From an uncultured Gammaproteobacteria bacterium (GTDB taxonomy: Bacteria > Patescibacteriota > Patescibacteriia > Patescibacteriales > JAKAJF01), in contig CAZZBC010000002.1 in assembly GCA_964652175.1 (NCBI GenBank), forward strand, positions 1-36,839: a stretch of 36,839 nt of DNA. The letters are read 5' to 3'. The notes below the pieces were generated by a model. It did no database searches, was not told the DNA's origin, and saw nothing but the letters and a program-made list of their open reading frames with translations. Shown piece after piece: positions 1 through 36,839 of this stretch. How positions within the stretch are numbered: the first letter of the stretch is position 1; the number at the start of each line of letters is the position of its first letter. A program made the position numbers and the translations under genes.

Positions 1-52
1 CCCCACTACAAATGGGGCACATCCGAATGGCGGGTTCGCGAAGCGAATAACT

Positions 53-745
53 ATGTTTGACAAAATCACTCCCCCGGGCACGGGGCAAAATCAAGATAAT
101 AAAAGCGCGCCAACGGCAAAAGAAGGGGTGGAAGATATTTTTTCCGCCAGCGATCGTTTTTCCGGCTCCGGCTCTTTGCCGCCCAAACCGCCTGTTTTCC
201 AGCCTAAAACAGCGTTTCCCGCCGCCCCGCCGGCCAAGGGCGCCGCGCGGTTGGGCCTTGAAGATAAATTGGCCGGCATCAACAAAAAGTATTTTTTGCT
301 CGGCCTTGTTGTTTTAATTTTATTGGTTATCGCCGTCGGGGTTTGGGGAATCGGCAAATATAATCCTTTTTCAAAAAAAGGCGAAAATGCCAGCGAGGTT
401 CAACCCGTCACTGAAACAGGAGTTCAAAATGGAACAGTTGTTAGTGGCGAAACCGCAACCGAAACGGCGACGGAAGCGGAAAACAAGACTGTCACGGAAG
501 AGCCGGTTGTTAAGCCGGCCGACAGCGATCAAGACGGATTGTCGGACGAAGAAGAAAAGAGCTTAAAGACGGATTCCAACAACATTGATTCGGACAACGA
601 CGGTTTGTTTGACCGCGAAGAAGTTAAGGTGTACGCCACGGATCCGCTTAAAGCGGATACTGATGGTGACGGCTATAAGGACGGGGCGGAAGTGAAAAAC
701 GGTTACAATCCCAAAGGGGCGGGAAGGCTTTATGAGATAAAGTAA
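53..745 (+). CDS. Membrane-anchored protein with thrombospondin-type-3-like acidic Ca-binding repeats
   Basis: 230-aa ORF. It has a Pro/Ala-rich N-terminus and one hydrophobic span (YFLLGLVVLILLVIAVGVWGI). Three DxDxDGxxDxxE-like repeats follow: DSDQDGLSDEEE, DSDNDGLFDREE, DTDGDGYKDGAE. Confidence 0.6.
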   Translation: MFDKITPPGTGQNQDNKSAPTAKEGVEDIFSASDRFSGSGSLPPKPPVFQPKTAFPAAPPAKGAARLGLEDKLAGINKKYFLLGLVVLILLVIAVGVWGIGKYNPFSKKGENASEVQPVTETGVQNGTVVSGETATETATEAENKTVTEEPVVKPADSDQDGLSDEEEKSLKTDSNNIDSDNDGLFDREEVKVYATDPLKADTDGDGYKDGAEVKNGYNPKGAGRLYEIK

Positions 746-763
746 ATCTCTATAAAATAAACG

Positions 764-853
764 ATCCCCCTTGCATAAGGGGGATTAAGGGGGTTTAAGG
801 CAACGGCAAACACAAAAATCCCCCTTACCCCTTTTATACAAAGGGGGTAAATA
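764..853. repeat. Two C-tract/G-tract hairpin modules (B: CCCCCTTGCATAAGGGGGATTAAGGGGGTTTAAGG; A: AAAATCCCCCTTACCCCTTTTATACAAAGGGGGTAAATAC)
   Basis: Both modules recur in swapped order inside pilD (17079-17158). Module A also recurs at 20158-20192 and 27149-27190. Confidence 0.8.
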
Positions 854-860
854 CAAAACC

Positions 861-1886
861 ATGTTTAACCTATTTAATTTTTTTAAAAAAAACAAAGAAA
901 AAGGCGGCCCTGGAAAAGAAGCAACGGAAAAAAAAGAAGAAAAGAAAATAATTGATGCGGATTTATCCAAAGACATAATTATTCATGTTATGCCCGAGCG
1001 TTTTCGCGTTGTTCACGCCAAAGCCGGCAAAGCCAAAAAAACGGGACTGCTTATTTTAATCGGCGGCTTTTTGTTTTTTGTCGTTGTTTCGGGAGCGTTG
1101 TATTATTACTTATTCGGGCCGGGAGCGGAAAAAAAGCCAAAGCCCGTTCCAGTTTCGGCGCCGGCGCAAAAAGAAACAAAAAGCGCGCCCAAACCGACGG
1201 CCACCTCCACAGTGAGCGAGGAAACCAAAAAAGCCACCACCACTCCCAGTTTTTCAGGCCTTAATTTAAGCCAGGCCACTACCACCGCAGAAATCGCCAC
1301 GACCACGCCGGCAAGCGGGACCGGTTATGCTCCCGGCCGCGACATTGACAGCGATAACCTAACGGATAAAGAAGAAGAGCTGTTGGGAACCGCCGTTAAC
1401 AATCCGGACAGCGACGGCGACGGCTACAGCGATTTTACCGAGATAAGCAACCTTTATAACCCGTCTACTTACGCCAGCGCCAGATTGATTGGCAATCCGC
1501 GCGTTAAGAAATACGCCAATACCGCTTTTGGCTACAGCCTCCTTTATCCGGCCGCCTGGACAATCAGCTCTTTGGGAGGCAATGATTCCATTATGTTTAA
1601 ATCGGCCGATGATCAATTTATTCAGGTCATCGCGCAGCCCAACCCGGACAGGCAAACCATTGAAAACTGGTATTTTGAGCAGTTTAAAGTAAGTGCGGAC
1701 GAGTCAAAACGCTTAACGGGTAACGGCTGGCAAGGGATTAAAAATAATAATGGTTTGATTGTTTATTTGACCGACAAGAAAAACAATTACATTTTTACCA
1801 TTACTTATAATCCTGTTTCCGCCACTGCTCTTGATTATGGGAGCATTCTGACTATGATGATAAAATCATTTGCGATTACGGAGTAA
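861..1886 (+). CDS. Membrane-anchored protein, Thr/Pro-rich linker plus acidic Ca-binding-type repeats and a C-terminal globular domain
   Basis: 341-aa ORF with a Lys-rich N-terminus and a TM span (GLLILIGGFLFFVVVSGALYYYLF). It carries DIDSDNLTDKEEE and DSDGDGYSDFTE motifs, the same architecture as the upstream gene. Confidence 0.6.
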   Translation: MFNLFNFFKKNKEKGGPGKEATEKKEEKKIIDADLSKDIIIHVMPERFRVVHAKAGKAKKTGLLILIGGFLFFVVVSGALYYYLFGPGAEKKPKPVPVSAPAQKETKSAPKPTATSTVSEETKKATTTPSFSGLNLSQATTTAEIATTTPASGTGYAPGRDIDSDNLTDKEEELLGTAVNNPDSDGDGYSDFTEISNLYNPSTYASARLIGNPRVKKYANTAFGYSLLYPAAWTISSLGGNDSIMFKSADDQFIQVIAQPNPDRQTIENWYFEQFKVSADESKRLTGNGWQGIKNNNGLIVYLTDKKNNYIFTITYNPVSATALDYGSILTMMIKSFAITE

Positions 1887-1893
1887 ATCTTTT

Positions 1894-2352
1894 ATGGTAG
1901 AAATTAACAACAAGACCGAGAGTAAAATAAATTTGACCGTTGTCCGCCAAACCGCGGAAATTTTTTTAAAAAAACATAAAAAACAAAAGAACGAACTGTC
2001 CATCGCTTTTGTCGGAGATCGCCTTATCCGCCGGCTGAATGAAACATACCGCGGAATTGACAAGCCAACCGATGTTTTAACGTTTCCCGACTATCCGGCA
2101 ATACCCCCCGTCGTCATTCCCGTCCCGCCGACGGCGGGAGGAATCCAGAATTTGGGCGAAATAATAATTGATTACGCGCAGATTAAAAGGCAGGCGCGCG
2201 AACAAGGCCACTCGGCGCAAAAAGAACTCATATTTATTTTAGTCCACGGCCTTCTGCATCTTGTCGGCTACGATGACGCGACGGAAAAGGGGAGATTGGA
2301 GATGATAAGAAAAGGGGAGGAGTTTATTAAAAATTTAGAATATAGAATTTAG
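1894..2352 (+). CDS. ybeY: rRNA maturation endoribonuclease YbeY
   Basis: HGLLHLVGYDD metal-binding motif and TDVLTFP motif. I place the start at ATG 1894 (MVEINNK...) with GGAG 10 nt upstream; the track ORF starts at 1870 and overlaps the previous gene. The last codons run into an AT-rich TAGAAT repeat. Confidence 0.85.
   Translation: MVEINNKTESKINLTVVRQTAEIFLKKHKKQKNELSIAFVGDRLIRRLNETYRGIDKPTDVLTFPDYPAIPPVVIPVPPTAGGIQNLGEIIIDYAQIKRQAREQGHSAQKELIFILVHGLLHLVGYDDATEKGRLEMIRKGEEFIKNLEYRI
2113..2151. repeat. 39-nt palindromic element in frame inside ybeY (GTCATTCCCGTCCCGCCGACGGCGGGAGGAATCCAGAAT)
   Basis: It has the same GTCATTCCC...GGAATCCAGAAT ends as the elements at 15784 and 33126. It is translated VIPVPPTAGGIQN. 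Its length is a multiple of 3. Confidence 0.7.
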
Positions 2353-2377
2353 AATTTAGGAATGCGAATATGCGGTT

Positions 2378-2752
2378 ATGATTAAATTCAGGCGTTTAAT
2401 AAAAAGTTTCATTTACGCTTTTCGGGGACTTGTCAAGACTTTCCGCGAGGAGCAAAATTTTAAAATTCAGGTTGCCATAGGCGCTTTAGTCGTAGGGGCG
2501 GGCTTGTTTTTAAAAATCAGCCGTCTTGAGTGGTGTATAATTATTTTATCCATCGCTTCGGTGGTTTTAATGGAGATCGCCAACAGCGCGGTTGAGCGCA
2601 TAACCGATGTTTTAAAGCCCAGGATTGACAGTTATGTCAAAGAAATAAAGGACATAACGGCCGCCGCGGTCATGCTGGCGTCTTTGGTCGCGGCTATTAT
2701 TGGAGTTATTATTTTTTATCCGCATTTGGTAAAATATTTTTTTGTGTTATAA
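2378..2752 (+). CDS. dgkA: Diacylglycerol/undecaprenol kinase family protein
   Basis: 124-aa, three-TM protein with the EIANSAVERITD motif typical of prokaryotic DAGK. It has the classic position next to ybeY. Confidence 0.8.
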   Translation: MIKFRRLIKSFIYAFRGLVKTFREEQNFKIQVAIGALVVGAGLFLKISRLEWCIIILSIASVVLMEIANSAVERITDVLKPRIDSYVKEIKDITAAAVMLASLVAAIIGVIIFYPHLVKYFFVL

Positions 2753-2759
2753 TATTTTT

Positions 2760-4019
2760 ATGAGAAACAACATCATCGCCGGTTTGGATATCGGTTCCAC
2801 AGCCATTAGGTTGGTAATTGGACAAAAAGTTAGGAGCGACTTTGGAGAAAAGTTGCAAATTATTGGCGCCGTTGAAGCGCCGTCCGCCGGCATTAACCGC
2901 GGAGCGATTTCGAGCATTGAGGACGCGACTTCCTCTATTTCCGCCTGCCTGGAAAAAGGCGAGCGATTGGCCGGAGTTCCCATTAATAATGTCTGGGTGA
3001 GCATCAACGGCCCTTTTATTAAGTGCGAAAGAAGCAGGGGAGTGGTGGCTGTCGGCAAATCAGACGGCGAAATTACCGAGGATGACGTGGGGCGGGCGGT
3101 GGAAGCAGCCCGCGCCTTATCCGTTCCCCCCAACTACGAAATATTGCACGTTATTCCGGTTAAATTTATCGTTGACAATCAGGAAGACATAAAAGACCCT
3201 ATTGGCATGACCGGAGTCAGACTGGAAGTGGAAACATTGATTATCCAAGGGCTTTCCAGCCAGGTTAAAAATTTAACCAAAGCGATTTATCGCACGGGAG
3301 TCAACATAGAGGATTTGGTTTTATCTCCCTTGGTCGCCGCTGAAACAGTTATCAGCCCCAAGCAAAAAGATTTGGGCGCGGCTTTGATTAACATCGGGGC
3401 GGCAACGACCAGCTTGGCCGTTTTTGAGGAAGGCGAGCTTTTATACGCGGCCGTTTTGCCTATCGGTTCGGAACATATTACTGCCGACATTGCCATTGGG
3501 CTCAGGTGCCCCATTAACCTGGCCGAAAGAATTAAAGTTGAATACGGCAGCGCCACCGCGGACCAATTCAGTAAGAAAGACGAAGTCAACATCAGCGACT
3601 TGGCCGAGGAAGAAGGCGCGGCTGGAGAGGTTGCGGAAATATCCAAAAAATATTTAGCGGAAATTATTGAAGCCAGAGTGGAAGAGATTATGGAAAAAGT
3701 TGACAATGAATTTAAAAAAATTGACCGCTCCGGCATGCTGCCGGCGGGCGTATTTTTAATCGGCGGCGGATCTAAATTAAATAATTTGGCGGAAGCGGCC
3801 AAGAAAACATTGCGCCTGCCGGCTTGTTTGGGCGCAAACAAGCACGTTGAAACGGTGATTGACAAAGTTAATGACCCTATTTTTTTAACCGCCCTAGGTT
3901 TGGTTATTTGGGGAGAGCAGTTAAAGAAAAGTAAGTTTAACATAAAGTTGCCCGGCGGCGAGGTTATTGACAAATCGGTTGAAAAGGTAAAAAAATGGCT
4001 TTCTTCTTTGATGCCTTAA
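2760..4019 (+). CDS. ftsA: Cell division protein FtsA
   Basis: Actin-fold motifs: GLDIGSTAIRLVIG at the N-terminus and GVFLIGGGSKLNNL. The start at ATG 2760 avoids overlap with dgkA; the track ORF starts at 2742. Confidence 0.9.
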   Translation: MRNNIIAGLDIGSTAIRLVIGQKVRSDFGEKLQIIGAVEAPSAGINRGAISSIEDATSSISACLEKGERLAGVPINNVWVSINGPFIKCERSRGVVAVGKSDGEITEDDVGRAVEAARALSVPPNYEILHVIPVKFIVDNQEDIKDPIGMTGVRLEVETLIIQGLSSQVKNLTKAIYRTGVNIEDLVLSPLVAAETVISPKQKDLGAALINIGAATTSLAVFEEGELLYAAVLPIGSEHITADIAIGLRCPINLAERIKVEYGSATADQFSKKDEVNISDLAEEEGAAGEVAEISKKYLAEIIEARVEEIMEKVDNEFKKIDRSGMLPAGVFLIGGGSKLNNLAEAAKKTLRLPACLGANKHVETVIDKVNDPIFLTALGLVIWGEQLKKSKFNIKLPGGEVIDKSVEKVKKWLSSLMP

Positions 4020-4053
4020 GGTGTATAAATAATTTATACACCCCTTGTTTTTT
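4020..4053 (+). terminator. Rho-independent terminator after ftsA
   Basis: 10-bp stem GGTGTATAAA/TTTATACACC with a 3-nt loop, followed by CCTTGTTTTTT. Confidence 0.7.
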
Positions 4054-4069
4054 AAGGATTTTGGGGGTA

Positions 4070-4098
4070 TTGCCTTTTTTTGGGCAGCGGGGTATTAT
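4070..4098 (+). promoter_or_regulatory. Candidate sigma70-type promoter for ftsZ
   Basis: TTGCCT, a 17-nt spacer, then TATTAT. Sequence match only. Confidence 0.35.
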
Positions 4099-4156
4099 AG
4101 AAATAGTTTAGTGTTAAAAGGTATCGCGACTCGTATCGTTTAGTGTTAAAGGTCAA

Positions 4157-5416
4157 ATGTCAGACACGTTCAACACAACCGTTTTACGATACGGGCATCG
4201 TAACCATATAATTTTTTCTATGGCTGAAGTAAAACCAGCGGTGGAAACATTCGCTAAAATTAAAGTGATCGGCGTGGGCGGCTCAGGTGGAGCCGGCATT
4301 AACCGCATGGTGGAAGGCGGCGTGAAGGGCGTGGAATTTATCGCCGTCAATACCGATGTGCAAGCTCTACATTATAACAAGGCATCTAAGAAGCTGCATA
4401 TTGGAAAGTCAATCACCCGCGGCCTGGGCGCGGGCATGAATCCGGAATTGGGACGGCAGGCGGCTGAAGAATCGCAAAATGAAATTAGGGACATTTTGAA
4501 GGATACGGATATGGTTTTTGTGACCTGCGGCTTGGGCGGCGGAACGGGCACCGGCGCAGCGCCAATTGTGGCAGAGATCGCCCGCGACCTCGGCGCCTTG
4601 ACCGTGGCGGTGGTGACCAAACCTTTTTCTTTTGAAGGAGCGCAAAGGAAAAATATCGCCGAAAGAGGTTTTATGGAGCTTGCCGACAAGGTGGACACTA
4701 TCATTACCATACCTAACGACAAGTTACTTCAAGTTATAGACAAGAAGACTTCTTTATTGGACGCCTTCGGGGTGGTTGATGAAGTTTTGCGTCAAGGCGT
4801 GCAGGGCATCGCCGAACTCATTACCGTGCCCGGGCTTATTAATGTTGATTTTTCCGATGTTAAGGCGGTTATGGCCAATGCCGGTTCAGCGTTAATGGGC
4901 ATCGGCCAGGCCTCGGGCGAGAATAAGGCAATAGAAGCCGCGAAAGCGGCGGTTAATTCTCCCCTGTTGGAAATATCCATTGAAGGCGCGAGAGGAATAT
5001 TATTTACCATTACCGGCGGTCCCAATTTGGCCATGAATGAAGTTAATGAAGCGGCTAAAGTAATTACCGCTTCCGCCGACGAGGATGCCAAAATTATTTT
5101 TGGCGCGGTAATTAACGATAAAATGAAAGATGAGGTTAAAGTTACGGTGGTGGCGACCGGTTTTGACAATAAAATAAGCAGGGACAGGGACGCGGTTTCG
5201 GCCGAAAGAACTTATACCCCCAACGCTTTTATCGCCGGCGGGGACAAAAAAGAGGAAAGAGGCGGCGCCAAAGGACTGGTTCAGGAAAAAAAGAAAAGCA
5301 AAATTTCTCCCCTAAAAGCCGCCCAGGCCGAACCGGCGGCCGCTAAAAAAGCAATAACCGAAGAAGAAGATGATGAATTAGGCATCCCGGCGTTCATTCG
5401 GAAGAAGATGATGTAA
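4157..5416 (+). CDS. ftsZ: Cell division GTPase FtsZ
   Basis: GVGGSGGAGINRM and GLGGGTGTGAAP tubulin signature motifs, with a conserved C-terminal peptide DELGIPAFIRKK. An alternative, more typical start is ATG 4220 (MAEVKPAVE...). Confidence 0.92.
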   Translation: MSDTFNTTVLRYGHRNHIIFSMAEVKPAVETFAKIKVIGVGGSGGAGINRMVEGGVKGVEFIAVNTDVQALHYNKASKKLHIGKSITRGLGAGMNPELGRQAAEESQNEIRDILKDTDMVFVTCGLGGGTGTGAAPIVAEIARDLGALTVAVVTKPFSFEGAQRKNIAERGFMELADKVDTIITIPNDKLLQVIDKKTSLLDAFGVVDEVLRQGVQGIAELITVPGLINVDFSDVKAVMANAGSALMGIGQASGENKAIEAAKAAVNSPLLEISIEGARGILFTITGGPNLAMNEVNEAAKVITASADEDAKIIFGAVINDKMKDEVKVTVVATGFDNKISRDRDAVSAERTYTPNAFIAGGDKKEERGGAKGLVQEKKKSKISPLKAAQAEPAAAKKAITEEEDDELGIPAFIRKKMM

Positions 5417-5481
5417 GGTTATCGCTTCGCGAGCCCTGCTATCCCGCCAAGGCGGGACGGCATATCCGAATTATAATAGAC

Positions 5482-5505
5482 CATGGATTAGTCCATGATT
5501 TTTTG
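5482..5505 (+). terminator. Weak rho-independent terminator after ftsZ
   Basis: CATGGA-TTAG-TCCATG hairpin followed by ATTTTTT. Confidence 0.45.
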
Positions 5506-5615
5506 ATGAGTTGTCCACAGATTTTGAGCTATCCACAGGCGTTTTTTTATTCTCTTAATTTCTATCCGCGGCGTTGTTTGATAAAACCCCTTATAATCAA
5601 GGGATTTTTTTATTC

Positions 5616-5643
5616 TTGACAAAGCCGGTTGGTTTGCTAAAAT
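5616..5643 (+). promoter_or_regulatory. Candidate promoter of the nrdR-nrdD-nrdG operon
   Basis: TTGACA (5616-5621), a 16-nt spacer, then TAAAAT (5638-5643). A perfect TATAAT also lies at 5643-5648. Confidence 0.5.
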
Positions 5644-5651
5644 ATAATTAG

Positions 5652-5697
5652 ATACTATATCTAGTGGTGGCGACAGGGAAGGAGGCACAATATATTG
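5652..5697 (+). promoter_or_regulatory. Two NrdR-box-like palindromes
   Basis: ACTATATCTAGT (5654-5665) and the perfect palindrome CAATATATTG (5688-5697) have centres about 33 nt apart. They lie immediately downstream of the -10 element and resemble the tandem A/T-cored NrdR operator arrangement. Confidence 0.5.
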
Positions 5698-5793
5698 ACT
5701 TTCAACAGAATGAAAAATAAGCCCAAAACACCTTAAGTAGCCCCTTAAAGAACAAGATGAAGAAAAAATAGGTGTTTTTTTGTTGGTTATATG

Positions 5794-5910
5794 ATCCCGT
5801 TAGAAGCCGCGATCGCTTTACGGGCAACAGAAAAAATAACGTTTACGCAAATATTAAACATAATACATGCAGGTCGATATTATTTGATCGCGATCTGCTT
5901 CTAACGGGAT
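5794..5910 (+). promoter_or_regulatory. Long-range helix that encloses the nrdR start codon
   Basis: ATCCCGTTAGAAGC (5794-5807) pairs perfectly with GCTTCTAACGGGAT (5897-5910), and CGCGATC (5808-5814) pairs with GATCGCG (5886-5892). The A and T of ATG 5909 are inside the helix. Confidence 0.5.
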
Positions 5911-6376
5911 GAGATGCCCTGTCTGTTATTACGAAGATACTAAGGTGGTTGATTCCCGCGTGGCGCCGGACGGCCTTTCCATAAGAAGAAGGAGGGAATG
6001 CTTGAAGTGCGATTTCCGCTTCTCCACCAGCGAAGAGATGGAAATTCTTGATTTGGCGGTTGTCAAAAGGAACGGGACGCGCGAATCGTATTCGCGGGAT
6101 AAAATCATCAGGGGGCTTAGAAAAGCGCTGGAAAAAAGGCCGATTACCGAAGATAAATTTAAAAAACTTGTCCATTCTATAGAGCGCGATTTGCAAGCTT
6201 TGCGAAAAAACGAAGTAACAACCGGAGAAATCGGCCAGATTGTCATGAAAAATTTAAAAAAAGCGGACCAAGTCGCTTATATCCGCTTCGCGTCGGTCTA
6301 TGAATCATTCAAAGACGCGCATACGTTTAGGCGGGAATTAAATAAGTTGTTACGGAATAAAAAAAATAGAAAATAA
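5909..6376 (+). CDS. nrdR: Transcriptional repressor NrdR
   Basis: MRCPVC...CLKC zinc ribbon followed by an ATP-cone. It lies directly upstream of nrdD. Confidence 0.92.
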   Translation: MRCPVCYYEDTKVVDSRVAPDGLSIRRRRECLKCDFRFSTSEEMEILDLAVVKRNGTRESYSRDKIIRGLRKALEKRPITEDKFKKLVHSIERDLQALRKNEVTTGEIGQIVMKNLKKADQVAYIRFASVYESFKDAHTFRRELNKLLRNKKNRK

Positions 6377-6389
6377 GTAATATTTTTCC

Positions 6390-8474
6390 ATGCAAAATAT
6401 TATTACTCAAATTTTAAAACGCTCCGGCGAGATCGCTCCTTTTGACCGGAAAAAAATTACCGACGCTATTTTTAAGGCGACGGCCGCGGTCGGCAAGCCG
6501 GACCAAAATTTGGCCGAGAAATTGAGCGAAGAGGTGGTGGCGATGCTTAGCGAAAAATTTCATTCCCGCTCCATTCCGGCCGTGGAAGAAATCCAGGATA
6601 TAGTGGAAGAGGTTTTGATTAAAAACCGGCAGATTAAAGTAGCCAAATCTTACATCCTTTACCGCGACCAGCGCGCGCGTTTGCGCGAAATGAAAGCCAC
6701 CATGGTTGCTTCCGACGAGTTGATGGAAAGTTATCTCAAGCAAACCGATTGGCGCGTCAAAGAAAATTCCAACATGAGCTATAGCCTGCAAGGGCTTAAT
6801 AATCACGTCGCTTCGGTTATCTCTTCCAATTATTGGCTTAATAAGGTTTATACAGCCAACATTAGAGACGCCCACCAAAACGGCGATTTTCATTTGCATG
6901 ATTTGCAGATTCTGGCCCCTTATTGCGCCGGCTGGGACTTGAAGGATTTGCTTATTCAAGGGTTTGGCGGCGTTTCCGGCAAGGTGGAATCCGGGCCGGC
7001 CAAACATTTTCGCACCGCCCTGGGGCAGATTATTAATTTTTTTTACACTCTGCAGGGCGAAGTGGCCGGAGCCGAAGCTTTTTCCAATTTTGACACCTTT
7101 TTAGCGCCTTTTATCAGGCATGACAATTTAAGTTACAAGGAAGTCAAACAATGCTTGCAGGAATTTTTGTTTAACATCAATGTTCCCACCCGCGTCGGCT
7201 TTCAGACTCCTTTTACTAATATTACCATGGATCTTGCGCCATCCAAGGCGACAGGCGAGGAAAATGTGATTGTCGGCGGCAAGGCCCAGAAGGAGAAATA
7301 TAAAGATTTTCAGGAAGAGATGAACATGCTCAATATGGCGTTTGCCGAATTGATGATGGAAGGAGACGCTAAAGGACGGGTTTTTACTTTCCCCATCCCG
7401 ACTTATAACATAACAAAAGATTTTCCCTGGGATTCGCCCGTAGCGCAAAAGATTTTTGAGATGACCGCCAAATATGGCATTCCCTATTTTTCCAACTTCA
7501 TAAATTCGGACATGAATCCGGACGACGCGCGTTCCATGTGCTGCCGGCTGCGGCTGGATAACCGTGAATTGAAAAAACGCGGCGGCGCGCTGTTCGGCGC
7601 CAATCCTTTGACAGGTTCGATCGGGGTGGTGACCATTGATTTGCCAAGAGTCGGTTACTTGTCAAAAGGAAAAAAAGAATTTTTCAGCCGCCTTGCCGAA
7701 TTAATGGGCATAGCCCGAGAAAGCTTGGAAATAAAAAGAAAAGTGCTTGAGGATTTAACCGAGAACGGCCTTTATCCTTACGCCAAGCATTATTTAAGAG
7801 GAGTAAAACAAAGATTCGGCGGTTATTGGAATAATCATTTTTCCACCATCGGCATCATCGGCATGAACGAAGCCCTGCTCAATTTTGCGCCGATCAAAGC
7901 TTCCATCGCTTCAAAAGAGGGCCAGAAATTCGCCATAGAGGTCTTGGATTTTATGCGGGAAACAGCAATGGATTATCAAAACGAAACTAATCATTTGTAT
8001 AATTTGGAAGCGACGCCAGCTGAGGGGGTGACCAGGCGGCTTTCTCGCATTGATAAAGACAAGTATCCGGACATAATAGTTGCTAACGAAGAAGTGGTCA
8101 AAGCCGGCAAGGCCTCTCCTTACTACACCAACTCTTCCCAATTGCCGGTTAATTATACCGAAGATTTTTTTGAGGCCCTTGATTTGCAGGATGATTTACA
8201 GACAAGATATACCGGCGGCACGGTGCTCCACGGTTTTATCGGCGAATCATTAAATTCCGCGGAAGGGGTTAAAAAATTAGTTAAGGCGATTGCCTATAAA
8301 TATCATCTCCCATATTTTACCATTACGCCGACTTTTTCCATCTGCCCCAAGCACGGTTACATTTCCGGTGAACATTTCTTTTGTCCCAAATGCGATGAAG
8401 AAATCGGCTATGTCGGTTCGGTCAGTTCGGTCGGTTTGCGGGAGTCAAGATTAAATAGTTTAAACGCAAAATAA
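6390..8474 (+). CDS. nrdD: Anaerobic ribonucleoside-triphosphate reductase (class III) NrdD, body lacking the glycyl-radical motif
   Basis: N-terminal ATP-cone (ILKRSGEIAPFDRKKI). The catalytic core includes the CCRLRLD motif, and a CPKH...CPKC zinc ribbon lies at 8343-8393. The last 23 residues (GYVGSVSSVGLRESRLNSLNAK) are repeat-derived, and no RVxGY motif is present. Confidence 0.88.
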   Translation: MQNIITQILKRSGEIAPFDRKKITDAIFKATAAVGKPDQNLAEKLSEEVVAMLSEKFHSRSIPAVEEIQDIVEEVLIKNRQIKVAKSYILYRDQRARLREMKATMVASDELMESYLKQTDWRVKENSNMSYSLQGLNNHVASVISSNYWLNKVYTANIRDAHQNGDFHLHDLQILAPYCAGWDLKDLLIQGFGGVSGKVESGPAKHFRTALGQIINFFYTLQGEVAGAEAFSNFDTFLAPFIRHDNLSYKEVKQCLQEFLFNINVPTRVGFQTPFTNITMDLAPSKATGEENVIVGGKAQKEKYKDFQEEMNMLNMAFAELMMEGDAKGRVFTFPIPTYNITKDFPWDSPVAQKIFEMTAKYGIPYFSNFINSDMNPDDARSMCCRLRLDNRELKKRGGALFGANPLTGSIGVVTIDLPRVGYLSKGKKEFFSRLAELMGIARESLEIKRKVLEDLTENGLYPYAKHYLRGVKQRFGGYWNNHFSTIGIIGMNEALLNFAPIKASIASKEGQKFAIEVLDFMRETAMDYQNETNHLYNLEATPAEGVTRRLSRIDKDKYPDIIVANEEVVKAGKASPYYTNSSQLPVNYTEDFFEALDLQDDLQTRYTGGTVLHGFIGESLNSAEGVKKLVKAIAYKYHLPYFTITPTFSICPKHGYISGEHFFCPKCDEEIGYVGSVSSVGLRESRLNSLNAK

Positions 8475-8484
8475 AAATAAAATA

Positions 8485-8544
8485 CCCACAAATCAACAAA
8501 TCCTTAGTTTGTAAATTTGTAAAAAATTTGTAGATTTGTAGGAG
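8485..8544. mobile_element. 60-nt MITE-like element with terminal inverted repeats (CAAAT family)
   Basis: The left TIR is CCCACAAATCAACAAAT. The reverse complement of the right TIR ATTTGTAGATTTGTAGG matches it at 15 of 17 positions. Related copies lie at 32081-32140 (partial) and 35766-35864. Confidence 0.7.
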
Positions 8545-8550
8545 AATAAT

Positions 8551-8691
8551 ATGAGTCCCATTGAAGTAAAAAGACAGCCTTGCGAAGTTTACAGCCGCGT
8601 AACCGGGTATCTGCGGCCAGTTCAGCAATGGAACGACGGCAAGCAGGCGGAATATTTCAACCGGAAAACTTTTAAAGTGGAAAAAGAATAA
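8551..8691 (+). CDS. Stand-alone NrdD C-terminal glycyl-radical domain (46 aa)
   Basis: My translation is MSPIEVKRQPCEVYSRVTGYLRPVQQWNDGKQAEYFNRKTFKVEKE. It carries the class III RNR glycyl-radical signature (SRVTGY...WN.GK). GGAG lies at 8541-8544, 6 nt before the ATG. The frame differs from the nrdD body. The ORF is too short to appear in the supplied track. Confidence 0.8.
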   Translation: MSPIEVKRQPCEVYSRVTGYLRPVQQWNDGKQAEYFNRKTFKVEKE

Positions 8692-8778
8692 TTAGCTCGA
8701 CAGCTCGATAGCGGCTTCGCCGTTTAGCTCGTTAGTATTTATTACTAATAAGCTAACGAGCTAATAAGCTAACGAGCC

Positions 8779-9555
8779 ATGCTTATCGGTGGTTTGCAAA
8801 AATTTAGCTTGCTTGATTACCCGGAACATTTGGCCGCGATTATTTTCACGCAAGGGTGCAATTTCCGCTGTCGTTTCTGTTATAATCCCATGCTTGTCGC
8901 TTCTACGGAGAGCGGCAAATTTAAAAAAGGTCATCATCTTATTCACCCGTCCACCAAAGATTTTGGTGAGCGGGTAAAAGAAGGTGATCTTTTTGATTTT
9001 CTAAAATCACGGCTCGGCAAATTGGAGGGCGTGGTGATTACCGGCGGCGAGCCGACTTTGCACTCTGATTTGCCCGAGTTCATTGCCAAGATAAAAAAGA
9101 TGGGTTTTAAGGTGAAATTGGATACGAACGGCACCAATACGGAGATGCTTCTTCTTCTCCTTGCTAAGGAGGGGGTCGGGGTGAGGTTTGGTGGCGAGCC
9201 GGCATTAGTCGACTACATCGCCATGGATATTAAGGCCCCTTTGGAAAAATATGAAAAAGTGGTCGGAGCCGCAGTTGATTTTACTAAAATCAAACAAAGT
9301 ATTAAAATAATAATGAGTAGCGGTTTGCCTTATGAATTTAGAACGACCGTCGTGCCGGGCCTGCATTCCAGGGCGGACATCGTCAAAATGGGCGAGTTAA
9401 TTAAAGGGGCTAAAAAGTGGTATTTGCAATTTTTCAAAAGTGACATTGATTTGGTGGATGAGAAATTAAAAGGCAAAAAGGCGTTTAGCAAGAAAGAAAT
9501 GGAGGAAATGGCAGAGGTGGGGAGGAGGTATGTTAAAAAATGCGAAATTAGATAA
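8779..9555 (+). CDS. nrdG: Anaerobic RNR activating radical-SAM protein NrdG
   Basis: CNFRCRFCYN is a CX3CX2C radical-SAM cluster motif. The GGEPTL and KLDTNGT motifs are present. It lies directly downstream of nrdD. Confidence 0.88.
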   Translation: MLIGGLQKFSLLDYPEHLAAIIFTQGCNFRCRFCYNPMLVASTESGKFKKGHHLIHPSTKDFGERVKEGDLFDFLKSRLGKLEGVVITGGEPTLHSDLPEFIAKIKKMGFKVKLDTNGTNTEMLLLLLAKEGVGVRFGGEPALVDYIAMDIKAPLEKYEKVVGAAVDFTKIKQSIKIIMSSGLPYEFRTTVVPGLHSRADIVKMGELIKGAKKWYLQFFKSDIDLVDEKLKGKKAFSKKEMEEMAEVGRRYVKKCEIR

Positions 9556-9674
9556 TAGATATAATTTTTAGAATTTTTAATTTTATAATTTTATAAATAA
9601 TATTTCAATTTTTAATATTAAATATTTAGATATTAAAAAATTATTTAGAAATTAAAAATTAGAAATTAAAAATT

Positions 9675-10040
9675 ATGGATGAGGAATTAAAAACCGAGGA
9701 TGTAAAAGAATTGATAAAAAAAAACTTGGAGCTTACTGAAGAAATTTATGTGATGACCAAAAAAATAAAGCGTTTCATTACTTTTCAAAAGATAATGAGT
9801 TTTGTTTATTTTTTGATTATTGTCGTGCCTATTGTGTTAAGCATAATTTTTCTCCCCCCGCTTCTTAAAAATATTTTTAACCAATATCAAAGCTTATTAG
9901 GAGAAGATGGCGGCGGGAGCAGCAATTTATTGGAAGGCATTTTAAAAGGCGGCGCCGGCGGATTGAATTTGAATGATTTGAATTTGAAAAACATTGACGT
10001 CAATCAACTGCCGCCGGAGTTGAGAAAAATGGTGAAGTAG
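9675..10040 (+). CDS. Hypothetical small membrane protein
   Basis: 121-aa ORF with an acidic/Lys-rich N-terminus, one TM span (FVYFLIIVVPIVLSIIFLPPLL) and a Gly-rich tail. No recognisable family. Confidence 0.45.
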   Translation: MDEELKTEDVKELIKKNLELTEEIYVMTKKIKRFITFQKIMSFVYFLIIVVPIVLSIIFLPPLLKNIFNQYQSLLGEDGGGSSNLLEGILKGGAGGLNLNDLNLKNIDVNQLPPELRKMVK

Positions 10041-10073
10041 GGAATAAGTAAGGAGGGGGAATATATCATTATT

Positions 10074-10496
10074 ATGGAAAATCAAAAGCCAAAAGTAGGA
10101 ATAGGAGTGATGATATTAAGGGATGGAAAGGTGCTTTTAGGCAAGCGCAAGGGGTCGCATGGCAAGGGCGAATACGCTTTTCCCGGCGGGCATTTGGAGT
10201 ATATGGAGTCTTTTGAAGCTTGCGCAAAACGAGAAACGGAAGAAGAGTGCGGGATTAAGATAAAAGATATCCGTTTTCAGTTTTTATCCAACGTAAAAAA
10301 ATACGCTCCCAAGCACTATGTTCATATTAATTTATTGGCGGACTGGGAGAGCGGCGAGTTGCGAAATAGGGAGCCGGACAAATGCGAGGGATGGGGGTGG
10401 TATGAGTTGGATAAATTACCCGAACCGATATTTGAGATGAGCCGGCAAGGAATCGTCAGTTTTTTATCGGGGGAAAATTATTATGACGCTCGATAG
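10074..10496 (+). CDS. Nudix hydrolase
   Basis: Complete Nudix box GGHLEYMESFEACAKRETEEECGI (Gx5Ex7REUxEExGU). Confidence 0.85.
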   Translation: MENQKPKVGIGVMILRDGKVLLGKRKGSHGKGEYAFPGGHLEYMESFEACAKRETEEECGIKIKDIRFQFLSNVKKYAPKHYVHINLLADWESGELRNREPDKCEGWGWYELDKLPEPIFEMSRQGIVSFLSGENYYDAR

Positions 10497-10890
10497 GACA
10501 TTATTAAAAAAAATTATGACAAACGAGATGCCAAAATTAAAGACGGAAAAACAAGAACAAAAAGAAATTATTAAAGTGGAAAACAGCGCCACTTTCAGAA
10601 AAGCTATTGAAAGCGGAATTTTGGAAAATTTGGAAGAGGCTGAGGGGTGGCTGAAGGAAACGAGAGAAGTATGGGATAAATACACCCAGAATCCCAAGGA
10701 GTTGGAAAGGCCGGGCCGTGATGATAAGGTTATTAGTGATCGTGAGAGAGAGTTAATTAGAGCATATCGCCAAGCGGGTAATTGGCAGAAGGCTAAAGAG
10801 TTAATCGAGAATTCTATTCATCCGAACAATAAAGAGAGCAGGGCGAAGAAATTAAAAGAAGATTCAGGTTTAAAATATGAAGAAATATAA
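10483..10890 (+). CDS. Hypothetical helical protein
   Basis: 135-aa charged ORF that overlaps the Nudix stop by 14 nt. No motif recognised. Confidence 0.4.
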   Translation: MTLDRTLLKKIMTNEMPKLKTEKQEQKEIIKVENSATFRKAIESGILENLEEAEGWLKETREVWDKYTQNPKELERPGRDDKVISDRERELIRAYRQAGNWQKAKELIENSIHPNNKESRAKKLKEDSGLKYEEI

Positions 10891-10892
10891 AG

Positions 10893-11993
10893 ATGACAGT
10901 TATGGAAAATCTGCTTAAACAGCTTGAAGAATTAAGAGAACGCCTCCTGGATATATGGGGGCTTCTTGATATTGACCAAAAAAAATCAAAAATTAAAAAT
11001 CAAAAATTAAAAATGAGCGAACCTAATTTTTGGGACAATAGAGAAAAAGCCGTTGAAATTAGCCGAGAAGTGGAGTGGGAAGAGGAAGAAGTTGCCAAGT
11101 GGGAGAGATTGAAAAAAGAGATAACCGAATTGGAAGAACTGGTTGCCGTGGCTCAAAAAGAAGGCGACACTTCAATTGATGAAGAGGCGCGTAAACAATA
11201 TAAGGAACTGAAAGATAAGCTGGATAAGCTGGAATTTTTTGTTTTGTTTTCAGGCAAATATGACCGCAATAACGCCGTACTTTCCATCCACGCCGGCACG
11301 GGCGGAACGGAAGCGCAGGACTGGGCGCAGATGCTGGAGCGAATGTATTTGCGGTTTGCTGAAAAAAGGGGTTGGCGAGCCGAGATTTTAGACAGAAATA
11401 CCGGGACAGAAGCGGGCATTAAGAATGTAAGCATAAAAATAGACGGCCTTTGGGCTTACGGTTATTTGCGGAGCGAGTCAGGCGTACACCGCCTTGTGCG
11501 CATTTCGCCTTTTGACGCCGAGCAGATGCGTCATACTTCTTTCGCGCTCGTGGAAGTAATACCCGAATTGCCTGAAGCCGAAACAATAGAAATTAAAGCG
11601 GAGGAATTGGATATAAGTACTTACGGGTCGTCGGGGCCGGGCGGACAGCATATGCAGAAAACCGAATCCGCGGTGCGCGTGAAACACAAACCTTCGGGCA
11701 TAACAGTAGCCGTGCAGTCGGAACGCTCCCAGCACCAAAATAAAGAAAAGGCGATGAAAATTTTAAAATCAAAACTGTTTAAACTGCGCGAAGAAGAGCA
11801 GGAAAAAGAAACGAAAAAGTTGCGGGGCGAAACGCAAAAGGCGGAATGGGGGAAGCAAATTCGTTCTTATGTTATGCAGCCATACCAAATGGTCAAGGAC
11901 CATCGCACCGAGCACGAGACTTCAAATATCAAAGCGGTGCTGGACGGGGAGTTGGAGGAGTTTATGGAGAGTTATTTGAGAAGCAGGAGATAA
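10893..11993 (+). CDS. prfB: Peptide chain release factor 2 (single uninterrupted ORF)
   Basis: SPF tripeptide (RISPFDAEQ) and GGQ motif (SGPGGQHMQKTESAVR). There is no in-frame TGA or CTTTGAC frameshift site. Confidence 0.9.
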   Translation: MTVMENLLKQLEELRERLLDIWGLLDIDQKKSKIKNQKLKMSEPNFWDNREKAVEISREVEWEEEEVAKWERLKKEITELEELVAVAQKEGDTSIDEEARKQYKELKDKLDKLEFFVLFSGKYDRNNAVLSIHAGTGGTEAQDWAQMLERMYLRFAEKRGWRAEILDRNTGTEAGIKNVSIKIDGLWAYGYLRSESGVHRLVRISPFDAEQMRHTSFALVEVIPELPEAETIEIKAEELDISTYGSSGPGGQHMQKTESAVRVKHKPSGITVAVQSERSQHQNKEKAMKILKSKLFKLREEEQEKETKKLRGETQKAEWGKQIRSYVMQPYQMVKDHRTEHETSNIKAVLDGELEEFMESYLRSRR

Positions 11994-12003
11994 AATTTCC
12001 GAC

Positions 12004-12172
12004 TTGTCATGCCGGTCTTGTCCTCTTGTCATTGCGGGCTTGACCCGCAATCCAGGAGCAAGTAGGAGGAACGAGAATATAAACAAAGCGGCAGTGAGCG
12101 TTAAGAACGTTAAATTAAATTTCATGTTTTTACGGCTCCCTCCTGGATCCCGGCTCGGTGGCCGGGATAACA
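12004..12172. repeat. Composite palindromic elements filling the prfB-comEC spacer
   Basis: TTGTCATGCCGG..., then TTGTCATTGCGGGCTTGACCCGCAATCCAGGA, and at 12139-12172 CTCCTGGATCCCGGCTCGGTGGCCGGGATAACAA. The end motifs (GTCAT..., ...ATCCAG, CTGGATCCC...) match those of the copies in gatA and the Wzy_C gene. Confidence 0.7.
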
Positions 12173-12185
12173 AAAAGGGCCCGCG

Positions 12186-13721
12186 ATGACAAATAAGATG
12201 AATTTTAACTTGTCCAAGTCAAAGATACTTCTCCTCTGCTGCCTCGCCTTCATTATTGGCATTGCCATTGCTTCCTTTTTGCCGGAAAACATTTTGCGCC
12301 ATGAGTTGTGGTGGTTTGGGGGTGTTATCGGCGGGGGCGTTATAGTCGCATTATTTTGGCGAATTGAGGTTTTGAGGTTAACGGCGCTGGTGGCGCTGTT
12401 TTTATTTTTGGCGATTTGGAGATATGGAGTCGGACTTTCGGAAAATACGCCGGATAAAATTTGGCATTATAACGGCCAAGAAGTGAAGGTGGTCGGTGTT
12501 ATTGCTAACGAGCCGGACGTGAGAGAGGATAAAATGAAGTTGGAAATTGAAAGTGAAAAGTTAAAAGTCGGGAGAGGGTATAAAGACGTTTATGGAAAAA
12601 TTTTAGTGACAACGAACTTATATCCGGCTTATCAATACGGCGATGAACTGGAAATAAAGTGTAAGTTGGAAAAGCCGGAGCAAATCAGAGACTTCGCTTA
12701 TGACCGTTATTTGGCCAGATACGATATTTACTCGGTTTGTTATTGGCCGGAAATAAGGCTGTTGGCGTCCGGCAAGAGCAATAAATTTTACCAAAATATT
12801 TTTATTTTTAAAAATAAACTGCGCGAAATTATTGACGCTGGATTGCCGGAGCCGGAGTCAAATCTTGCCGGACCGCTTATTTTGGGCGGGCAGAAAGGAA
12901 TGGGAGAGAAGTTAAGGCAAAAGTTTTCCCAAACCGGACTGTCACACATCACGGCTGTTTCCGGCATGAACGTAAGCATGCTGGCGGTGATGGTGGCGTT
13001 TTTGCTTTACGGCGCCGGCTTGCGGCGTTCTTGCGTTTTTTACGCTTCAACCGCTTTTCTTATTGTTTATGTTATTTTAGTCGGGGCGCCGGCTTCGGCC
13101 ATGCGCGCCGGGTTGATGGGTTTTCTCGTTCTTTGGGCGCTGCACCTGGGGCGGCTTAACAAACTGACCAATTCTCTGGCTTTGGCCGCCGCCATTTTAC
13201 TTTTAATAAATCCTAAATTGTTGCGCGACGATATTGGTTTCCAATTGTCTTTTTTGGCCATTGCCGGACTTATTTATCTTTATCCCCTGCTTGACGAGCG
13301 GCTTCAAAAAATAAAAATACCCAAATTGGCTGGTTTACGGGATATTTTTTCCGCCACATTAGCCGCCCAAATTTTTACTTTGCCGATTATCGCTCTTAAT
13401 TTTTCGCAAGTTTCGGCGATCGCGCCCATAGCCAATTTAGTTGTGCTTTGGACTTTGCCTTTTGTGACTGCTGCGATCATTGCCGCCTTGCTTTTAGGGT
13501 TTCTTTTCCTCGCGTTTTCCTTTTTATTTTTCGCCCCTTCCTTGATTTTTTTAAAATATATTATTTTTGCCGTGGAACAGCTGTCCAAAGTGCCCTACGC
13601 CTACTTTCAAGTAGATTATCTTTCCAAATGGTGGATCGCGCTGTATTACTTATGTATGGGATGGTTTATTTTTCTGAAAAGTAAAAAAGAGGAAAAAAGT
13701 GTCAATCATTACAATGGTTGA
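12186..13721 (+). CDS. comEC: DNA internalisation channel ComEC/Rec2 (DUF4131 + competence domain, no beta-lactamase domain)
   Basis: Polytopic 511-aa protein with the GLSHITAVSGMNVSMLA motif typical of the ComEC competence domain. Confidence 0.85.
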   Translation: MTNKMNFNLSKSKILLLCCLAFIIGIAIASFLPENILRHELWWFGGVIGGGVIVALFWRIEVLRLTALVALFLFLAIWRYGVGLSENTPDKIWHYNGQEVKVVGVIANEPDVREDKMKLEIESEKLKVGRGYKDVYGKILVTTNLYPAYQYGDELEIKCKLEKPEQIRDFAYDRYLARYDIYSVCYWPEIRLLASGKSNKFYQNIFIFKNKLREIIDAGLPEPESNLAGPLILGGQKGMGEKLRQKFSQTGLSHITAVSGMNVSMLAVMVAFLLYGAGLRRSCVFYASTAFLIVYVILVGAPASAMRAGLMGFLVLWALHLGRLNKLTNSLALAAAILLLINPKLLRDDIGFQLSFLAIAGLIYLYPLLDERLQKIKIPKLAGLRDIFSATLAAQIFTLPIIALNFSQVSAIAPIANLVVLWTLPFVTAAIIAALLLGFLFLAFSFLFFAPSLIFLKYIIFAVEQLSKVPYAYFQVDYLSKWWIALYYLCMGWFIFLKSKKEEKSVNHYNG

Positions 13722-13737
13722 CGGTTTTAGCGGTTTT

Positions 13738-13756
13738 TTAGAAATTATGGTATAAT
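13738..13756 (+). promoter_or_regulatory. Extended -10 promoter (TTAGAAATTATGGTATAAT) of the major pilin gene
   Basis: TGgTATAAT extended -10. The identical 19-mer recurs at 25302-25320 upstream of the minor pilin operon. Confidence 0.55.
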
Positions 13757-13778
13757 GTGGATAAGTGACGCCCCTGGC

Positions 13779-13823
13779 GTCATCCCCGTCCCGATAGTCA
13801 TCGGGATAAACTCCAGCGGGGAT
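13779..13823. repeat. Palindromic element in the pilin 5' leader
   Basis: GTCATCCCCGTCCCGATAGTCATCGGGATAAACTCCAGCGGGGAT contains nested hairpins and is related to the GTCATTCCC...family. Confidence 0.6.
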
Positions 13824-13903
13824 TTATTTAATTTTTTTAAATTTTTTAGATATTCGAAAATCTAAAATCGAAAATCTAAAATATTAAAGAGAGGAGGTGA
13901 AAT

Positions 13904-14353
13904 ATGATAAAAAGAATCTTTCAACTACGTTCAAGACAGGCAGGTTTTACGTTGATTGAATTGTTGGTCGTTATCGCCATTATCGGTCTTTTGTCCACTT
14001 TGGCAGTTGTAGCTTTGAACAACGCCAGACAGAAATCAAGGGACGCCAAGCGCGTGAGCGATATCAAACAAATACAGACCGCGTTAGAATTATATTTTAA
14101 TGATGAAAACGGCTATCCCGCCAACATTACAGCCGGCAGCCCCATTACCGGGCCTAACAGCGGGGTTACTTATATGGCCATTGTTCCGACCAATCCGAGC
14201 CCTCAAACCGACGGGAATTGCCCGACTGGCGGTTATACTTATTCCCAGGCGGATAGCAGCACTTATTCTATCACTTATTGTTTGGGCGGAGTAGCCGGCG
14301 GCGTTACAGCCGGCACGCATCGCGCCACTCCAGCCGGTTTGGTCAACGATTAA
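13904..14353 (+). CDS. Type IV pilin-like protein (prepilin with class III signal)
   Basis: The leader MIKRIFQLRSRQAG is followed by FTLIELLVVIAIIGLL, a G/F cleavage-methylation motif with Glu at +5. A strong SD (GAGGAGGTG) precedes the ATG. Confidence 0.88.
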   Translation: MIKRIFQLRSRQAGFTLIELLVVIAIIGLLSTLAVVALNNARQKSRDAKRVSDIKQIQTALELYFNDENGYPANITAGSPITGPNSGVTYMAIVPTNPSPQTDGNCPTGGYTYSQADSSTYSITYCLGGVAGGVTAGTHRATPAGLVND

Positions 14354-14390
14354 TTGAATTCTTAAAAGGATCCATTTAAGGGTTTGAATA

Positions 14391-14429
14391 CCCCGCCCCA
14401 GTTTGAAAAACTGGGGCGGGGTTTGTTTT
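14391..14429 (+). terminator. Strong rho-independent terminator after the pilin gene
   Basis: CCCCGCCCCAG / CTGGGGCGGGG 11-bp GC stem followed by TTTGTTTT. Confidence 0.85.
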
Positions 14430-14462
14430 GGAGGATGTTTGAGGTATAATGGAAACAGAATT

Positions 14463-14576
14463 AATTTCTAATTTCTAAATCCTAATTCCTAATAAATTTA
14501 TAAATGTCCAATTTTGTCATTGGAAATTTATCTATTGGGCATTGATTAGAAATTAGACAATTAGAAATTAGGAATT
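14463..14576. repeat. AT-rich inverted-repeat element (TTAGAAAT family)
   Basis: The left arm is AATTTCTAATTTCTAAATCCTAATTCCTAA and the right arm is TTAGAAATTAGACAATTAGAAATTAGGAATT. Related tracts lie at 2331-2362, 9640-9674, 13846-13885, 17955-17990 and 35866-35890. Confidence 0.7.
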
Positions 14577-14583
14577 TTAAATT

Positions 14584-16989
14584 ATGTTGAAGGAAAAACT
14601 AATCAAAATCTGCGGCCATATCATAGAGGCGAACATCTTGGCGATTATCTTCCTCGTTCCTGTTTATTTTTCTTTTTTAAAAGAAACCTACAACACCTTT
14701 GAACTTAATAAATTAGTTGTTTTCAGGGTTTTGCTCGCGTTGGCGATTGTTTTTTATGCGGCTAAGATATTTTTGGAAGGAAAAATAAATTATTTTGCCA
14801 AACCAAAATTTTTTTTGCTCGCGGTTTTAATAATCGCCGCTTTTGCCGCTTCAACCGTTCTTTCCATTCATCCCCAGTTGAGCCTATGGGGAAATTACGA
14901 ACGCCAACAGGGATTTTACAGTTTGATAAATTATTTATTATTTTTTATTTTACTCCTTTTTCATTTAAGAAGTTGGCAACAGGCGAGGAGAATTATCGCC
15001 ACAATAATATCCGCTTCGGCGTTGGTGTGTTTTTACGGTTTTTTGCAACATTTTAACATTGATTCGTTAAGCTGGAAGGAAGCCGCGCTTTACACCGGCC
15101 GTATTTTTTCCACGCTCGGCCAGCCGAATTTTTTGGGGCAATATTTAATAATGGTTTTGCCGTTGACGGTTTTCGCGGCCATTTTTATATTCAAAAGATT
15201 AATCAGCCGTTTTTTAGCCATTATTTTAATCGCCGCCCAGCTTGCCTGCCTTATCTTCACTTACAGCCGCGCCGCCTGGCTAGCGGTCTTGGCTTCACTC
15301 CTGACATTTATCCTTACTTATCTTTACGTGAAGAATTATAAAAGACTGTTGGCGGGTTTTCTCGCGTTTTGTTTTGTGGCGGGGAGTTTAATTATAATTT
15401 TAAATATTTCCCCCAAGCAAAATCCGAATGAAACCGTTAATATTTTTAGCAGGGCCAAAAGCATTTTTGATTTAAAAAGCGGTTCAAATAAAATACGTTT
15501 TTTTTATTGGCAGTCGGCGTGGAGCGAATTAAAAAGCGCGTCTTGGCAAAGAAAAATGTTCGGCTACGGCGGAGAGACCGAAGCGTCTATTTTTGTCAAG
15601 TATTACCGGCCGGAATGGGGCGTGTATGAAACCATCAATTCTTTTCCGGACCGGGCGCATAATGTTATTTTTGATATGCTTTTGCAGTTTGGTTTAGTTG
15701 GACTGACGGCAGTTGGTTTATTTTATTTTTTTATTATCAGAGAGGCGGTTAAATTTATTAGATTGTCCGAAAAATTTTTTCCCGTCATTCCCGCGAAAGC
15801 GGGAATTCAGAATTCTTCTGACATATCACCATCCTGGATCCCCGAGTCAAGCCCGAGGATGACAGAGGATGAGCCCGGAATGACAGAAAAATATTGGCTC
15901 CTCATTTTTCTCCTCGCCTCGCTCGCCGGCTATTTTGTCAATAATTTATTCAGCTTTTCTTTGACGGTCGGCTATGTTTATGTATTTGTTATTTTAGCGA
16001 TGGCATTGTTTATTGTTAACGGGGAAATTAAAAGAAAGGTGAACTTAAACAGGCTAAGTTATATCTCGCGCTTGCTTATTTGGCTGGCTTTGGCGGGTGC
16101 GAGCGGAGTGTTTGTTTATTATTATAATATTTTGCCGTTTGCCGCGGACTATTATTACATGAGAGCGAAAAAGGCGGAAGCGGCCGATTGCCGGCGGGTT
16201 TTAGATTATATTGACAAAGCCATAAACTTGAATTCGGTGAGCGATATTTACAAGAAGCGTTATATTTATCACGGCCTGAATTGTTTTTCCGCCGTTGGTT
16301 CAAAAGAAGATCAAAACGCTTTATACGGCAACATAATCTCCCGCGCCAATTCCATCGGCTGGCGCGAATACGAATTTGCCACTCTAATCAATATGGCGCA
16401 CGCCAAATCGCTTTTCGCTTTTTACATCAACCCCGTCTTTTACGCGGCGGCGGAGAAAGATTACGCCCGCATCATCGGCATTAACCCCTGGCTTACGGTC
16501 GGCTACCGCGACTTGGCGCGCCTACAGCTTTGGCAAGGGGATTATGACGGAGCCATCGCCAACCTTAAAAAAGCCATTGAAATTGTTCCGCCGCTTGACC
16601 ATCCTTATCTTAACAGCGACCATCGTGATGAAATTAAAAAAGAGCTTGTCAATCTATACGAATCGTTGGGGTTTTCTTACGCCCACAAAGAAGAATGGCA
16701 AACGGCGTTGAGTTATTACCATGAAGTTTTAAGGATTGATCCGCGTTATTTGCCGCTTTACAAAAGTGTTGCCGACGTTTATTACAGCCAAAGAGATTTT
16801 GACAAGGCGATTTGGTATAATAAAAGGGGAGCGGCGTTTAATCCCGCCGACTATAAATGGCCGCTGGCCATCGCCATACTTTACAAGGAAAGGGGCGATA
16901 AGGAAGCGGCCGTGGAATACGCCGCCAGCGCCTTGGTTTTGGCGCCGGAAAATAAACAAATTAAAGATTTTATCACTCAAATAAAATGA
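14584..16989 (+). CDS. O-antigen ligase/Wzy_C-family polytopic membrane protein fused to C-terminal TPR repeats
   Basis: About 12 TM spans. It carries the YSRAAWLA and DRAHNVIFDMLLQFGLVGL motifs typical of Wzy_C (WaaL/PilO/PglL-type) enzymes. The C-terminal 250 aa are TPR-like. Confidence 0.8.
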   Translation: MLKEKLIKICGHIIEANILAIIFLVPVYFSFLKETYNTFELNKLVVFRVLLALAIVFYAAKIFLEGKINYFAKPKFFLLAVLIIAAFAASTVLSIHPQLSLWGNYERQQGFYSLINYLLFFILLLFHLRSWQQARRIIATIISASALVCFYGFLQHFNIDSLSWKEAALYTGRIFSTLGQPNFLGQYLIMVLPLTVFAAIFIFKRLISRFLAIILIAAQLACLIFTYSRAAWLAVLASLLTFILTYLYVKNYKRLLAGFLAFCFVAGSLIIILNISPKQNPNETVNIFSRAKSIFDLKSGSNKIRFFYWQSAWSELKSASWQRKMFGYGGETEASIFVKYYRPEWGVYETINSFPDRAHNVIFDMLLQFGLVGLTAVGLFYFFIIREAVKFIRLSEKFFPVIPAKAGIQNSSDISPSWIPESSPRMTEDEPGMTEKYWLLIFLLASLAGYFVNNLFSFSLTVGYVYVFVILAMALFIVNGEIKRKVNLNRLSYISRLLIWLALAGASGVFVYYYNILPFAADYYYMRAKKAEAADCRRVLDYIDKAINLNSVSDIYKKRYIYHGLNCFSAVGSKEDQNALYGNIISRANSIGWREYEFATLINMAHAKSLFAFYINPVFYAAAEKDYARIIGINPWLTVGYRDLARLQLWQGDYDGAIANLKKAIEIVPPLDHPYLNSDHRDEIKKELVNLYESLGFSYAHKEEWQTALSYYHEVLRIDPRYLPLYKSVADVYYSQRDFDKAIWYNKRGAAFNPADYKWPLAIAILYKERGDKEAAVEYAASALVLAPENKQIKDFITQIK
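15784..15886. mobile_element. Palindromic element pair in frame inside the Wzy_C gene
   Basis: GTCATTCCCGCGAAAGCGGGAATTCAGAAT ... CTGGATCCCCGAGTCAAGCCCGAGGATGACAG is translated VIPAKAGIQNSSDISPSWIPESSPRMTEDEPGMT. It is near-identical to 33126-33180 in gatA. Confidence 0.8.
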
Positions 16990-17954
16990 ATAAATCCAGT
17001 TTGATTTTATTTTTTATTTTTCTCTTCGGCCTTATTATCGGCTCGTTTTTAAACGCGCTTATTTGGCGGTTGCGGGAGGAAATCCCCCTTGCCCCCTTTA
17101 AGCAAAGGGGGCAAGCGAACAAGTCCTCCTTGCATAAGGGGGATAAAGGGGGTTTAAGCGGGTTATTATTCGGCCGATCATATTGCCCGAAATGCCGCGC
17201 GCAGATTAAGTGGTACGACAATATTCCGCTTTTAAGTTTTATTATTTTGCGCGGCAAATGCCGGAGTTGCGGCCAGACGATTTCCTGGCAGTACCCTTTA
17301 GTAGAATTATTGGCGGGTATATTATTTGTGGCGGCTTTTTTTATTAAAGCGCAAAAATTATTCGTAAGCGATTATGAATTTTTAATTTTTAATTTTAAAT
17401 TTTTAATTGAGGTAGTTCGTGATTGGTTTTTAATTGCCGCGATGATTGTAATTTTTGTTTATGACCTTAGGTGGTATTTAATTTTGGACATTGTCACCTT
17501 GCCCTCGGCGGCCATTTTACTTGTTTTAAATTTAACACCGGTTGTTTTAAGTTGCCCGTCATGCTTTGATTGGCTTTCTTGGCCGACTTCTTTCCAGTGG
17601 CTGTGTTTTCAATGCGGCAACCAATTTCCCAATTTGTGGCTTTATCTCATTTCTGGTATAATAGGAGGTAGCTTTTTTCTTTTACAATTTATAATTTCGC
17701 GCGGCCGTTGGATCGGCGGGGGCGATATCCGGCTCGGGCTTTTAATAGGTCTGGCTTTGGGTTGGCCGGGCGTTTTAATGGCCATATTCTTGGCTTATTT
17801 CATGGGTTCAATCGTCGGTTTGGGTTTAATCGCCGCCGGCAAAAAGCGCTGGGGTTCGGCCGTTCCCTTCGGCGTATTTTTGTCCACAGCCACTATCATT
17901 GTTTTGTTTTTTGGAGAAGAGATTGTGAAGTGGTATTTTGGACTCTTTAATTAA
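16986..17954 (+). CDS. pilD: Prepilin peptidase (A24 family) PilD
   Basis: N-terminal CPKC...CRSC zinc motif and catalytic Asp motifs (VYDLRW and GGGDIRLGLL). Its ATGA start/stop overlaps the upstream gene. Confidence 0.88.
   Translation: MNKSSLILFFIFLFGLIIGSFLNALIWRLREEIPLAPFKQRGQANKSSLHKGDKGGLSGLLFGRSYCPKCRAQIKWYDNIPLLSFIILRGKCRSCGQTISWQYPLVELLAGILFVAAFFIKAQKLFVSDYEFLIFNFKFLIEVVRDWFLIAAMIVIFVYDLRWYLILDIVTLPSAAILLVLNLTPVVLSCPSCFDWLSWPTSFQWLCFQCGNQFPNLWLYLISGIIGGSFFLLQFIISRGRWIGGGDIRLGLLIGLALGWPGVLMAIFLAYFMGSIVGLGLIAAGKKRWGSAVPFGVFLSTATIIVLFFGEEIVKWYFGLFN
17079..17158. mobile_element. C-tract/G-tract hairpin modules A+B in frame inside pilD
   Basis: GAAATCCCCCTTGCCCCCTTTAAGCAAAGGGGGCAAG...TCCTCCTTGCATAAGGGGGATAAAGGGGGTTTAAGC matches the intergenic modules at 764-853. 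It is translated EIPLAPFKQRGQANKSSLHKGDKGGLS. Confidence 0.8.
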
Positions 17955-17991
17955 CTAGAAATTAGAATTTAGAAATTAGAAATTTAATTCC

Positions 17992-18387
17992 ATGTCTCCC
18001 AAAATCGCCATTTTTATTCTTTTAATCGCCGTTTTTGTTATGGCGGGGATTTTCGCCGTTTTTTATCTTAAGCAAAAAGAAATAAGCGATACTTTTGAAG
18101 TTCAAAAAGTTGATAATCAAACCGGCGCCGGACCGAAAGAATTAAGCCCGGAAGAAAAAAGGGAGCAGTTGCTGGAGACTTTAAGCGATTTAAACAGTTC
18201 AGCCGCCACATCTTCGCCGGAGTTAAGCCCGGAAGAAAAAAGGGAGCAGTTGCTGGCGAACCTAAATGATTTAAATACCGCCACCGCCTCTACCGGAACG
18301 CCGATAAAAAAAGATTCGGCTCCGGTTGAGCAAGAAAAAGAAAGGCAGAAATTACTGGATACTTTAAAATCTTTAAATACTCAATAA
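17992..18387 (+). CDS. Signal-anchored protein with 27-aa tandem repeats
   Basis: N-terminal TM span. ELSPEEKREQLL(E/A)(T/N)L(S/N)DLN occurs twice, with a degenerate third copy (EKERQKLLDTLKSLN). Confidence 0.55.
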   Translation: MSPKIAIFILLIAVFVMAGIFAVFYLKQKEISDTFEVQKVDNQTGAGPKELSPEEKREQLLETLSDLNSSAATSSPELSPEEKREQLLANLNDLNTATASTGTPIKKDSAPVEQEKERQKLLDTLKSLNTQ

Positions 18388-18397
18388 CCACAACTAT

Positions 18398-20155
18398 ATG
18401 CCCAATATGCCTAAAAAATTAAATCCCGCTCCTTTTTTCTATTTTTTCTTAACGGTTTTCCTTGCCCTCGGCCTCTCCATTTCTTTGCAATCCCTTTTGG
18501 CGGCCTGGACAAATCCGACGCAAACGCCGCCCGGCGGCAATCTTGACGAGCCGGTTAATGTAAGTACGACTGATCAGGCGAAATTGGGCGGGCTGGGGAT
18601 AGGAGGAAACTTCACGGTTAACGGCGCGTCTTCTTTTACCGGCAACGTCGGTATCGGGACGGCGAGTCCAGGAGCGAAATTGGATGTAGCGCAGGCAACG
18701 AATGGTCAGAATGGGGCGATAGTTCGCATGCCGCTCGGATCCGAAGCGACGGCGTCAGGCATTAAAGTTTATGGCTATTCTCCCGCCGTTGAGCTGTTGG
18801 ACAAGGATTCGATTATGAACTGGCACATCGGTATTGACGATAATGACGATAACAAGTTTTTAATCGGTCGTGGATATGGTCCTGGTCAAGGAGTTGTTCA
18901 AGCCATTACTATTGATACTTCGGACAACGTCGGCATCGGGACGACGGGACCGAGCTACAAACTTGATGTGCAGGGCGGAGACATTAATGCTTCCGGCGTT
19001 TATCGCAAGGGTGGAACAAGCGGAACATCTTTAAGTTGCAGTTCAGGGCAAGTTATTAAAACGGCAACAGTTTCCGGCGGAATTGTTACTGCCGGCTCAT
19101 GCACCGCCGACGACACCGGCGGAAGCGTTGGTGGTTCCGGCAATGGCAATTATCTTGCAAAATGGACAACCGGCACTTCATTGGAAAGTTCATTAATTTA
19201 TGATAACGGCACCAACATTGGCATCAATACGGCAACCCCGGTTAGAGCCCTGGATGTTGTTAGTAAGAGCACTGATATTAATTATTCAACCGCGACTTTT
19301 TCCAATGACAGAAGCGGAGGGTACGGCGTTGCCATTGGTTCTCGTTATAACGAATTATGGGGCCGTATTCAGGCCGTAAGTGGTCTTCCCGCGGGCCCGA
19401 CTATAAATGCAAATTTAGCGCTTAATCCCAATGGCGGCAACATCGGCATCGGGACGGATAGTCCGGCAATAAAATTGGCGATAGGCGACACGGATACCGG
19501 TTTGCAATGGATAAGCGACGGAAATTTGGCCATATATACAAATAGTGTAGAGCGAATGAGAATTGATAGCTCCGGCAATGTCGGCATCGGAATTAGTCCT
19601 TCTACTAAATTACATGTGAATGGCAGTATTAAATCTGAAGCTGGCATTAACGCAACAACTGCTTTATACGCCCCAGTATTTACCGATACCGACAATACGA
19701 GTTATTCTGTGGATCCGAACGGCACTTCAAAAACCAATTATTTTTATCGCTACGCCGGTTTTAATGGTGTTGAATATGACGCTAACAATGGCGCTTATTA
19801 TATTGATCCCAATAATAATTCCGTTTTTAACAATATTTACGCGACCGCTTATTATTACAACTCCGATGTCCATTTAAAGAATAGTATCAGCCCCATTTCC
19901 AGCCCGTTAGATAAAATTTTAAAACTGAACGGCCGGGAATTCATTTGGAAAGACAGCGGCAAAAAGGATGTCGGGCTTATCGCCCAGGAAGTGGAAAAAG
20001 TTTTTCCGGAATTGGTGTCAACCGACGAAAAAACGGGATTAAAATCGGTCCAGTACGGCAATTTGGTCGCGCCCCTGATTGAAGCGGTCAAGGAACAGCA
20101 GGCGGAGATAGAGGAGTTAAGGGTGGAAATAGGAGAACTTAAGGCGGAGCAATAA
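18398..20155 (+). CDS. Signal-anchored tail-fibre-like protein with C-terminal S74-type intramolecular chaperone/autoprotease domain
   Basis: N-terminal hydrophobic anchor and repeated NVGIGTxxPxxKLDV motifs. The C-terminus is N/SDVHLKNSISP...LNGREFIWKD...VGLIAQEVEKVFPELV...VQYGNLVAPLIEAVKEQQAEIEEL, the pattern of phage tail-spike/endosialidase chaperone domains. Confidence 0.75.
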   Translation: MPNMPKKLNPAPFFYFFLTVFLALGLSISLQSLLAAWTNPTQTPPGGNLDEPVNVSTTDQAKLGGLGIGGNFTVNGASSFTGNVGIGTASPGAKLDVAQATNGQNGAIVRMPLGSEATASGIKVYGYSPAVELLDKDSIMNWHIGIDDNDDNKFLIGRGYGPGQGVVQAITIDTSDNVGIGTTGPSYKLDVQGGDINASGVYRKGGTSGTSLSCSSGQVIKTATVSGGIVTAGSCTADDTGGSVGGSGNGNYLAKWTTGTSLESSLIYDNGTNIGINTATPVRALDVVSKSTDINYSTATFSNDRSGGYGVAIGSRYNELWGRIQAVSGLPAGPTINANLALNPNGGNIGIGTDSPAIKLAIGDTDTGLQWISDGNLAIYTNSVERMRIDSSGNVGIGISPSTKLHVNGSIKSEAGINATTALYAPVFTDTDNTSYSVDPNGTSKTNYFYRYAGFNGVEYDANNGAYYIDPNNNSVFNNIYATAYYYNSDVHLKNSISPISSPLDKILKLNGREFIWKDSGKKDVGLIAQEVEKVFPELVSTDEKTGLKSVQYGNLVAPLIEAVKEQQAEIEELRVEIGELKAEQ

Positions 20156-20204
20156 GAGATTCCCCCTAACCCCCTTTTAAAAAAGGGGGCGGATAAGAGA
20201 TAAA

Positions 20205-21191
20205 ATGATAAAGAAATTTAAAAATTTTTTATCAAGGCAATATTTTGCCGCCGATAAACGGTTTTTTACGGCTGGCTTGATTTTCATTTTTGTCTTGACG
20301 CTCGTTTTGGTAAATTACGTCGCCGCCATAAATACACAGTTGGAAGGGTATAAATCGTTGCCGAATTCAACAATGACCGTAAGTTCTCCCCGCGGCTCAA
20401 AAACAGTTAAAAATAACAGCGGCAACACCTATTTTATTCCCACCAAAACGGCGGCGGAATGGGACAGTTTTACCGGTAGCTATTCAGCCTTGAATGTTTT
20501 GGTTGATGTTTGTTACATAGGGTCCAATCCTTTTAATAACGGCGAGCAAGTTGATTCTTTTCAATATTCATCCGTAGGTTGCGCCGAGTCCTGTGATAAT
20601 TATAAGAAAACGCATACTTGCCAAGCGGACGGGACGTGGAGCAACGCTCCGGCCTATTCTTATGCCGATTGTAATCCCACTACTTGTTCCGGCGGACAAA
20701 ATTGTTGCAATAACGCTTGTTGTTCCTATGCTTGTTGTAATAGTTCTTGCTGTACGTCCGGACAGATTTGTCATACTACCACCGGCGCTTGTTGTTCTCA
20801 ATCTTGGTCGGCCTGGTCGGCTTGCGGCGGCTGCACTCCAACCTGCGACCAGTCATGTACTGGTTCGCAATCAAGGAGCGATGGCTGCGGATCAACTCAA
20901 ACACAATCTTGCACCATAGCGGCCACAGGATGCAGTTCTCCGGAAGTTTGTTATAATCATTCTTGCTGTACGCCGCAAACCTGCGCCTCTTTAAACAAAA
21001 ATTGCGGCGATTGGGCCGATGGTTGCGGTGGAACCGTAACCTGCACCGCAGGCGCTACAGATCATTCTGGCACTCTTTGCTCAACTTGCCCCCACGGTAT
21101 TATTAATACTTATTATTGTAAGAGGATTGAGGGCACTCAAGGTCCGGATTGTTATCAAAAATCTTGGTCCTTTACGGATTGCCATCCATAA
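20205..21191 (+). CDS. Secreted/anchored Cys-rich protein
   Basis: 328 aa with an N-terminal TM/signal. The C-terminal two-thirds are very rich in Cys, including CCNNACCSYACCNSSCC, a WSAWSAC tract and a CGDWADGCGGTVTC motif. Confidence 0.6.
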   Translation: MIKKFKNFLSRQYFAADKRFFTAGLIFIFVLTLVLVNYVAAINTQLEGYKSLPNSTMTVSSPRGSKTVKNNSGNTYFIPTKTAAEWDSFTGSYSALNVLVDVCYIGSNPFNNGEQVDSFQYSSVGCAESCDNYKKTHTCQADGTWSNAPAYSYADCNPTTCSGGQNCCNNACCSYACCNSSCCTSGQICHTTTGACCSQSWSAWSACGGCTPTCDQSCTGSQSRSDGCGSTQTQSCTIAATGCSSPEVCYNHSCCTPQTCASLNKNCGDWADGCGGTVTCTAGATDHSGTLCSTCPHGIINTYYCKRIEGTQGPDCYQKSWSFTDCHP

Positions 21192-21244
21192 TTTTTATTC
21201 ATGTATAGTTGACTAAATTTATAATTTATAATAATGTATAATTA

Positions 21245-22525
21245 ATGAAAATAGAAAAAGAACAAATAATAAAAGTTATAGATTTCTGGCAAAAAGCCGC
21301 GAAAAAAGATTATTTGCGGGAAAGGGAAATTTTAGAGGAAATAAATTTCAAAAGCAAAGAAATTATAGATTTGGTCGGTCCGAGGCGAAGCGGCAAATCC
21401 TCCATTTTAAAGCTTATTATAAAGCGCCTTAATTTGTCGAATGATTTTTTATACATAAATTTTGAGGACCCATTTTTTATAGAGAACAACAATCCGGCGA
21501 TCATAGAGGAGTTAATTTTAATATTTAAGGAATATTTTAATCCCCGGCTTTCACACATTTTTTTTGATGAAATGCAAGAAATCAAGCAATGGGAAAAAGC
21601 ATTAAGAAAATTAAGGGATGGCGGGGACTATAAAATTTTTATCACGGGCTCTTCGTCAAAATTATTAAGCGGCGAGATAGCCACTTTGATCACCGGCAGA
21701 CATTTGTCATACAAAATATTTCCTCTTTCTTTCCGGGAGTTTCTTTTATTTAAAGATATTAGAATTGAAGGCGGCAGAGACATAATTGTCAAAGAGAAGG
21801 CGTTAAACAAAAAATTTGACGAATATTTGAAGATGGGGGGATTTCCCGAAATTGTTTTGGAAAACAATATTGAACTTTTAAAAAATTATTTTTTTGACAT
21901 ACTGCAAAAAGATATTATGGCCCGCCACGAAATAAGGGATAAGAGTATTTTGGAAAAAATGGCCGTTTATCTTTTAAGCAACGCGGCGAAAACCGTTTCC
22001 CTGGAATCAATCAAAAAAACATACGGCATTTCATTCGCTTCGGCCTCCGTCTATTTAGAATATCTCAAAGAAGCGATGCTTATTTTTGACTTGCCGCAAT
22101 TTTCTTATTCTTTAAAAAAGCAGGCGAAAACGCTGAAAAAAATATACGCCGTTGATACCGGGCTTGCCAATAACGTTTCTTTCAGATTTTCGGAAGATCG
22201 CGGACGAATTTTGGAAAACGCTATTTTTTTGGAATTAAAAATAAAAGAACGCTGGAATGAATTGTATTATTATAAGACAAAAAATAATTTGGAGGTGGAT
22301 TTTTTAGTAAAAGAAAAATCAAAGCCAAAACAGTTAATACAGGCCGCCTGGACGCTGGCGGATAAGAAAACAAAAGAAAGAGAAATAAAATCCCTGCTCG
22401 CGGCGATGGACGAATTGAAGCTTAAAGAAGGGCTAATATTGACCCGCGACGAAGAAGCCGAAATTAAAACAAAAAACAAGATCATTGTTGTTAAACCAGT
22501 TTGGAAGTGGATATTGGAAAATTAG
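21245..22525 (+). CDS. AAA+ ATPase of the AAA_14/DUF4143 type
   Basis: Walker A GPRRSGKSS and Walker B-like IFFDEMQ, with the typical 400-430 aa architecture. The DNA is visibly more AT-rich than its flanks. Confidence 0.75.
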   Translation: MKIEKEQIIKVIDFWQKAAKKDYLREREILEEINFKSKEIIDLVGPRRSGKSSILKLIIKRLNLSNDFLYINFEDPFFIENNNPAIIEELILIFKEYFNPRLSHIFFDEMQEIKQWEKALRKLRDGGDYKIFITGSSSKLLSGEIATLITGRHLSYKIFPLSFREFLLFKDIRIEGGRDIIVKEKALNKKFDEYLKMGGFPEIVLENNIELLKNYFFDILQKDIMARHEIRDKSILEKMAVYLLSNAAKTVSLESIKKTYGISFASASVYLEYLKEAMLIFDLPQFSYSLKKQAKTLKKIYAVDTGLANNVSFRFSEDRGRILENAIFLELKIKERWNELYYYKTKNNLEVDFLVKEKSKPKQLIQAAWTLADKKTKEREIKSLLAAMDELKLKEGLILTRDEEAEIKTKNKIIVVKPVWKWILEN

Positions 22526-22555
22526 GGCTTATTTCAAAATAATTTTACAAAACTC

Positions 22556-23137
22556 ATGCCTAAAAAAATAATAATTTTGTGCGTTTTGGTTTCTTTGGCC
22601 GCGTTAATATTCAGTTTGGGAGTTTTTGCCGGCTTTAAAATAGGCGGCGACGAAATTAATGTTAGACAAAATACTTTTCAGGCCGGGTATGAGGCGGCAA
22701 AAAAAAGGTTGGCGGAAGGAGGATTTTTTCCAATAATGGGGCAGATTGAAGTCAAGACCGTTTCCGGAGAAGTAAAAGAAATCAGGGATGGTGAAATTGT
22801 TTTAAAAATCAGGCCGCTTGAGCCGCTGGCGGATTCGGAACTGGACGAAAGAATCGCGGAAGTAGGCGAGGAAACAAAAATTTACCAACTAACGCAAAAA
22901 GATCAAACCGTTTACCAGAAAGAAATGGAAGAATTTAACAAAAAATTGCAAGAGCAGGCGCAAGATGGCGTTTCCGTTCCCCCTGTTTCTTTTACGCCCC
23001 CCACGCCGTTTGACAAAAAGGAAATTAGCTTGTCGCTGATTAAAGCCGGCCGGCAAATTTCGATTTCTTCCCAAAACGACATAAAGAACGCCAAAAGATT
23101 CAAGGCAGCGGAAATTACAATTTCACCGGCTCTTTAA
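22556..23137 (+). CDS. Hypothetical signal-anchored protein
   Basis: 193-aa ORF with an N-terminal TM span (IIILCVLVSLAALIFSLGVFAGF). No family recognised. Confidence 0.45.
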   Translation: MPKKIIILCVLVSLAALIFSLGVFAGFKIGGDEINVRQNTFQAGYEAAKKRLAEGGFFPIMGQIEVKTVSGEVKEIRDGEIVLKIRPLEPLADSELDERIAEVGEETKIYQLTQKDQTVYQKEMEEFNKKLQEQAQDGVSVPPVSFTPPTPFDKKEISLSLIKAGRQISISSQNDIKNAKRFKAAEITISPAL

Positions 23138-23174
23138 GAGGAAGATATTTTAGCCACTCGGCCGCCGAAAAGCA

Positions 23175-23462
23175 ATGCTAAATGAAAAATACCAAAAGCG
23201 GATTAAAAAAAGTATCGCTAAGCATCTTAAGAAAGGCGTTAAGGTTTTTATTTTTGGCTCCGCCGCCGAGTCTAAAAACTTTAACGATGTGGATATTGCC
23301 ATTATGAGCAAAAGAAAAGTTGACGAGTTAAAATTAAGTTTAATCAGGGAAGATCTGGAAAATTCCACATTTCCGTACAAAGTTGATATTATAGATTTAA
23401 ATAAAACCGAGAGAAAATTTCGGGAAAAGGTGCTAAAAGGGGAAATAATATGGCTTACTTAA
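23175..23462 (+). CDS. Minimal nucleotidyltransferase (MNT-type antitoxin)
   Basis: 95 aa with the GSAAES...NDVDIAI pattern (GS-x(n)-DxD) of the Pol-beta-fold minimal NTase. It overlaps the downstream HEPN gene by 13 nt. Confidence 0.7.
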   Translation: MLNEKYQKRIKKSIAKHLKKGVKVFIFGSAAESKNFNDVDIAIMSKRKVDELKLSLIREDLENSTFPYKVDIIDLNKTERKFREKVLKGEIIWLT

Positions 23463-23833
23463 GTGAAAAATTGGAGCAGTTGGGACAGGCGATAAATAAA
23501 TGGAAAGAATCGCTGGACGCCGAATTCAGCGAGTTAAACAGGGATGCGGCCATTCAAAGGTTTGAATTTACCTTTGAACTTTTTTGGAAAACGGTGAAGA
23601 TTTACCTTAAAGAAATGGAAAAAATAGAATGTTATTCGCCCAAATCATGCTTCAGGGAAGCGAGAAAACCGTTTCGCCTTGAGATAGATGAAATTGAAAC
23701 TTGCTTAAAAATGGCCGATGACCGCAATTTTTCCGTGCATACTTATTCGGAAAAGATGGCCAACGCTCTTTATAGAAAGCTGAAAAAATATTGGAAAATA
23801 ACCAATAAAATTTACCGTAAAATGAGCAGATGA
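23450..23833 (+). CDS. HEPN-domain protein (nucleotidyltransferase substrate-binding, HI0074-like toxin)
   Basis: IQRFEFTFELFWKTVKIYL motif and the Rx4H motif RNFSVH(TY). Confidence 0.78.
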   Translation: MAYLSEKLEQLGQAINKWKESLDAEFSELNRDAAIQRFEFTFELFWKTVKIYLKEMEKIECYSPKSCFREARKPFRLEIDEIETCLKMADDRNFSVHTYSEKMANALYRKLKKYWKITNKIYRKMSR

Positions 23834-25185
23834 AAGATTTTTTTCAATCTAAATCGTGGCTAACTGTTTTTTTAATGTATGCCGTTGCCATCGCCGCGGC
23901 CGCGGCGATTTTGACATTTGGCGACGCGGGTAAAGAAAAGATAGTTTTAGCTGGGACCGGAGATAATGTGAGCGGTTGGGCGTGGAATTCAAATATCGGC
24001 TGGATTAGCTTTAATTCAAAAGAATGCGATACGGACGATAACGGCTACATAGATTCGGGAAATTGCGGCGGTGATAACGCGACTACGCCGGCGTATAGTT
24101 ATGGCGTCAATATTGACGGCGGCACAGGCGATTTTTCCGGCTACGGCTGGAGCGCGAGCGTCGGCTGGATAGATTTCGCGCCAACGAGCGGTTTTCCGGG
24201 CTCGCCAAACACGGGAGTTCACTACGACAGCGCCACGGGCGACGTTACCGGTTGGGCAAAAATTTTATCCTTGGGCTCCGACGGCTGGATTAAAATGAGC
24301 GATGACAGCGTGGCGGTTTGGAACGGCAAGGGAGTTAAAATTGACGGCGCTAGCGGCGAATTTTCCGGCTACGCTTGGAATGGCGATGACAGCGGCGCCG
24401 GCATCGGCTGGATTAGTTTCAGTTGTTCCAATGATAATTCCTGCGCTACGGTAAGTTATAAAGTGAGCCGCGCCGTTTCAAGCGGCGCGCCTTCAGCCGT
24501 TAACTTAACCGCTCCCAATTGGAGCATATCACAGGCCTGTTCGCTTTACGCGCGCCAAGCGTTTTTGCGCTGGGAGTTTAGCGACCCTGACGTTGGCGCA
24601 ACACAGAGCGCTTACCAGGTGATGGTTGACGATACGAGTAATTTTTCTTCCCCGATTATTGATACAGGAAAAACAGCCGGCGCGGCGAACCAGCTTATGC
24701 TGGGCGAGGCGGAACTTTCTTACAACACGGCTTATTATTGGAAAGTAAAAGTTTGGGACGAGCATGACACCGCTTCCGCATGGGCGCAGTATAATTCGCC
24801 AACCGACACGGACAATGACGACGGCAATAATTTTACCTTTACCGCCTATAAGCACGAGATGCCGGACGTTAATTTTAGCTGGTCTCCGGCCAACCCCAAC
24901 ATAAACGAGGAAACTCAATTTACTGACGCGAGTCAAGTTTACCTTACGGCCGCTCCGGGCGTTGCCGTTGCCTGTGACGACGCCAATTGCGATTGGCTCT
25001 GGACTGCCGCCGGCGCCGTGATTGACAGTCCGGCCGCTTCCACCACTATTATTACTTTTAATGCCGGCGGTTCACAGTCAGTTACGTTGCGAGTTACCGA
25101 TGTTGACGGCTATTACTGCGAAAAAACTGAAAATATCAATGTTGGTTCGGAACTGCCGACGTGGAAAGAAGTGAAACCGCGGTAA
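23830..25185 (+). CDS. Signal-anchored surface protein: four GW repeats + FN3-like + PKD-like domains
   Basis: There are four repeats: SGWAWNSNIGWISF, SGYGWSASVGWIDF, TGWAKILSLGSDGWIKM and SGYAWNGDDSGAGIGWISF. An FN3-like module follows (QSAYQVMVDD...YYWKVKVWDE), then a PKD-like end (NFSWSP...VTLRVTDVDG). Its ATGA overlaps the HEPN stop. Confidence 0.6.
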   Translation: MKDFFQSKSWLTVFLMYAVAIAAAAAILTFGDAGKEKIVLAGTGDNVSGWAWNSNIGWISFNSKECDTDDNGYIDSGNCGGDNATTPAYSYGVNIDGGTGDFSGYGWSASVGWIDFAPTSGFPGSPNTGVHYDSATGDVTGWAKILSLGSDGWIKMSDDSVAVWNGKGVKIDGASGEFSGYAWNGDDSGAGIGWISFSCSNDNSCATVSYKVSRAVSSGAPSAVNLTAPNWSISQACSLYARQAFLRWEFSDPDVGATQSAYQVMVDDTSNFSSPIIDTGKTAGAANQLMLGEAELSYNTAYYWKVKVWDEHDTASAWAQYNSPTDTDNDDGNNFTFTAYKHEMPDVNFSWSPANPNINEETQFTDASQVYLTAAPGVAVACDDANCDWLWTAAGAVIDSPAASTTIITFNAGGSQSVTLRVTDVDGYYCEKTENINVGSELPTWKEVKPR

Positions 25186-25268
25186 TAGCTTGTTAGTCCC
25201 GATGTTTCGCAAAATGAAAATCGGGATTCCGACCGCAGGCGTCGGAACTTGTTAGTATTTTTAAGAAG

Positions 25269-25300
25269 TCCGGCGTCTTTAAGAGGTGCCGGATGTTTTT
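25269..25300 (+). terminator. Candidate terminator
   Basis: TCCGGC...GCCGGA stem with a 13-nt loop, followed by TGTTTTT. Confidence 0.45.
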
Positions 25301-25301
25301 G

Positions 25302-25320
25302 TTAGAAATTATGGTATAAT
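25302..25320 (+). promoter_or_regulatory. Second copy of the TTAGAAATTATGGTATAAT extended -10 promoter
   Basis: 19 of 19 nt identical to 13738-13756. The TATAAT ends 6 nt before ATG 25327. Confidence 0.55.
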
Positions 25321-25326
25321 AATAAC

Positions 25327-25875
25327 ATGTTTAGTGGTCAAAAAAATCAAAAATCTCAAAGGGGTTTTACGCTGATTGAACTGATAGTAAGCATATCCGT
25401 TATCGCCATGATGTCCGGTTTGTTTTTGGCCAATTATCATTCCGCGAACAAACGTTCGGAGTTGGCAAGCGCCGCCCAAAAAACGGCCAGTGACATCCGT
25501 TTGGCGCAGCAGTTCAGTTTGGGCGCCAATGAATTCAACGGCGCGCCTCCGGCCGGGGGATGGGGAATATATTTTGACGAATCTTCTCCGGATTCCTATA
25601 TTATTTTCGCCGATATTGATGAAAATCGCAATTATGACAGCGGCGAAGAACACGCGCGGGTAAATTTGCCCGTTGGCGTAAGCATAGAAGAAATAGAGGA
25701 CAGCGATACGGGAATTATTATCACCAACGCCTCTGTTGTTTTTTTGCCTCCCGATCCGATTACTTATATTAATAACTCCAGCGGCAATAATGTTTCCATA
25801 ACCTTAAAAGATGTTAATAATTCCGTAAAAACGGTAGAGGTTAATTTTTTGGGGTTGGTAGAAGTGGTTGACTAA
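25327..25875 (+). CDS. Prepilin-type (minor pilin/pseudopilin) protein
   Basis: MFSGQKNQKSQRG/FTLIELIVSISVIAMM is a class III signal with Glu at +5. Confidence 0.85.
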   Translation: MFSGQKNQKSQRGFTLIELIVSISVIAMMSGLFLANYHSANKRSELASAAQKTASDIRLAQQFSLGANEFNGAPPAGGWGIYFDESSPDSYIIFADIDENRNYDSGEEHARVNLPVGVSIEEIEDSDTGIIITNASVVFLPPDPITYINNSSGNNVSITLKDVNNSVKTVEVNFLGLVEVVD

Positions 25876-25893
25876 CATAATTCAAATCTACAA

Positions 25894-26418
25894 ATGAAAT
25901 TCAAATCTACAAATAAAGAGGGATTCACGCTTATAGAATTAACGGTGATTATTTTTATTATTTCCTTGGCGATGGTCGGCGTGTTGTCTTTGGTTATTCA
26001 AAATATCCAGGTTGAATATATCAACAAAAACACTTTAATCGCCTCGCAGTTGGCGCAGGAAGGGCTGGAATTGGTCAGAAATAAAAGGGATGCCAATTGG
26101 CTCGCGGCCGGCAACAACTGGAAAACAGGCACCAGCACCGATCCGAATACCAATATCGCGCAGGACGGAAATTACGCGATTGATTATTCAGGGGCCATTG
26201 ACGGAGCGGTTAATTCAATAGAAGAAAATGGAGCCAAGCTTAAAATTGACGACAACGGTTTTTATTGGCACGGCACGGGCGAGGCAAGCAATTTCAGCCG
26301 TTTGATTTCAGTTGTTGATTACGGAAATTATTTGGCGGCTTCTTCCACTGCGCGTTGGCGGGAGCGTGGCAATTATTACAATTATGCGGCCGAGACTATT
26401 TTATATGACTGGAAGTAA
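25894..26418 (+). CDS. Prepilin-type (minor pilin/pseudopilin) protein
   Basis: MKFKSTNKEG/FTLIELTVIIFIISLAMVG. Confidence 0.85.
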   Translation: MKFKSTNKEGFTLIELTVIIFIISLAMVGVLSLVIQNIQVEYINKNTLIASQLAQEGLELVRNKRDANWLAAGNNWKTGTSTDPNTNIAQDGNYAIDYSGAIDGAVNSIEENGAKLKIDDNGFYWHGTGEASNFSRLISVVDYGNYLAASSTARWRERGNYYNYAAETILYDWK

Positions 26419-26421
26419 GAG

Positions 26422-26488
26422 CTACGAAATTACGAAAAAATACGAAAGTACGAATTCGTAATTTCGTAAAAAATTCGCAATTTCGTAG
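26422..26488. repeat. Inverted-repeat element (CGAAAT family)
   Basis: CTACGAAATTACGAA...central GAATTC...TTCGCAATTTCGTAG. It is placed immediately after a stop codon. Confidence 0.7.
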
Positions 26489-26520
26489 AGAATTAATTGG
26501 TAAATAAAAGTTAAGCGTTT

Positions 26521-27093
26521 ATGTTTGATAAAATTTTAAAAAATAATAGCGGAACGACATTACTAGAATTGATGGTGGCGGTGGCTATTTTTGCCGTGGT
26601 TATGTTGGCGGCCATGGGGATATTTAGGGCGGTGGTTGACGGCCAGCGCAGCGCCGTGGCGGCGCAAAACACCCAGGAAAGCGTGCGTTATGCTTTGGAA
26701 ATGACGGCCAAGGAAATCAGGACGGCCCAGCCAAGCGACGGTTCATGTAAATCGGTTTTCAACCCCGAGCCGACTCCTCTTTTTCAGATTTTTAACACCG
26801 CCGATAACGGCGGCGCCTTGTATTTTAAAAATAAAAACGAGGATTGTGTTGGTTATTATTTGGAAAGCGGCCGTTTGAAAATTACGCGGGGAGCGGATGC
26901 GGGCTTTATAACGCCAGCCGCGGTTAAGATCAGCGGCTTGAAATTCAGCGTCAACGACGAAGACATGGGCGTTTCGCCGCGCGGGTCGCAGGCGGCGGTT
27001 ACTATGGAGACGGATATTGAGGCGATTGGCAAAGAAGCGCATAAACAAACGATGAAAATACAAACAACCGTTTCGTCGAGGTACTATGAATAG
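26521..27093 (+). CDS. Prepilin-type protein (PilW/GspJ-like minor pilin)
   Basis: MFDKILKNNSG/TTLLELMVAVAIFAVVMLAAMG. Confidence 0.8.
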   Translation: MFDKILKNNSGTTLLELMVAVAIFAVVMLAAMGIFRAVVDGQRSAVAAQNTQESVRYALEMTAKEIRTAQPSDGSCKSVFNPEPTPLFQIFNTADNGGALYFKNKNEDCVGYYLESGRLKITRGADAGFITPAAVKISGLKFSVNDEDMGVSPRGSQAAVTMETDIEAIGKEAHKQTMKIQTTVSSRYYE

Positions 27094-27098
27094 GTATA

Positions 27099-27803
27099 AT
27101 GCGAACATCGCGAATTTATATGCGAATACTGCAAATTGCGAATAATTTTAAAATCCCCCCAATCCCCTTTGTTAAAGGGGGTGAACGGGGCACGGCGCTT
27201 TTAATGACGTTGCTTATATTGTCGGGCATTTTGGTCGTAACTTTGGGAGCGGCAAGCTTGGTGGCGCAGGGAATTTTAATGGGCCGGACGCAGGCGCGGT
27301 CCACTAAAGCGTTTTTTGCCGCGGAAACGGGAGGAGAAAATGTTTTATGGGAAGTGAGAAAAAACGGCTACGTTCTGCCGGAACAAAATCAAGAGGATGT
27401 TTTCAACGGCGCTTTAAGCAACGGCGCCGTTTACTCCGTTGATTACGCGACCAGCAGCCCTTATGTGTATTTTACTTCCGACGGCTCTTACCGCCAGACC
27501 AGGCGCAGCGTGGAAATAGGGTTTGTCGGAGGCGTGGGAGGAGGAGCTCCTTGTGTTCCCGATTGCGCGAGCAAGCTATGCGGCGATAACGACGGTTGCG
27601 GCGGAACTTGTCCTGCCGATTGTTCGGCCGTTCCCGGCTGCCGCGATTTGGCTCCGTCCAATTCCGGCATCGTGTCCGGCAGCTGCTGCTCCGGCAATTG
27701 TTACCAATGCGACAGCGGCTATCAATGGGACGGGGCGGATTGCGTTTTATCTGTGTCCGGTTGCGTGTTCGGTTCCATAATATTTCCTTGCGCCCTTCAA
27801 TAA
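27099..27803 (+). CDS. PilX-like pilus-associated protein with Cys-rich C-terminal domain
   Basis: The hydrophobic segment GTALLMTLLILSGILVVTLGAASLV is followed by a pilX-N-like region. The C-terminus has CVPDCASKLCGDNDGCGGTCPADC and CCSGNCYQC. The first 35 codons are repeat-derived, and ATG 27204 is an alternative start. Confidence 0.6.
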   Translation: MRTSRIYMRILQIANNFKIPPIPFVKGGERGTALLMTLLILSGILVVTLGAASLVAQGILMGRTQARSTKAFFAAETGGENVLWEVRKNGYVLPEQNQEDVFNGALSNGAVYSVDYATSSPYVYFTSDGSYRQTRRSVEIGFVGGVGGGAPCVPDCASKLCGDNDGCGGTCPADCSAVPGCRDLAPSNSGIVSGSCCSGNCYQCDSGYQWDGADCVLSVSGCVFGSIIFPCALQ

Positions 27804-27842
27804 GGATATAATTTAATATAAAATAAAACTATTAAAAATTCT

Positions 27843-28910
27843 ATGAAAAAACCATCACAATCCAAAAAAGAAATGAGAAAACTGCGCGTAAAATTGGCGG
27901 CGGCTTTGTTTTTGCTTGCCGTCGCGGCAATAAGCGCCGCTTTTTTGCCTGCCGATTTTTTAAAACAAGGCGTTCTAGCGGCCTTAACAGGCAATTATAA
28001 CAAAGTGAACGGCGATTCGTTAACTGTCACTGATTGGAATAATTTGGATAACGACTTTATTAATGTCGGCACAAGCGGCCAAAACCAAACGATGCTGGGC
28101 GGGCTGGGGATAGGGGAAGGTTTTACAGTTGGTGGCAATTCCTCTTTTACTGGCAACGTCGGTATCGGCACGGCGAGTCCTGGGGAAAAATTGGATGTAA
28201 ATGGCGCAGGCAAGTTTAAACAGGGTTATTTTTCCGCGGTATCGGGAATTCCGTATGTTTGGCTTGGTTATAACGACGGAACAAGAGATTATGGCGTTTA
28301 TCAATGGCAAGCCGCGGGCACCGCTCCTGTTAATTATTTTCAAAATAACGTCGGTATCGGCACGGCGAATCCGGGAGCGAAATTGGAAGTTACCGGAGAC
28401 ATTAAATTATCAGGAGTATCGCCGACTTATAAAATAACCAATTTAATTTCTCCCACCGCCTCAACCGACGCGGCTACAAAAGGTTATGTGGACGCGGCGG
28501 CGGGAGGCGGGGCAACCTGGATGGGTTATACCGCCTCCGCTTATAACGGAAACATGGGCGGCACCAAGGGCATAAATAATTATTGCAACAGCAATTATTC
28601 GGGGAGCCACGCTTGCACTTGGGATGAGATAATAAGATTGGGAAATTCGTATCCATGGTCGTATGAGGCTTGGGTGGTGGATGGAACCAGAGATGTTGAA
28701 TTTGTAAATAGCGGCGTCGGCGACGGCGTTGCTTTTGGTAAAGACGGCCGCGTTATACGAGATGGCGCCGGCACTGATGCCCGCACTTCCACTAATTGTT
28801 TTGGTTGGTCTAATTCTGAATCCGGTCGAAACGGTCCCATAGTTTTGACCAGCGGTTATATGTCTGCCGGCGATTGTTTTTCCACATATAGAGCGCCATG
28901 TTGCAAATAG
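27843..28910 (+). CDS. Signal-anchored tail-fibre-like protein with Cys-containing C-terminal (DUF1554/lectin-like) domain
   Basis: N-terminal anchor. The LGGLGIGEGFTVGGNSSFTGNVGIGTASPGEKLDV block is shared with 18398-20155. An ATKGYVDAA motif is typical of phage fibres. The C-terminus reads YNGNMGGTKGINNYCNSNYSGSHACTWDE...PCCK. Confidence 0.65.
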   Translation: MKKPSQSKKEMRKLRVKLAAALFLLAVAAISAAFLPADFLKQGVLAALTGNYNKVNGDSLTVTDWNNLDNDFINVGTSGQNQTMLGGLGIGEGFTVGGNSSFTGNVGIGTASPGEKLDVNGAGKFKQGYFSAVSGIPYVWLGYNDGTRDYGVYQWQAAGTAPVNYFQNNVGIGTANPGAKLEVTGDIKLSGVSPTYKITNLISPTASTDAATKGYVDAAAGGGATWMGYTASAYNGNMGGTKGINNYCNSNYSGSHACTWDEIIRLGNSYPWSYEAWVVDGTRDVEFVNSGVGDGVAFGKDGRVIRDGAGTDARTSTNCFGWSNSESGRNGPIVLTSGYMSAGDCFSTYRAPCCK

Positions 28911-28927
28911 TTTAGAGAAGTTAACTC

Positions 28928-31664
<2,737 letters not shown>

Positions 31665-31783
31665 AATAGAAAATAGAAAAACGAAAAATAAAAATTCAAA
31701 ATTGTGTTTAATAAATTTTATAATTATGCGTTATATTTTTTAGTTTTAAATTTTATTTTTACTTTTTCTATTTTAGTTTTTAA
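31665..31783. repeat. AT-rich inverted-repeat element between ligA and gatC
   Basis: AATAGAAAATAGAAAAACGAAAAATAAAAATT ... ACTTTTTCTATTTTAGTTTTTAATT. The arms are complementary. Confidence 0.65.
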
Positions 31784-31786
31784 TTT

Positions 31787-32080
31787 ATGCAATTATCCAA
31801 AGAACAAATACAACACATTGCCAATCTCGCGCGGCTGGAATTGACGAACGAAGAATTGGAGAAGTACGGCGGGCAATTGTCGGCCGTTTTGGATTATATT
31901 GACCAGCTAAAAGAAGTGGACGTTAGCGGCGCGGAGCCGACGGCGCAGGTGACCGGATTGCAAAATATTTTTCGCGAGGATAAGGTTGAAAATTGGAATG
32001 AAGAGGAAATTGAGGCGGCGTTGCGCGACGCGCCGGCGCGCGAGCATCGGTTTATAAAAGTGAAGAGAGTGATTGAATAG
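31787..32080 (+). CDS. gatC: Glu/Asp-tRNA amidotransferase subunit C
   Basis: 97 aa. The N-terminus (IQHIANLARLELTNEELEKYGGQLSAVLDYIDQL) is the canonical GatC pattern. Confidence 0.9.
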   Translation: MQLSKEQIQHIANLARLELTNEELEKYGGQLSAVLDYIDQLKEVDVSGAEPTAQVTGLQNIFREDKVENWNEEEIEAALRDAPAREHRFIKVKRVIE

Positions 32081-32147
32081 CTCCCACAAATCAACTAACT
32101 CCTAGCGAATTAACAAATATAACAATGAATGCAACGAATTAACTTAT

Positions 32148-32284
32148 TGTCATGCCGGGCTCCCGTTCGCTTCGCCTTGCCTACTCACAACTTTTCGTCC
32201 GTCAATAGAGCTCGCGCGCGGTAAATAGCGATTATCTATTGAAATGTGGCGAAGCAAGGCGGGCGGGTGACCCGGCATCCAGGG
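32148..32284 (-). mobile_element. About 137-nt MITE-like element in the gatC-gatA spacer (inverse orientation relative to the copy inside gatA)
   Basis: Its reverse complement begins CCCTGGATGCCGGGTCACCCGCCCGCCTTGCTTCGCC and ends GGCGAAGCGAACGGGAGCCCGGCATGACAA. These ends match those of 33172-33311, but the cores differ. Confidence 0.75.
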
Positions 32285-32378
32285 TAAGTCAGTAGGTTTG
32301 TTGATATTAAGGTTAGTTTTTAAGATAAAACGTTCGTATCGTTCCCATGGATCCCGGCTCTGCGGCCGGGATGATAAA

Positions 32379-34052
32379 ATGTTTATGCAGTTAAATGAAT
32401 TAACAATTAAGCAAGCCGGAAAAACGTTGGAGAAAGGCGAAATTACTTCGGTGGAACTGACCAGAGCTTGTTTGGCGCGGATAAAAGAGATTAACGGAAA
32501 GTTGAATGCTTGTTTGACGGTTTGCGAGAAAGAGGCGCTGGAAGAGGCGAGAATGGCGGATAAGAGAAAGAAGATGACGGTTGCCCGCGAAGGGCGGGGG
32601 CGAGCCCTGCCCCTACTGGGGATACCGTATTTAGCGAAAGATAACATTTTGACACGCGGCGTTCGCGCGACAGCGGCGTCAAAAATTTTAGAAAATTATA
32701 TCGCCCCTTACGACGCGACAGTAATTAGTAAACTGCGGCAAGCCGGCGCCGTGTTACTGGGTAAAACTAATTTGGATGAATTCGGGCACGGCGCTTCCAC
32801 GGAAAATTCCGTCTTCGGCCCGACGCGCAATCCGCACGATTTGGAGCGCGTTGCCGGCGGTTCATCCGGCGGGTCGGCTGCGGCCGTGGCGGCGGATATG
32901 TGCGTATTCGCTTTGGGCACGGATACAGGAGGATCAACGAGGTATCCGGCCGGCTTTTGCGGCGTTGTCGGCCTGAAGCCGACTTACGGCCGGGCTTCGC
33001 GCTTCGGACTTATGGCTATGACCAGTTCAACCGACGTACCAGGCGTGATTGCTAAAAACGTCCAAGACGCGGAAATTGTGCTAAAGACGATTGAGGGGGT
33101 TGATAAATATGATGCCACGACAACCGTCATTCCCGCGGAAGCGGGAATCCAGAATTTGTCTAGCATATCACCGTCCTGGATCCCCGGGTCACCCGCCCGC
33201 CTTGCTTCGCCCGATTTTAACGGACAAACAGATTTTATCGCTCATGATTTTACTAACGGATTAAAGGTCATAAACGAGCAAGGCGAAGCGGGCGGGAGCC
33301 CGAGGATGACAAATAGTTTAAAGGGCGTGAAGATCGGCTTGCCAAAGGAATATTTTGTTGAAGGGATTATGCCGGAAGTAAAAGAAGCGATTGAAAAAGT
33401 GATTGCAAAATTCAAGGAACTCGGCGCGGAATTTATTGAAGTGAATTTGCCGCATACTAAATACGGCATCCCGGTTTATTATATTATTACTCCTTCGGAG
33501 ATTAGTTCCAATCTGGCGCGCTTTGATGGCATCAAGTACGGTTACAGCGAAATAGAAAAAGACAAAGACCGCGCGCATACGCTCATGAAGATTTATACCA
33601 AAAGCCGCGGCGTTGGGTTCGGGTCGGAAGCCAAAAGAAGAATTATGCTTGGAACCTACGCTCTGTCCGCCGGTTATTATGACGCTTATTATTTAAGGGC
33701 GCAAAGGGTGAGAACGATCATTAAAAGGGAAATGGACGAGGTTTTGGAAAAAGTAGACTGCCTTTTAACGCCGACTTCGCCGCATGTCGCCTTTAAAATA
33801 GGAACACAAAACAATGATCCATTAAAAAATTATTTGGAAGATATTTTTATGTCTCCGGCGTCGTTAGCGGGTCTGCCGGCGATGTCGGTTCCTTGCGGTT
33901 TTGCCAAGTCGCATAAAAGTGACAAGCATCTCAAGCATCTGCCGATCGGCATGCAGTTAATTGGCAAAAGGTTCGGAGAGGAAATATTATTTAAAGCGGG
34001 GCAAGCTTACGAGGAAGCGACGGAATTGCATAAGAGAAAACCGGGAATATGA
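32379..34052 (+). CDS. gatA: Glu/Asp-tRNA amidotransferase subunit A
   Basis: Amidase signature GGSSGGSAAAV. It lies downstream of gatC. I place the start at ATG 32379 (MFMQLNELTIKQA), because the 27 codons upstream in the track ORF are repeat-derived. It contains a 62-codon element at 33126-33311. Confidence 0.9.
   Translation: MFMQLNELTIKQAGKTLEKGEITSVELTRACLARIKEINGKLNACLTVCEKEALEEARMADKRKKMTVAREGRGRALPLLGIPYLAKDNILTRGVRATAASKILENYIAPYDATVISKLRQAGAVLLGKTNLDEFGHGASTENSVFGPTRNPHDLERVAGGSSGGSAAAVAADMCVFALGTDTGGSTRYPAGFCGVVGLKPTYGRASRFGLMAMTSSTDVPGVIAKNVQDAEIVLKTIEGVDKYDATTTVIPAEAGIQNLSSISPSWIPGSPARLASPDFNGQTDFIAHDFTNGLKVINEQGEAGGSPRMTNSLKGVKIGLPKEYFVEGIMPEVKEAIEKVIAKFKELGAEFIEVNLPHTKYGIPVYYIITPSEISSNLARFDGIKYGYSEIEKDKDRAHTLMKIYTKSRGVGFGSEAKRRIMLGTYALSAGYYDAYYLRAQRVRTIIKREMDEVLEKVDCLLTPTSPHVAFKIGTQNNDPLKNYLEDIFMSPASLAGLPAMSVPCGFAKSHKSDKHLKHLPIGMQLIGKRFGEEILFKAGQAYEEATELHKRKPGI
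33126..33311 (+). mobile_element. 186-nt nested palindromic/MITE insertion in frame inside gatA
   Basis: GTCATTCCCGCGGAAGCGGGAATCCAGAAT...CTGGATCCCCGGGTCACCCGCCCGCCTTGCTTCGCC...GGCGAAGCGGGCGGGAGCCCGAGGATGACAA. It is exactly 62 codons long. It lies between the conserved DKYDATT and VKIGLPKEYF blocks. Confidence 0.8.
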
Positions 34053-34996
34053 TAAAAATTAAGAAAAATATTTCTCTTGCTCCTTTTACCACTTTTAAAA
34101 TTGGAGGGCCGGCGGAATTTTTCATGGAAGTTGAAAAAAAAGAAGAATTGGAAGAGGCGATAAAGTGGGCGAAAGAAAATAAAAAACCTTTTTTTATTTT
34201 AGGCGGAGGAAGCAATGTGATAATCAGCGATAAGGGGATTCAAGGGCTGGTCATAAAAGTAAACAACAAAAAAGCGGTTGTTGAGGGTAAAAAGATTGAA
34301 TGCGGCGCCGGCGTTGAATTGGCCAAAATTGTGATATTGGCCAAAGAAAATAATTTAACCGGATTGGAGTGGGCAATAGGGATTCCCGGCACGGCAGGAG
34401 GGGCGGTGCGGGGAAATGCGGGAGCTTATGGCCATTCAATCGGAGAATTGGCGGAAACGGCAGAAATTTTTTTTATTGATAAAAACGGCAAGGGCGCGTT
34501 TAGGAAGATGAGCCGACAGGATTGTGAATTCAATTATAGGGAAAGCGTTTTTAAAAGAGGTGATTTTCAAGGATTGATCTGGCAAATTGTTTTGAAATTA
34601 AAAAATGGGAAATCAGATGAAATTAAACACCTTTTTGACGAATATTTAAAGCGCCGCCGCCAGACCCAGCCTAAATTATCCAGCGCCGGGTGCATTTTTA
34701 AGAATGTGAGTTTCGCGGATTTAAGCGAATGTAACGCGGATTTAGCCGATAAAGCGAAAGGGGAGGGGGCGGTAAAAGACGGCATGGTTGGCGCCGGCTG
34801 GATAATTGACTTTTTAGGATTAAAGGGTAAAACTATAGGCGGAGCGCAAATAAGTTTGGAGCACGCCAATTTTATTGTTAATGCGAGAAAAGCGAGCGCG
34901 GAAGACGTAATAACGCTGATTAGTTTTATAAAACAACAAGCGAGAGACAAATTAAAGGTGCAGTTGCGGGAAGAAATCCAATATCTGGGATTTTGA
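34049..34996 (+). CDS. murB: UDP-N-acetylenolpyruvoylglucosamine reductase
   Basis: The LAPFTTFKIGGPAEFF N-terminal motif, GGGSNVIISD and a C-terminal SLEHANFIVN motif are present. Its ATGA overlaps the gatA stop. Confidence 0.9.
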   Translation: MIKIKKNISLAPFTTFKIGGPAEFFMEVEKKEELEEAIKWAKENKKPFFILGGGSNVIISDKGIQGLVIKVNNKKAVVEGKKIECGAGVELAKIVILAKENNLTGLEWAIGIPGTAGGAVRGNAGAYGHSIGELAETAEIFFIDKNGKGAFRKMSRQDCEFNYRESVFKRGDFQGLIWQIVLKLKNGKSDEIKHLFDEYLKRRRQTQPKLSSAGCIFKNVSFADLSECNADLADKAKGEGAVKDGMVGAGWIIDFLGLKGKTIGGAQISLEHANFIVNARKASAEDVITLISFIKQQARDKLKVQLREEIQYLGF

Positions 34997-35011
34997 CCGC
35001 TAAAATAATTT

Positions 35012-35764
35012 ATGTATAATAAAAAAATTATTATTTTTGCCATAATCGGAATAATAAGCATTTTGGCGCTATCGGCTTGTTCTCTGAAAAAATCAATCGA
35101 TAAGGATAGCGATAAAACCGGAATAGCCGCCAATCAACCGGATACGGAAGAAGAAAAGATTAAAAGAGATAATGCTGACACAGTTAAAAACGCGCGAAAC
35201 GGCGCGGTTAAGAAAGTGAGGGCGGTTGATGACGCCGACCATGTCAGGGGAGACAAAAACGCGCCGGTTCAAATAATAATCTACAGCGATTTTGAATGCC
35301 CTTATTGCGCCAAGTTTACTCGGACGATTGAACAGGCGGCAGAAGAATTTAAGGAGAAAGTGGCGGTTGTCTACCGGCATTTTCCTTTAACTTTCCATAA
35401 GCGTGCTACATTGGCTGCGATTGCTTCCGAATGCGCTTCGGGGCAAGGAAAATTTTGGGAAATGCATGATAAAATTTTTGCCGATAATGTTGTCGGCCGT
35501 TTGAGCGCGGATCAACTTAAAAAAGATGCGGCTGATTTAGGCTTGGACGCCACCGAATTTAACCAATGTTTGGCCACGGAAAAATATAAAGAAAAAGTGG
35601 AGGCGCAGACGGTTGAGGGCAAAAGTGCCGGCATTATCGGCACGCCGACTAGTTTCGTAAACGGCGAGATAGTCATCGGCGCTTATCCAATGGATGATTT
35701 TACCGACAGCGCCGGCGTGGAGAGAAAAGGGTTGAGGAGTATTATTCAAAGATATTTAAAATAG
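35012..35764 (+). CDS. DsbA-family thiol:disulfide oxidoreductase lipoprotein
   Basis: Lipobox LALSAC and the thioredoxin active site FECPYC. The GTPTSFVNG motif contains the cis-Pro loop. Confidence 0.82.
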   Translation: MYNKKIIIFAIIGIISILALSACSLKKSIDKDSDKTGIAANQPDTEEEKIKRDNADTVKNARNGAVKKVRAVDDADHVRGDKNAPVQIIIYSDFECPYCAKFTRTIEQAAEEFKEKVAVVYRHFPLTFHKRATLAAIASECASGQGKFWEMHDKIFADNVVGRLSADQLKKDAADLGLDATEFNQCLATEKYKEKVEAQTVEGKSAGIIGTPTSFVNGEIVIGAYPMDDFTDSAGVERKGLRSIIQRYLK

Positions 35765-35765
35765 C

Positions 35766-35864
35766 TCCCACAAATCAACAAATCAATTCACGAATTCACA
35801 AATATAATAATTACAACTAATAAATATTTGTATATTTGTTGTTAGATTTGTAGATTTGTGGGAG
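35766..35864. mobile_element. Full-length CAAAT-family MITE-like element
   Basis: TCCCACAAATCAACAAATC...GATTTGTAGATTTGTGGGA are near-perfect terminal inverted repeats. It abuts the TAG stop of the DsbA-like gene. Confidence 0.75.
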
Positions 35865-35895
35865 GTATTGAAAATCTAAAATCTAAAATGTTTTA

Positions 35896-35985
35896 GGAAG
35901 GGTCGCCTAGTGGTCGATGGCGCCGCCTTGGAAAGGCGGTAGGGTGTAACAGCCCTCGAGGGTTCGACTCCCTCCCCTTCCGCCA
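35896..35985 (+). tRNA. tRNA-Ser (anticodon GGA) with long variable arm and encoded CCA
   Basis: Hand-folded. The acceptor stem is GGAAGGG/CCCTTCC, the anticodon stem CCGCC/GGCGG and the anticodon loop TTGGAAA. The variable arm is 18 nt, the T arm is GAGGG-TTCGACT-CCCTC, and the 3' end is GCCA. Confidence 0.9.
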
Positions 35986-35990
35986 ATACA

Positions 35991-36025
35991 AAAATTCGTC
36001 CCGCTATCGGCAGGACGAATTTTTT
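35991..36025. terminator. Bidirectional rho-independent terminator between tRNA-Ser and the convergent ZIP gene
   Basis: AAAATTCGTCC...GGACGAATTTT is an 11-bp stem with an A-tract on one side and a T-tract on the other. Confidence 0.75.
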
Positions 36026-36042
36026 CAGCTTTTGTTTTATAA

Positions 36043-36798
36043 TTAATCCATCATTCTTAACACCAGCATAATTCCCGCCCCCAGCATTATGCTCAACAAC
36101 TGCAACAAAGAGCGGGATGGCGCCGTGTCCTTATGCAACTCCGGAATGAGATCGGCGGTGGCGACATAAATGAAGCCGCCGGCGGTGAAAGGAATGATAA
36201 AGGAGACGAAGCTTGCTGTTTGAGCGCCAAAAAAAATGGCAATGGCCGCGCCGGCAACGGCGGTCAGGCCGGAAGCGAAATTTAAAAAGAGGGCTTTGCC
36301 GCGGCTGAAACCGGCATGGATAAAAACGCCGAAATCGCTTATCTCTTGCGGTATTTCGTGGGCGATAACGGCAATGGTGGTGGCAACACCCAAATTAATA
36401 TTTACCATAAACGAACCGGCGATAAGGGCGCCGTCAATAAAATTATGAAGTCCGTCGCCGACCAAATTCATTACGCCGAAAGGATGGTGATGGTCGTCCG
36501 AGGCCTGAATATGGCAATGGCGCCAGTAAATTATTTTTTCCAAAATAAAAAAAACCAACATTCCTCCCAGAACCCACACCCAGCCGTCAAAGTAGTTGTT
36601 TGAAGTTTTAATTTCCGGCAGGAGATGGAAAAAGCTGTCGCCTAACAGCGTGCCGGCCGACAGGCCGACCAGCAAAAAAGTGATTTTTTTCAGATTTTCC
36701 TGATTAGCTAGAAAAGCGAACGCGCCGACAAAAGAGATTAAGGAAACAATAATGACGCTGGCGAGAGTGTAAAAATATATAATTGCCATAGAACTCAT
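36043..36798 (-). CDS. ZIP-family divalent metal transporter (ZupT-like)
   Basis: 251-aa polytopic protein with HEIPQEISDFGV (HExPxExGD) and a His-rich loop DDHHHP. Confidence 0.85.
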   Translation of the reverse strand: MSSMAIIYFYTLASVIIVSLISFVGAFAFLANQENLKKITFLLVGLSAGTLLGDSFFHLLPEIKTSNNYFDGWVWVLGGMLVFFILEKIIYWRHCHIQASDDHHHPFGVMNLVGDGLHNFIDGALIAGSFMVNINLGVATTIAVIAHEIPQEISDFGVFIHAGFSRGKALFLNFASGLTAVAGAAIAIFFGAQTASFVSFIIPFTAGGFIYVATADLIPELHKDTAPSRSLLQLLSIMLGAGIMLVLRMMD

Positions 36799-36839
36799 AT
36801 AGAGTTTTTCTTAAAATAGTGCTAATATAAAAGTGAATA

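Follow-up and report, generated by a model that had tools for sequence, protein, structure and literature searches.

The window analysed here (36,839 nucleotides of contig CAZZBC010000002.1, from an uncultured bacterium assigned to the Patescibacteriota) appears to encode a functional class III ribonucleotide reductase, an oxygen-sensitive enzyme that supplies DNA precursors, as two polypeptides within an nrdR–nrdD(large)–nrdD(small)–nrdG cluster, and not a broken gene. From sequence comparisons, we put the probability of this reading at roughly 0.85. Purifying selection has kept the two-gene arrangement in a large clade of Patescibacteria.

Organization of the nrdD locus

The cluster and the features discussed below are arranged as follows.

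5909–6376, plus strand: nrdR, transcriptional repressor of ribonucleotide reductase genes (Pfam Zn_ribbon_NrdR and ATP-cone), directly 5′ of ORF1
6390–8474, plus strand: ORF1, nrdD large chain, 694 residues (ATP-cone at residues 7–96, catalytic barrel and zinc ribbon, without the glycyl-radical loop)
7533–7550, plus strand: SMCCRL, double-cysteine motif, ORF1 residues 382–387 (sequence motif search)
8343–8393, plus strand: zinc ribbon CPKH-x9-CPKC (sequence motif)
8394–8411, plus strand: DEEIGY, split-specific motif directly after the zinc ribbon (alignment of split and fused loci)
8412–8474, plus strand: variable ORF1 tail, including the TCGGT-rich tract and the stop codon (comparison with relatives)
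8485–8544, plus strand: spacer hairpin (inverted repeat) detected by folding, its 3′ arm overlapping the start of the Shine-Dalgarno sequence
8551–8691, plus strand: ORF2, nrdD small chain, 46 residues (N-terminus MSPIEVKRQPC, radical loop EVYSRVTG(19)Y and C-terminal helix)
8605–8607, plus strand: codon of Gly19, the predicted radical site (glycine invariant in 63 of 63 loci within RVxG[YW])
8692–8778, plus strand: spacer between ORF2 and nrdG with a strong hairpin (−35.2 kcal/mol, z = −5.9)
8779–9555, plus strand: nrdG, radical-SAM activase (TIGR02495 (NrdG2), 195 bits against a cutoff of 131)

ORF1 covers the ATP-cone and positions 1–532 of 562 of the Pfam NRDD profile (E = 1.6e-181), positions 2–651 of 684 of NCBIfam NF006126 (1057.5 bits; cutoff 548) and positions 1–549 of 581 of TIGR02487 (512.9 bits; cutoff 326), scores above the curated cutoffs of the family profiles that identify it as an NrdD barrel. 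These matches bear out the sequence-only reading of this stretch, which had described an ATP-cone, a catalytic core and a zinc ribbon ending at 8474 ahead of the radical motif: the RVxGY glycyl-radical motif is absent from the barrel-bearing chain, which stops at NRDD position 532. The zinc ribbon expected of an NrdD is present and has the ligand type of the Thermotoga maritima enzyme, Cys/His/Cys/Cys (PMC4493059). The SMCCRL motif probably forms the finger loop, to which the radical would be passed; finger loops with a single cysteine and finger loops with a pair have both been described (PMC9669993).

ORF2 lies in the +1 frame relative to ORF1 and matches NRDD positions 531–562 of 562 (E = 2.4e-10), NF006126 positions 649–683 of 684 and TIGR02487 positions 550–580 of 581. 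It thereby fills the positions missing from ORF1 in three independent profiles, so the two ORFs are exactly complementary, as had been proposed for the breakpoint and the two parts. Since the motif lies on ORF2, from where its function would be supplied in trans, the locus represents a variant NrdD architecture. The proposal that the glycyl-radical domain forms a separate gene holds for part of that domain: the radical loop and the C-terminal helix alone are detached, and the zinc-ribbon half remains part of the large chain. According to solved NrdD structures, the zinc ribbon follows the last barrel strand and precedes the glycine loop (PMC4493059) and the glycyl-radical domain is mobile (PMC11226230), which makes a break at this point structurally plausible. 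ORF2 cannot be extended upstream because of an in-frame TAG four codons 5′ of its ATG. We interpret the lack of any NrdD chain at threshold in an ORF2 search of PDB structures as a result of the short query and of the distance of the solved enzymes.

The flanking genes nrdR and nrdG are intact, in agreement with the sequence-only reading. The former likewise lies 5′ of nrdD in two related loci (L081 and L082), and the latter is found directly 3′ and on the same strand in 60 of 63 split loci, so that the activase that accompanies NrdD is encoded close by. A scan of 20 further large ORFs of the window detected no other ribonucleotide reductase, again as previously noted, and the NrdD described here is almost certainly still in use by the cell.

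Conservation of the two-gene layout among relatives

The two-gene layout, with the break at the same residue position, occurs in 66 of the 79 informative related genome loci, and 13 carry fused forms. Wherever a split-type ORF1 is followed by enough sequence, ORF2 is present. A simple neighbour-joining tree places three of the fused forms within the split clade, and the split probably arose once, early in the lineage, with occasional reversal by re-fusion. Some of the related contigs are labelled DPANN archaea; nrdR is present among their neighbouring genes.

Both sides of the break carry sequences characteristic of the split form. On the large chain, the DxE[IM]GY motif retains its D in 63 of 63 split loci, its E and its G in 62 each and Y or F in 60, and it is found in none of the 13 fused forms. 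The ORF1 tails that follow are 12–54 residues long in relatives, show no conservation and are mostly acidic; on this comparison, the TCGGT-rich tract is the local version of the poorly conserved tail. The distance from zinc ribbon to glycine is 12–14 residues in fused relatives, and not the approximately 20 residues previously taken as normal. On the small chain, split loci share the N-terminus MSPIxTxR[QT]xC, ORF2 starts with ATG in all 63 loci (10 codons ahead of the invariant Cys in 50 of them) and the invariant residues are Arg(−3), Cys(0), Ser-Arg and Gly. We considered the invariant Cys as a fifth zinc ligand bridging the two chains and set this idea aside; ORF1 by itself supplies a full set of four ligands like that of T. 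maritima.

Standalone ORF2 homologues number more than 180, and a library clustered at 50% identity yields 136 sequences of under 100 residues among its best 150 matches. The proportions of differing sites (0.84 synonymous, 0.25 nonsynonymous), the entropy at the three codon positions (0.66, 0.56 and 1.52) and a dN/dS of 0.02–0.2 for the 12 window-involving pairs with the fewest synonymous differences show that ORF2 is under strong purifying selection. It diverges at the same rate as ORF1 (p-distances of 0.33 and 0.32, respectively), and the distances of the two covary (Mantel r = 0.69, with 0 of 999 permutations as high).

The sequence-only reading had likened the arrangement to GrcA/YfiD, the spare-part protein of pyruvate formate-lyase (PFL). 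The comparison is apt, as both are small standalone proteins with a glycyl-radical loop that function in trans together with a large barrel-bearing protein (PMC8683613). It is nevertheless improbable that the small protein acts as a dispensable spare part of this kind, repairing an enzyme with its own radical loop, instead of being an obligate subunit. It does resemble GrcA/YfiD in its small size and in its make-up, a brief N-terminal stretch ahead of a radical-loop copy (PMC8683613; PMC13450708), but the adjacent large chain lacks a glycyl-radical loop in every split locus and the small protein is the sole source of the radical glycine in the loci examined. GrcA duplicates the loop of an intact PFL and acts only after oxygen damage, whereas the large chain here is devoid of the loop, which would make the small chain obligate. 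Of the traits of a spare part, we thus find the small standalone radical-loop protein, and neither a partner with an intact loop nor homology to the PFL C-terminus: the small chain is homologous to NrdD, and both Pfam and NCBIfam assign it to NrdD families only. According to a 2026 review, spare-part proteins are known for formate lyases only (PMC13450708).

Spacers, hairpins and the origin of the break

A single chain could also be produced if the intervening segment were removed or skipped, through a self-splicing intron, programmed frameshifting, ribosomal bypass or trans-splicing of a split intein at the protein level. Ribonucleotide reductase genes often carry introns or inteins, split nrdD genes have been reported in phages (PMC3653736) and about half of the spacers harbor a stable hairpin. 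We nonetheless regard this explanation as very unlikely. Across split loci, the gap from stop to ATG ranges from 0 to 311 nt, the spacer sequences are unrelated and unconserved, and relative frames 0, 1 and 2 are used 28, 18 and 17 times; a gap so variable in length and occurring in all three frames excludes an intron, a frameshift and ribosomal bypass. The conserved ATG and MSPI N-terminus of ORF2 would moreover be needless in a spliced or bypassed segment, and at the Rfam gathering score the window holds one tRNA and no other family. The intein variant derives from a weak likeness of ORF2 to part of the Npu DnaE intein (E = 0.5), which is not significant; DnaE intein chains in the PDB were matched at E = 0.5–1 only and a Pfam search of the ORFs returned no intein domain. 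We rejected it because the splice-junction residues are missing (the tail does not begin with Cys or Ser, and the Cys is not preceded by His-Asn), because the ORF1 tail and the ORF2 N-terminus amount to 22–64 residues, too short for an intein fold, and because a three-residue gap in the match falls immediately after the radical glycine.

In the window, the two ORFs are separated by 76 nt (8475–8550), one fewer than first counted. The inverted repeat reported at 8485–8544 is real: it folds into a hairpin at 8485–8542 (−11.6 kcal/mol, z = −2.2), its word ACAAATCWACAAATC is found 7 times where 0.35 would be expected, and related copies lie directly 3′ of the stop codons of gatC (at about 32082) and of the DsbA-like gene (35766), where the sequence-only reading had placed them. 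That reading also had the right end of the repeat overlapping the ORF2 Shine-Dalgarno sequence, and the first two G of AGGAG (8540–8544, ending 6 nt 5′ of the ORF2 ATG) indeed sit in the hairpin 3′ arm, which is paired through 8542. A recognisable Shine-Dalgarno sequence precedes only 15 of 63 ORF2 genes; like the pairing within the hairpin, this counts against the two-polypeptide reading.

The repeat had been taken as the element that split nrdD. According to this explanation, a small inverted-repeat mobile element recently cut the gene, and the two ORFs are the halves of a decaying pseudogene or a recently tolerated break. The repeat and its copies after two other genes fit such a history, and a palindromic repeat of approximately 190 nt inserted in frame in gatA, in the same window, indicates that repeat elements do enter genes here. 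The comparison with relatives makes it extremely unlikely, however. A split at the same position in 66 of 79 loci with unrelated spacers must be older than the 8485–8544 element, and the nearest relatives show the split both with and without this hairpin. The empty-site alleles that an insertion would predict were not found among the relatives, which are themselves split with differing spacers, and the downstream fragment is far from unconstrained, with an ORF2 dN/dS well below 1 and split-specific motifs conserved on both sides of the break. Hairpin-bearing spacers are furthermore the rule in this window, following most of its genes (z = −2.4 to −6.2). The 8485–8544 hairpin is the usual intergenic hairpin of this genome, and marks a normal gene boundary and not an insertion scar.

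Finally, an assembly or sequencing artefact, in which a misjoin at repeats or an indel gave rise to a spurious stop and frame change, is a negligible possibility: although repeats abound around the break (the TCGGT tract and AT-rich tandem heptamers), the architecture recurs in dozens of independent assemblies from different groups and assemblers, and an identical 46-residue protein occurs in the same gene order on contigs from four independent samples.

Proposed mechanism

In the two-polypeptide enzyme that we favor, the small chain would, by homology, dock non-covalently into the barrel, at the site occupied by the C-terminal loop of single-chain NrdD, and docking may be aided by the split-specific DxE[IM]GY of the large chain and MSPIxTxR[QT]xC of the small chain. 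NrdG would then take a hydrogen from Gly19, and the radical would move to the finger-loop cysteine as in ordinary NrdD. AlphaFold prediction of concatenated ORF1 and ORF2 yielded models too poor to be used, with a pLDDT of 37 without an alignment, and a pLDDT of 54 with a pTM of 0.39 when a 150-row block alignment of homologues was supplied; we interpret the low confidence of the latter model as probably reflecting too shallow an alignment, with all rows 70–80% identical.

We tentatively raise a further possibility, that the 46-residue protein is an exchangeable radical cartridge: it might be activated by NrdG while free or loosely bound and then plug into the barrel, with oxygen-cleaved copies being replaced. 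Although we consider it doubtful at present, this idea would make class III ribonucleotide reductase the first glycyl radical enzyme with an obligate, replaceable radical-bearing subunit.

Comparison with known systems and significance

The enzyme shares with single-chain NrdD and its NrdG, as in phage T4, Escherichia coli, T. maritima and Prevotella copri, the ATP-cone, the barrel, the finger loop, the Cys/His/Cys/Cys zinc ribbon, the RVxGY motif, an adjacent nrdG and an upstream nrdR. It differs in that the radical loop and C-terminal helix reside on a separate 46-residue chain, with the break between zinc ribbon and loop flanked by the additional conserved sequences DxE[IM]GY and MSPIxTxRQxC.

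Reductases encoded in pieces are known from other settings. The catalytic subunit NrdA-a/NrdA-b of phage Aeh1 is likewise assembled from two gene products without splicing, and the new tail sequences at its break are required for function (PMC3045599). That enzyme belongs to class I, however, is broken at another point and was split, in one phage only, by the mobE homing endonuclease gene now found in its gap, whereas the gap described here contains no mobile gene and the split is conserved across a clade. The class II NrdJa/NrdJb pair is also a conserved two-gene catalytic subunit, in which a C-terminal accessory part including a zinc finger is separate (PMC9669993). NrdJb is a sizeable folded protein with redox cysteines and not a radical site; the piece detached here has 46 residues and is predicted to bear the radical itself, and the zinc ribbon remains on the large chain. 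Phage nrdD genes interrupted by introns, inteins or endonuclease genes (T4, Lactococcus phage 949, Aeromonas phage phiAS4 and Clostridium phage c-st) also have their coding sequence in several pieces. Those cases are sporadic, affect various positions and are tied to mobile elements or unexplained, and in none of them has a conserved separation of the radical loop been described (PMC3653736).

In the glycyl radical enzymes described so far, the radical glycine and the barrel are on one chain, and the sole trans-acting loop is that of GrcA/YfiD, an emergency spare part (PMC13450708). In our literature searches, we found no description of an NrdD in two pieces or of a free-standing NrdD radical protein, in keeping with the sequence-only view that a two-piece NrdD had not been described. 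If the two-chain reading is correct, a radical loop can work untethered, and the small chain, a protein of 5 kDa, would provide a natural minimal activase substrate for testing how the buried loop is made accessible for hydrogen abstraction. Organisms with small genomes living near oxic–anoxic boundaries may also be able to renew an oxygen-killed enzyme cheaply. Annotation pipelines name the 46-residue ORF "anaerobic ribonucleoside-triphosphate reductase" or miss it, as a result of which metabolic reconstructions may wrongly score the enzyme as truncated.

The two nrdD genes of the window

The large nrdD chain (ORF1) combines an ATP-cone with an NRDD domain and covers positions 1–532 of the 562-position Pfam NRDD profile and positions 2–651 of the 684-position NCBIfam model NF006126 (1057 bits, for a cutoff of 548). 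DEEIGY and a tail of 20 residues follow the zinc ribbon, and the chain terminates at 8474. After a 76-nt gap and in the +1 frame relative to ORF1, a 46-residue chain (ORF2) carries the radical loop and matches NRDD positions 531–562, NF006126 positions 649–683 and TIGR02487 positions 550–580.

Features of the nrdD locus
6390-8474, +, ORF1, large nrdD chain, 694 aa (Pfam ATP-cone and NRDD; NCBIfam NF006126)
8343-8393, +, zinc ribbon CPKH-x9-CPKC in ORF1 (sequence motif)
8551-8691, +, ORF2, 46 aa (C-terminal positions of NRDD, NF006126 and TIGR02487)
8605-8607, +, codon of Gly19 within the ORF2 motif SRVTG(19)Y (sequence motif)

Since ORF1 and ORF2 cover successive positions of the family profiles, they are exact complements, and an in-frame TAG four codons ahead of the ATG leaves ORF2 without a possible upstream extension. 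The neighbouring genes are nrdR upstream and an NrdG2-type activase downstream, and a scan of the window's other large ORFs (20) detected no further ribonucleotide reductase. Judged from its sequence, the enzyme belongs to the class III reductases in all respects but one: the radical motif lies off the barrel chain. Placement and profile coverage thus agree with the sequence-only reading, which had described NrdD in two ORFs with the radical motif on a separate 46-residue one, and aligning both to NRDD and NF006126 established that the pieces are complementary. Its accompanying claims, that nrdR and nrdG are intact and that no class I or II reductase is seen in the window, were also borne out by the profile matches and the ORF scan.

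Conservation of the split across genomes

A homology search with ORF2 returned short proteins only, with no long match among the matches listed; the best 120, 43–77 aa long, belong to assemblies of Patescibacteria, Parcubacteria and Falkowbacteria. The ORF1 search returned large chains, nearly all of 683–715 aa with 77–84% identity, and the last ~3% of these chains falls outside the alignments. A library with 50%-identity clustering gave 3061 protein matches to ORF2 (E <= 0.001), and 136 of the best 150 have fewer than 100 aa, which shows that standalone versions are diverse.

We retrieved and analysed 80 genome loci, among which 66 are split, 13 are fused into a single chain and one is uninformative, its split-type ORF1 being cut by the contig end ahead of the junction. 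Counts of motifs, frames and gaps cover the 63 automatically parsed split loci. ORF2 starts with ATG in all 63, exactly 10 codons ahead of an invariant Cys in 50 of them, and its N-terminal consensus MSPIxTxR[QT]xC contains an invariant Arg(-3) and Cys(0). On the ORF1 side, the motif D-x-E-[IMLV]-G-[YF] directly follows the ribbon (D in 63/63, E in 62/63, G in 62/63). It is absent from all 13 fused forms, in which only 4–6 residues link the ribbon to EVYSR, the start of the radical-loop motif. The remainder of the split ORF1 tails is variable (12–54 aa) and mostly acidic, and in 60 of the 63 loci nrdG lies downstream of ORF2 in the same orientation.

Selection acts on ORF2, which is a genuine gene. 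Over 31 aligned core codons from 63 genomes, synonymous sites differ at a proportion of 0.84 (saturated) and nonsynonymous sites at 0.25, the entropy at codon positions 1, 2 and 3 is 0.66, 0.56 and 1.52 bits, and dN/dS is 0.02–0.2 for the 12 window-containing pairs with the fewest synonymous differences. ORF2 evolves at the pace of ORF1 (p-distances 0.33 and 0.32), and the distances of the two chains run in step (Mantel r 0.69, equalled by 0 of 999 permutations). The split is a conserved clade-wide architecture that extends beyond one locus, and these data support the earlier proposal that NrdD consists of two pieces and that its radical element acts in trans.

The spacer between the two genes

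The sequence-only reading had explained the break by insertion of an inverted-repeat element into nrdD at 8485-8544. The element family is real: the word ACAAATCWACAAATC of the nrdD spacer occurs 7 times in the window versus 0.35 expected, and related copies directly follow the stop codons of gatC and a DsbA-like gene. As a cause of the split, however, the insertion is not supported. Strong hairpins (z -2.4 to -6.2) occur in 12 of the 18 window spacers folded (minimum length 35 nt), and most spacers of ~50 nt or more have one. Moreover, the split prevails in the locus set (66/80), and alignment of the closest relatives revealed spacers of unrelated sequence with different hairpins. The nrdD hairpin (8485-8542; -11.6 kcal/mol, z = -2.2), whose 3' arm takes in the first two G of the AGGAG ahead of ORF2, ranks among the weaker ones.

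Further spacers with hairpins (folding; examples)
746-860
8692-8778, between ORF2 and nrdG, z -5.9
9556-9674
14354-14583
26419-26520

The hairpin words differ from spacer to spacer, which looks like genome-wide gene punctuation, and the nrdD hairpin looks like a normal instance of it. Tandem AT-rich heptamers also close many of the window spacers, just ahead of the next start codon.

An intron, a frameshift or a ribosomal bypass joining ORF1 and ORF2 into one product would each depend on structural conservation or on a constant frame relation, but the stop-to-ATG gap ranges from 0 to 311 nt and the relative frames 0, 1 and 2 are used 28, 18 and 17 times. The unrelated spacers of the closest relatives likewise argue against these mechanisms, none of which needs the conserved initiator Met and N-terminus that ORF2 keeps. 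An Rfam scan of the window detected tRNA only. Misassembly is ruled out, as P0002, a protein identical to the 46-residue ORF2, occurs on contigs of four independent samples with matching gene order (nrdR, large nrdD, small ORF and nrdG complete on the longest; the segment from the nrdD end to nrdG on the other three).

Proposed working of the two-chain enzyme

In Thermotoga maritima NrdD, the zinc ribbon (ligands Cys, His, Cys, Cys) forms an insertion that separates the last barrel strand from the glycine-bearing C-terminal loop (PMC4493059). The glycyl-radical domain of Prevotella copri NrdD (residues 676-739) is highly mobile and is invisible in the inhibited state (PMC11226230). The break maps inside the predicted glycyl-radical domain, between ribbon and loop, which by analogy would be where the chain already serves as a flexible connection. 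We propose that the 46-residue protein docks into the barrel like the tethered loop, with DxE[IM]GY and the Arg/Cys-containing ORF2 N-terminus standing in for the covalent link. NrdG would form the radical on Gly19, from which it would reach ORF1 residues 382-387, SMCCRL, a motif with two adjacent cysteines that is probably the finger loop. Two structure predictions (pLDDT 37 and 54) were both unusable. The sequence data argue for a functional two-chain class III enzyme, to which we assign a confidence of 0.85; a stronger version, in which the small chain would serve as a radical cartridge and exchange freely, is less likely than not.

ORF2 Cys11 (8581-8583), just ahead of EVYSR, is invariant in the 63 split forms; fused forms, which carry C, T or A there, can dispense with it. 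DEEIGY (8394-8411) ends in hydrophobic-Gly-Tyr, an echo of the radical motif VxGY. In 27 of the 63 split loci, Trp follows the radical glycine (RVVGW) in place of the usual Tyr, which in P. copri NrdD bonds to the substrate-flap network (PMC11226230). ORF1 tails end in a cysteine pair (CSTC, CVEC, CSEC, xxCC) in eight loci (L028, L037, L038, L041, L043, L049, L057, L063), and 35 of the 63 ORF2 proteins have a Cys within their last 8 residues (SCC, CGC, CPTC). Such tails are reminiscent of the cysteine tails that act as redox shuttles in class I and II reductases.

Relation to known systems

Whereas single-chain NrdD carries the radical motif on the barrel chain, the window enzyme has it on a separate chain. 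The previously suggested likeness to GrcA/YfiD holds in that ORF2 is a small trans-acting radical loop (PMC8683613). It fails in that ORF2 belongs to another family, being homologous to NrdD and not to PFL, and is probably obligate rather than spare because the large chain has no loop of its own. A 2026 review places spare-part proteins in formate lyases only among glycyl radical enzymes (PMC13450708). Other reductases in pieces are phage Aeh1 NrdA-a/NrdA-b, whose fragments assemble by means of new tails at the break point (PMC3045599), and class II NrdJa/NrdJb (PMC9669993); split phage nrdD genes are sporadic and tied to introns, inteins or endonucleases (PMC3653736). In agreement with the sequence-only reading, our literature search, whose coverage excluded most subscription journals, yielded no account of an NrdD split in this way.

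Distribution of split and fused forms

In a crude neighbour-joining tree of large chains, the split forms constitute one large Patescibacteria clade, and fused Syntrophales, Smithella, Bdellovibrionales and Moranbacteria forms occupy another part beside three divergent split loci. The fused loci L022, L023 and L025, with a four-residue ribbon-EVYSR link, nest within the split clade; as far as so crude a tree can indicate, this points to occasional re-fusion of genes that had once been split. Three split loci (L054, L071, L075) come from contigs assigned to DPANN archaea by binning; two of them, L054 and L071, have no gap between stop and ATG, with a strong GGAGG ahead of the ATG. nrdR adjoins split nrdD in L071 and L075, the archaeal-labelled contigs with neighbours scanned, making the archaeal labels uncertain.

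The split type also occurs on 2 of 15 viral contigs (L089, L090). In the viral relatives L090, L092 and L094-L098, the match to a ~670-residue query spans 2.6–3.1 kb, which implies putative large insertions in the barrel-coding region, possibly inteins or introns.

Other repeats in the window

gatA (ATG ~32383, end 34052) contains an in-frame insertion of ~62 codons (33124-33310), a GC-rich palindromic repeat starting CCGTCATTCCCGCGGAAGCGGGAAT that interrupts the Pfam Amidase match, leaving it in two segments, and resembles the Rickettsia palindromic elements that insert in frame into genes. The spacer between gatC and gatA (32140-32290) holds the 3' part of this repeat in inverted orientation, and a 68-nt copy (15782-15849, 88% identical) lies inside an 801-aa Wzy_C/TPR ORF. 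Two ORFs, 18398-20155, with a Peptidase_S74 chaperone domain, and 27843-28910, together contain five copies of a 44-nt unit, AACGTCGGTATCGGGACGGCG... (18585-19482, 28096-28390). These ORFs share a 104-nt block at 81% identity and probably encode repeat-containing fibre-like surface proteins.

What the first reader, a model, noticed from the sequence alone, without database searches (positions are those of the whole stretch)
32148..33311. Essential gatA carries a 62-codon nested MITE insertion, with a sister copy in inverse orientation just upstream
Inside gatA, 33126-33311 is exactly 186 nt and lies between the conserved DKYDATT and VKIGLPKEYF blocks. It consists of a GTCATTCCCGCGGAAGCGGGAATCCAGAAT hairpin followed by a CTGGATCCCCGGG...CCCGAGGATGACAA element. 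The interior of the second element holds a further TIR pair, GGTCACCCGCCCGCCTTGCTTCGCC / GGCGAAGCGGGCGGGAGCCC, around a unique core.

The copy in the Wzy_C gene (15784-15886) has the same outer parts but lacks the inner element, which shows nesting. A second copy of the inner element lies at 32148-32284 in the gatC-gatA spacer on the opposite strand. Its TIRs are conserved but its core is different. A related hairpin at 32346-32378 ends at the gatA ATG and provides the only purine-rich stretch upstream of it.

The amidase signature GGSSGGSAAAV is intact. The situation parallels Rickettsia palindromic elements, which are known to insert in frame into protein genes. The sequences here are unrelated to RPEs.
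Basis: partly seen in the sequence, partly recalled or inferred. Interest (0 to 1): 0.65.

Follow-up and report, generated by a model that had tools for sequence, protein, structure and literature searches.

The report
Known hairpin repeat inserted inside gatA
A groundwater Patescibacteria gatA gene carries a 62-codon, in-frame insertion built from a hairpin repeat already known from Neisseria (dRS3/NTS) and Rickettsia (RPE-6), so it is a new host and a large example of a known phenomenon, not a new kind of element.

Summary
gatA (32379-34052) carries exactly 186 nt (33126-33311) between the DKYDATT and VKIGLPKEYF blocks. None of 120 Patescibacteria homologues has this insert: the loop is typically 15 aa and here it is 65 aa. 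Only the gatA frame, one of six, is open. Contigs from four groundwater samples cover both junctions.

The interpretation needs correcting. The hairpin CGTCATTCCCGCGGAAGCGGGAATCCAG is a CGTC-1 REP. That family equals Neisseria dRS3/NTS and Rickettsia RPE-6, which are already known to sit in frame in Rickettsia conorii genes and to encode the same VIPAKAGI peptide. The claim "unrelated to RPEs" is therefore wrong.

The insert is an inverted dimer of two such units with the tags outermost. This is the arrangement that brackets small GIY-YIG (Ssn-like) nuclease genes in other Patescibacteria, so it looks like a gene-less derivative of that unit.

Nesting is supported. A 105-nt palindrome splits the TCA|AG loop of the second unit. 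Unfilled loops exist in the Wzy copy and in L180. A third copy of the palindrome's arms, in another contig, sits in what reads as a tRNA-Val D-loop.

Mobilisation by Ssn is inferred, and no ssn gene lies in the window. This is a new member of a known kind, of moderate to low interest.

The parts
31787..32080 (+). gatC, upstream gene of the operon
   Evidence: ORF. The ligA-gatC-gatA order is shared with L121 and L122, where the gene carries Pfam GatC.
32148..32282 (+). Long CGTC-type hairpin unit in the gatC-gatA spacer: TGTC tag, outer stem ATGCCGGG/CCCGGCAT, CCAG tail. It is the sister, on the opposite strand, of the long unit inside gatA.
   Evidence: I1, I5; fold -61 kcal/mol.
32162..32267 (-). 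Inner palindromic element, 106 nt, inside the loop of the spacer unit
   Evidence: its arms are 37/39 identical to those of the gatA copy and its core is about 57% identical; the arm pattern occurs only twice in the window.
32347..32376 (-). Short CGTC-like hairpin with a degenerate tag (TATC), stem ATCCCGGC/GCCGGGAT. With 32148-32282 it forms an inverted dimer, tags outermost, that fills 229 of the 298 nt of the gatC-gatA spacer.
   Evidence: In the relative L121 the spacer is only 6 nt.
32379..34052 (+). gatA, 557 aa, intact amidase-signature enzyme. The homologue-like start is the second ATG at 32385.
   Evidence: E 6e-134 to Aquifex GatA; model TM 0.84-0.86 to GatA chains.
32583..32616 (-). 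Second, small in-frame GC-rich hairpin pair in the N-terminal variable loop of gatA (..VAREGRGRALP..). The minus strand starts GTAG. It adds 7 aa compared with 103 of 120 homologues.
   Evidence: fold; loop-length distribution.
33126..33311 (+). The 186-nt (62-codon) in-frame insertion in gatA
   Evidence: open in 1 of 6 frames; contigs from four samples cover both junctions; loop 65 aa against a modal 15; pLDDT 32-48, no regular secondary structure.
33125..33152 (+). Unit A: a canonical CGTC-1 REP / NTS-like hairpin, CGTC-ATTCCCGC-GGAA-GCGGGAAT-CCAG
   Evidence: NTS consensus, 1 mismatch; family definition; the exact 27-mer occurs in at least 120 loci from many phyla.
33153..33175 (+). 23-nt dimer spacer, homologous to the spacer of the Wzy copy (19/23 identical)
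33176..33311 (-). Unit B: a CGTC-type unit on the minus strand (TGTCAT-CCTCGGG...CCCGGGG-ATCCAG) whose TCAAG loop is split by the inner element
   Evidence: Unfilled equivalents are 15834-15864 in the window and the right-end hairpin of L180.
33192..33296 (+). Inner palindromic element, 105 nt (35 codons), CCCGCCCGCC...GCGGGCGGG, inserted at TCA|AG
   Evidence: A third copy of its arms, without the CGTC outer stem, is in a contig of run X3.
15783..15885 (+). Sister dimer in the Wzy_C/TPR ORF (14584-16989), 34 codons in frame. It comprises unit A (15783-15810), the spacer (15811-15833), a short unit B with an unfilled TCAAG loop (15834-15864) and a partial duplicated right end (15865-15885).
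   Evidence: (D10).
2112..2148 (+). Single CGTC-type unit with a longer stem, in frame in ybeY (VIPVPPTAGGIQ), same reading frame as the other two intragenic copies
   Evidence: about 11 extra residues compared with Aquifex YbeY; the loop length varies among structures.
12027..12172 (.). Intergenic inverted dimer of CGTC-type units, 12027-12055 (+) and 12143-12172 (-), with compensatory stem changes and the CTTGA loop

Best explanation
The 186 nt inside gatA are a gene-less inverted dimer of CGTC-tagged REP hairpins. This is the repeat family known as Neisseria dRS3/NTS, Ssn-related motifs and Rickettsia RPE-6.

Unit A is a canonical 28-nt CGTC-1 hairpin. Unit B lies on the other strand, 23 nt away. 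The tags are outermost and the CCAG tails face each other. A separate 105-nt palindrome later landed in the TCA|AG loop of unit B, or was already there when the dimer was copied.

The dimer has the same end architecture as hairpin-ssn-hairpin units, in which a roughly 95-aa GIY-YIG nuclease gene is bracketed by these hairpins in other Patescibacteria. It is therefore best read as a non-autonomous derivative of that unit. The inference is that it is copied through a single-stranded DNA intermediate with the help of an Ssn-type nuclease encoded elsewhere in the genome.

The copy survived in gatA for three reasons. It landed in the most length-variable surface linker of the protein, its length is a multiple of three, and it lies in the only one of six frames without stops. 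It is therefore simply translated as a disordered 62-residue loop.

What is shown: the identity of the repeat, the dimer architecture, the nesting, the frame constraint, the presence of the insert in four samples, and the absence of the insert in 119 relatives.

What is inferred: translation of the insert, a neutral or tolerated effect on GatCAB, and mobilisation by Ssn. Transposition of these repeats has not been demonstrated even in the published work.
For: Repeat identity:
- Unit A has the CGTC tag, an 8-bp stem starting AT, a 4-nt loop and a CCA tail, as defined for CGTC-1.
- It fits the NTS consensus with 1 mismatch, against 0 expected by chance.
- The exact 27-mer is present in at least 120 loci from many phyla, including Patescibacteria and a Rickettsia endosymbiont. 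It often occurs as +/- pairs 13-90 nt apart.
- In-frame CGTC-1 copies encoding VIPAKAGI are listed for R. conorii.

Insertion:
- The PDB alignments break at the site.
- In 120 homologues this loop is modally 15 aa and at most 34 aa; here it is 65 aa.
- The model has pTM 0.81, with the insert at pLDDT 32-48 between helix 228-238 and strand 318-322. It superposes on GatA chains at TM 0.84-0.86.
- Only one of six frames is open.
- Contigs from four independent samples cover both junctions and none shows the empty site.

Link to the autonomous unit:
- GIY-YIG genes of Paceibacterota, Saccharibacteria, Uhrbacteria and others are flanked by these hairpins with the tags outward.
- Of 61 loci with full flanks, 20 have a motif upstream, 27 downstream and 14 on both sides.
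- The L180 right-end hairpin CCCCGGGTCAAGCCCGAGG is the unfilled form of unit B.

Nesting:
- The Wzy copy and L180 have a continuous TCAAG loop.
- A contig in run X3 carries the inner arms without the CGTC stem, between sequences that reconstruct a tRNA-Val D-arm.
Against: - No ssn-like GIY-YIG gene lies in the 36.8-kb window, and the rest of the genome could not be examined.
- The strict published SRM search expression finds no hit in the window. Each canonical copy fails at one position.
- The Wzy copy has lost the C after the palindrome, which the Ssn paper reports as the nucleotide most crucial for SsnA binding.
- Only 3 residues of ordinary linker remain around the insert. The event was therefore not a clean insertion into a 15-aa loop; about 12 codons were lost or overwritten.
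- No RNA or peptide data exist, so translation is inferred only from frame and length.
- The inner element was found nowhere in the genome or metagenome collections, so its family and mobility rest on three copies.
Confidence: 0.72

Rival explanations
1. The long hairpin is the original form of unit B, and the short form seen in the Wzy copy is a deletion derivative. On this reading there is no nested second element, only palindrome shortening.
For: The two long units (32148-32282 and 33176-33311) share both the outer stem and the inner arms, so they could descend from one long ancestor. Long palindromes are prone to deletion (general knowledge; discussed in PMC3733652).
Against: - Short units with the uninterrupted CTTGA/TCAAG loop are the common form at the ends of GIY-YIG genes in other Patescibacteria (L132, L180) and in the window (12027-12055, 15834-15864).
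- The inner arms occur in an X3 contig without any CGTC outer stem, at the same TCA|(G)AG junction.
Confidence: 0.15
2. The insert, or its inner 105 nt, is removed before the protein is made or just after. Candidate routes are an intron-like RNA element, an intein or translational bypassing. GatA would then be of normal length.
For: - The inner element also sits in what reads as a tRNA gene D-loop, where an unremoved insert would be expected to destroy function.
- The element folds into a very stable hairpin: -70.8 kcal/mol for 33120-33320.
Against: - No Rfam family, introns included, matches anywhere in gatA.
- 62 aa is far below the size of any intein, and no intein end residues are present (sequence read directly).
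- Both the whole insert (186 nt) and the inner part (105 nt) are multiples of three and open only in the gatA frame. Selection would demand this only if they are translated.
- The intergenic sister copy is 106 nt.
Confidence: 0.04
3. Assembly artefact: the repeat caused a mis-join or collapse, and the real gatA is uninterrupted or interrupted by something larger.
For: - The 27-nt hairpin is hyper-abundant in the metagenomes, at word depth 290-1500 against 3-9 for the flanks.
- Logan contigs break inside it, and at least one other locus shares 33128-33162.
Against: - In four independent samples one contig runs from the gatA 5' half into the hairpin, and another runs from the hairpin through the whole long unit into the gatA 3' half, at matching depth.
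- No contig joins 33125 to 33312.
- The repeated stretch is only about 35 nt, shorter than a read.
- The joined product is an intact in-frame gene.
Confidence: 0.03
4. This gatA copy is a decaying or redundant gene, and a second, clean gatA or direct GlnRS/AsnRS makes it dispensable. The insertion would then say nothing about tolerance in an essential gene.
For: Only 36.8 kb of the genome is available. Essentiality is assumed from general knowledge of GatCAB, not tested.
Against: - Every column that is invariant in 120 homologues is kept, including Lys87, Ser162/163 and Ser186 of the amidase signature.
- The operon context ligA-gatC-gatA is conserved.
- The frame is open over 557 codons.
Confidence: 0.05

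Closest known systems
CGTC-1 REPs (Di Nocera, De Gregorio & Rocco 2013, PMC3733652), which include Neisseria dRS3 and Rickettsia conorii RPE-6
   Same: - The tag, 8-bp AT-initiated stem, 4-nt loop and CCA tail are the same.
- The units are organised as inverted dimers with 20-100-nt spacers.
- In-frame copies occur inside known genes and encode the same peptide, VIPAKAGI.
   Different: - The host phylum, Patescibacteria, is not among the five phyla reported in that paper.
- One unit of the dimer carries a 105-nt palindrome in its loop, giving a 62-aa insert. This is within the 43-82 aa range reported only for repeat clusters.
- The stems of several window copies differ by compensatory changes.
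NTS / Ssn-related motifs and the SsnA GIY-YIG ssDNA nuclease (Nat Commun 2025, PMC11893778)
   Same: - Unit A fits CGTCATTCCCGCGMAVGCGGGAATCYRG with one mismatch.
- Hairpin-ssn-hairpin units with the same hairpins exist in Patescibacteria.
   Different: - No ssn gene was seen in the window.
- The strict SRM expression fails at one position in each copy.
- The paper describes ssDNA cleavage and control of transformation, not transposition, and does not treat intragenic copies or Patescibacteria.
REPINs / REP doublets mobilised by RAYT tyrosine transposases (GTAG REPs)
   Same: Two inverted REP hairpins with a short spacer behave as one non-autonomous unit. There is no target-site duplication. 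A single-copy gene flanked by the same hairpins is the presumed mobilising gene.
   Different: The tag is different (CGTC, not GTAG) and so is the associated enzyme family (GIY-YIG, not a Y1 transposase). Di Nocera et al. found no dedicated transposase for CGTC REPs.
Rickettsia RPE-1 (Ogata et al., long palindromic elements in protein genes; cited from PMC3733652)
   Same: A palindromic element of about 100-150 nt is inserted in frame in housekeeping genes and is compatible with a functional protein.
   Different: No sequence relation to RPE-1 was tested. The relation shown here is to the short RPE-6 class. The 105-nt inner element has no match in any collection searched.

Membership tests
CGTC-1 REP (dRS3 / RPE-6 class) | Unpaired 5' tag CGTC (or TGTC/CCTC) | tested here: met
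   CGTC at 33125-33128 and 15783-15786. TGTC on 12027, 32148 and the minus-strand units.
CGTC-1 REP (dRS3 / RPE-6 class) | 8-bp stem beginning with AT, 4-nt loop, short CCA tail | tested here: met
   ATTCCCGC-GGAA/GAAA-GCGGGAAT-CCA. Unit B and other window copies have 7-9-bp stems and 5-6-nt loops, closer to the other CGTC families.
CGTC-1 REP (dRS3 / RPE-6 class) | Repeated in the genome, commonly as inverted dimers | tested here: inconclusive
   Nine units, four of them in dimers, lie in 36.8 kb. The whole-genome copy number is unknown. Other copies sharing 33128-33162 exist in the same samples.
NTS / Ssn-related motif | Fits CGTCATTCCCGCGMAVGCGGGAATCYRG with at most 1 mismatch (the paper's counting rule) | tested here: met
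   Two hits with 1 mismatch each, against 0 expected.
NTS / Ssn-related motif | Fits the degenerate SRM expression HGTCWYN(0-2)YYVSBRHN(0-5)WNVSBRGN(0-2)RNCYNB | tested here: not met
   0 hits in the window. The gatA copy fails at the first loop base (G) and the Wzy copy fails at the tail (ATTCAG).
NTS / Ssn-related motif | C immediately 3' of the palindrome (reported as most crucial for SsnA binding) | tested here: met
   The gatA unit A has GGGAAT-C. The Wzy copy has T instead.
NTS / Ssn-related motif | An ssn (single-domain GIY-YIG) gene in the same genome, flanked by the motif | not testable with these tools
   None in the window and the rest of the genome is not available. The arrangement is present in other Patescibacteria. 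Homology of those proteins to N. meningitidis SsnA itself was not tested. NCBIfam has no specific model.
MITE (classical) | Terminal inverted repeats plus a target-site duplication | tested here: not met
   The ends are inverted hairpin units, but no direct repeat flanks any of the three copies (ACAACC|..|AATAGT; TTTCCC|..|GAAAAA; ACTTAT|..|GGTAAG).
Intein | At least ~130 aa with N-terminal Cys/Ser/Thr and C-terminal His-Asn plus a following nucleophile | tested here: not met
   The insert is 62 aa, starts VIPAE and ends SPRMT-N.
Group I / II intron or other curated RNA family | Match to an Rfam covariance model | tested here: not met
   The only hit in the window is tRNA-Ser at 35896-35982.

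The most novel reading that the evidence does not exclude
The 105-nt inner palindrome (CCCGCCCGCC...GCGGGCGGG) may be a separate, undescribed small mobile element with a sequence- or structure-specific target, GGTCA^(G)AGC. That target is offered both by the loop of CGTC hairpins and by a tRNA D-loop. Because it also sits in a tRNA-Val gene, it may have to be tolerated or processed at the RNA level.

More broadly, REP-type hairpins of several families may be a routine source of loop expansions in Patescibacteria housekeeping proteins. GatA homologues show such peptides in four variable loops.
Probability: 0.3. Interest if true: 0.55.

Novelty: new member of a known kind. Interest (0 to 1): 0.35.

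Why it matters
The finding extends in-frame "protein-coding palindromes", known from Rickettsia, to the Candidate Phyla Radiation. It ties them to the same hairpin family, dRS3/NTS/RPE-6, for which a binding nuclease (Ssn) was recently found.

The window offers a compact natural series. The dimer occurs intergenic, in a membrane-protein loop and in an essential enzyme. The hairpin loop occurs both filled and unfilled. This series could be used to test whether Ssn-type nucleases actually mobilise these repeats, which is still an open point.

For annotation, it is a reminder that odd GC-rich peptides such as VIPAKAGIQ in Patescibacteria proteins are repeat-derived.

Tried and rejected
- Literature search for the encoded peptides (VIPAKAGIQ, SFPRKRES and others) found nothing. 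A search for the DNA words then led to the Ssn paper.
- My first guess, that the flanks GTCAT/ATCCAG define a new unit, was replaced by the published CGTC-1/NTS definition.
- The window position 4417-4451, listed with the repeat family (D6), is the conserved FtsZ GLGAGxNPE motif and not an element.
- The first structure prediction, with 20 sequences, was useless (pLDDT 47.5). It was repeated with 120 sequences.
- Exact-pattern scans for the inner arm in genome contigs and metagenome contigs found nothing. Scans for the tRNA/inner-element junction also found nothing.
- The 62-aa insert peptide has no relative in the 5.8-billion protein set.
- The exact gatA product is not on record for contig look-up.
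- No RNA run holds gatA.
- The frame statistics of the 27-mer inside long open frames of other genomes were not used as evidence. High-GC genomes have long spurious open frames, and all frames occur there.
- The same reading frame in the three intragenic window copies is explained, for the two dimers, by only one frame being open. For the ybeY single unit it is compatible with chance.
- NCBIfam and PDB gave no specific family name for the Patescibacteria GIY-YIG proteins.
- No promoter-like or terminator-like site lies in the gatC-gatA spacer.
Full report
**What is there**

The window reads as a Patescibacteria (CPR) contig. The best GatA relatives are only 60-68% identical by BLASTP local alignment. 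They are annotated as Patescibacteria, Falkowbacteria or Parcubacteria. The sequence recurs in four groundwater metagenome runs from one study.

gatA is 32379-34052, 557 aa. It follows ligA and gatC, as in its relatives L121 and L122.

Alignment to solved GatA structures is excellent on both sides (E 6e-134 to Aquifex 3h0l). It breaks between query residues ~254 and ~309.

In an alignment of 120 homologues, the linker between DATT and LKG is 11-18 aa in 109 sequences, with a mode of 15 and a maximum of 34. Here it is 65 aa. Every column invariant across the 120 sequences is kept, including the amidase-signature Lys87, Ser162/163 and Ser186.

A model built on the 120-sequence alignment has pTM 0.81 and superposes on GatA chains at TM 0.84-0.86. 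Residues 254-308 have pLDDT 32-48 and almost no secondary structure. They sit between helix 228-238 and strand 318-322. The insert therefore lies in the most length-variable linker of the protein. Surface exposure itself could not be computed, because model coordinates are not returned.

**Is it real DNA?**

Logan contigs from four independent samples run from the gatA 5' half into the first hairpin. Others run from that hairpin through the long hairpin into the gatA 3' half, at matching depth. No contig shows the empty site.

Contigs break inside the 27-nt hairpin because that word is hyper-abundant in these metagenomes, at depth 290-1500 against 3-9 for the flanks. Contig data drop rare variants, so minority empty-site alleles are not excluded.

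**Anatomy**

- Unit A, 33125-33152: CGTC-ATTCCCGC-GGAA-GCGGGAAT-CCAG.
- A 23-nt spacer follows.
- Unit B, 33176-33311, lies on the other strand: TGTCAT-CCTCGGG...CCCGGGG-ATCCAG. The two units therefore form an inverted dimer with the tags outermost and the CCAG tails facing inwards.
- The loop of unit B, TCA|AG, is split by a 105-nt palindrome at 33192-33296 (CCCGCCCGCC...GCGGGCGGG).
- The whole region folds at -70.8 kcal/mol.

The Wzy_C/TPR ORF (14584-16989) holds the same dimer at 15783-15885. Unit A differs at two positions and the spacer is 19/23 identical. Unit B has an uninterrupted TCAAG loop, and a partial duplicate of the right end follows. The copy is 34 codons, read in the same frame.

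The gatC-gatA spacer holds a third dimer on the opposite strand. It consists of a long unit at 32148-32282, whose inner element is 32162-32267 (106 nt), then 64 nt, then a short unit at 32347-32376. This dimer fills 229 of the 298 nt of the spacer. In L121 the same spacer is 6 nt.

The arms of the two inner copies are 37/39 identical and the cores are about 57% identical.

Further units lie in frame in ybeY (2112-2148) and as an intergenic dimer (12027-12055 and 12143-12172). Across these copies the stems differ by compensatory changes: TCCCGC/GCGGGA, TGCGGG/CCCGCA, CCCGGC/GCCGGG and GCCGGG/CCCGGC. The tag and tail stay constant.

**Frame**

The 186-nt insert is open in one of six frames, and so is the 102-nt Wzy copy. 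The whole insert (186 nt), the inner element (105 nt) and the outer dimer (81 nt) are all multiples of three. The intergenic inner copy is 106 nt. This is the pattern expected if only translatable insertions survive in genes.

**What it is**

A full-text search for the DNA words led to two papers.

Di Nocera et al. 2013 (PMC3733652) define CGTC-tagged REPs. Family 1 has a CGTC/TGTC tag, an 8-bp stem beginning AT, a 4-nt loop and a CCA tail. The units are mostly arranged as inverted dimers with 20-100-nt spacers. The authors equate CGTC-1 with Neisseria dRS3 and R. conorii RPE-6. They report many intragenic copies, with clusters encoding 43-82 aa. Their supplementary table lists in-frame R. conorii CGTC-1 copies that encode VIPAKAGI, SFPRKRES and DSRFRRND. 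VIPAKAGI is the peptide in the Wzy ORF here, and VIPAEAGI is the one in GatA.

The 2025 Ssn paper (PMC11893778) redefines the longer form as NTS, CGTCATTCCCGCGMAVGCGGGAATCYRG. It shows that the 94-aa GIY-YIG protein SsnA binds it as ssDNA and cuts a few nucleotides upstream. It notes that NTS-ssnA-NTS looks like an insertion sequence.

Both canonical window copies fit NTS with one mismatch, against 0 expected. They miss the paper's stricter SRM expression by one position each.

The exact 27-mer occurs in at least 120 loci of the species-representative genome set. These span Proteobacteria, Chloroflexi, Planctomycetes, Nitrospirae, several Patescibacteria and a Rickettsia endosymbiont, and the copies often form +/- pairs. 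In Patescibacteria loci these pairs are intergenic dimers of the same architecture.

The statement that the sequences are unrelated to RPEs is therefore wrong for the short RPE-6 class.

**Candidate mobilising gene**

No GIY-YIG ORF lies in the window, by Pfam on the small ORFs and by an HMM built from three GIY-YIG ORFs run against all ORFs of at least 55 aa.

A scan of the genome collection with that alignment returned 80 loci. In Paceibacterota, Saccharibacteria, Uhrbacteria, Yonathbacteria, Doudnabacteria and other Patescibacteria, the roughly 95-aa gene is bracketed by these hairpins with the tags outward. The hairpins lie 10-100 nt from the start and stop codons. Of 61 loci with full flanks, 20 have a motif upstream, 27 downstream and 14 on both sides.

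In L139 a dimer like the gatA one sits upstream of the gene.

L180 is a pseudogenised copy. Its right end, CTGGACCCCGGGTCAAGCCCGAGGTGACA, is the unfilled form of gatA unit B.

The gatA dimer thus looks like the two ends of such a unit without the gene. Whether Ssn proteins move these repeats is not shown anywhere. That step is inference by analogy with REP/RAYT.

**Nesting**

1. Unfilled TCAAG loops occur in the Wzy copy, at 12027-12055 and in L132 and L180.
2. The junction is the same, TCA|...|AG, in both filled units.
3. A 7.2-kb contig of run X3 (depth 10.8) carries the inner arms around a longer core (127 nt between the matched arms, against 60 here). It lacks the CGTC outer stem. Its flanks are ...GGGTTTATAGCTCAGTTGGTCA and GAGCGCCACGTTGAC... 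Read directly, these flanks are the 5' part of a tRNA-Val(GAC) with the element in the D-loop.

The rival view, that the long form is ancestral and the short forms are deletions, is not excluded. I give it about 0.15.

The inner element has no match in the genome or metagenome collections, in the 202 loci fetched, or as a peptide.

**Rivals for the insert as a whole**

- Removal at the RNA or protein level is unlikely. There is no Rfam hit, the insert is too short for an intein, and the frame and length constraints point to translation. No RNA data exist to test it.
- An assembly artefact is unlikely.
- A redundant or decaying gatA cannot be excluded without the genome, but nothing in the sequence suggests it.

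One irregularity remains. Only T...NS is left of the usual ~15-aa linker. The event therefore removed or overwrote about 12 codons, or the linker was itself repeat-derived beforehand. Several homologues carry other hairpin-derived peptides at this and three other loops.

**Verdict**

This is a real, well-delimited feature: a 62-codon in-frame insertion in gatA. It is made of a CGTC-type REP dimer (dRS3/NTS/RPE-6 family) with a nested 105-nt palindrome, and it has two sister dimers nearby.

The kind of event is already known from Rickettsia and other bacteria. What is new is:
- the host phylum;
- the size of the insert and its nesting;
- the explicit parallel with hairpin-bracketed GIY-YIG genes in Patescibacteria.

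I rate it a new member of a known kind, with interest about 0.35.

Noticed in passing
Run X3, Logan contig of 7223 nt (seen through window 33187-33216 and 33277-33296): The inner-element arms are flanked by GGGTTTATAGCTCAGTTGGTCA and GAGCGCCACGTTGAC. This reads as a tRNA-Val(GAC) gene with a palindromic element of roughly 175 nt sitting in its D-loop. Whether that tRNA is functional or processed is unknown.
   Followed up: partly
L129, L130, L132, L139, L155, L167, L180, L189 (around 1400-1850 in each): In several Patescibacteria lineages, GIY-YIG genes of about 95 aa are bracketed by CGTC/NTS-like hairpins with the tags outward. The L180 copy is a pseudogene with internal stops. In L139 a full hairpin dimer sits upstream of the gene.
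   Followed up: yes
L122 5236-5618, compared with window 35764-35982: In the closest gatA relative, a 91-aa GIY-YIG gene of a different subtype sits between the dsbA-like gene and tRNA-Ser. A duplicated fragment of the tRNA 5' end lies upstream of it, as if the gene had inserted into the tRNA gene. The window has the tRNA-Ser without this gene.
   Followed up: partly
window 29786-29827 and 31162-31197 (inside ligA, 29472-31664): AT-rich short repeats of the kind found between genes in this window (families D1/D2) lie in frame inside ligA. They encode ..[11 protein letters not shown].. and ..[15 protein letters not shown]...
   Followed up: no
window 17088-17115 (inside the prepilin peptidase ORF, 16986-17954): A 12-bp-stem hairpin, CTTGCCCCCTTTAAGCAAAGGGGGCAAG, lies in frame (..IPLAPFKQRGQ..). 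It belongs to a CCCCC...GGGGG repeat family that is also found at 816-850, 20158-20192 and 27151-27185. Pfam shows the A24 N-terminal domain stretched by about 25 residues there.
   Followed up: partly
window 32583-32616 (gatA N-terminal loop): A second small GC-rich hairpin pair lies in frame in gatA (..VAREGRGRALP.., +7 aa compared with 103 of 120 homologues). Its minus strand begins GTAG, so it may be a GTAG-type REP. Related peptides (NVGAIHELP, GQGQALP) occur at the same loop in other homologues.
   Followed up: partly
Alignment A4 of 120 Patescibacteria GatA proteins; L121 2385-2480: Four variable loops of GatA carry peptides that look hairpin-derived in a minority of homologues, for example PPQPPFVKGGEN, SPLNKGE and PNPLLDKERG. 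In L121 a different GC-rich palindrome underlies a 34-aa version of the same loop. Repeat-driven loop expansion seems common in this phylum.
   Followed up: partly
window 33128-33162, runs X1, X3, X4: A second locus in the same samples, at similar depth, shares unit A plus AATTTGTCT and then continues AACTAAGCGAAGGTGGATCCCCGCTTTCGC. This is probably another dimer of the family in the same genome.
   Followed up: no
window 14390-14422: A perfect 15-bp-stem hairpin, ACCCCGCCCCAGTTTGAAAAACTGGGGCGGGGT, lies between the pilin-like gene and the Wzy-like gene. It is followed by TTTGTTT and is possibly a terminator.
   Followed up: no
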